Positions 1 through 62,998 are shown, numbered from the whole stretch's first letter. The stretch is DNA of 62,998 nt, filler included, from Octopus bimaculoides (GCF_001194135.2; 9 parts of 8 records of this genome joined end to end with filler, not necessarily neighbours in it); one strand, 5' to 3'. Translations and numbers: made by a program. The notes: generated by a model from the letters alone, not told the origin.

Positions 1-254
1 ATACTGTTGGTAAGAGGTGTAGGAAGAGGTAAGCATAGTAAGGGTGGTAGTAGTAGTTGTAGTAGTAGTGGTAGTATTAGTGATGGAGGTAGTTCTAGTC
101 GTAGCAGTAGTGGTGGTGGTTGATATAGTGGTCGTAGAAGTGGTTGCAGATGTAGTAGTAGTAGTAGTAAAAGCAATGTTTGTAATTGTAGTTGTATAGG
201 TGGTGGTGGACGTTGTAGTAGTAGTAGTAGTTAGTTGTTGTAGAAATGGTAGTG

Positions 255-301
<47 letters not shown>

Positions 302-394
302 TATGGTTGAGGTGATGGTAGTGGTTGTTGTGCTAGTGGTTTATATAAAGGTTATGGCAGTGGTGGTTGTGATTGTGTTTGCAATTTCAGCAGC

Positions 395-433
<39 letters not shown>

Positions 434-434
434 T

Positions 435-473
<39 letters not shown>

Positions 474-845
474 TTGGTGATGGTGGTGGTACTGGTTGTG
501 GTGTTGGTCGTGTAGATGGTGGACATTAGTGATGGTGGTAACGTTGTGGCAGTAGTAGTATATTTAGTGTATTGTGTTGGTGGTAGTGGTAGGTGGTTGT
601 ATGGCTGATGGTTGTGTTTTGTGTTGTAGGTGTTAGTGCGCGGGGGTTGGGGTGAGCGATGGTGATGATAGTGGGGTGGGTGAAGGTGATCTGTTGATTG
701 CGCGAGGGGTAGGGTGAGATAGTGTTGCTGCTGTGATGATGATGGTAGCGGTGGGGGATTTCTTGGAATATTCGTGATGGCGGTGAGGAATGGACAACAA
801 GCATGACTACAATGCCGGTTCGCTGGCGAAGTGATGTTGCTAATA
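1..845. repeat. (GTA)n/(GTG)n degenerate trinucleotide low-complexity tract
   Basis: Visible GTA/GTG/GAT runs; the poly-Val and poly-Thr ORFs here are by-products. Confidence 0.95.
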
Positions 846-857
846 TGAGTAATGGCA

Positions 858-1509
858 AAGGAGGCGAGCTGGCAGAATCGTTAGCGCGTCGGACGAAGTG
901 CACGGCGGCATTTGCGTCCGGTCTTTTACATTCTAAGTTCAAACTCCGCTGAGTTCAACTTCCGGAGTCGATAAAATTGGTACCAGTTGAACACTGAACG
1001 TTGATGTAATCGACTTACTCCTCCCCCCCTCTCCAGATTGGTTGGCCTTATACTAAAATTTGAAACGAGCAGGCAGGATCGTTAGCACGTCGGGCAAAAT
1101 GCTTAGCGGTATTTCGCTCGTCGCTACGTTATAAGTTCAAATTCTGCTGAGGTCGACTTTACTTTTCAGCCTTTCGTGGTCGATAAAATAAATACTAGTT
1201 GAACGCTGGCTCCGATGTAATCGATTCATCCCCTCCCCCCAAATTGCTACCCTTGTAGCAAAATTTGAAACTATCATCATCATCATCATTATCAAGGCAG
1301 TGAACTGGCAGAATTGGTTGAATGCCGGACAAAATACTTACCGGCATTTCATTCGTCTTTGCGTTTTGAGTTCAAATTCCACCGCGGTCGACTTTGCCTT
1401 TCATACTTTTGGAGTCGCTAAAATAAGCACCAGATGAGTAATGGGGTCGACGTAATCGACTTAAAACCCCTCCCCCGAAATTGCTGGCCTTGTGCCAAAA
1501 TTTGAAGCC
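858..1509 (+). mobile_element. Three head-to-tail copies of tRNA-derived SINE family A (~858-1066, 1066-1272, 1294-1509)
   Basis: Each has the head GGCGAGCTGGCAGAATCGTTAGC, B-box GAGTTCAAATTC, central GCCTTTCATCCTTTCGGGGTCGATAAA-like domain and tail ...AAAATTTGAAAC. Confidence 0.9.
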
Positions 1510-2049
1510 AATTTAATATTGTTAGTAGTATTAGGGTTTGACTTTCTAAACTGTAGTAGCCGTAGTAGTATTAACAGTTGCTTTTGTTGGTGGTGGTGGT
1601 GATGTTGAACCCCAGGCCAGCTTCGGTCAAGCCACAACCATCTCACTAGTGGATACCATGCTGTCTTTCTTTCGTGACATAGTGTAACCTGGACTACGTT
1701 ATCCAATGTACCTTTTCTTCAGGCGGTAGTGCGAGATTTGAGATTGATTCGGCCGCTGTTTCTAGCAATGAAGTGATGAAATCGGCTTATGTAGTTGTTT
1801 CTGCTGTTGTTGTAATGGAGCTGCTGGTCAGTCTTGACCTTTGATAAAAATATATTCCAGTCGTGACCATCTAGTATTTTTCTGTGTTCAAGGATAACAT
1901 TAGCAATGTGGTAGTGGTGCCATCGGATATAGGATAGTGTGTATATATAGGCACACACACACACACATGCATATGTTCATATGCATACACATGCGCGCGC
2001 GCGTGTGTGATTCTGTATAGGTACTTGTACATAAAGCCTGCGAAACATT

Positions 2050-2569
2050 AAATCTCATGGAGCCGAAACAAATGGCTTCTGATCTTAACTGATTGGAAGT
2101 GTTATCATGTACATTGTTTTGTCTTGGTATAAAAGATGGGCTACAGTAAATATTCTGCTTAATACCACAGATTTGCTTGTCAGTTGTTTGAACATTGCTG
2201 GCTGACCGTATGTGCATCTCTGATCACGGGCAGAAGTAGAGGGGGAACATCATAGCCATGTGTTGAAAGGAATTCTTTGAACTTTGAATAATTCACCTCT
2301 GGAAATATGGGTCTTTCATTCAACATCTTTAAACGACCCTTATTCAAGGACCATCTGAATGGGATGGGCTACTCGACCTGAAGAAAATTCTAACTGGACC
2401 CCACTTGCAAGGTCATACACTGTTTATCTTGATATGAGATCATATCGCGCACATGTGGTTGTGATGCATGTGCTTGGTGTACCCTTATCAGACAGGTAGC
2501 CACGATGGGTATACTGGGTTTTGTATATTTTACCCCAGTGCCACTTTGATGGCATGCTATACTCTCCCG

Positions 2570-2572
<3 letters not shown>
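2050..2572 (+). mobile_element. ~530-bp unclassified interspersed repeat ending in an (AAT)n tail
   Basis: Matches 32182-32725 in reverse complement and a fragment at 59040-59115; non-coding; followed by (AAT)n at 2573-2657. Confidence 0.8.
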
Positions 2573-2657
<85 letters not shown>

Positions 2658-2659
2658 GG

Positions 2660-3651
2660 CATGGAGTTTGGCAGAGATAAATGTGCAATATTAGTCATGA
2701 AAAAGGGACAGGTAGTCAACAGTGAAAGCATCCAATTACCAGATGGCCAGACATTAAAACCATTGAAAGGAGGAGAGTCTAGGAGTATTAGAATCTGACA
2801 GAGTAATAACTATAGAAATGAAAACAAAAATTGGAAAGAAGTACATCAGGAGAGTGAGAAAGCTAATGAAGTCAAAGATGAATAGTCCAAATCTAGTGAG
2901 AGTTGGAAATACTTCGGCAGTATTGTTACTTAGATACTTATCAGCTTGTGTAGATTGGACAAAAACTGAACTAACAAAGCAAGACAGAACTAGGAAGGAA
3001 TTCAATATGAATGGAGGCCTCGACCCAAGGGAAGGAGTAGCAAGATTATATCGATTTAGAAAGGAAGGTGGAAGAGGGTTAATATCAGTAGAAGACTGCG
3101 TGGAGTTACCTAGAGTAGATATAAACTCCTATGTAGGTAATAGTAAAGAAAGTTTATTAAAAGCTACAAAAGTCACAAGACATGGTGAATCCAAAAACTC
3201 AAACGAAGCTAAAAATCTGAAAAATGAACAGAAATTATCTGACTGGCAGAAGAAGGCATTGCATGGCAGATTCCCAAAGATAGTTGCACTAAATAGTAAT
3301 AGTGAGACATGGTTGGTAGCAGCATAATATCAAACACAAAGGACTAATTGGAAGAAAGCCAAGAATGGCAAAAACCAAGTAGATTCCCAATTTAGGTTTG
3401 CAAATTAAAAGAGGAAAGCGTTACTCATATAGTAAGTAAATGTAGCATGCTGACACAGAAAGAATACAAGAAAAGATATGACAACCTAGGGAGAATAATC
3501 CACTGGGAGTTATGTAGAAAGCTAGGATTTGAACATACTGATAAATGGTATGAATATGGACCTAGTAAAGTACTAGAAAGTAAGAAACACAAGAGGTTGT
3601 GGGACTTCACCATTCAGACTGACAAAGTAATAGAAGCAAGAAGGCTTGATT

Positions 3652-3686
<35 letters not shown>

Positions 3687-4048
3687 AGTAAAGAGAATAG
3701 AAAGTGCCAGATAATTGACTTTACAATCCTAAATGATTAAAAAATCAATGGGAGGTATAGAAAAAATAGCAAAGTACCAGGACCTAGCCATTGAATTACA
3801 GAGACTATGGAGAGTGCAGGTAAAATGTATCTCAGTAGTTATAGGTGCATTGGGAACTATCCCTAAAGATTTGAACAGATGGATAGAGGAAACAGGCATA
3901 AAACCCAGTTTAGTACAGCTGCAGAAAACAGTGTTATTAAGGACAGCTAGGATACTTGGGAGGGTTCTTGGCATCAAAGGCTACTTGTTGTAGCCCAATG
4001 TTAAGACTTTTTCTTTTCCAACAGTCTAATCTGTGCTGTGTACTTGAA
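2660..4048 (+). pseudogene. 5'-truncated R4/Dong-type (restriction-like endonuclease) non-LTR retrotransposon
   Basis: Broken ORFs 2818-3327, 3447-3740 and 3733-3993: RLY..RKEGGRGL (RT thumb), KEYKKRYDNLGRIIHWELC, WDFTIQTDKVIEARRLD (PD-(D/E)xK region), VVIGALGTIP. (AAT)n on both sides; (GTA)n expansion inside at ~3652-3686. Confidence 0.92.
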
Positions 4049-4088
4049 AATAATAATAATAATAATTATAATAATCATAATGACAATA

Positions 4089-4140
<52 letters not shown>

Positions 4141-4141
<1 letters not shown>

Positions 4142-5385
4142 GATGGTGTTGAAATCCAACCTGAATGCCAAAAATTTGATTACTACAATGAATATCTGGG
4201 CAGTTGCGGTGGTCGGATATAGTGCGTCCATCCTCAAATGGACTAAGGAGGAAATATCAACACTGGATAGAAGGATGAGTAAGTTGATGACGCTGCAAGG
4301 GGCGCTACACCCTAAAGCAAACGTGAACAGACTGTATATGAAAAGAAAGAATGGTGGCAGAGGACTAATTAGTACAGACCATTGTATAAGGAGTGAAAGG
4401 AGAGCGCTTGCCGAGTATTTGATAAATAGTGATGAAGACCAGATGCAATATGCTGCGAAAGATATGGGGGTAAATGCAGATGAAATGATGGGCGAGGAAG
4501 AGTTTAACCAAAGAGCCGAGGAGAAGAGAAAAGAAGACTTTCTTGAAATGAGCATACATAGACAGTATGGAAGGAATACGCAGAACGTTAAGAACAATAC
4601 AGCATTATGGGTATGGCTTGAGTGAGGTGATTTGAAACATACCACCGAAAGCATGATCATCGCTGCACAAGACCAGTCTCTCGCTACCAATTCAGTGTAG
4701 TATAACATCTATAAAACTTCTGACGTCCAGAAATGCAGACTCTGTGGAAAGAGTGGGGAAAATGTGACCCACTTGGTAAGTGGATGTGGGAGCCATGCAC
4801 AAAAAGAATACAAGCGCCGCCACGATAAAGTGTGTGTGTGTGTGTTCATTGGCTCTTACGCCGTAAATACCAATATGAAGTAACAGAGAACTGGTATGAG
4901 CAAAGTACCAAGTAAAGTTATGCAGGAAGATGGAAAAATAACGATACTCTAGGACTATTATTTTCAGAGGATCGTGTAATCGAACACCGTCGACCGGATA
5001 TTGTCATATTGAATAAGAAAGACAAATACTGTCAGGTCATTGATGTAGCCATACCAAATGACATGAATGTTGTGAGTAACGAGGTTGAAAAAATCCTCAA
5101 GTACTCCGAATTGAAAGTGGAAATGGCAAGACTGTATGGAATGCAAGAGGATAATGTAAAAGTGATACCAGTTGTGATCGGAGCGTTGGGTTCAATCCCA
5201 TTGAAACTTCAAGACTTCTTAAGGCAACTGGAAATCCCATGCAAGATTGATGTCTTGCAAAAAAAGCAGCCTTATTGGGCACAACGTACATCTTAAGGAA
5301 AGTATTATCTGTCTGAGGTCCTTGTTGTGACTTGACAGATGACTAAAGACTTCGGTGCAGTTTTACCTACACTGTATTACGAAGG
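4141..5385 (+). pseudogene. Second 5'-truncated R4/Dong-type retrotransposon (different subfamily)
   Basis: LHPKANVNRLYMKRKNGGRGL, CCHC knuckle CRLCGKSGENVTHLVSGC (~4730-4790), RRPDIV..K..K.CQVIDVAIPND, PVVIGALGSIP; (AAT)n tail at 5386-5523. Confidence 0.92.
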
Positions 5386-5449
5386 AATAATAATAATAAT
5401 AATGATAATAATAATAATAATAATAATGATAATAATAATAATAATAATG

Positions 5450-5513
<64 letters not shown>

Positions 5514-5523
5514 TAATAATAAT

Positions 5524-5717
5524 CCTTTCTACTATAGGCACAAGGCCTGAAATTTCGGGGGAGGGATCTAGTCGATTAGATCGATCACAGTACGTAACTG
5601 GTAATTATTTCATTATTTCAAAGTCCACCCCTACGGAATCATGAACTCAGATTACAAAGACCATCGAAATGCCGCTAAGCATTTCGCCCGGCAACGATTC
5701 TGCCAGCTCGCCGCCCT
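5524..5717 (-). mobile_element. SINE family A, degenerate
   Basis: Reverse complements of the family A tail (ctttctactataggcacaaggcctgaaa) and head (ttctgccagctcgccgcc). Confidence 0.8.
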
Positions 5718-5901
5718 AATACTAGTAACGCAATACAATACCGAGAAGAGTTTGCGTCACAGAAAACAACACACAACGCTACGCGCAGCTCAGCAATACG
5801 GAAGTGTAGCAGGTGATGCAGTAGAAATTTGCCTCAGACGACTAAATGTCGAACAACAACAACAACAACAACAACAATAATGGTTTCAAATTTTGCCACA
5901 A

Positions 5902-6001
5902 NNNNNNNNNNNNNNNNNNNNNNNNNNNNNNNNNNNNNNNNNNNNTTAATTAATTAANNNNNNNNNNNNNNNNNNNNNNNNNNNNNNNNNNNNNNNNNNN
6001 N
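5902..6001. other. Artificial contig spacer (44 N + TTAATTAATTAA + 44 N); also at 20237-20336, 23568-23667, 30098-30197, 37132-37231, 41200-41299, 51877-51976 and 61564-61663
   Basis: An identical 12-mer with stop codons in all six frames, centred in 100-nt N runs eight times. Confidence 0.97.
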
Positions 6002-6074
6002 TTCTTTTTTTTTAAAAGTCGATAGAAGTACCAACAGATCACCGGGGCTGATGTAATTGACTTAAGCGTCCCCA

Positions 6075-6232
6075 ACCTTTCGAGTTCTTTTACAGGACTT
6101 CGAAAAATTGAAGGACTGCTACCATAAAAGTATGTGAATTTGACAGGAGAATATGTTGAATAAAATCATAATTAACTGATCCTCCCGTTTTTACTTTTAC
6201 CCAAAACCAGGAACTTTTCATCATCCCCTTGC
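6075..6232 (+). mobile_element. Partial Tc1/mariner-derived MITE
   Basis: Same sequence as the right half of the 9372-9583 MITE (gaatatgttgaataaaatcataatta...ccaggaacttttca). Confidence 0.75.
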
Positions 6233-6693
6233 ACACACACCTATGTATTCGGTAATTTTACAAACACTGAAGCGACGATTTTCACAGATCAACTCAAAAT
6301 ATCAGGGTTGTTTCTCCTGCTTTTCTTGACCAGACTTGACCGTCATACTAATGAATATATCCCATAGATGTAATTATAATCAATCTAAATTACTTGGTCC
6401 ACTTCATTATGCAGATAGACATTCACTTGACCTCTTGAAAACAGTCTAATCGTTCGTATCTAAATTTTACACTTCAGTTCGTTCATTTACAATCTGATTA
6501 CCTTCAACTTCCTAAATTTAATACAGTTTACATATCTTGCCAGGATTTCATCCCAGAACATTATATTAGCGCGTCCTAGAACTATCAATGAATAAAGACT
6601 CCTGATGATGTTCGGAAATGCATTGAAGAAAATATATTCCTGAAAAATGATATTTAATAATTCAGAAATACAATTCTACACTAAAACATATAT

Positions 6694-7243
6694 AAGTAAT
6701 GTTTTGCCACTTCAACATGGCTGTTCCGTACGGAACTACGTTACTTCCATTTTTTTAAACCCAGGAGGACATCTCCAACTGGCTAACGACACAACCTGTG
6801 TCCGATATATTACGATCAGGGGAACGAACTCCTACCATCTCATGGTGACAAGACCAGCAGACCAGTCTGGTTTCAGAGCGATTCCCTTCGTCAGTACTGG
6901 AAACCTGTCTGCTAAACATGGTAGCCGTTCGTCCTAGCTCGCAGTATTTAGAAAAACAAACAACATTCAACCGCTGATTTTGCAACAAAGTAGCTAGTTC
7001 TAAAATCTCTATAAGAGATACAAGTAGGAACAATACTGAAAAGTAATGTTTGTTGCCGCTTCAATATGGCTGTTCTGTACAGAAATTCGTTACTACCATC
7101 TGAAGAAGATATCCTCCTGGAGTTAAAAAAATGGTAGTAACGTCGTTCCATACGGAACAGTTATGTTGAAGTGCCAACTAACATTAATCTTCAGTATTGT
7201 TACTACTTACACTTTTATAGAGATTTTAGATCTAGCTACTTTG
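6694..7243. mobile_element. HHR-bearing element with direct (period ~347 bp) and inverted terminal duplications; retrozyme- or Penelope-pLTR-like
   Basis: 6694-6750 recurs at 7041-7097; 6986-7099 is inverted against 7131-7243; 6694-6776 is inverted against 7103-7190; HHR inside. Confidence 0.7.
6847..6909 (-). ncRNA. Type I hammerhead ribozyme, canonical core, predicted cleavage after GUC (between 6860 and 6859)
   Basis: Minus strand reads GACAGG-UUU-CCAGUA CUGACGA AGGG-AAUCG-CUCU GAA ACCA-GAC-UGGU C UGCUGG-U-CUUGUC. All three helices pair and all conserved core nucleotides are present. Confidence 0.88.
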
Positions 7244-7247
7244 CTTA

Positions 7248-7271
7248 TACATACATACATACATACATACA

Positions 7272-7300
<29 letters not shown>
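7248..7300. repeat. (ATAC)n microsatellite
   Basis: Direct reading. Confidence 0.95.
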
Positions 7301-7304
<4 letters not shown>

Positions 7305-7373
7305 GTCAAATAAAATGAGACAGCAAAGCCGAGGCAGTGTGAAATTTCTAGGACATTTATAAAGAGAAAGGTA

Positions 7374-7421
7374 GTCTTACAGCTGTTTCAGGTATATAAA
7401 AGATATTCCATCATCAGAGAC
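7374..7421 (-). ncRNA. Minimal type I hammerhead motif (Penelope-type, palindromic AGCU loop III)
   Basis: GUCU CUGAUGA U-GGAAUAU-CUUUU-AUAUACC-U GAAAC AGCU GUA AGAC. Stem I GUCU/AGAC pairs; non-canonical U.U at the base of stem II. Confidence 0.7.
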
Positions 7422-7834
7422 GATGAGAGAGTTCAATAGAAAGAAATAGTAGAGTTCAATATAAGAAGTTATTTTGGAAAGGGAGAGATATAAGAAGTGT
7501 ACAAGAAAATATGAGAAAAAAATATATGTTGAATGTTAAAGTTGTTGTTCCATTATCCAAGGAATGAACTGTGTACAACGGGTAAAGAGGTTTCTTGTTC
7601 ATGGTATATAAATTCCGATAGGAGTTCATATTTTGTGATTACAACTGGATAGTGTGCAGATATTAATTCCATGTGCTATTCATTCAAAGGTATCTTGTAG
7701 TGTAATGGAACAGCAACTTTAACATTCAACATATTTTTTTTCTCATATTTCGTATACTTCCGATATCTCTCCCTTTCCAAAACAACTCCTTATATTGAAC
7801 TCTACTATTTCCTTCTATTTAACTCTCTCATATC

Positions 7835-7882
7835 GTCTTTGATGATGGGATATCTTTTATATCCCTGAAACAGCTGTAGGAA
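7835..7882 (+). ncRNA. Minimal hammerhead motif, inverted partner copy (C3U variant)
   Basis: GUCU UUGAUGA U-GGGAUAU-CUUUU-AUAUCCC-U GAAAC AGCU GUA GGAA; perfect 7-bp stem II. Confidence 0.6.
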
Positions 7883-8113
7883 AACCTTTCTCTTTATAAA
7901 TGCCCTAGAAATTTCACACTGCCTTGGTTTTGTTGTTTCATTTTATTTAACATATATATACGCTCTCACACGACGTGCATTAGACTCCTCACGCATACTA
8001 TTATCGAACCGGGAGTCTAATAGCGACCCTTCCGTAGCACTTACATAGCCATACCTACCTTTTGGGTCTTCTGGATACCAAAACCTCTCATATGTATTAT
8101 ATATGTATATATA

Positions 8114-8321
8114 GGCGCAGGCGTGACTATGTGGTAAGAAGCTTGTTTCCCAACCACATGGTTCAGAGTTCAATCCCACTGCGTGGCATCTTGGGCAAGT
8201 GTTTTCTTCAGTTGCCTCGGGCCGACCGATTTGTGAGTGGATTTGATAGACAGAAACTGATAGGTCGAAATGTGTGTGTGTGTGTGTGTGTGTGTGAGAA
8301 NNNNNNNNNNNNNNNNNNNNN

Positions 8322-8360
<39 letters not shown>

Positions 8361-8600
8361 CGTGTGTGTGTGTGTTTCTCCCACATCACTGCTTGACAAC
8401 CTGTGTTGGTGTATTTACGTCCCCGTAACTTAGTGGTTCAGCAAAAGAGACCGATAGAATAAGTACTAGGCTTTAACATAAGTGCTGGGGTCGATTTGTT
8501 CGACTAAACAAACCTTTCAAGGCGGTAATCCAGCATGGCCGCGGTCAAATGACTGAAACAAATAAAAGAATAAAAGAAAGTAAAAGAATATAAAAGAAAT
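8114..8600 (+). mobile_element. tRNA-derived CORE-type SINE family B with central (TG)n
   Basis: Head GGCGCAGG..TGTGGTAAGAAGC, B-box GTTCAATCCC, CORE-like CTTGGGCAAGTGT, 3' CAGCATGGCCGCGGTCAAATGACTGAAAC-AAAAGA tail. Confidence 0.9.
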
Positions 8601-9371
8601 ATGTTTTTAGTTTGGCAGAATTAATCATGGAGAATAAATCCAGTCTTTTTTTGATGACTGATCTCGCCCAAAGGTTACCCAACGCTCCCCTTATGTTTGT
8701 ATTTTAAATTGATTTGCACCGAAGCAGACAATAGTTAGCTTAACCACTCCAGTAATTATCAATTTCTAATCAGACATGTAGGAAACGTTCTCTCTTGTTC
8801 CACCATTATCTTATCTAAACGAACGAACGGTTTAATAATTATAACTGTAATTTATCATTTTCTTTCATTAGTATTATCGGTATGAACAATAAAACAATAA
8901 GGTAGGAACTAACATACTTAATATAGTGACTCAGAGCATTTTAATTATTTCAAACTACACCCTTAGTGACGAGATAAAAATATCATTAACTTAATAGTTA
9001 ATTTAGCAGATAGTGAAAAAGATAAATAGATGTTAATTCTGTTTTTTAGAATTTACGGGACACAAATCATGTCCAAGCTGGAAAAGTCGCTAAATACAAG
9101 TGATTTTGAAACATTTGTATATTACTTATGGTTCATCATTGTATATTAACATTAGCTAATCAATCGACCACAGACGAAAAGCAATGGAGATGTCGGTAAA
9201 ATTCGAACTCAAAAATAGAATGTCGAAAGAAAATGCTGTGAAGAGTAGAAGACCCTACCAACTCCCTGTATGCTGACCTCCAGATCTCACTTAAATTCAA
9301 GCTCCTTTCACACTGGTTCGCGAACAGTGTGTTGCAAGGAGTATCTGAATGCATCGCGAATATTTAAAAAC

Positions 9372-9583
9372 TACGATGGGGTGCTGAAAAGTTCCTGGCT
9401 TTAAGAGTGTCGCGAAAAGCCTGGTTGGAGGCCCAACCTTCCTAGTTCTTTTACAGGACCTAGAAAAACTGAAGGACCGCTACAGTGTGTGAATCTGAGA
9501 GGGGAATACGTTGTCTAAAATCATAATTAAGTGATCCTCCTGTGTTTTCTTTTTCACAAAACCAGGAACATTTCAGCACTCCA
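9372..9583 (+). mobile_element. Tc1/mariner-derived MITE
   Basis: TIR TACGA(T/G)GGGGTGCTGAAAAGTTCCTGG and its reverse complement; remnant of a mariner C-terminus (CVNLRGEYV). Confidence 0.8.
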
Positions 9584-10924
9584 GCTCTTCGAAACGCCTG
9601 TGTTAGAATGGTGGCAGCTGATGAAGGAAAATGTTCTCTATGTGGCCTGTGTGTTTTCTGTACTCTGGTTGTTATTATTTTTTTGTCTACGTTTTGTTTG
9701 CAACGTCCTGTACCCAGATATGCACCTATATATACAGGTAGATGTAGGTATGCACATACTTGTACGTATATATGCATATACTCATTTNNNNNNNNNNNNN
9801 NNNNNNNNNNNNNNNNNNNNNNNNNNNNNNNNNNNNNNNNNNNNNNNNNNNNNNNNNNNNNNNNNNNNNNNNNNNNNNNNNNNNNNNNNNNNNNNNNNNN
9901 NNNNNNNNNNNNNNNNNNNNNNNNNNNNNNNNNNNNNNNNNNNNNNNNNNNNNNNNNNNNNNNNNNNNNNNNNNNNNNNNNNNNNNNNNNNNNNNNNNNN
10001 NNNNNNNNNNNNNNNNNNNNNNNNNNNNNNNNNNNNNNNNNNNNNNNNNNNNNNNNNNNNNNNNNNNNNNNNNNNNNNNNNNNNNNNNNNNNNNNNNNNN
10101 NNNNNNNNNNNNNNNNNNNNNNNNNNNNNNNNNNNNNNNNNNNNNNNNNNNNNNNNNNNNNNNNNNNNNNNNNNNNNNNNNNNNNNNNNNNNNNNNNNNN
10201 NNNNNNNNNNNNNNNNNNNNNNNNNNNNNNNNNNNNNNNNNNNNNNNNNNNNNNNNNNNNNNNNNNNNNNNNNNNNNNNNNNNNNNNNNNNNNNNNNNNN
10301 NNNNNNNNNNNNNNNNNNNNNNNNNNNNNNNNNNNNNNNNNNNNNNNNNNNNNNNNNNNNNNNNNNNNNNNNNNNNNNNNNNNNNNNNNNNNNNNNNNNN
10401 NNNNNNNNNNNNNNNNNNNNNNNNNNNNNATCTACACATATGTATACATATACATGTATGCATATAGATCTATATCTATATATATCTATGCATATACGTG
10501 TACATATACACGTATATGTATACATATACATCTCTTTCTCTCTCTTTCTCTCTTTCTCTCTTTCTCTTTCTCTCTCTCTCTGAAAGAATCTGTCATTACA
10601 GTATCAAAATGTGATTGTTTCAGTTAGTGGAATAGTTTCATTTTTAAAGTGAAAGTATTTGACATGAGTGTTTTTGTTTCACTTTTGACACGTAATACTT
10701 AAATAGTGGAGGAGATATTATGTTGCCGTGGGCTCGAACTCTGCAAGAAGTTAAATTTTTTTTTGACTAAAACACAACTGGAACCCTAAGTAAGGCATCT
10801 GTAAAATTTGAATGAAATTGGTTGCGTAGTTCTCGAGTTTTAGGGATTCACACAGACAGACAGACAGACAGACAGACAGAAACATATTCTCATTTTTATA
10901 TATATAGATACACATACACACACA

Positions 10925-10959
<35 letters not shown>

Positions 10960-11732
10960 GTACACATTTTTACGGACATACATACATACAAAAAAAAACT
11001 ATAGATCATGCACAATTATATACTCATATGTACATTTTTTATTACTTTGTTTACTTCAGATGATTTCTTTGAAGTAGACTTCAAAGAATCCCCACCCACA
11101 CACACACACACATACACACCAATCCCCACCAATATTACGACGTACCAGCTGACCACTTACGCTTTATATTTCTTCTGTAAAGCCTAATATTTTTCATAAT
11201 CAATTTATTGAACCGTCGTCGGTTAGAATTAATGAAATTTGCACCTAAAGGCTATCTTATAAGAAATTCATTTGTATTTTTCATCATCATAAAAATAATA
11301 TAACGACAAAATATGACTACTGGGACAATAGCGTTCCAGAGTTAGTACGTCCCTTGAATAAATATTTACAAATATTGTCATTTCTTTGAAATGCCATATA
11401 AACCGAGAAAATGTATATAAAATACGTTACTATGTAAATAAATAAATAAATAAATAGACTAAACTTAATTGACTTAATAAAATAATGCAATTTCTAAGGA
11501 GAGTTGTAAACACGACCCACCTTATATAAGCAAGAGGCAAAACATCCGGCTGCCTTTGTTGCTGTCACTCGTAAAAAGATGATTCCATAGTTGTATGAAG
11601 TATTGAAGTCGAATTTGAATAGATATGGCTTTTGGGGACATATATATTTCTCAACTGCTTTTTAGATTCGACATATCTCTTCCAGAGGTCAAGAAAGATC
11701 AACTCTACTGTCGATATTTCTGAAATCATAGA

Positions 11733-11935
11733 AGGCGGTGAGCCGACAGAATCGTTAGCACGCCGGTTAAAATGCTTAGCGGCATTTCGTCCGTCTTCAC
11801 GCTCAGGGTTCAAATTCCGCAGAGGTCGATTTTTATCTTTCATCCCTTCGGGGATCAAAAAATTAGGTACCGGTTGAATACTCGGGTCGAAATAACCGAC
11901 TTACCCCTCCCCTAAAATTTTTGGCTCTGTGCAAT
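11733..11935 (+). mobile_element. SINE family A
   Basis: Family A head, B-box and central domain. Confidence 0.88.
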
Positions 11936-12070
11936 GGTTTTAAATTGCTTCAAGCCGTCTTTATTATTTTATATTTATCCCATTAACACTTCGGGAAATC
12001 AGTTCCTGATTTCTGTGACGTTTTCTATAATACTGACAGGCGTGATTTCCACTCCACCACCTGCCGTGGA

Positions 12071-12139
12071 GTAAGCATTACTGACGAGTATTAATTTAAT
12101 ATACAAAATTAACATGTTAATCTAATGCAGTTCGCTTAC
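12071..12139 (+). ncRNA. Type I hammerhead fold with G12A core substitution (position 12105)
   Basis: GUAA-GCAUUA CUGACGA GUAU-UAAUUUAAU-AUAC AAAA UUAAC-AU-GUUAA UC UAAUGC-AGUUCGC-UUAC. Three helices pair; GAAA is replaced by AAAA. Confidence 0.7.
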
Positions 12140-12328
12140 GGTGAGGTATGTTATCTCCTCTGTCAGTTCAAATAGAACATGTGATTTTTCTAGCAATGCT
12201 GGTGCTCATTGCACCCTTGGTCACTTTTAGTGACGATAAATTATTTCTTTTTTTATCTTAAATTTCTTCCAGTCACCTTAATTGTTTCATATTATAGTAT
12301 TATATATATGTGTGTGTGTGTGTGTGTA

Positions 12329-12510
12329 TCAGGACAATTACCTCCCCCATAGGACAATTCCCCCCCGACAACTACCCACGAGGACAATTACCACCTTTGG
12401 TTAATTACCCACTCTCCAATATATTTAGAAATTTTTAAAAATCATCTGTTGTCATCAGGGGCAATTGTCCTTGGCAGGTTATTGTCCATAGCGGGTAAAT
12501 GTCCTAGACT
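12329..12510. mobile_element. Small unclassified foldback/MITE with GGACAATT(A/G)CC subterminal repeats
   Basis: Several ggacaattacc/ggacaattccc units on the left and inverted ggggcaattgtcc/ggttattgtcc/ggtaaatgtcc units on the right. Confidence 0.55.
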
Positions 12511-12516
12511 TATAAC

Positions 12517-12591
<75 letters not shown>

Positions 12592-12609
12592 GGTGCAGAG
12601 ATATAGAAA

Positions 12610-13855
12610 TATGGTGGTGATCATCTTTGTGCAATGTTGACGGATGTGATTCAGAGGGTTTGGCAAAGTGAAGAGGTTCCTCCAGATTGGCGTGATACAA
12701 CTATGGAGATACTTTATAAATCTAAAAGTGGGAAAGATGTCTGTGATAATTATCGCGGCATCTGTCTGTCAGCTGTTACAGGAAAGGTCCTCTGTAGGAT
12801 AATGCTGGATAGATTGCTCCTGCACATTGCTGATGAGGTTCTGCGAGAATCGCAATGTGGCTTTAGGGATAGTAGGAGTACTATGGATATGATATTTTCG
12901 GCAAGACAGTTGCAAGAGAAGTGCATCGAACAGGATATGGACTTATATCATGTTTTCATTGACCTAACAAAAGCGTTTGATTCTATCAACAGAATTGCAG
13001 TTTGGGAGATCCTAAAAAAGCTAGGATGCCCTGAAAAACTTGTGAGAATGCTTAGACAATTTCATGACAAGATGGAAGTGAGAGTTAATGTTGGAGGTAC
13101 CTTATCTGTAGAAAATGGTGTAAAGCAAGGTGACATTCCTGCTCCTACACTGTTTGCTATATATTTCGCAATAGTCTTTCAAATAGTTTTTAAAGATTGC
13201 CTTGAAAGGGTCTATATAAGATATAGGATAACAGGAAAACTGTTCAATTTCAAAAGACTCTGTACCAAAACGAAAGTTCTGCATTCTCACCTTGTTCAGT
13301 TTCTGTATGCAGATAATTGTGACCTGTTGGCACATTCTCAGAAAGATATGCAGCACATGGTGAATGCGATTTCTGCAGCATTGGGTCTAACAATCAATCT
13401 AAAACACCTGTTATAATATACCAGCCCGCTCCCTCCAAGATGTATGTGGAACCTTTTATTACTGTGAATGGTCAAAGGTTGGAGACTGTACCTAGATTTA
13501 TTTATTTAGGAAGTACCTTGAGCACTGCTGATCTTGATGATGAAATTTCATACAGAATCAGTAGGGCTAGTAGTGCTTTTGGTAGGCTTGATAGGCGTCT
13601 GTGGAAATAACATAATATAGCTTCACAAATTAAAGTTAAGGTATATAACACATGCATCCTTCCATCTTTGCAATATGGAAGTGAGGCATGGGTTGTTTAC
13701 CCTAGGCAGGTAAGGCAATTGGAATGATTTCATCAATACTGTCTGAGAAAAATTTGGGGGATAAACTGGAAAATGGCCATTAGTAATGTGGAGGTGCTTG
13801 AGAGGATTGGCAGTAGAAGTATAGAGTCAATGATTTTGCAAAGACGTTTGAGTAT
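12610..13855 (+). pseudogene. RTE-clade LINE reverse transcriptase fragment
   Basis: ORF 12634-13416: NYRGICL, ESQCGFR..RST.DMIF..RQLQEKC, FIDLTKAFDS, GVKQG, GKLFN, YADN. Frameshifted continuation carries F.YLGS and YGSEAW motifs. Confidence 0.93.
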
Positions 13856-13859
13856 CGTC

Positions 13860-14279
13860 TTGGGCAAGAGTCTTCTACTGTAGCCTCAGACCGACAAAAG
13901 CCTGTGAGTGAATTTGGTGGGCAGAAACTGAAAGAAGCCCGTCGTGTATACATGTGTGTGCGTGTGAGAGAAACAGAGACAGGGAGAGAGACAGAGACAG
14001 AGAGAGAGACACAGAGAGAGACACAGAGACAGAGAGAGAGACAGAGACAGAGAGAGAGACAGGGAGAGAGACAGAGACAGAGAGAGAGACAGAGACAGAG
14101 AGAGAGACAGAGACAGAGAGAGAGACAGAGACAGAGACAGAGACAGAGACAGAGACAGAGACAGAGACAGAGAGAGAGACAGAGAGAGAGNNNNNNNNNN
14201 NNNNNNNNNNNNNNNNNNNNNNNNNNNNNNNNNNNNNNNNNNNNNNNNNNNNNNNNNNNNNNNNNNNNNNNNNNNNNNN

Positions 14280-14322
<43 letters not shown>

Positions 14323-14365
14323 GAGACAGAGACAGAGACAGAGACAGAGACAGAGACAGAGACAG

Positions 14366-14398
<33 letters not shown>

Positions 14399-14800
14399 CA
14401 GAGAGAGAGACAGAGACAGAGACAGAGACAGAGACAGAGAGAGAGACAGACAGACAGAGAAACGGAGACAGAGACAGGGAGAGAGAGAGAGACAGAGAGA
14501 CAGAGACAGAGAGAGAGACAGGGAGAGACAGAGAGACAGAGACAGAGAGAGAGACAGACAGACAGAGAGACAGAGACAGAGTGTGTGTGTGTGTGTCCCA
14601 CATCTCATCGCTTGACAACCCATGTTGGTGTGTTTACGTCCCCGTAGCTTAGTTCGGCAAAACAGACTGACAGAGTAAGTAACAGGCTTAAAAAATAAGT
14701 TGTAGGGTCGATTCGTTCGACTAAAATTCCTCAAAGCGTGCCCCAGCATGGCCGCAGTCTAATGACTAAAACGAGTAAAAGATTAAAAATAAAAGATAAG
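13860..14800 (+). mobile_element. 5'-truncated SINE family B with a ~600-bp (GA/GAGACA)n expansion in the middle
   Basis: CORE half at 13860-13960 and 3' half at 14595-14800 flank the repeat tract. Confidence 0.85.
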
Positions 14801-15000
14801 ATATTGTTTGTGTATTCGATATGAATAGGGTGTGTTTACAAAGTTCATATGTATTTTGTAGACGACATTTACATTGTATATTTGTCTAGTTGTGGCGCAC
14901 AGACTGTGTTGATCTAATTATTGCCTGCGCACATTTAGTTTATTCGGTAAGCTGAATGTCTAGTTGACATTTACTGGTAGTGTCTACCTGTTAAATATTG

Positions 15001-15209
15001 GTTTCAAGTTTTGGCACAAGGCCAGCATATTCGGAGGAGAAGGTAAGTCGATTACACCGACCCCAGTACTCAGCTGGTAATTATTTTATCAGCTCCGAAA
15101 GGATGAAAGGCAAAGTCGACCTCGGTGGAATTTGAACTTAACGTAAAGATGGATAAATGCCGCTAAGCTTTTTTTCCGGCAAGGTAACGCTTCTGCCAGC
15201 TCACCGCCT
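15001..15209 (-). mobile_element. SINE family A with 15-bp TSD
   Basis: ACCTGTTAAATATTG (14986-15000) versus ACTTGTTAAATATTG (15210-15224). Confidence 0.9.
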
Positions 15210-15376
15210 ACTTGTTAAATATTGTAATTATAGTAATCGAGGTGGGCGTGCTAATATCACTATAATCTAGAGTTATTGTCTTTATCATTACGATTCTAAA
15301 ATTAATTAAAACATTTTGTCATTCTTGTATACAGTCATTCTGCGACAATGGAGACAATTGAATGATGAGTCTGGTG

Positions 15377-15715
15377 CCGTGGTTCTCAATCGGGGCTCAT
15401 ATAAGATTTTTGGAGGTCCGCGCAAACAAAATAGTAATTTGGGGGTCAACAGTGTTATTTTAAGGGTCCATGAAAAAATTTTGTATTAGATGTATTTATT
15501 GCAAAAAAGCAGCTAGGTTTCTTTTTCTAACGCTTACCATAGTTCAACATTTTCTTGCTAACATATGCAAGCGAACGTGAGAAAAACTAAATAGGAATTT
15601 CGAAAGAAGTATCTAAAAGACTAGTTTTTTTTAAATATCGAATAGCTGTTGGGGTCCACCAGTATAAGATAGTAATCAAAAGGGTCCACAGATAACAAAT
15701 GGTTGAGAGCCACTG
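15377..15715. mobile_element. hAT-superfamily MITE
   Basis: TIRs C(C)GTGGTTCTCAA / TTGAGAGCCACTG; perfect 8-bp TSD GTCTGGTG at 15369-15376 and 15716-15723. Confidence 0.92.
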
Positions 15716-16752
15716 GTCTGGTGTATCACAATTTAAGCAAACTTAGAATAACTCTTAATCGTAACAATTCTGTTTACAAGAGTAAAATATGAATTGTTTT
15801 CAATTGCAAAACATCGCAAATATCGCCATGGTTCAGATACAATTTCACATAACCAAAAATTTGATCTGCCTTCTCTGTCCAGAGCAACACATTACATGGG
15901 TTCCTTATTTGTCAACTGTATTTGAGTAACAGCTTGTGCAGGAAGAGTATTTATTGCATGTTATCGTAAACTAATAGTCAATTTCGAACAAACTTTTACT
16001 AAGAAAAAACGAAACGTTTTTTTTTTTACAGCAAGGTTAATAGGTTCGTCTTTATTCGTGTGTCAACGTTTTCTGAGACAGAATTATGTATGTGTATTTA
16101 TATAAGCAGCTACAGAAAGAAAACGACAAACACCTACCTACAAACTCATTTGTTTCCTTTTACTCACGAGAAAATCATTTTTTAAGGTAACACAAGTGGA
16201 GTGAGAAGTGGGTAGATAAGAAACAGGACGCAAAATGAATGGAAGTAATGAAAAGGAAAAGAAAGGGAAAGAGGAGGGTGAGCGAAATGAAACAAAACAA
16301 CGAAAGATAGTGAAGTAAACTATTGAAAAGAATGATAAATAGGTAAGTAGTTGGAACTAAACGGAAATATGTGATATAAAAACTGATAAAATGTAGGGCG
16401 GGGATACAAACAAATAGTCATTGTCGATAGTCTGTATCAAGAACCAGTTGAAAGTACTGGCAACTCGGGCAGTTGTTCGGAGCACTATATTACAAAGTGA
16501 AAAAGCGTAAATAATAAATAAAACGAAATACAATCAAAATGAATAAAATTATGCGGTCTCCTGACTGAACTAGATACCACAAAAGAATTATTTCTAGATG
16601 AAAAGTTTCTATAGATGCCAATGTCATGCCAAAACTGTGAGTTGTATTATACATTACCAATAGCTGCGGCCACAATAGGGAGAGGTTTTATTAAACTAAA
16701 GTTTATAGGCATATTTACTGTTGTCTTTGACATTTTCCCAATGAAAAATAAT

Positions 16753-16966
16753 CTTTTCTATTATAGGCACAAGGCCTGAAATTCTGAGAGAGGGGGTAAG
16801 TCGATTACATCGACCCCAGTGCTCAACTGGCACGTATTACATCGACCCCAAAAGGATGAAAGGCAAAGTTGGCCTCAGCGGAATTAATACTCAGAACTTA
16901 TAAACGGACGAAATGCTGCTAAGCATTTTGTCCGGCGTGCTAACGATTATGCCTGCTCGCCGCCTT
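16753..16966 (-). mobile_element. SINE family A with probable TSD (tttcccaatgaaaa)
   Basis: Reverse-complement family A sequence with a near-identical flank on each side. Confidence 0.88.
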
Positions 16967-17110
16967 TCCCCAATGAAAAGTAATGTTAACCAGATTGACA
17001 TAGAAGCGTTCTGAAAGTATTTGCAGATCTGAAGTTGAGAGAAAACAAAGATGTTAGGATGATGTATGTTTTTCAGCACTTGTTCTTTTGCTCATCTATG
17101 TGATTATCTG

Positions 17111-19018
17111 GATGCTAGTATAGTATGCGGTCTACCACGTTGTCAAACAGTATAGCCAGGATTATCTACCTTAAACGTTCAGTTAATAATAAAGGAAACC
17201 AATTTTTCCATTATACAGGTGTAAGGGACGACCGTGCGAACTCAAAAAGGAGCAATGGTGACGAATGGAAAAACAGAGGACTCCTTTTATTTAGACGTGT
17301 CACACGGTCGAACACAAAAATATATATATCAATAATGATATAGATGATATGTTATACGACGATAACATAGATGACCAGTAATGAAAGACCACAACCGTAT
17401 TAGATGAATAACAGAGATATTTATTGTAGCGTTAAAGATGTATGTCTGTGTGTGAGTGTGAATGCGACATATAAGAACATTATCAAAGACAGGCCGTCAT
17501 ACAAAGAAAAGTGTGTATGTGAGTGATACATGTGTGTATGAGTGTTTACAGCAGATAGNNNNNNNNNNNNNNNNNNNNNNNNNNNNNNNNNNNNNNNNNN
17601 NNNNNNNNNNNNNNNNNNNNNNNNNNNNNNNNNNNNNNNNNNNNNNNNNNNNNNNNNNNNNNNNNNNNNNNNNNNNNNNNNNNNNNNNNNNNNNNNNNNN
17701 NNNNNNNNNNNNNNNNNNNNNNNNNNNNNNNNNNNNNNNNNNNNNNNNNNNNNNNNNNNNNNNNNNNNNNNNNNNNNNNNNNNNNNNNNNNNNNNNNNNN
17801 NNNNNNNNNNNNNNNNNNNNNNNNNNNNNNNNNNNNNNNNNNNNNNNNNNNNNNNNNNNNNNNNNNNNNNNNNNNNNNNNNNNNNNNNNNNNNNNNNNNN
17901 NNNNNNNNNNNNNNNNNNNNNNNNNNNNNNNNNNNNNNNNNNNNNNNNNNNNNNNNNNNNNNNNNNNNNNNNNNNNNNNNNNNNNNNNNNNNNNNNNNNN
18001 NNNNNNNNNNNATTTATAGCGTTAAGAGGGCTCCAAGACGGTGATAGAATTTTACTCTATCACGTGACCTTATTAGGGGCTGTGATTGGTCAGTTTGCGT
18101 TCTGGCGGGAACGGTTCGAAGAAGTTGCCGATTCGAATAATAATCAGTCACGTGATGACAAGAAATGGGTTCTCTACTACGCTCGCATTTATTTATATTT
18201 AAATGAGAAGATTGTATGTAATGGCGATAGTAGCTTGTATCTAATGGCGGGAGGTAGTTTCACTACACAGGCATTAACAGCAAATTAAACTGCAAGCTGA
18301 GCCTGAGTAAGATTTTAGAACTAATATTTTTCTTTGTCATGGATACACCCATAACCACAGCAGTGACTCTAACAGGAAAATCTACAAATACAATAACTGA
18401 CTGGTACAACATGTACCGCGAGGTGTATGGAGCCATGAACGGTGAGGGAAGATGGTCGGAACAAACGATAAACCCATTCAAATCGATGAAGCAAGATTTG
18501 ATGGTCGACGAAAATACAATCGAAGAAGAATGCTGAATGGCAACAACGTTCCTCTCTTCGAAGACAGTGATGCAGAACCACGAAACGACAGGAACCATGG
18601 ACGTATGATTGATGGGCCGTGGGATTTTGGTCTCAAACAAGGCTCAGACTGTCGATACTTTTGTGTGGAACGGCGTAACGGGAACAGTCTGATCCCAATT
18701 ATTGAGAGAGAATGTGGAAAGGGTTCAGTAATTCATTTAGATGAGTGGCCCGCTTATAATAACTTAAATGCCATAGGTTATCACCATCTGACAGAGGAAC
18801 CATCAATGACATTATGTGGATCCAGTGACCGGAACACACACTCATGCCATTGAGTGATCATGGTTAGAAACTAAAACTATGATTCCTGAAATAGCTGAAG
18901 ATTTTTAATCTCTGAAATATCTGAAGTGTTTTAACTCTGAAGTATCAGGAAATATCTTAAACGTAAGGTAAATAACCCTGTTTGACATCGTGGTAGACTG
19001 CATACTATACTAGCACCA
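17111..19018 (+). mobile_element. Merlin (IS1595/ISXO2-like) DNA transposon, full-length but decayed
   Basis: TIRs G(A/G)TGCTAGTATAGTATG..GTCTACCACG.TGTCAAACAG at 17111-17150 and 18978-19018; (T/A)TATCTG on both flanks; subterminal CTGAA(A/G)TATC repeats; internal N gap 17559-18010. Confidence 0.88.
18339..18890 (+). pseudogene. Merlin/IS1595-like DDE transposase, frameshifted
   Basis: TITDWYNMYRE; IQIDEARFDGRRKYNR; GPWDFG; RRNGNSLIPIIE...GSVIHLDEWPAY; degenerate ERSW after the frameshift. Confidence 0.88.
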
Positions 19019-19387
19019 TAATCTGCTTGTTCATTCATCCATTATACTTTACTTAGTTACAGTGGTGGAGGTGGTGTGAGTGACAAGTGGAGAGGGGGAG
19101 AAGTATGAGCAAAGAAAAAAGAAGTGAGAAAGAAGTAAAGATGTATAATAAGGCCAAATGCGTCACGTGGTTAGTTCAAGGGAGAGGCGAAGAGCGAGAG
19201 AAAAAAGACGGTGAGAGAAAAGAGAGAGAGAGAAGTATTAACGACGTGCTGTAGAGTAGGGAGTGAAAGGTACAGAGTAAGCGATATGTTTAGGATACAA
19301 TATTTAGCAGAGGATGATGTTCTGGTGATGAGGCTAAAGAAAGAGAGACAGAGAGAGATAGACAGGAGTGGCAGTTACATTGAGAGA

Positions 19388-19445
<58 letters not shown>

Positions 19446-19902
19446 CAGACAGCGTTTGCATTGTCAGTAACAGTAAGAAAAAATAAATAGTTGAACTGAA
19501 ATGAAATGAGTTTTGTTACTGAAAACTACAGTGATGATGATGATGGTGGTGGTAGTGGCTTAGGTGGTGGTGGGTGTTGATAGTGAAAGTATCTTTTTAT
19601 TGAACTAAATCTATAATATTATTCTTCTATCTGCTCGTTCACACTTTATGCTTTAGTTTGTTAGAGAGGAGGAGGAAGTGAAGTGAGAGAGATAGGAAGA
19701 GGGAATGTGAGAGTGAGTGAGAGAGCAGATAACCAGCCGATGCATTATGCTGTCACTCATGTGGTTAGTGGAAGTGGGAGGTGAAGAGAAAGAGAGAAAT
19801 CTTAAAGACATGAAGAGGGGAATTACATGGTTAGAAAGTTGGTTGATGTAGAAGAGAAGAGAGAAATACAAAGCACTTAGCAGAGGGAAATTTTAATATC
19901 AT

Positions 19903-20612
19903 CTATCTATAATATATATAAAACAGAGATGTGTGTGTAATCGCTTATCACGTGAAAACGGTTTCACTATTTACTTCCATACTTGTGATGCAGGAATAAT
20001 TTGACCTCGGATAAATCTTAGGCTCTTCATTTGATTTTTTTTATTAAGATAAATAATATTGCTTTATATTTAAGATTCACTTCTTTAAAAATGTTCCTCA
20101 ATGTCAACTTCCAGTAGCCATAATTTTTTCTTCACTTTAACTTCAATCGTTACTGTTCGCACTAAAAGTTTACTCACATTTACTGATGTAAGTAATTTCA
20201 TCATTTACTAACAGAAGTACGGTTTCGTGTTTCCCTNNNNNNNNNNNNNNNNNNNNNNNNNNNNNNNNNNNNNNNNNNNNTTAATTAATTAANNNNNNNN
20301 NNNNNNNNNNNNNNNNNNNNNNNNNNNNNNNNNNNNTTTTAGAGCTCCATGAGCTCCATTTTGCAGGAGCAAAATCTTTTTCACAGGTTCCAGAAGACTG
20401 AAATTTTGGAATATGCGCATAAAGATCAATAGTATGGGATACATGTCTCATGATTAGAATTTTTTAGGGTGTGTAAAGAGGGAAAGAACCCTCATGTGCA
20501 ATTTTGATGAAATTCGAATCATATGTATTCCAGTTCCTTACAGAAAATATAACAGAAAAGTCTCATTTTTCAATTGCATGTAACACGGGCAACGCCGGGT
20601 ATCTCTGCTAGT
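19903..20612 (+). mobile_element. Probable non-autonomous Helitron-like element spanning a spacer
   Basis: TC-initiated TCTATCTATAATATATATAAAAC start near 19903; 3' GC-rich CGGGCAACGCCGGG followed by CTAG near 20585-20612. No TIR or TSD seen. Confidence 0.45.
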
Positions 20613-22776
20613 AGTATATATAAATTAGTAAAATATAAAATATTTATTTATACATAAAAATAGTTGAGGGGATTATGTGGCCATGAGGCAGGCGGTGGCC
20701 CAAAACGTTTGAGAACTTCTGATTTAGATCCATCCATTTTAGTTGAGTTTTAAATCAACTTGAAACATAAAGTGAAGGGCGTGACCAGAAATACATTACT
20801 TTGTTGAGCCCGAGTGTTTAAATTTATATTAAATTTCCATTAAAATCTCAGCAGTAAATTGATGAAGCCCCAGGCAAAACATCACAGTTCATTCTCAGAC
20901 ATAACCAACCTAATTCCTTCATGAAACTTCAAAACCTAAAACTAAAAATATATAAATAAGCGATACTTACTTCATAAACAGTTGTCCTGTACGAGTCACC
21001 TTAGAAGAATATACATCCTGGGTGGGGAACCTTTCTCACACGGAATTTGAAACCGCTCGCTGATGAAATTTATAAAAGATCATATGAAAAAGAAAACGGT
21101 TTAAGCTGTAATTTAATATAAATGCTATATCTACGAGTTGGTAAAAATTAAAGATTCATTATATTTTTCTCAGCAAAGATGCCCCGCCCTCGCGCGCACT
21201 TGCAATTTGCCCCTGGTACTAAAATACTTGCTCTGTTTGCTAGATATAGCAGCTATTTTAAAATTCAGCCGCACCCTAGTATTTCAAAAGAAAGAAAGAA
21301 CACTTAGTCAATTCTAAGTCTAAGTATCTTGTCTGACAAAAAAGACGAGATGGCCACTGTTGGCATGCGTTTGCTCAGTAACATGCTTCGTCAAAGTTGA
21401 TTTGAAACAACAATCGTTGTTCACCACAACTCAATGAGAAAGCCTCAGTGTAGTCGCACAATCTGTTAGAAATAGCTACCAAATGTCCCTCAGATCACAT
21501 TCTAATATCTTAATTACAGATACTTCACATAGGATAATATACTCAAAGATACACAAAGTGGGTTAATGTGCGTGGCCTAGACGTTAGGGTGTATGGCGAG
21601 GTTTTTGTGGAAAACGTCTCCAGGAGAAACCAAAACTACGATTTAAGGTTTGCATAAAGTCCACGTTCAAAGCATGTGAAATATGGGAGGTCAACTGAGA
21701 AAGTAATGCTTATCATTGCCAACGATGGAGGAAACATGTAGCGGAAGGAGTGGGTGTTTCCGAAAATACACGAAATTTTCATGCATAATTTAAATGAGTC
21801 GCTCAAAAGCGCATCGCCAGTGTAGTGAATGAGGAAAGCTTGGTCAGCAATATTTGCGGACGTGTATGTTTATCAAGATATAGACTCGTTAGTGACCACT
21901 AGAGCCACACGGGCATAACATGGATCTGTCTGAGTGCACAATTTTGTTCTTAATAGCCAGTGATGGTCTTCCTCGTTCACGAGGGGACAGCCATCATCAT
22001 TATACATTTTCGTATTGTCGTGTGTATGTACACACACGCGCACACACAAAGGTTGTATTCTGAGCCTCAATGGTTGCCCAATAAACACTGCACTCAATCG
22101 TATTACCAGTGGCACGAAACGTATGGTAGTTCAGACTTAAATCCTTTGTACATTAAACTATATTTATCTCTAACTGGATGGAGCGATAAGCACATTTATT
22201 TTAATTTTTATTTTATTTTTACATATTTTATTTTTACATATATTTTGTACTTGTTTGTGATACCCACTCGCCCTTGCATTATTAATTTTTAATTTTAATT
22301 TACAGTTCTATCGCTTACAAAATTTTCCTCCCACACTTAATTACAAAAAACGGATATTTTTTTATTCGCTGTATTTTTTATGCTTGTTTCCACAAGTATA
22401 AACGTTTTATAATATCCAATTTGTAATTAAGTTTCGATTCGCTTTGAATATTTATGCTTTTTTTATTTTGTCATACTATTCATTTTTCATCAAAAAGATA
22501 CCCGTTATTTTGAATAGGGACAATGTCCAGTCAGCTATACTTTTTTTATCATTTACCATTCATCTTTTAAATTCTGATAAACCATCGTATTGATCTAAAG
22601 GCTCACGGTTGTCTGATTGCGTGAAACTCTGGTGGCAGTTTTTTGTAGTCTTTTCGGCTTCGGTACATTATGTGAGTACGTGCGAGCGCGTGTGTATGTA
22701 TGTGTTTATGTGTATGTGTGTGCGTATGTGTGCGTGCGCGTGGGTCCACAAGTTTGTATAAAACTAACAAACAACC

Positions 22777-22843
<67 letters not shown>

Positions 22844-23404
22844 TACATATATACATATATATGTATATATATATATATATATGTATATATATACGTACAC
22901 AAATTTAATTGTTCTCAGCAAAGGTTAGGCTAAGCATTTAATAACTGCTTAATTAAAATAGATTAATATTATTTTTAGGGAGGTTAACCAGCATTAACAC
23001 TAACAAATTAATTACGTCACTTCAATACACCCACGCATCCGCATAAGCACGCAAAACATACAAGTAAGACATACTCATATGTAGACGCGCTCTCCTTCTC
23101 TCTCTCTCTATTTCTCTCTCACTCTCTCTATTTACCACTCTCTCTCTCTCTCTCACACACATACACACACACACACACACACATGTACATTCTGACACAC
23201 GCTCATACGCTCACGCACACACACACACACACCATAAATACAATAACACTCATCTCTCCAATTCACACAGAAATACTCAAGCACTTATATATTTCACCTA
23301 CATTCATGTACACACAAATCAAACACCCACACGCGCACACATGCATGTATGTATGCTTATATATTTAAGTGTGTGTGTGTACATGTTTGTACATATATAT
23401 ATAT

Positions 23405-23439
<35 letters not shown>

Positions 23440-23667
23440 TTCAATAGACACATAGAAGTGAACAATCATAAATACAAGTATATAAACTAACATATATGTG
23501 TGTATGTCCGTGATATATAATTGATATATGCATATATATACATATAGACAGAAAGATAGATAGATAGNNNNNNNNNNNNNNNNNNNNNNNNNNNNNNNNN
23601 NNNNNNNNNNNTTAATTAATTAANNNNNNNNNNNNNNNNNNNNNNNNNNNNNNNNNNNNNNNNNNNN

Positions 23668-23718
<51 letters not shown>

Positions 23719-23921
23719 GACAATTACAATAATTATGGTGACTGGTACATCTGCATATATTTTATTTTTATTTTTACAGTTACAGCATAATTGGTTTAGG
23801 TATGACCAACATGTATTTTTGTTGCATAGAGAATTAGCAGTTGTTTTTGCATCCAGCTATTTTCAACTATGTGCCTTTATTCAAGGTCTGTCTACAAATG
23901 TGGTTTGAAGCAAACTGATCG

Positions 23922-23955
<34 letters not shown>

Positions 23956-24794
23956 TGTGGCTAACATATTTTGCTAGGTTACCATGATTTTAGATAGGAA
24001 AAAAGAAAGTGAGGATGAGATTTAGAAACCTGATATGGCTATAAAAATACTGTGTGGTTGATATCATCCGGACCTTAAGTTTAAGTTTGAAACTGAGAGT
24101 CCTAGACCCTAAAGTAGGTCAAAGTGTATTTCTAGTTGGTTTGAGTTTGTTATTTTTCTTGGATTTAAAAGAATGTACTCATTGAGAAGAATCTTTTGGT
24201 GAAAACCATGTTAAAAAGTATTAGCTAGTCAAAAGAAGTTTGGCTTTAAAAATAGTAAGAAACCTCCCAAATTGACTTTGAATCAAAATGGCTAATATTG
24301 AAGAAAACTATACAACAGTCGTATTCAAATGAAAGAGCTCTGTGAGATGGAAATCTCATCAAAACATTTGCAACAAAAAATGTGGTGTAACTTTAAGTGA
24401 CAAAAAAGCGATCATTTTAACAAATTAAAATATTTGTGTAAATGAATAAGTGGCTATGTTTGTGGCATCATATCTTTGAAACTGAGATGATAATCATTTT
24501 CAAATTACACAAATTAAAAGTGACCACAGTACAGTAATTTCCAATTTCTTATTCAGGTTCTAGAAAACTTTTTTGGGCCATATTTTAAATATTCATGTTA
24601 AGCCTATTTTGTTACATGTAACAAATGGTTGATTTTGCAGTGTTTTGAGACCTAGCTAAATCCGAACCTACAAGCCACAGGAACTTGAGTTTTGGTACAT
24701 TTGTAGTAAGTATGAGGAGAATAAATCTTGAGATTTTGGGACAACACCATTTCAATAAAATTTTAATATCTAATACTATTAAAATGGCAGAATG

Positions 24795-25385
24795 TAGGAT
24801 CAGGATGCCCATGTAAGTTGGATTTTCTCCCTTTTTTCCCTTTTTTTTTACCACAGCCTTGGAAATGATGGGGCAAAGCTTTTTATGACAAAAAATTTTG
24901 GAAGATTTGTGATATTTTCCCACCCCACCTCCTTCGGACTAATTTAGGTCAATTGTGTTCCTACTAGGTACTTAAAAACAATGGGAGAGGCCTTTATGGT
25001 TGGAAAAAAAATTTATAAACATTTTGAAATGAAAAGGCAGCTGCTGTTTCTAGCACATCCCATGATTACCTGGTTACATGCTAGACACAGCAGCTAAATC
25101 TCCCTTAAATCACATACCTTTTCGCTTCAAAATATTTTCATAAATTGTTTTCCTATCATAAAGGCTTCTCCCATTGTTTTCTAAGTGCCTAGTGCAAAAA
25201 AAAAAAAAAAAAATTGGCTTAAATCGGTTCTGGGGAAGGGAGAAGAGTAAAAATAAAAATTGTAAATCTTCAATAATTTTGTTTCATGAAAGATTCCCCT
25301 CTTCTTTTCCAAGGCTGTGGTGAAAAAAAAAATTGGAAAAATCTCTGTCCAAATGGACAAAATCCTACTTATGTGGATGTCCTGA
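24795..25385. repeat. Imperfect long hairpin (arms ~24795-25060 / ~25075-25385), MITE/foldback-like
   Basis: For example accacagccttggaaa versus ttttccaaggctgtggt, and aaacaatgggagaggcctttat versus ataaaggcttctcccattgttt. Confidence 0.85.
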
Positions 25386-26584
25386 GCCAAAACTCAGCCC
25401 TACCAATAATTAAATGAAATTACAGCTATCACAAGCATTTCATGTATATTTAGACATGGTTATATTGCCATCCATTACCTTTTGATACACTGGTAGAGGG
25501 TTTGGAGATTTACAATGAATTTAATAAGTATCCTTGGAGAGATCAGTAGAAGTGATGACACACAGTTTAACTATGCAAAGACCCATTTTTTGGTACATCA
25601 TTTTCATGACAAAATATCTATTTTTCTCGGAAAATTATATATCATTTGAAAGTTCTGGATGGGAACTTTGATCTCATGTAGTTTTAATGAAAATCTGACA
25701 CCTAAGATTCAGAGTCCCTCAAACACCTTGGTATTTCCACCCATTCACAAAGTCTTTTGATTTTTTTCTTCTTTTTCTTTTTGACTGCTGAATGGTAGCC
25801 CTCATTCTAGTTCAATGCACTCAAGTGCTATAACTCAAGTTGTGTTGAAATTCATACACTCATGTAGATAAATGTTTTAGCTTTATTTTGCATAAAACTC
25901 AATGGGGATAGGTCAGATAATGGTTATGAAATATAAAAGTGAAAATTCTATTGTTAATTTTCACTTAGAAAAGAACATAATTTCTTCAATGTTTTTATAC
26001 ATTAAGAAAGAAAAATTTCTTGCTAATTCATCATGGCCATTGCCAAATCTGGCCATGGTATGGCGAAAAAGTGTAAAGTGAAAAAGAGGGTGGTTTATTG
26101 ACACTTTTTGTATGTAATTAACACATATTGATGCTACTTGTCAAACTGATGGATTCCCAAGTGATGAGAGGTCATACAGGAGATGAAGTTTCAAATATCG
26201 ATTTTCATCCAAGATTTCAAGAAGCGGAGAAATTAATTGGTAAGTAAACATATTTCTATGAGAATTTGCAGTAAATTGAGTTGAGTAGGGCTTCTAGAGT
26301 CCAAGGTTAGCATGTAACCATCATACTGATAATGTTTATTCCCTCTCATTGTGTGCTGAGGAATGTATGAATTTTACCTCATGCATATTCTTGTACAAGT
26401 GAATTTTGTTTTTCTTAGAGAAATATTGGTCTATTTTTGTCAATAAAAATGATATTGTGCAATGAATATTATATTGCATGCTATTAAAGTCCGGTGTGAT
26501 GTTTTTAAATTTTTCCCCCGATTTCAAATACAGCCAGATATTTTGATGTAATGTTTTCTTTTCCACAAGTGCTGGCTCATTTTA

Positions 26585-26619
<35 letters not shown>

Positions 26620-26629
26620 NNNNNNNNNN

Positions 26630-26679
<50 letters not shown>

Positions 26680-27004
26680 AGGAGTTTGCTGTAACTTACA
26701 GGTGTAATTTTCAGAGTTCATAAGTTTTTCAATTTATGTCTACATGCAATTTTGAGAAAGTTTCAATAATAATCAGGCATACCTTCACATTCGTGCCCCA
26801 TCAACTTTGTTTCCTCATAACTTCCAGAAAAATTGGCTATTTCTTTGATGGAATTTTCTACAAATATGCTCCACATAGTGTAGATTCTGACTATATCGGA
26901 ATTTATATGCAATAAATTTTCCATGGATGAAGTGAGGAGTTTTGGAAAATTAACATGAGTTAGCTTTGTTTCCTTATAACTTTCAAAAAAATGTATAATT
27001 TTTA

Positions 27005-27275
27005 ATAAAATTTTCTGTAAATACCTCTCAGATGGTGTATATTATGATTATATATGAATTTTAAAAATTGATGGACTCATACACATACATACTGACACAC
27101 ATTCATCACAATTTTTTTTAGAAATTTCAAGTTTCATTTTGTGATGTGTCAGTATGTATGTTTGTGTGAGTCCACCATTCTTTCATTTTTGTTTTCATAT
27201 TAAATACACTAGTAATACACTAGTAATGTACAGCGTCTGAAAGGTATTTATAGAAAATTTCATTAAAAGAATATG
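27005..27275. repeat. Inner hairpin centred near 27120
   Basis: tggactcatacacatacatactgacaca versus tgtgtcagtatgtatgtttgtgtgagtcca; aaaattttctgtaaatacct versus aggtatttatagaaaatttt. Confidence 0.8.
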
Positions 27276-27310
27276 AATCAGCACTTACTTGTAAAAATGT
27301 AAACATTACA

Positions 27311-28240
27311 AGATAGAGACGACTGCGCTGGTATGGACATGTGGCAAGAATGGATGAGGATAGCTGTGTGAAAAAGTGCCACACCCTAGTAGTTGAGGGA
27401 ACCTGTGGAAGAGGTAGATCCAAGAAGACCTGAGACGAGGTGGTGAAGCACGACCTTCGAACTTGAGGCCTCACCAATGCAATGACTAGTGACTGGGACC
27501 TTTAGAAATATGCAGTACATGAGAAGACCCGGCAAGCCAAGTGAGAGCATAGGCTGTGACCTCTGCCAGAGGTGTGGCCATCTAACTTATTCATATCTTT
27601 ACTTCATTGGACACTAAACTCTGCTTGCGAAGACCTGTTGAGGCAAGTGAATTTGAAATCTGAAATTGAAATCGAACCAAATCCGCCGACTGGCACCCAT
27701 GCCAACTTCTCCTTCATTGGACACTAAACTCTGCTTGTGAAGATCTGTTGAGGCAAGTGAAATCGAAATTGAAATTGAACCATATTCGATGACTGGCACC
27801 TGCACCAGTGGAGCACTAACAGCACTGTCAGAGCGTGTTCATTGCCAGAGCAGCTGTCTGGCTTCCATGCTAGTGGCCTATAAATAGCACCATTTGAGTG
27901 TAATCGTTACCAGCATCACCTTCTAGCACTTGTGCCAGTGGCACGTTAGAAAATCATTCAAGTGAGGTCGTTGCCAGTGCCTCTGGACTGGCTCCTATGC
28001 AGGTGGCACGTAAAAAACACCTTTTGAGCGAGGCTGTTGCCCGTACTGTGTGACTGGCCCTCATGCTGGTGGCATGTAAAAGCACCCACTACAGTGGTTG
28101 GCGCTATGAAGGGCATCCAGCTGTAGAAACGCTGCCAGCTCAGATTGGAGCCAGGTGCAGCCTTCTGGCTTGCCAGTCCTCAGTCAAATCGTCTGACCCA
28201 TGCTAGCATGGAAAGCGGACGTTAAACGATGATGATGATC
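27311..28240 (+). mobile_element. RTE LINE 3' end (ORF2 C-terminus, 3' UTR and (GAT)n tail)
   Basis: RRLRWYGHVARMDEDSCVKKC...GRGR.KKT..EVVKHDL; repetitive UTR; terminus GGACGTTAAACGATGATGAT. Confidence 0.9.
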
Positions 28241-29661
28241 ATCATCATATCGGACTTTAATAGCCTACAGAATAATCATTGCACAATATAATTTTTATTG
28301 ATGAAAATAGACCAATATTTCTCTTAGAAAAACAACATTCTTGTGCAATTGTACAATATTCATGTACAAATATACAAGAATATGCACAGCACACAAGAAG
28401 GAATAAACCTTATTCACCAATACAGCAATAACATACCAATCTTGGACTCTAGAAACCCTATTTAACTCAATTTACTGCAAATTCTCATAGAAATATGTTT
28501 ACTTACCAATTAATTTCTCCACTTCTTGAAATCCTGGATTAAGATCAATATTTGAAGCCTTAAATTCATCTTCCGTATGATCTTTCACCATGTGGGAATT
28601 TGTCAGTTTGACAAGTAGCATCAATATGTGTTAATTATATACAAAAAGTGTCAATATACCCACCTCGTTTTTCACTTTGCACTTTTTCGCCATACCATGG
28701 CCAGATTTGGCAATGATGATGATGAATTAGCAAGAAATTTTTCTTATGGTATAAAAATCTCGAAGAAATTATGTTCTTTTCTAAGTGAAAATTAACAATA
28801 AAATTTTCACTTTTATATTTTGTAATGATTATCTGACCAACCCAGATTTGTCTACATGAGTGTATGAATTTCAACACAACTTTAGTTATAGCACTTGAGT
28901 GCATTGAACTAGAATGAGAGCTACGACTCAGCAGTCAAAAAAACAAAAAAATGGAACAAACTTACTTTAAATGTGTGAAAATACCAGGATGTTTGAGGGA
29001 CCCTAGCATCATTTGTAACTGTCGGATTTTAATTAAAAATATTTAAGAAAGTTCACATCCAAAGCTTTCAAATGATATATAATTTTCCATGGAAAAAATA
29101 TATTTTGACATGACAATGATAAAACAAAAAATGTGCTTCTTTGTGTTCAAACTGTGCTTGTTTCTATTGCAGGGTGCTCTGTAGTGATACCTACATAAGC
29201 CACTTAGCTTAAGAGTACAGTGTGTTTAACTGGAGTTTGGGAGGTATGGGTTCAATCCTCTACAGTGGTGTGTTAGCAATTTTTTTCTCATTAGGGTATT
29301 GTGAAAAAGTAAAGACTATTTGCCAACATAATTACTGGTGTTTAGCCCCAGGAAACATCGTTTCCAGCTGATTATATGACACAATATCTGTGTCCTTATA
29401 TTTTCGAATGGGGAGTCCAGCACCCCCATCCAGCACAAAGCAACATCTGTGGACTGGTTTCTGGGTTATTGCTCTTTATCAACACAGAGTAGCTACTTGG
29501 CTAACTTCAGCAGCAATACTTTAAGTTTTTTTCTTCATTTCCTATACTTTACCAGGTTTAATTACAGCTTGTTCTATGCTTTCCCAGATTCAGTACTCTA
29601 GAATATTCTAGGAGTCTGTGCTGATATTTTTCATTCTAGTATATATATATATATATCTTTA

Positions 29662-29808
29662 AGACTCTCCAAACTATCTGCTAACAATAGGGTATTTAAT
29701 AATGAAGCTAATTTCTATAATGCAGCACTAAATAAGGCAGGATATAAAGAAAGGGTCTCCTATATTGAAAATTGTAGCAAAGGAATTGAAACAACTGACA
29801 ACAACAAC

Positions 29809-29845
<37 letters not shown>

Positions 29846-30097
29846 GGAATAAACACAAAGTAAATAAACTAAATAAACCAAAGTACCCTCAAAAACAACA
29901 TAGGTAACTTAAAATTCTTTAAAAACAATATTAATAACCATGAGGATAATAATAAGGATAATAAAATCTGGCTCATAATCCCATTTGGGAGAAATATCAG
30001 GAGTAATCTAATAGCTAAGTTTAGAGAAGTGATAGGTAGACACTTCCCAAGGAGCTCACACTATGGTAAGATTATCAACACACATATAATCAGATTT
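29662..30097 (+). pseudogene. Penelope-like element ORF fragment (region between RT and GIY-YIG)
   Basis: RLSKLSANNRVFNNEANFYNAALNKAGYK and IWLIIPFGRNIRSNLIAKFREVIGRHFP..SHYGKIIN match the PLE pattern RLS.LS...F......Y..AL..SGY / IWFNPP.......N....F...I..HFP; (AAT)n insertion inside. Confidence 0.75.
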
Positions 30098-30821
30098 NNN
30101 NNNNNNNNNNNNNNNNNNNNNNNNNNNNNNNNNNNNNNNNNTTAATTAATTAANNNNNNNNNNNNNNNNNNNNNNNNNNNNNNNNNNNNNNNNNNNNACT
30201 ATTAAAAGTGAGCTAAGAACAGGAAAGATGAACGACTAAGTTGGCACCGGTGGGAACTGAAATCAAAACATTAAGATCCGAAATATCATTAAGAATTTTA
30301 CCATTCGTTCTAGCAATTCTACCGTTCCGCCAACAAAACCATATTTCACAGAAGTAACAGGCTCTACGAAATGGTTGAGGTTACAACGAGAGGTTTTTAG
30401 ACTCTTTTTTTTTTTTTTTTTGTGCATTTAAAAAAACCTGCCAACAGATCGTTAAACAATAGATCACTGATTGGATGGAGATAGTGTCAAGGGGTAACGT
30501 CGCAGTGGTCATCGACTCAGTCTTCATCAGTGGTGATGGCCACGATAAGACACGCCGCTACACATCATAACATAGCATTGCATTTTCATAATACATAATA
30601 AAAAACCAATTGGGGGCTGCACATGGAGACAATATGGTCGATGGTTTCAGTCTGTTGTTTACATACACGACATGTTGGGATACTGCCATTTCTTTAAGAT
30701 GTTGGTTTAGTAGTTTCATGTAGGCAGGCATTGACCCTGGACTGCTATGATAAACCCTTCTGTCTCTGATTTTTAGCCAGAAGACACTAGCCATTGATAA
30801 GAAAAGGCTTTGTCAACGTCA

Positions 30822-30881
<60 letters not shown>

Positions 30882-31470
30882 AATAAAATAAAAAGAGATC
30901 ATTATTGGTTCTACTAACAATGCTCTCTTTTATTCAATGAGAGTAGGAGTTTAGAAAAAAATAAGCGTATTTTCTCAATAGTATAGTGTATTTTCTGATA
31001 CGGCCACCGGTTGATATGTTAAGCAGACGACCAACGTTGTATCATCATCGCCATCTTGTAACGAATCGTCACAGAATAACCTCAGTTTAGTATTTTCTAT
31101 CCGTAGTAGTGAAATAGTACATGGCGTCCAATTTATAATGTCTTGAGATCAAATTCATGGTAGCTGTTTCTTTGTCTTTCTGTCTCTCTGAGAAATATAC
31201 TGATGATTACAGAAGGGTTTCGGCTATTGCGATGGATTCAGACGAAGAGATTGCAATAACTCCGAGTAGTTCCTACAGTTTCTGCGTGGAGCAAAGCATT
31301 GGAAGCATTTTATTCTGTCCATAGGCAATAATAGTTATTAGATTTAGGAAAAGAGAAAAACAATAATAATGTCGATAAGCTGTAATAAAATAGTTAAACT
31401 CTTTCATCATCCACTTTCTGGGCTTACCTTCTCCCCACCAAATTTCAGGCCTTGTACCTATAATAGAAAC

Positions 31471-31510
<40 letters not shown>

Positions 31511-31547
31511 GTTGCTGTTGTTGTTGTTGTTGTTGTTGTTATTATAA

Positions 31548-31765
31548 GGCGGGGAGCAGGCAGAATCGTTAGCACGCTAGGTAAAATGTTGAACGGCATT
31601 TCGTCCGTCTTTACGTTCTGAGTTCAAATTCTGCTGAGGTCGACTTTGCCTTTCATCCTTTCGGGGTCAATAAATTAAGTGCCAGTGAAACACTGGGGTC
31701 GAGTAATCGACTAGTCCCCTCCACCAAATTCCAGGCCTTGTGCCTATAGTAGAAAGAATTATTAC
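31548..31765 (+). mobile_element. SINE family A
   Basis: Complete head, central domain and tail. Confidence 0.9.
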
Positions 31766-31769
31766 CATT

Positions 31770-32062
31770 TTCGTTTGGCTCGGGTTCGGTCTTATTCCTG
31801 GTAGGAAATATGTGGATAGAGGATTACTACCTGTAACCTTAGGTATACACAAGTTTTCAGCAGTCATTCAAGTGCTTAGAATGCTCCTGATAATCCTTGC
31901 TGTCTCTAAACGACAAACTTTCTGTAGGAGCTCTACCAGTCATTCTATTTTAATCTCCTTCAGCCATTTATCTATATCTTTGCTTACTGTTCCTAACGCA
32001 CCAATTATTATAGGCATGACCTTTACAGTTTGCATGCTCTAAATTCTTCCTATTTCAAACTT
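31770..32062 (-). pseudogene. R4/Dong-type 3' fragment
   Basis: Minus strand encodes VKVMPIIIGALGTVSKDIDKWL...LLQKVCRLETARIIRSILST*; (TAA)n lies upstream on the same strand. Confidence 0.85.
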
Positions 32063-32093
32063 TAAGGGATTGTATTATTATTATTATCATTAC

Positions 32094-32165
<72 letters not shown>

Positions 32166-32181
32166 CATTATTATTATTATT

Positions 32182-32725
32182 GAGTGAGAAAGCAGTGCAT
32201 GTTATCAAAGTGACACTGGGGTAACAAATACGAAACCCAGTATACCCGTCATGACGACCCGACTGATAAGGGTACACCAGGCTCATGTATCACAACCATA
32301 TGTGTGCGCGACATAGTGAACTCATATCAAGATAAACAGGCGCATGACCTTGCAGGTGAGACTCGGTTAAAATTTCCTTCAGGTCGAGTAGCCCATCCCG
32401 CTCAAAAGTTCACTGAATAAGGGTTGTTTAAGGATGTTGAACGAAACACTCATTTTTCCAGAAGTGAATTATTCAAATCCCAAAGAATTCCTCTCAACAC
32501 ATGGCTATGATGCTCCCCCACTACTTCTGCTTGTGATCAGAGATGCACATATCATCAGCCACAAAGGGATATGCTCAATTGTTTGAGGTCAAACAACTGA
32601 CAAGCAAATCTGTGGTATTGAGCAGAATATTTGCTGTAGCCCATCCTTTTATACCAAGACAAAACAATGTACATGATAACACTTCCAATCAGTTAAGATC
32701 AGAAGCCATGAGAGCTAGTGCCTGA
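32182..32725 (-). mobile_element. Second copy of the ~530-bp (AAT)n-tailed repeat
   Basis: Reverse complement of 2050-2572. Confidence 0.85.
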
Positions 32726-32743
32726 TATTGCATCAGCGTGTTT

Positions 32744-32808
<65 letters not shown>

Positions 32809-33499
32809 TTCTTTTATTGGCCACAAAGGCCCAAGACATGCAGGACAATATCGAAGACGAGTTACAGCGCAAAACAAAAAAACACAACATAAAGTATATA
32901 ACAGAGGGTATATAATAATAGAAAGTAGAGAAATAAATAATAAATAAATAGAATCCTCAATAGCGGGGCAGTCGAGTTATGATAATCTGGGGTAAACCCC
33001 ACGCAAAAGTACCGGATTACTCTGCCAAAGTGCCCTCTTCCAGCTGGCCACAAAGGCCGCAAAAACATGTTGGAAACAACAAAGGCAAAGGATAGTGGGA
33101 ATTTACATAGAAACATGTAAACAAAAAACAACAATTTGCAAAAGGATCTTCGCAAACGAAATCCCCAAAAGCAGGGAAATGCCACCCTGGGGCAACCAAG
33201 GTACACCACAGATCTGGAGCCACCCTACTCACCGGAGTATCATGAGTCCTTAGCCTACAGATGCCAGCTTAGAGTAGCCCTTATCCGCTTAATGTCTTTT
33301 ATTCGTTACAAAGGCTAATAATAAATTATACAAAGACTGACTTTTCTTATAGACTAGAGTTTGTTTGAGTAATTTAATGTTTAACCGAGTTACGTGCAGG
33401 TTAAATCGTTTAATGTCAGGTGCAGTATAAGATATATTAAAAAAAAAAGAAACTGACTGATAAAAGAACCAGGTAAATAATCATACAAAGGATTTCCGT

Positions 33500-33659
33500 T
33501 TTTCCGTTTAATTCCACTTCCGCCAACAATTATTTGACCATTCCATCGAAGGAAAAACGCCAACATTTTTCTCATAATCATCGGTAAACATACTGATTGA
33601 CTCCTACAAACTCTTTTGGATTTCATTATAACTGTTGCCGATACAGACCCTCACTCTCA

Positions 33660-33694
<35 letters not shown>

Positions 33695-33865
33695 CCGCCT
33701 ATTTCCTCCATTTCCGGATCTTTGTGTGATTTCCTGACATGGCGAACACAGCAGCACTGAACGTCTCCGTCTTCGGTTGACATTCCATGCTCCAACTACA
33801 ATCGCCTGTGTACCGGAAGTGCTCGTTTCTGAAGTCATAGGGGGTGTCCACCGACGTCAGTTTTC
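33500..33865. promoter_or_regulatory. Candidate CpG-containing promoter region
   Basis: ETS-type CCGGAAGT (33813-33820), TTTCCGG (33711-33717), ACTTCCGCC (33516-33524), CRE-like GACGTCA (33853-33859), gacATGGCG at 33739. Confidence 0.35.
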
Positions 33866-33874
33866 CTTTTCATA

Positions 33875-34100
33875 TACGAGGGGGTGCTGAAAAATTCTTG
33901 ACTTTGGGTAAAAAAAAAAAATGCAGGAGGATCAGTGAATTATGATTGTTTTCAACATATTTCCCTCCTCATATTCACACGCTTATTACAGCGGTCCTTC
34001 AATTTTTCTAAGCCCTAAAACCGAACTCGGAATGCTGGACTTCCAACTAGACCTTTCGCGACACCCTTAAAGTCAGGAGCTTTTCGGCATCCCCTCACCT
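33875..34100 (-). mobile_element. Tc1/mariner-derived MITE (same family as 9372-9583)
   Basis: TACGAGGGGGTGCTGAAAA TIR; the body is the reverse complement of the 9372 copy. Confidence 0.82.
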
Positions 34101-35258
34101 ATATAAGCATGTATATATACATATATATGTAAGTATGTACATATATGTATGTATATATGCTTATATATACTATTTATATTATTATATGATCGAACACCAC
34201 GCATCCATTTCCAAGTATTTATATATATATATATATAAGTGAGAAAGTGTGGTCGGGGATTACACGTGGCTGAATATAGAAAGAAAGGAATAAGATGAAA
34301 AAGCACAGAAAATTTGTTATACGACACTNNNNNNNNNNNNNNNNNNNNNNNNNNNNNNNNNNNNNNNNNNNNNNNNNNNNNNNNNNNNNNNNNNNNNNNN
34401 NNNNNNNNNNNNNNNNNNNNNNNNNNNNNNNNNNNNNNNNNNNNNNNNNNNNNNNNNNNNNNNNNNNNNNNNNNNNNNNNNNNNNNNNNNNNNNNNNNNN
34501 NNNNNNNNNNNNNNNNNNNNNNNNNNNNNNNNNNNNNNNNNNNNNNNNNNNNNNNNNNNNNNNNNNNNNNNNNNNNNNNNNNNNNNNNNNNNNNNNNNNN
34601 NNNNNNNNNNNNNNNNNNNNNNNNNNNNNNNNNNNNNNNNNNNNNNNNNNNNNNNNNNNNNNNNNNNNNNNNNNNNNNNNNNNNNNNNNNNNNNNNNNNN
34701 NNNNNNNNNNNNNNNNNNNNNNNNNNNNNNNNNNNNNNNNNNNNNNNNNNNNNNNNNNNNNNNNNNNNNNNNNNNNNNNNNNNNNNNNNNNNNNNNNNNN
34801 NNNNNNNNNNNNNNNNNNNNNNNNNNNNNNNNNNNNNNNNNNNNNNNNNNNNNNNNNNNNNNNNNNNNNNNNNNNNNNNNNNNNNNNNNNNNNNNNNNNN
34901 NNNNNNNNNNNNNNNNNNNNNNNNNNNNNNNNNNNNNNNNNNNNNNNNNNNNNNNNNNNNNNNNNNNNNNNNNNNNNNNNNNNNNNNNNNNNNNNNNNNN
35001 NNNNNNNNNNNNNNNNNNNNNNNNNNNNNNNNNNNNNNNNNNNNNNNNNNNNNNNNNNNNNNNNNNNNNNNNNNNNNNNNNNNNNNNNNNNNNNNNNNNN
35101 NNNNNNNNNNNNNNNNNNNNNNNNNNNNNNNNNNNNNNNNNNNNNNNNNNNTTTATATGTAAGAAACTTCATTCCAAAAGATTTTTTTTTTAAATAGTTA
35201 ACATTTTAGAAAACCTTTTCTTCAATTATTGTGACTGATTAATTATCTTTTGAGAAAA

Positions 35259-35301
<43 letters not shown>

Positions 35302-36284
35302 CTCAGAAACGTACAAAAGCAGAAGACAGAGACAGGTGAGGGAACAACAAACAAGGTGTATTAGTTTGAAACTCAGGAAAAATGGGAGAAGTGTTCGACG
35401 TTTCGAACCTACGCTCTTTTACAAAAAAAAAATGAGGAAAGAAAACAAAGACGAAAAGAAAAAATGGAGGAAGAAAACGCGTGTCTGGATTAACAGCTTC
35501 ACATGTTGAATTGTACATATGTACATTGTATGTATGTATGTATGTATGTATGTATGTATGTATGTATGTATGTATGTATGAGTCTGAAAAAATATGAAAC
35601 AAGAAGTTGACGGCAGCACTTGAACCTGGCATCCTTAAGTACCAGTTTTATCCTCGTACACTTGAACATCAACGAATAGGAAACAAAAACATATAATCAC
35701 TGTTACAAAATTAGTAAATCTGGATGTTAGAAGAATTTCCGATTAAACTAACCGAATTTATTCGCAAGTAAAAAGAAAAACAGTCAAGAGTGTAAGAAAT
35801 AAGAACAAATTGGTAATTAGATATGTGTAGAAGCAATTTGTACGTTGGACTTGATGTTACTGGTTAAATACTAAGTTAGAGGTTAAAAAAAAAAACCAGA
35901 TTTCGAGGAAGCTTGTGATTGTCTGCACCAACAAACGGTTTAAATAATAATGTCTACGCTGTTTGTTAACAGAAAAGCAGTCGAGTTTTAGTAGAATGAC
36001 ACTGACCATCATTCATTTTTAATTGTAAAACAAATATTCAATATTTTCCAAGCAGACGATAATATTTTTTCTGGCTAAACGCCATTTTATTTGGAGGAGT
36101 TAATAAAGTCGCACACAACTGTAAGTTTGGAGCCAATAAAATAAATACTAGCTTTTTAAAATAGTTGTCTATGCAGCACATCTGATATACACATGCTGTC
36201 GACAGGCTAGTTACTGGAGTATTTGCCCTGAGATAACATCTCAAACGGAGATAGGTATTATATAAATAATATATATGTATTAGA

Positions 36285-36616
36285 AGGGTAAAAGCCCCCT
36301 TCGTTCACGAATGACCATGGGATTGCACCTACAAAGTTAGCCTCGGAAGCACAAGTCTGGGTAGGGTTGTTTTGTGGAAGACCAGCAGTCACCCATGCAT
36401 ACCAACTTCCTCTTTTCACGCCTCCGATGTTATCCAAGGGAAACGCAAATACCACTACAGCTTAGCACCAGCGACGTTGCAACTCATTTCTACAACTCAG
36501 TGAATTGGGGCCACATGAAATAGAGTATCTAGCTCAAGAACACAACACACAGTCTGATCCGGGAATCGAACTCACTACCTCATGATTGTAAGCCTGACGC
36601 TCTAAGCACTGAGCCA
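36285..36616 (-). mobile_element. tRNA-derived CORE-type SINE family C
   Basis: Minus strand TGGCTCAGTGCTTAGAGCG (A-box) ... GAGTTCGATTCCCGG (B-box) then GTGTTGTGTTCTTGAGC (CORE-like). Confidence 0.82.
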
Positions 36617-50191: not shown

Positions 50192-52941
50192 AAGAGAGAG
50201 CGGCGGCGGCAGTGGCATGAGGGCCTGCGATGGCGGGAGGGCCGGCCATGGTGTGAGGGCCGGCGGCGACGGTTGCGGCGGCGGTGGCTGCGGTGGTGAC
50301 GGCGGCAGCAAGCTGCGGCAGGAGATGCGGTGGAGGTTCCTACGAGGGATATGAAAATGCAAGTACGTAAACGTTGTAAGGTAAATTTATTTGGAACTCT
50401 ATAGGCTCCGGTGTCGCTACATTGTATATATTGAAGNNNNNNNNNNNNNNNNNNNNNNNNNNNNNNNNNNNNNNNNNNNNNNNNNNNNNNNNNNNNNNNN
50501 NNNNNNNNNNNNNNNNNNNNNNNNNNNNNNNNNNNNNNNNNNNNNNNNNNNNNNNNNNNNNNNNNNNNNNNNNNNNNNNNNNNNNNNNNNNNNNNNNNNN
50601 NNNNNNNNNNNNNNNNNNNNNNNNNNNNNNNNNNNNNNNNNNNNNNNNNNNNNNNNNNNNNNNNNNNNNNNNNNNNNNNNNNNNNNNNNNNNNNNNNNNN
50701 NNNNNNNNNNNNNNNNNNNNNNNNNNNNNNNNNNNNNNNNNNNNNNNNNNNNNNNNNNNNNNNNNNNNNNNNNNNNNNNNNNNNNNNNNNNNNNNNNNNN
50801 NNNNNNNNNNNNNNNNNNNNNNNNNNNNNNNNNNNNNNNNNNNNNNNNNNNNNNNNNNNNNNNNNNNNNNNNNNNNNNNNNNNNNNNNNNNNNNNNNNNN
50901 NNNNNNNNNNNNNNNNNNNNNNNNNNNNNNNNNNNNNNNNNNNNNNNNNNNNNNNNNNNNNNNNNNNNNNNNNNNNNNNNNNNNNNNNNNNNNNNNNNNN
51001 NNNNNNNNNNNNNNNNNNNNNNNNNNNNNNNNNNNNNNNNNNNNNNNNNNNNNNNNNNNNNNNNNNNNNNNNNNNNNNNNNNNNNNNNNNNNNNNNNNNN
51101 NNNNNNNNNNNNNNNNNNNNNNNNNNNNNNNNNNNNNNNNNNNNNNNNNNNNNNNNNNNNNNNNNNNNNNNNNNNNNNNACGCATACACACAAACAGATA
51201 TATACATACATACATATACATATCTACACAGATAAATGCATACTGACATATTGATTGCATGAGAAGCCGATATAAAAAAGAAAACAGAGAGGAAGAGAGA
51301 GACAGAGTGAGAGAGAGAGAGAGAGAGAGAGAATTATAGAGAGAGGGTGGGAGAGAGAGACAGAAAGAGAGGAAAACGGGGAAAGTTGGAGGAAAGTGAT
51401 GGAGACAGTGATTCAGAGTGTGTGTGACAAATACGGAAAAGAAGGATAAACAGATATGCAGTTAGAAACCCTATATATATATATGGGAATGGATAATATA
51501 TATATATGTGTGTGTGGGGTGTACATATATGCACACACATACGTACACACGCACGCACACACACACACATATGCATAAATATATGCACATACACACAAAC
51601 ACTCACGCGTACGCGTTCACACAGTCTACTCACACTCATACTTGAGCACGCGTCTCCTCTGTGTGTATATGTTTGTTAAGCATATTAAAATATTGTGTGT
51701 TGAAAGACAATACTACAATAGACACTCTGGAGAGTGTTCAATGAGCCGCCAACCATTTACTGCGACCGATTCTTACATAATAGAGGCTGACATAGGTTTG
51801 GCAAGAGATTTGAGATTTCCTGTTGAAAGAAGGGAGGGGCAATATAGCGGGGGCAAGAAGAGCATATATATATATANNNNNNNNNNNNNNNNNNNNNNNN
51901 NNNNNNNNNNNNNNNNNNNNTTAATTAATTAANNNNNNNNNNNNNNNNNNNNNNNNNNNNNNNNNNNNNNNNNNNNATATATTATATATATATTATATAT
52001 ATATATATATATATGTATGTATATATATATAAATATATATATAAATATATTATATATATGTATGTATATATGTGTATAAATATGCGTGTATATATGTATA
52101 CACACACACATATATGTATGTATCATGCTCCCTAGCACAGTACGTACATGCGTGTCTGTATTTGTAAAGATAGATATATACATTCAAAGCTGCATACATA
52201 TATATACATATAGATACACACACACACACACATGTATACGTATATGTATATATATGTAATACGTTTGCATGTATGTGTATATATACCTCACACACTCCGC
52301 ACTATTTCACACGGCACGTACTTACGCACATACGTGTCTGTTTGCGTATTTGCCTTTCGTCTGTATGTGCACATGTATTTTTGTAAGTACATATCAAGGC
52401 AGGAGTACATATATCTGTATGTGTGGTGTAGGGTGCATAAATGAGTGCGTGCTCTGTGTGTGTGTGTGGAGCATTTATATATGGATGGACGGTTCGTTAT
52501 CATTTGAGAGCGCCAATGTTAACCAGAATCTTCCGTTTCACAATAAATTGCCGAAAATCACGGCAAAACTAAAATTGAGCGAACATTATTAAGGAATTTA
52601 GAGACGAGGAAGCAGAAGTGCCTATGAATTTAGCAAACCCTTTTTCAGACAAATGAAATCATACGTTTCAGTATGTACAAGGAAAAATCTTGGTTGGAAT
52701 GGTATTCTAGAGCAGCGATCTTCTGGATGGTACCTATTTGGCGTTGCTGCTGTTGTTGTTTCACCATAATTCTCTCATTGAGCAGACTTATAATGAAAGA
52801 CATTCCAATCACGACTGTCCTATCTGTCTTCCAATGTTTAGGGAACACATGGCTATATTATCAGTCTTAACTGTCTGGATGTTTTGCGTCCTTGTCCCAT
52901 TCTGTATTATTTATACATACATACACACACACGCACACACA

Positions 52942-53020
<79 letters not shown>

Positions 53021-53577
53021 GTACATACATACATACATATATGCATGCATACATACACACATTTACACAAACGTGCATACATATATATGTTTTCCTTCTC
53101 TTTCATAACGTGTATAACCCAAAAAGTTAGGCTCTCTTTTATTACTTTCATTGACATATGCATTTTCATTGTACACACTCTTTAATTGTTATTCTTTCGT
53201 TTCGTTGGTATATGTATGTATATCAGGTTTATTGGTTTAACAAACAATATCCACTTTACTTAATTTCAATAGTTCTTCGGAAATGCTTATCGACACTTTT
53301 GGGGATCTTTGGCCTACTTGATCTTCGATACAAGTGTTTTTCTTGCATGTGTGTGTGTGTGGGGGGGGTGTATACACACTTCTATACATATATATGTTTG
53401 TATATAAGTGTATGTATGTACATATATAGGTATATGTTTGACTCTAGGTCTTTATATATTCATGTGTATGCATACACACACACACACATACACACTAACA
53501 CACAAACATGTATATATAGACATAAATACATAAAGATAAAGATACAGAAACATACTTATATATACATATGTACACAC

Positions 53578-53619
<42 letters not shown>

Positions 53620-54062
53620 TTATTCTGATCGCCGATGATAGAATTTGCTGACAATGCGAAAAATAAAAAAAAAATCATGAAATCCAACAACAAAAACAAT
53701 ACCAACAACAACAACAACGACAGCAATAAATGATATATAATGATATTTTTGTAGAACAAGGTCGCTCAGAAAATATTTTTCATTGATCTGTGATATAACT
53801 AAATCAAATTCTATACCAATATCGGAGACATGTTAGAAATATAAAATAAAAACGTTAAAGGATGTGAAAATAAATANNNNNNNNNNNNNNNNNNNNNNNN
53901 NNNNNNNNNNNNNNNNNNNNNNNNNNNNNNNNNNNNNNNNNNNNNNNNNNNNNNNNNNNNNNNNNNNNNNNNNNNNNNNNNNNNNNNNNNNNNNNNNNNN
54001 NNNNNNNNNNNNNNNNNNNNNNNNNNNNNNNNNNNNNNNNNNNNNNNNNNNNNNNNNNNNNN

Positions 54063-54107
<45 letters not shown>

Positions 54108-54112
54108 GCTTT

Positions 54113-54323
54113 TCTACTCGAGATATAAGGCTCGAAAATTTTGGGGGAGGGGGCTAGTCGATTGGATTGATCCCAATACGAAACTGGTATTTAATTTATC
54201 GACCGCCGAAAGGATAAAAGGCAAAGTCGACCTAGGCGGAATTTGAACTCAGAACGTAAAAACAGACGAAATACCGCTAAGCATTTCGTCCAGCGCGCTA
54301 AAGATTCTGCCAGCTCGTCGCCT
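54113..54323 (-). mobile_element. SINE family A
   Basis: Reverse complement of the family A consensus. Confidence 0.88.
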
Positions 54324-55724
54324 TATGAACCCATGTGTTACTCTATAAATTCAATCAATATAAAAAGGGTTAATTAAGCTGTTTCTCGGTAGATTGAAAA
54401 ATAACTGATAAACAATGTTACCCGATTTTCGAACCTTATTGGACTCTCATCAGAGGCGTTTACATTCATTTGACCATTACCGGAGAAACAAGCAGCAAAT
54501 CTGTTTATATAGTAAACAACTGCAGTAGCTACACAAAACAAAAGTAAAAACTGGGATTACGAATTTGCATACCGTGTTAACACTTCACTCATACATACGT
54601 GTCGCGTATGTGCATATTTATGTAAACACTGTATGAGTGTATATTTATATAGGCTTGTGTGTGTGTGCTGTGTGTGTGTGGATATATGTGTGTACGTGTG
54701 CGTTTGCGTGTGTTTCTCTGTGTGTGTATGTGTATATTACACACACACGCACACACACAAAAAAAACATCTCCGTGCTCGTGTGTAAAATGAAAACGTGA
54801 TATAGATCACATGCACATGTACATGATCGATAACAGCACTGTAAACAACTGCAAAAACAACCACAAATTAACAAAAACAACAACACATAATTACGCGTCC
54901 CCTTTAGGGACCAGCTGACACAATTTTTCTTCCCTTCTGCAGACAAGATAAACTACACCACCATATTGTACTAGTAAACAAGACCTACTAAATTTTGTAT
55001 TGAAATTGCTTTCTTTACTCTGTTCAGCAAAATTGAGTCTTTTTTTTTTTTATATTTTCTAAATTTGACGTTGATACCTCTCACGATACGTTTTTTTTTT
55101 TTAGAGTATTTTGTTTTGCTTTGTGTTTGTTGTTTTTATATATTTATTTATATATATATTTATTTATTCAGTAATGCAATTACCACTTGTTGAGTAGTAG
55201 TAGTAGTAGTAGTAGCAGCAGCAGCAATAGTAGTAGTAGCAGCAGTAGCAGTAGCAGCAGTAGTAGTAGTAGTAGTGTATGTGTATGTATGTATATATGT
55301 ATAAATAAATAAATAAATAAATATATATATATATANNNNNNNNNNNNNNNNNNNNNNNNNNNNNNNNNNNNNNNNNNNNNNNNNNNNNNNNNNNNNNNNN
55401 NNNNNNNNNNNNNNNNNNNNNNNNNNNNNNNNNNNNNNNNNNNNNNNNNNNNNNNNNNNNNNNNNNNNNNNNNNNNNNNNNNNNNNNNNNNNNNNNNNNN
55501 NNNNNNNNNNNNNNNNNNNNNNNNNNNNNNNNNNNNNNNNNNNNNNNNNNNNNNNNNNNNNNNNNNNNNNNNNNNNNNNNNNNNNNNNNNNNNNNNNNNN
55601 NNNNNNNNNNNNNNNNNNNNNNNNNNNNNNNNNNNNNNNNNNNNNNNNNNNNNNNNNNNNNNNNNNNNNNNNNNNNNNNNAGTAGTAGTAGTAGTGTATG
55701 TGTATGTATGTATACACATATATG

Positions 55725-55830
55725 ACGGGCTTCTTTCAGTTTCCGTCTACCAAATCTTCTCACAAGGCTTTGGCCAAGGTGTCACGCAGTGGGACTGAAC
55801 CTGGAACCATGTGTTAGGGAAGCAAGCTTC
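55725..55830 (-). mobile_element. SINE family B, internally deleted 5' part
   Basis: cgggcttctttcagtttccgtctaccaaat...gcagtgggactgaacctggaaccatgtg. Confidence 0.8.
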
Positions 55831-55879
55831 AGAAAATGGAGATATAGTATTTAATCAAAATTTATTATCTGCAAAAATC

Positions 55880-56160
55880 AAACATAGACTCTTACAGCTG
55901 TTTCAATTAAGCCTAAAAGATAAAATACCAATGATTAAAATCATTATATTAGGCAAAATCTCTTCAGGGGGGCAGAAAAAATATATACTGTTAGGTTTTT
56001 TATATGTTCTATTTTATAATACATCACAACCTCCTAATATAATGATTTTAATAATTGCCTAATATAATGATTTTAATAATTGCCTAATATAATGATTTTT
56101 AATAATTCCTATTTAATCTTTTAAGGCTTAATTGAAACAGCAGTAAGGGACTATAGTTGA
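55880..56160. mobile_element. Palindromic element with outward-facing GAAACAGCUGUA hammerhead ends and a 25-bp triplication
   Basis: cttacagctgtttcaattaagcct versus aggcttaattgaaacagcagtaag; CCTAATATAATGATTTTAATAATTG three times at ~56033-56107. Confidence 0.65.
55888..55971 (-). ncRNA. Hammerhead motif with long stem II and weak stem I
   Basis: CCCC CUGAAGA GAUU..GCCUAA...UUAGGC..AAUU GAAAC AGCU GUA AGAG. Confidence 0.45.
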
Positions 56161-56381
56161 TTTTTGCAGATAATAAATTTTTATCAAAAGCTATAACTCT
56201 ATTTTCTTACTTTCTTTCGAATGCTTATAAACCATGCTTTCTATACAAATCGACTGTTTTATGAATATTATTATTCACAACAAATATTAGGTATTGAACC
56301 AGTAATTCATTGGATGATACCATCCCTTAATGAGGCTTAATTTAACTTCTAATTGAATTTATATATTGTCTACTCACTTGC

Positions 56382-56414
<33 letters not shown>

Positions 56415-56557
56415 CATTCAACATATATATTTGGAGTTACATGTCTGAATCAAACTGCTTTGATCTCGATATAAATATATATATATATCCACTCACGCAT
56501 ACATCTATAAATATGTATACACACATATACCTATTAATATATATTTTTTATAAAGAG

Positions 56558-57016
56558 CGGCGCAAGAGTGGCTGTGTGGTAAGTAGCTTGCTTACCAACC
56601 ACATGGTTCCGGGTTCAGTCCCACAGCGTGGCACTTTGGGCAAGTGTCTTCTACTATAGCCTCGGGCCGACCAAAAGCTTGTGAGTGGATTTGGTAGACG
56701 GAAACTGAAAGAAGCCCGTCGTATATATGTATGTATATATATATATGTGTGTGTGTGTCTGTGTGTCTATGTTTGTCCCCTCCCCAACATCGCTTGACAA
56801 CCGATGCTGGTGTGTTTACGTCCCCGTAACTTAGCGGTTCGGCAAAAGAGACAGATAGAATAAGTACTAGGCTTACAAAGAATAAGTCCTNNNNNNNNNN
56901 ATAGAATAAGTACTAGGCTTACAAAGAATAAGTCCTGGAGTCGATTTGCTCGACTAAAGGCCGTGCTCCAGCATGGCCGCAGTCAAATGACTGAAACAAG
57001 TAAGAGAGTAAAAGAG
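56558..57016 (+). mobile_element. SINE family B, near-consensus full-length copy
   Basis: All modules present; central (TA)(TG) repeat; AAGAGT tail. Confidence 0.92.
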
Positions 57017-57639
57017 AGTATACTTTCGATCTTCGTGTGTGTGTGTTTGTGTGGCGAGAAAAAGCGGGAGGGACATTGCTAGATACATACATACGTACAT
57101 ACATACACACATACTTACGTAGATACATATATATGTACATACATACATACGTACGTACATACATACATTCCGAATTTGCATCACTATGCACACACACACA
57201 CACACACATACACACACGCATACATGCAGAGCCGCACACTCACGCACGCACACACTCGACATGACGTCACATCTGGCTGCTTACTTCGAAATGCTTGATC
57301 GGTCGTTATTTCACATTTCTTCATTTCTTCCTTCCCTCCTTCTTCTTTTAACGTTTTTTTTATTATGTTTATTTACTTATTTCAATTCTTTCCATTTCTT
57401 TCTCAAATATATATTTGATATTTTTCCCCTTTTTCTGTTTTCCTTGTTTCTATTTTATTTATTTATTTACTTATTTATATATTTTTTTTTTTTTTCCGTA
57501 TGTCTATCAAACAAACCCGGAACCTCTTTCTAATGATTGTATCGTTCGTTTTTCAAACTGGGAACGAACGATGACTGCTCCCTGTCCGGTCGACATGGAA
57601 AACAGGATGGATTAGTCACTCACTGTTGAAGCTCTCGGT

Positions 57640-57645
57640 CCCGCT

Positions 57646-57687
<42 letters not shown>

Positions 57688-57803
57688 GGTCCTCTCTCTT
57701 GTTCTCTCTCTCTCTCTCTGTTTCCTACACTCTGTCCCTATCACACTCTCTTTTCCTCTCGCTCTTTCTTCTTGTCAATTCTCTCTTTCTTATTCTGTAT
57801 GCC

Positions 57804-57851
<48 letters not shown>

Positions 57852-58500
57852 GTTCTCTTCCTCCCTTTCTCTCCTACTCTCTCTTCCTCTCTCCTTTTCT
57901 TCCCTCTTTCTCTCCTACTTTCTCTTCCTCTCTCCTTCTCTTCCACTCTTTCTCTCCTCCACTTTCTTCCTCTCTTCACTTCTCTTTCTCTCCTCCACTC
58001 TCTCTCTCTTTCTCTCTCCTTCTCTTCCCCTCTTTCTCTCCTCCACTCTCTCTTTCCTCTCTTCTCTTCTCTTTCTCTCCTCCACTCTCTCTCTCTCTCT
58101 CTTCCTCTCTCCTTCTCTTCCCCTCTTTCTCTCCTCCACTTTCTCTTTCCTCTATCCTTCTCTCAATCTTTATCTCTTCAATTTCCTTCTCTTTCTCTCT
58201 ATCTCTCTCCTCTTTTCTTTCCCTCTCTATCTCATTCTCTCTCCCTATCACTCTTCCTCTCCCTCACTCTCCCTCTCATCCACTCGTCTTCTCTCTCACT
58301 CTACCTCTCTTTGATCTCTCCCTCTCTCTCTCTCCGTCATGCTATCTCTCCCTCACTCTCTACTCCGTCTCTTCCTCTTCCTCTATATATCACCCTCTCT
58401 CTCCATCTCTGTTTCACTCCCTCTCTCATTCTTTTTCTCTCTCCGTCTCCCTCACTCTCTCTTCCTCCAAACTTTCCCTCCCTCATTGTTCTTATATCAC
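57640..58500. repeat. ~850-bp polypyrimidine (CT-rich) tract with degenerate higher-order units
   Basis: Recurring CTCTTTCTCTCCTCCACT units; almost no purines on the + strand. Confidence 0.9.
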
Positions 58501-58577
58501 CTCTCTCTTCCCCATTCGTCCATTCCACCAAATTGTTTTAAACCAGGGACCCCAGCAAACTTAGATTATTCACCGCA

Positions 58578-58772
58578 AGGCGGAGAGCTGGCAGAATTCA
58601 TAGCAGGCCGAGAAAAATGCTTAGCGGTGTTTCGTTCGTCGCTACGTACTGAGTTCAAATTCCACCGAGGTCAACTTTGCCTTTCACCCTTTCGGGGTCG
58701 ATAAATTAAGTACCAGTGAAACACTGGTGTCGATGTTGCCGACTAGTCCCCTCCCCACAAGATTTCAGGCCC
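58578..58772 (+). mobile_element. SINE family A
   Basis: Complete copy. Confidence 0.9.
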
Positions 58773-58793
58773 AGTTTGCCTGATGTACCCTTA

Positions 58794-59023
58794 TTATTTC
58801 TTCATTGCCCACAGGGTGCTAAACATAGAGGGGACAAACAAGGACAGACAAAGGGATTAAGTCGATTACATCGACCCCCAGTGCGTAACTGGTACTTAAT
58901 TTATCGACCCCGAAAGGATGAAAGGCAAAGGCGACCTCGGCGGAATTTGAACTCAGAACATAGCAGCAGACGAAATACCGCTACGCATTTCGCCCGGCGT
59001 GCTAACGTTTCTGCCAGCTCGCC
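58794..59023 (-). mobile_element. SINE family A (long-tail variant) with perfect TSD
   Basis: GCCTGATGTACCCTTA at 58778-58793 and 59021-59036; the first 3 nt overlap the SINE end. Confidence 0.92.
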
Positions 59024-59284
59024 TGATGTACCCTTAACAGACAGGTAGTCATGATGGGTATACTGGGCTTCGTATATTTTACTCCAGTTTCACTTTGATG
59101 GCATGCACTGCTCTGAGAATTGCAAAATCCTGTGGGGTGCAATGATCCAGTGCAGAAACCGGACATCGGAATCTGGACATCGCTGTGGTGTATATATAAA
59201 AAAAGAGAAAGAACATGTATGATAATTGACATAGCATGCCCCGGTGACAACAGGATCAATGTGATCCTGTTGACAACAGGATCA

Positions 59285-59520
59285 AGGCGGTGAGCTGGCA
59301 GAAACGTTAGCACGCCGGGCGAAATACTTAGCAGTATTTCGTCTGTCGTGACGTTCTGAGTTCAAATTCCGCCGAGGTTGACTTTGCCTTTCATCCTTTC
59401 GGGGTCGATAAATTAAGTATCAGTTACGCACTGGGGTTGATGTAATTGACTTAATCCCTTTGTCTGTCCTTGTTTGTCCCCTCTATGTTTAGCCCCTTGT
59501 GGGCAATAAAAGAAATAAGA
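59285..59520 (+). mobile_element. SINE family A (long-tail variant) with TSD AACAGGATCAA
   Basis: Direct repeat on both flanks; tail ...CCCTTGTGGGCAATAAAAGAAAT. Confidence 0.9.
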
Positions 59521-59544
59521 AACAGGATCAATGTGAAAGAAGAA

Positions 59545-59850
59545 GAAAAATAAACAACTATGGCGATTTAAAATGGGAAATACGAAGGTTGTGGTCAATG
59601 GAGGGAGTAGACGTGATAGAAATAGTAATTGGTGCATTTGGAAGCATCAGCACTCAACTACCAACATGGCTGAAAAAGATTGATGCAAGTGTGAAGGTAG
59701 AACGCCTACAAGAATCAGCATTGCTTGGAACTTCAAGAATTCTTCGTAGGGTTCTTGAAGCATGACCAATAAACAAGTGTCACCTTAGTCTGCTGGCTGT
59801 GGACAGCTGACACTTTCCATTATACCCAGCAAAATAAGCTGTGAGTTTTC
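59545..59850 (+). pseudogene. R4/Dong-type 3' fragment
   Basis: YGDLKWEIRRLW...VIEIVIGAFGSI...LQESALLGTSRILRRVLEA*; followed by (AAT)/(GAT) repeats. Confidence 0.85.
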
Positions 59851-60304
59851 ATATAATAATGATAATGATGATGATGATGATGATAATCCGGGCATATAAT
59901 AATAATAATAGGATCAGTCTAGTGATCGTGGTAAAACGCAGCTGGTTAGCTTGTAAGATAAACACATCTGTTATAAAAAAGATTACAAATAACTCGATAA
60001 TAAATCAATAAAATTTGTTTATCAATGCATCAAATACAGTTCGATCCATATCGAGATTAAACAGAAAATTCCGTTATGGGAGGTGTTATACAACTCAATA
60101 AACATTGCCTATAATACGATAATCGAATCTCTAAATAGAAGGGACAAAAAAGGTAATCCAGTACTACAGCTGTTTCGAAAGCACACCAAGTGCATTTTAC
60201 GTAATATTATGACATGCTTTTGAAACAACTGTAGTAATCGATTACCTTTCCCAATCCTTTCATTTACAGATATGTGTATGCGTGAGAGTGTCTGTGTGCG
60301 TGTA

Positions 60305-60384
60305 CTTTCGCGGATGCGCGGGTGCTTTCGCGGGTGCGCGGGTGCTTTCGCGGGTGCTTTCGCGGGTGCTTTCGCGGGTGCGCG
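60305..60384. repeat. CpG-rich minisatellite, GCGGGTGCTTTC and GCGGGTGC units
   Basis: Direct reading; mix of 12-bp and 8-bp units. Confidence 0.85.
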
Positions 60385-60917
60385 TGTGTATCGTGATCTT
60401 CCCGCTTTTTATGAAGTAGGATATCGTTTGGTCGATATGTTCATAATATAATATACAATGAAGATATACTGGTTTAATGCCACCATTAGAATACTTAGAA
60501 AGGGTAACATATGGACACTTGACAAGAGAGAGAGAGGGAGAGAGGGGAGGGAGAATATTGAATTTAATACTATATTTAGATATGTAGGCGTGGGAAGGTG
60601 TCCATGTGTGCGAGGGCGTGTGTGTACTGAAATACACTTCGTTAGGGTATACTATGAGAATAAAGACGCATTCGAGTGTAAGAATCTTCACGCATGCTCA
60701 CTAATCCATGTCACACATATACAAACACGTACGCCCATAATACGTCATCGAAGTTGCCTCACTCTCGCTCTCATAGTTCCAGTTCAGCACTACGAACTGA
60801 ATTTACAGGTTATCTCACTTTCTTTAGCTCTATCAATTATTAACAATAAAAATATGAATACGTACATATGTATGTGTGTGTGTATACATACATGCATGCA
60901 TACATACATATATACAT

Positions 60918-60956
<39 letters not shown>

Positions 60957-61004
60957 CACACAGACATACATATATAAATACATGCATATATATATATATT
61001 TTTT

Positions 61005-61200
61005 TTCTTTTACTTGTTTCAGTCAGTTTGACTGCGGCCATGCTGGAGCACCCCCTTTAGTCGAGCAAGTCGAGCCCAGAACTTATTCTTTGTAAGCCTA
61101 GTACTTATTCTATCGGTCTCTTTTGCCGAACCGCTATGTTACGGGGACGTAAACACACCAACATCGGTTGTCCGGCGATGGTGGGAGACAAACACAGACA
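61005..61200 (-). mobile_element. SINE family B, 3' half
   Basis: ttttacttgtttcagtc.tttgactgcggccatgctggagcacc...acggggacgtaaacacacc. Confidence 0.88.
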
Positions 61201-61515
61201 CACAAATATGTACACACAAACACGCACGCACATTACCATTCATTATTTTTACTATTCGTTATGTAGCTAAATTTAGATTGAATTAAATGGAATTAAATGT
61301 CCTTACCATGCCTTGTCTAATTGCTTGCCTTTCCTCACTACTTTAATCTGTACCTACTGACTCAAAGGGAAGTCACCTTTAGCCGTTTTGAGCAAGACAA
61401 TCACATAGCCACAACTTCAGAAGTTGCTCAAACTGGAATTTTGGTAGCACACCTATTTGAGCACTCAGAACGCACACCTGTTAGTTTGAGTCGTTCTGCC
61501 GAAACCTCCTCATAT

Positions 61516-61563
<48 letters not shown>

Positions 61564-62998
61564 NNNNNNNNNNNNNNNNNNNNNNNNNNNNNNNNNNNNN
61601 NNNNNNNTTAATTAATTAANNNNNNNNNNNNNNNNNNNNNNNNNNNNNNNNNNNNNNNNNNNNTTATAATTTAAATACTATTTACATAGGGTCGACTTCT
61701 AATAAAATTAAGTCACGGGTGGCTCAACACGAATTCTTTTAAGAATAGAAATTTAATTAATTTTACTGGCCTTAGTAAATATATATGGGAGCTAAAATCT
61801 AAAAGTATTAAGTACAATTTAAATTAGGAGATAATTTGTAAGGCAAAATCTTATCGAATGGGTAGTAAGTTTTGTTTATCATGTACTAATGAATTTAAGG
61901 AGATATTAATTAATAACAAAAATTATTTAATTCTCTAGATGAACGTAAAATTAAATGCAGACATAAGCTAAATTCTTTATATAATAGGTTTAGATTAAGT
62001 GTTTATATAAATCTTATTTTACGTTACTAATTGTTGTAGTTACAATTCGTAGTTGTAAAATATGTATAATTAACATGAGATCAGTTAGAGGACAATGCAT
62101 AATTAGAATAAAATTAACTACGCTATTTATTAATAAATTAATAATTTAAAGAGAATATATTAATTTATAAAAAACTTAGCATTATTTACGTACTTTATAT
62201 ATTTTTTACGTACTTTAATTTTAAATTATTTAGACTTTAAAAATAACCAGACTTTAATATTTTCCAATAAATGGCATACTACAGGTAAGTTTTTATTATT
62301 CTGAAATACATTTTGTCATTCTGTTACCTTAAATACGTACTTCTCTCTACTTTTATTGACACCATATTTGTCACGTGATATATTTCTTATAAATGCTAAG
62401 TTCTACGCATTACGTTTAAAATTTTAGTTTACAGAAATTCGTCGATAAAATAAGTCATGCTTTTAATTTTAATTAATATTGTTAAATGTTCTCATTTATT
62501 TATGGTATTAACACGGATTTTACTATATTCATTTCTTTTCTTAATGGATGATTATTATTAGTTCATAGTAATTATTCGATAAGATAAATTATGCTTTTAA
62601 TTTTAAGTAATATTATTAAATGTTTTTCATTTATTTATTGTATTAACACGTATTTTTGTATACATATTTATTTCTATTTATAATTAATTATTATATGGTA
62701 AGATACGTACATTGATTTTATTTTTATTCTAGACCTGATAAGTGACTATATTTTTAAATAGAATTAAATTTGGATCGATTTATTTTTTAATTGAATTTAT
62801 CCGTTTTTTGAATTGATTTTATCCGTTTTGATATAGCCACAAAACGCGCGTAGTCAACTTATTGCTATGTATCTTTTATAGTTTATCAATTTACTACTAT
62901 TAACTTTTTATGCTTTATTGAATTCTTAGGTTAGTATTTTTATAGTGTATTTTTTTCTAGATGGTGTCATTGGGGTCTTTCATTGTCTGAATTGTATA

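What the first reader, a model, noticed from the sequence alone, without database searches (positions are those of the whole stretch)
6847..6909. Textbook extended type I hammerhead ribozyme in apparently intergenic DNA
Seen: the minus strand reads GACAGG-UUU-CCAGUA CUGACGA AGGG(AAUCG)CUCU GAA ACCA(GAC)UGGU C|UGCUGG-U-CUUGUC. It has an intact CUGANGA/GAAA core, a GUC cleavage triplet, a 4-bp stem II, a 4-bp stem III, and a 6+6-bp stem I with an asymmetric internal loop. Known: a stem I bulge contacting loop II characterises fast natural HHRs. Inference: this copy should self-cleave as a monomer. G.U pairs in three helices suggest the fold rather than the sequence was conserved.
Basis: partly seen in the sequence, partly recalled or inferred. 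Interest (0 to 1): 0.85.

Follow-up and report, generated by a model that had tools for sequence, protein, structure and literature searches.

The report
Hammerhead ribozyme in octopus retroelement
The motif is a genuine type I hammerhead self-cleaving RNA, but it sits inside a roughly 350-base mobile repeat that is scattered through octopus genomes, a kind of element already known from many other animals, so it is a real but fairly ordinary find.

Summary
The sequence is exactly as described: on the minus strand, 6909->6847 has an intact hammerhead (HHR) core, a 6+6 bp stem I with a 3/1 internal loop, a 4-bp stem II, a 4-bp stem III, and predicted cleavage at 6860/6859. No Rfam hammerhead model reports it, even at E<=10. 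A covariance model built only from four experimentally tested animal retrozyme hammerheads ranks it first in the piece (23.8 bits, E~2e-5).

It is not free-standing. It lies at the tip of a long hairpin inside a 347-nt, 43% GC non-coding unit (7040->6694). That unit is arranged as a partial tandem plus a head-to-head inverted copy beside a microsatellite, the insertion style of Penelope-like elements (PLEs).

Two diverged homologues of the unit (~50% identity) turned up in about 63 kb of Octopus vulgaris and O. bimaculoides DNA. Both carry the motif at the same place. Across the three copies, 91% of helix positions pair and 9 pairs show compensatory changes. The two relatives have core mutations (G8A; C3U+G8A).

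Verdict: a real type I hammerhead of a retrozyme-like, PLE-style non-autonomous retroelement family. It is a new member of a known kind. Self-cleavage and circular RNA are untested.

The parts
6847..6909 (-). Complete type I hammerhead motif (63 nt), from distal stem I to distal stem I
   Evidence: Direct reading; energy of the hammerhead fold is -15.5 kcal/mol; family model R2 aligns it end to end.
6888..6894 (-). Core box CUGACGA (C3-A9). N7-G8 is a CpG.
   Evidence: G8 is A in both relatives. The piece has CpG observed/expected 0.70.
6875..6887 (-). Stem II AGGG/CUCU (A-U, G-C, G.U, G-C) with loop 2 AAUCG
   Evidence: A10.1 is present in all three family copies. Stem II shows only one-sided changes.
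6861..6874 (-). GAA (G12-A14) followed by stem III ACCA/UGGU with a GAC loop (A15.1-U16.1 closing pair)
   Evidence: Stem III is 2-4 bp in the relatives, has low ensemble probability, and is not recovered by RNAalifold.
6859..6860 (-). Predicted cleavage site: after C17 (6860) and before U1.1 (6859)
   Evidence: Position follows from the hammerhead numbering applied. Not tested experimentally.
6895..6900 (-). Proximal stem I, 5' strand CCAGUA, pairing with 6854-6859 UGCUGG
   Evidence: Four of its six pairs show both-side changes among the three copies.
6901..6903 (-). Internal loop of stem I, 5' side UUU, opposite the single U at 6853
   Evidence: The same 3/1 geometry occurs at the same offsets in the relatives: UGU/U in L026 and UAC/U in L025.
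6815..6940 (-). Long hairpin with the hammerhead at its tip. The outer helix pairs 6916-6932 with 6824-6840.
   Evidence: Minimum-energy fold of 161 nt. RNAalifold on three homologues gives 31 pairs, 18 with compensatory changes. Pairing checked directly.
6694..7040 (-). One full 347-nt unit of the repeat (GC 0.43). The ribozyme cuts after unit nucleotide 181. The 3' end ...AACATTACTT abuts TA-rich DNA.
   Evidence: nhmmer homology to L025 and L026; unit ends defined by the tail-to-head junction.
7041..7099 (-). 3' part of a preceding unit, joined tail-to-head to the full unit (partial tandem)
   Evidence: blastn: 7041-7099 matches 6694-6750 at 85%. Junction is AACATTACTT|TTCAGTATTG.
7103..7245 (+). 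Inverted, 5'-truncated partial copy, head-to-head with the main copy. It contains the same tail-to-head junction and ends at the microsatellite.
   Evidence: (I9, I14).
7247..7301 (.). (ATAC)14 microsatellite abutting the 3' end of the inverted copy
   Evidence: Tandem Repeats Finder.

Best explanation
The motif is a genuine type I hammerhead ribozyme. It belongs to a roughly 350-nt, non-coding, low-GC retroelement family that is dispersed in octopus genomes: a retrozyme-like, non-autonomous element of the kind mobilised by Penelope-like elements (PLEs).

Shown here:
- The core is intact.
- The element is homologous to copies in O. vulgaris and O. bimaculoides.
- The ribozyme sits at the same place in each copy, at the tip of a long hairpin.
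- Stem I, the outer hairpin and stem II stay paired despite about 50% sequence divergence.
- The insertion architecture is PLE-like: partial tandem, a head-to-head inverted 5'-truncated copy, and microsatellite flanks.

Inferred:
- When the minus strand is transcribed, the RNA folds around CUGACGA/GAAAC/GUC. The 3/1 internal loop of stem I docks on loop 2, and the 2'-OH of C17 (6860) attacks its own 3' phosphate. This leaves a 2',3'-cyclic phosphate on one product and a 5'-OH on U 6859.
- In multimeric transcripts of master copies, two such cuts would release a 347-nt RNA. A host tRNA ligase (RtcB type) could circularise it, and a PLE reverse transcriptase could copy it back into (TA)n-type microsatellites.
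- This locus has one ribozyme in about 1.2 units plus an inverted fragment. It is most likely a dead-end insertion that happens to keep an intact core. It could cut a read-through transcript once but could not release a unit.
For: - Core and helices were read directly.
- Model R1, built from coral, mussel and axolotl retrozyme hammerheads (sequences from the supplement of PMC7229834), ranks the candidate first in the piece: 23.8 bits, E 2.3e-5, matched over the full model length.
- Unit homology: a local alignment to L025 scores 56, against 24.4 +/- 3.4 for shuffles. nhmmer gives E 1e-7 to 1e-59.
- The three copies were cut at identical offsets from the core. 91% of cells pair, 9 pairs change on both sides, and 0 of 500 shuffles reach this. 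Slid controls give 25-41% paired and at most 1 compensatory pair.
- RNAalifold independently recovers both parts of stem I, stem II and an outer helix; 18 of 31 pairs are compensatory.
- Core letters are conserved far above the ~50% background: GAAAC and GUC are identical in all three copies, with only 1 and 2 core substitutions in the relatives.
- Architecture: a partial tandem and an inverted copy in the window; the same inverted 5'-truncated copy in L026, and (TA)n flanks in L025 and L026. This matches the PLE insertion pattern described in PMC8557442.
- Unit size and GC (347 nt, 0.43) fit metazoan non-LTR retrozymes: 150-450 bp and GC below 45-50% (PMC7229834, PMC7761336).
- No coding capacity was found.
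- PLEs are a recognised TE order in O. vulgaris (PMC13282606).
Against: - No Rfam hammerhead family reports it, even at E<=10.
- The 10.1-11.1 pair is A-U.
- Stem III is thermodynamically weak, and the hammerhead fold is 2.1 kcal/mol above the predicted minimum.
- Only three copies could be compared. Two of them have A at the essential G8, so simple parsimony would allow an A8 (inactive) ancestor. My counter-argument is that N7-G8 is a CpG in a CpG-depleted genome.
- No tandem array with two ribozymes was seen.
- No autonomous PLE is in the window. The only reverse transcriptase is a LINE type, 6 kb away on the other strand.
- No expression or cleavage data exist.
Confidence: 0.8

Rival explanations
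1. It is real by descent but catalytically dead. The motif derives from a hammerhead-bearing ancestor, yet this copy, or the whole family, cleaves poorly or not at all. Possible reasons are the A10.1-U11.1 pair, the weak stem III, the competing CCAGU/ACUGG pairing, or an ancestral A8.
For: - The 10.1-11.1 pair is A-U in the window and L025, and A.A in L026.
- Stem III has about 2% ensemble probability, and the minimum-energy fold is not the hammerhead fold.
- G8 is A in two of the three copies.
- An axolotl hammerhead with a U.U at the base of helix II cleaved only 22% in an hour as a monomer (PMC7229834).
Against: - Helices stay paired with many compensatory changes over about 50% divergence. 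That needs selection on the fold in the master lineages.
- A10.1 is shared by all copies, so the family spread with it.
- This copy has every essential core nucleotide.
- The 4-bp helix III is longer than in invertebrate hammerheads that cleave well as monomers.
Confidence: 0.15
2. It is a chance match to the hammerhead descriptor inside an unrelated hairpin-forming repeat.
For: - A 6/4/4-bp descriptor is expected a few times by chance in a 2.7-Gb genome (extrapolated).
- Rfam is silent.
- The 63-mer is no more stable than shuffles.
Against: - About 2e-5 such matches are expected in this piece.
- The same core, at the same place, occurs in two ~50%-identical homologues from two species, with GAAAC and GUC identical.
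- The 3/1 internal loop geometry is conserved.
- Other hammerhead-like motifs are frequent in octopus DNA: 4 hits with E of about 1e-3 or below in roughly 76 kb.
Confidence: 0.03
3. It is a host-domesticated regulatory ribozyme, like the amniote intronic HH9/HH10 or the mammalian 3'-UTR hammerhead, kept at this particular locus for a host function.
For: The core is intact here and mutated in the two other copies seen.
Against: - The surroundings are transposon debris and microsatellites, with no host gene detected.
- The copy carries the scars of an ordinary PLE-style insertion.
- No orthologous locus could be examined.
Confidence: 0.02

Closest known systems
Metazoan non-LTR retrozymes with canonical type I hammerheads (Cervera & de la Pena 2020, PMC7229834; for example the coral Amil224 and mussel Mg353 units)
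   Same: - Type I hammerhead with a 6-bp proximal stem I, a 4-bp stem II and a real helix III.
- Non-coding unit of about 350 nt with GC below 45%.
- No LTR, PBS or PPT.
- Tail-to-head unit junctions.
- An invertebrate (mollusc) host.
- The candidate scores 23.8 bits on a model built from these ribozymes.
   Different: - Here the copies are solo or partial-tandem insertions, not arrays of dimers to multimers.
- No circular RNA evidence exists.
- The 10.1-11.1 pair is A-U.
- No sequence similarity outside the ribozyme.
- The family is not described in the literature I could search.
Penelope-like element pseudo-LTR hammerheads (Cervera & de la Pena 2014, PMC4209133; Arkhipova lab, PMC8557442)
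   Same: The insertion architecture: a partial tandem, a head-to-head inverted 5'-truncated copy, and microsatellite targets.
   Different: - PLE hammerheads are minimal, with almost no helix III and no loop-loop contacts, and are thought to act as dimers. This one has a 4-bp helix III and the stem I internal loop.
- No RT/GIY-YIG ORF is present.
- A motif of that minimal type does occur next door, at 7372-7423.
'Solo retrozymes' / monomer derivatives in vertebrates (Li, Clavereau & Pollet 2026, bioRxiv 10.64898/2026.07.22.740005)
   Same: Single full-length units dispersed in intergenic DNA, interpreted as non-mobile offspring of active tandem retrozymes that derive from PLE pLTRs.
   Different: That survey covers vertebrates only. 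The relationship to an octopus PLE pLTR was not tested here.
Schistosoma Sm-alpha satellite hammerhead (the structural model for extended type I hammerheads)
   Same: From my own knowledge, not tested here: a proximal stem I of 5-6 bp, then an asymmetric internal loop (UAC on the 5' strand) that contacts the loop of a 4-bp stem II. L025 has exactly UAC/U at that place.
   Different: - Different loop sequences in the window copy (UUU/U; loop 2 AAUCG).
- A-U rather than G-C at 10.1-11.1.
- Unrelated flanks.
Rfam Hammerhead_1 (RF00163) and the other Rfam hammerhead families
   Same: The same ribozyme class, judged by core and topology.
   Different: No match at gathering score or at E<=10. None of the octopus hammerhead-like motifs is reported either.

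Membership tests
Hammerhead ribozyme, type I | Catalytic centre CUGANGA / GAAAY / RUH (the descriptor used by de la Pena's group, supplement of PMC7229834) | tested here: met
   CUGACGA / GAAAC / GUC read directly; found by my own descriptor scan.
Hammerhead ribozyme, type I | Three helices around the core, with helices II and III closed by loops and helix I open (type I topology) | tested here: met
   Stem I has 6+6 bp, stem II 4 bp and stem III 4 bp.
Hammerhead ribozyme, type I | Significant match to a covariance model of experimentally active animal type I hammerheads | tested here: met
   Model R1 (coral, mussel and two axolotl ribozymes) gives 23.8 bits and a rough E of 2.3e-5. It is the top hit of the piece.
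Hammerhead ribozyme, type I | Operational criterion: score at or above the gathering threshold of an Rfam hammerhead family | tested here: not met
   No hammerhead hit at gathering score or at E<=10. This is a database criterion, not a biological one. Published surveys of animal hammerheads use structure descriptors instead.
Hammerhead ribozyme, type I | Typical but not defining: a G10.1-C11.1 pair at the base of helix II | tested here: not met
   A-U here. A10.1 is present in all three family copies. Natural active exceptions exist, such as U.U in axolotl HHR_Amex2, which has reduced monomer activity.
Hammerhead ribozyme, type I | Helices supported by covariation among homologues | tested here: met
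   Stem I has 9 pairs with both-side changes. Stem II has one-sided changes only. Stem III is uninformative. Only three sequences were available.
Hammerhead ribozyme, type I | Site-specific self-cleavage 3' of H17 | not testable with these tools
   Needs in vitro transcription and a cleavage assay.
Metazoan non-LTR retrozyme | Type I hammerhead inside a non-coding repeat unit of about 150-450 bp with GC below 45-50%, and no LTR, PBS or PPT | tested here: met
   Unit is 347 nt with GC 0.43. ORFs in all six frames have no homologues.
Metazoan non-LTR retrozyme | Tandem arrangement, so that two ribozymes flank a unit | tested here: not met
   One ribozyme in the window. There is only a partial tandem of 1.17 units, with a tail-to-head junction seen twice. 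L025 is a solo unit, and L026 is one unit plus an inverted fragment. I therefore file it as retrozyme-like (solo or partial-tandem derivative), not as a demonstrated retrozyme array.
Metazoan non-LTR retrozyme | Multi-copy family in the genome | tested here: met
   Two further copies in about 63 kb of O. vulgaris and O. bimaculoides DNA.
Metazoan non-LTR retrozyme | Unit-length linear and circular RNAs in vivo | not testable with these tools
   No transcriptome access.
Autonomous Penelope-like element | ORF with a PLE-type reverse transcriptase and a GIY-YIG endonuclease | tested here: not met
   No such ORF was found. The only RT fragment (12634-13416, plus strand) is a LINE type, 89% identical to an O. 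bimaculoides protein with RVT_1 and Exo_endo_phos domains.

The most novel reading that the evidence does not exclude
The family is an abundant, still active cephalopod retrozyme. A rough extrapolation from 2 copies in about 63 kb suggests on the order of 10^4 to 10^5 copies per genome. Its master copies would be tandem, would express roughly 347-nt circular RNAs in octopus tissues, and would be mobilised by an octopus Penelope-like element. The window copy, with its intact core, would be a young insertion. This would add a previously unannotated ribozyme and circular-RNA component to octopus genomes, where retroelement activity in the nervous system is under discussion.
Probability: 0.15. Interest if true: 0.55.

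Novelty: new member of a known kind. Interest (0 to 1): 0.3.

Why it matters
Type I hammerheads in animal repeats have been known since 1987, and retrozymes since 2016-2020, so the class is not new.

What the finding adds:
- A cephalopod family with a canonical hammerhead, probably able to act as a monomer. Rfam does not detect it, and a 2026 repeat annotation of O. vulgaris that I searched mentions neither ribozymes nor retrozymes.
- A natural, evidently successful hammerhead lineage with A-U at 10.1-11.1.
- A clear case where PLE-style insertion scars accompany a canonical rather than minimal hammerhead. This bears on the proposed descent of animal retrozymes from PLEs.

It is also a practical warning: covariance-model annotation with Rfam thresholds misses such ribozymes.

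Tried and rejected
- Rfam. cmscan on the piece at gathering score, then at E<=10 on 361 nt and on 77 nt, gave no hammerhead. Only junk miRNA and snoRNA matches below threshold appeared. Rfam on five eukaryotic loci gave only a U6 and a tRNA.
- Copies through spurious ORFs. I searched the 96-aa ORF and an 873-aa concatenate of all six reading frames of the element against the 5.8-billion-protein collection.
- Pattern scans. CCAGTACTGANGA-N(8-24)-GAAACCAG returned 16 loci from JGI metagenomes and 6 from prokaryotic genomes. All were chance matches or coding repeats, and none was a hammerhead.
- ENA contigs. Loci reached through LINE RT relatives (L002, L027-L030) are not octopus and hold no family member.
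- A tRNA-derived SINE: ARAGORN finds no tRNA-like gene.
- A nearby autonomous PLE: the only RT is a LINE type.
- Source contig: a lookup through the window's own 260-aa ORF found nothing on record.
- More family members: model R2, run with filters off on 83 kb of octopus DNA, found only the three known copies.

Full report
**Observation.**
All invariant hammerhead positions are present: C3-A9, G12-A14, the A15.1-U16.1 pair and C17. C17 is base 6860, so the predicted scissile bond is 6860/6859. A descriptor scan of both strands finds no second motif of this quality in the window.

**Is it more than chance?**
I scanned 40 Mb of first-order Markov sequence with the piece's composition. A loose descriptor (stems >=3/3/2) hit 10 times, and stems >=5/4/4 hit none. 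Each additional pair costs about x0.38. The observed 6/4/4 quality is therefore expected about 8e-4 times per Mb per strand. That is about 2e-5 in this piece, but a few times in an octopus-sized genome. The motif alone does not prove a ribozyme.

**Points against 'textbook'.**
- The 63-mer is no more stable than shuffles (z = -0.58).
- The hammerhead fold (-15.5 kcal/mol) lies 2.1 kcal/mol above the predicted minimum.
- Stem III has about 2% ensemble probability.
- The pair at the base of stem II is A-U, not the usual G-C.
- Rfam reports no hammerhead at gathering score, or at E<=10 on 361 nt or on 77 nt.

**An independent model.**
I took the four retrozyme hammerheads whose self-cleavage was measured in PMC7229834: coral Amil224, mussel Mg353, and axolotl Ax353 and Ax330 (sequences from its supplement). 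I aligned them and built covariance model R1 without the candidate. With filters off, the candidate is the top hit of the piece: 6854-6900 (-), 23.8 bits, rough E 2.3e-5, matched over the whole model. It also satisfies the published descriptor 'CUGANGA / GAAAY / RUH with perfect helix topology'.

**Genome and neighbourhood.**
The piece is eukaryotic, with microsatellites, assembly gaps and dispersed repeats. An RT fragment at 12634-13416 (+) is 89% identical to an Octopus bimaculoides LINE protein with RVT_1 and Exo_endo_phos domains. Other repeats match O. bimaculoides and O. vulgaris DNA at 70-91%. The source is therefore an octopod genome.

**Local architecture.**
The ribozyme lies in a structured repeat:
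- a full 347-nt unit at 7040->6694 (-), GC 0.43;
- 59 nt of the 3' end of another unit before it (7099->7041), joined tail-to-head as AACATTACTT|TTCAGTATTG;
- an inverted, 5'-truncated copy facing it head-to-head (7103->7245, +), which carries the same junction and ends in (ATAC)14.

PMC8557442 describes this pattern for Penelope-like elements (PLEs): partial tandems, an adjacent inverted 5'-truncated copy, and microsatellite targets.

**Relatives.**
Protein-based tricks and pattern scans of metagenomes and prokaryotic genomes gave nothing useful. I then fetched about 63 kb of octopus DNA around LINE genes, and this held two homologues of the unit.
- L025 (O. vulgaris OX597815.1), 5640->5293 (-), is flanked on both sides by (TA)n.
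- L026 (O. bimaculoides CM046623.1), 14328->14022 (-), ends in (TA)n. An inverted 5'-truncated copy faces it head-to-head at 14333->14445 (+).

Homology is significant. The local alignment score is 56, against 24.4 +/- 3.4 for shuffles, and nhmmer gives E down to 6e-59 with the three-sequence profile. Pairwise identity is nevertheless only about 50%.

**The ribozyme in the relatives.**
Both relatives carry the motif at the same place. L026 reads GGUGAU-UGU-CGUACG-CUGACAA-AGGG(UAAAUA)UCCA-GAA-AC(UCAG)GU-C-CGUGCA-U-AUCAUG. L025 reads UCUGAC-UAC-GCUGCA-UUGAUAA-AGGG(CAACAA)CUCU-GAA-ACAUGU-C-UGCAGA-U-GUCUGA.

I cut all three at identical offsets from the core, so nothing was tuned per sequence. The imposed hammerhead structure then gives these counts:
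- 91% of cells are paired.
- 9 pairs change on both sides, all of them in stem I.
- 0 of 500 shuffles reach these values.
- Sliding the 3' partners by 1-3 columns drops pairing to 25-41%, with at most 1 compensatory pair.

RNAalifold, given 122-126 nt from each copy and no structure, independently recovers distal and proximal stem I, stem II and a further outer helix (window 6916-6932 with 6824-6840). Of its 31 pairs, 18 are compensatory. It does not recover stem III.

The 6 bp / 3-1 internal loop / 6 bp geometry of stem I is identical in all three copies (UUU/U, UGU/U, UAC/U). GAAAC and GUC are invariant, and A10.1 is shared. So the fold and the core were under selection while the family diversified. 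The A-U at 10.1-11.1 is a family trait, not decay.

**Core status.**
Only the window copy has a complete core. L026 has G8A, and L025 has C3U and G8A. Because two of three copies have A8, an inactive ancestor cannot be formally excluded. However, N7-G8 is a CpG, and the piece shows CpG depletion with TpG and CpA excess (0.70, 1.12 and 1.17). Independent G8 loss in dead copies is therefore the more likely reading.

**Whole-unit folds.**
The unit RNA folds with the ribozyme at the apex of a long hairpin. The window unit is marginally more stable than shuffles (z = -1.9) and the L025 unit clearly so (z = -6.5). This fits the highly self-paired structures reported for retrozyme RNAs.

**Mechanism.**
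Shown: an intact type I hammerhead, conserved by fold, inside a dispersed non-coding unit of about 350 nt that bears PLE-style insertion scars.

Inferred from the retrozyme literature (PMC7229834, PMC7761336, bioRxiv 10.64898/2026.07.22.740005):
- Multimeric transcripts of master copies self-cleave at each ribozyme.
- The unit-length RNA is circularised by a tRNA ligase and copied back into the genome by a PLE reverse transcriptase.
- Solo units are non-mobile offspring.

The tail-to-head junction is present in both the direct and the inverted copy of the window. This fits a multimeric or circular template. At this locus there is one ribozyme, so only a single cut of a read-through transcript is possible. 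Monomeric activity is plausible, because helix III has 4 bp and invertebrate retrozyme hammerheads with a stable helix III cleave as monomers. It is unproven, given the A-U pair and the competing fold.

**Context and novelty.**
Hammerhead-like motifs are frequent in the octopus DNA I could see.
- A second, minimal PLE-like motif lies 500 nt away, in an inverted-repeat element (7372-7423, 17.9 bits).
- Further hits occur in L001 and L025.

PLEs are a recognised TE order in O. vulgaris. A 2026 repeat annotation of that species mentions neither hammerheads nor retrozymes, and a full-text search for hammerhead plus octopus found no description of such elements.

The finding is therefore a new member of a well-known kind. 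It is real, and it is useful as an annotation and as a natural 10.1-11.1 A-U variant. It would not surprise a specialist.

Noticed in passing
window 7296-7960: A 665-nt inverted-repeat element (arms 7296-7555 and 7703-7960, 89% identical) sits directly beyond the (ATAC)14 microsatellite. Its left arm holds a second hammerhead-like motif at 7423->7372 (-): UCGUCU CUGAUGA U-GGAAUAU(CUUUU)AUAUACC-U GAA ACAGCUGU A AGACUA, scoring 17.9 bits (E 1.4e-3) on R1. The mirror copy on the plus strand (about 7833-7884) has UUGAUGA and no stem I. The motif is of the minimal PLE or amphibian type: palindromic helix III, U.U at the base of helix II, and a GUA triplet.
   Followed up: partly
L001 18919-18973 (-); L025 18682-18761 (-) and 12654-12697 (+): Further hammerhead-like motifs in O. 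bimaculoides and O. vulgaris DNA, unrelated in their flanks to the family studied. Examples are CUGAUGA UGCC..GGCA GAAACA..UGUC at 24.4 bits, and CUGAUGA..GAAACCGGUA CUGCAU. They suggest that hammerhead-bearing elements are common in octopus genomes.
   Followed up: partly
L002 near 12156 (-), 14236 (+) and 16156 (-): A eukaryotic contig from an ENA metagenome assembly (ERZ25067903, not octopus) carries three copies of CTGACGAGTGTCGGACGAAA[C/A]AAGCTTTCAGT. This looks like a minimal PLE-type hammerhead with a palindromic helix III.
   Followed up: no
window 12634-13416 (+): A LINE reverse-transcriptase fragment (RVT_1, E 5.6e-23). It is 89% identical to O. bimaculoides LOC106881952, which also has an Exo_endo_phos domain. 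This is what identifies the source as an octopod.
   Followed up: partly
window 18452-18853 (+): A 133-aa ORF with a weak ISXO2-like DDE transposase domain (PF12762, E 8.7e-7), probably a DNA-transposon remnant.
   Followed up: no
window 8103-8575 and 13849-14790; 6071-6223 and 9432-9578; 14993-15209, 16746-16966 and 11732-11932: Several dispersed SINE-like repeat families, each with two or three copies in the piece, that also occur in octopus loci. The last family forms a tandem array of about 220 bp per unit in L001 (16630-17482).
   Followed up: partly
window 12066-12135 (+): A weak hammerhead-like match (GCAUUA CUGACGA ... AAAA ... UCUAAUGC; 15.1 bits on R1 and 12.5 on R2). It has A in place of G12, so it may be a decayed relic or a chance match.
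   Followed up: no
L026 16898-16990 (-): A U6 snRNA match above the Rfam gathering score (57.2 bits) in O. bimaculoides DNA, with internal deletions. It is probably a U6 gene or pseudogene.
   Followed up: no
window 6002-20236: CpG observed/expected is 0.70, with TpG at 1.12 and CpA at 1.17, which indicates methylation-driven CpG decay. The piece also has assembly gaps (N runs) at 8301-8321, 9788-10429, 14191-14279 and 17559-18011.
   Followed up: partly
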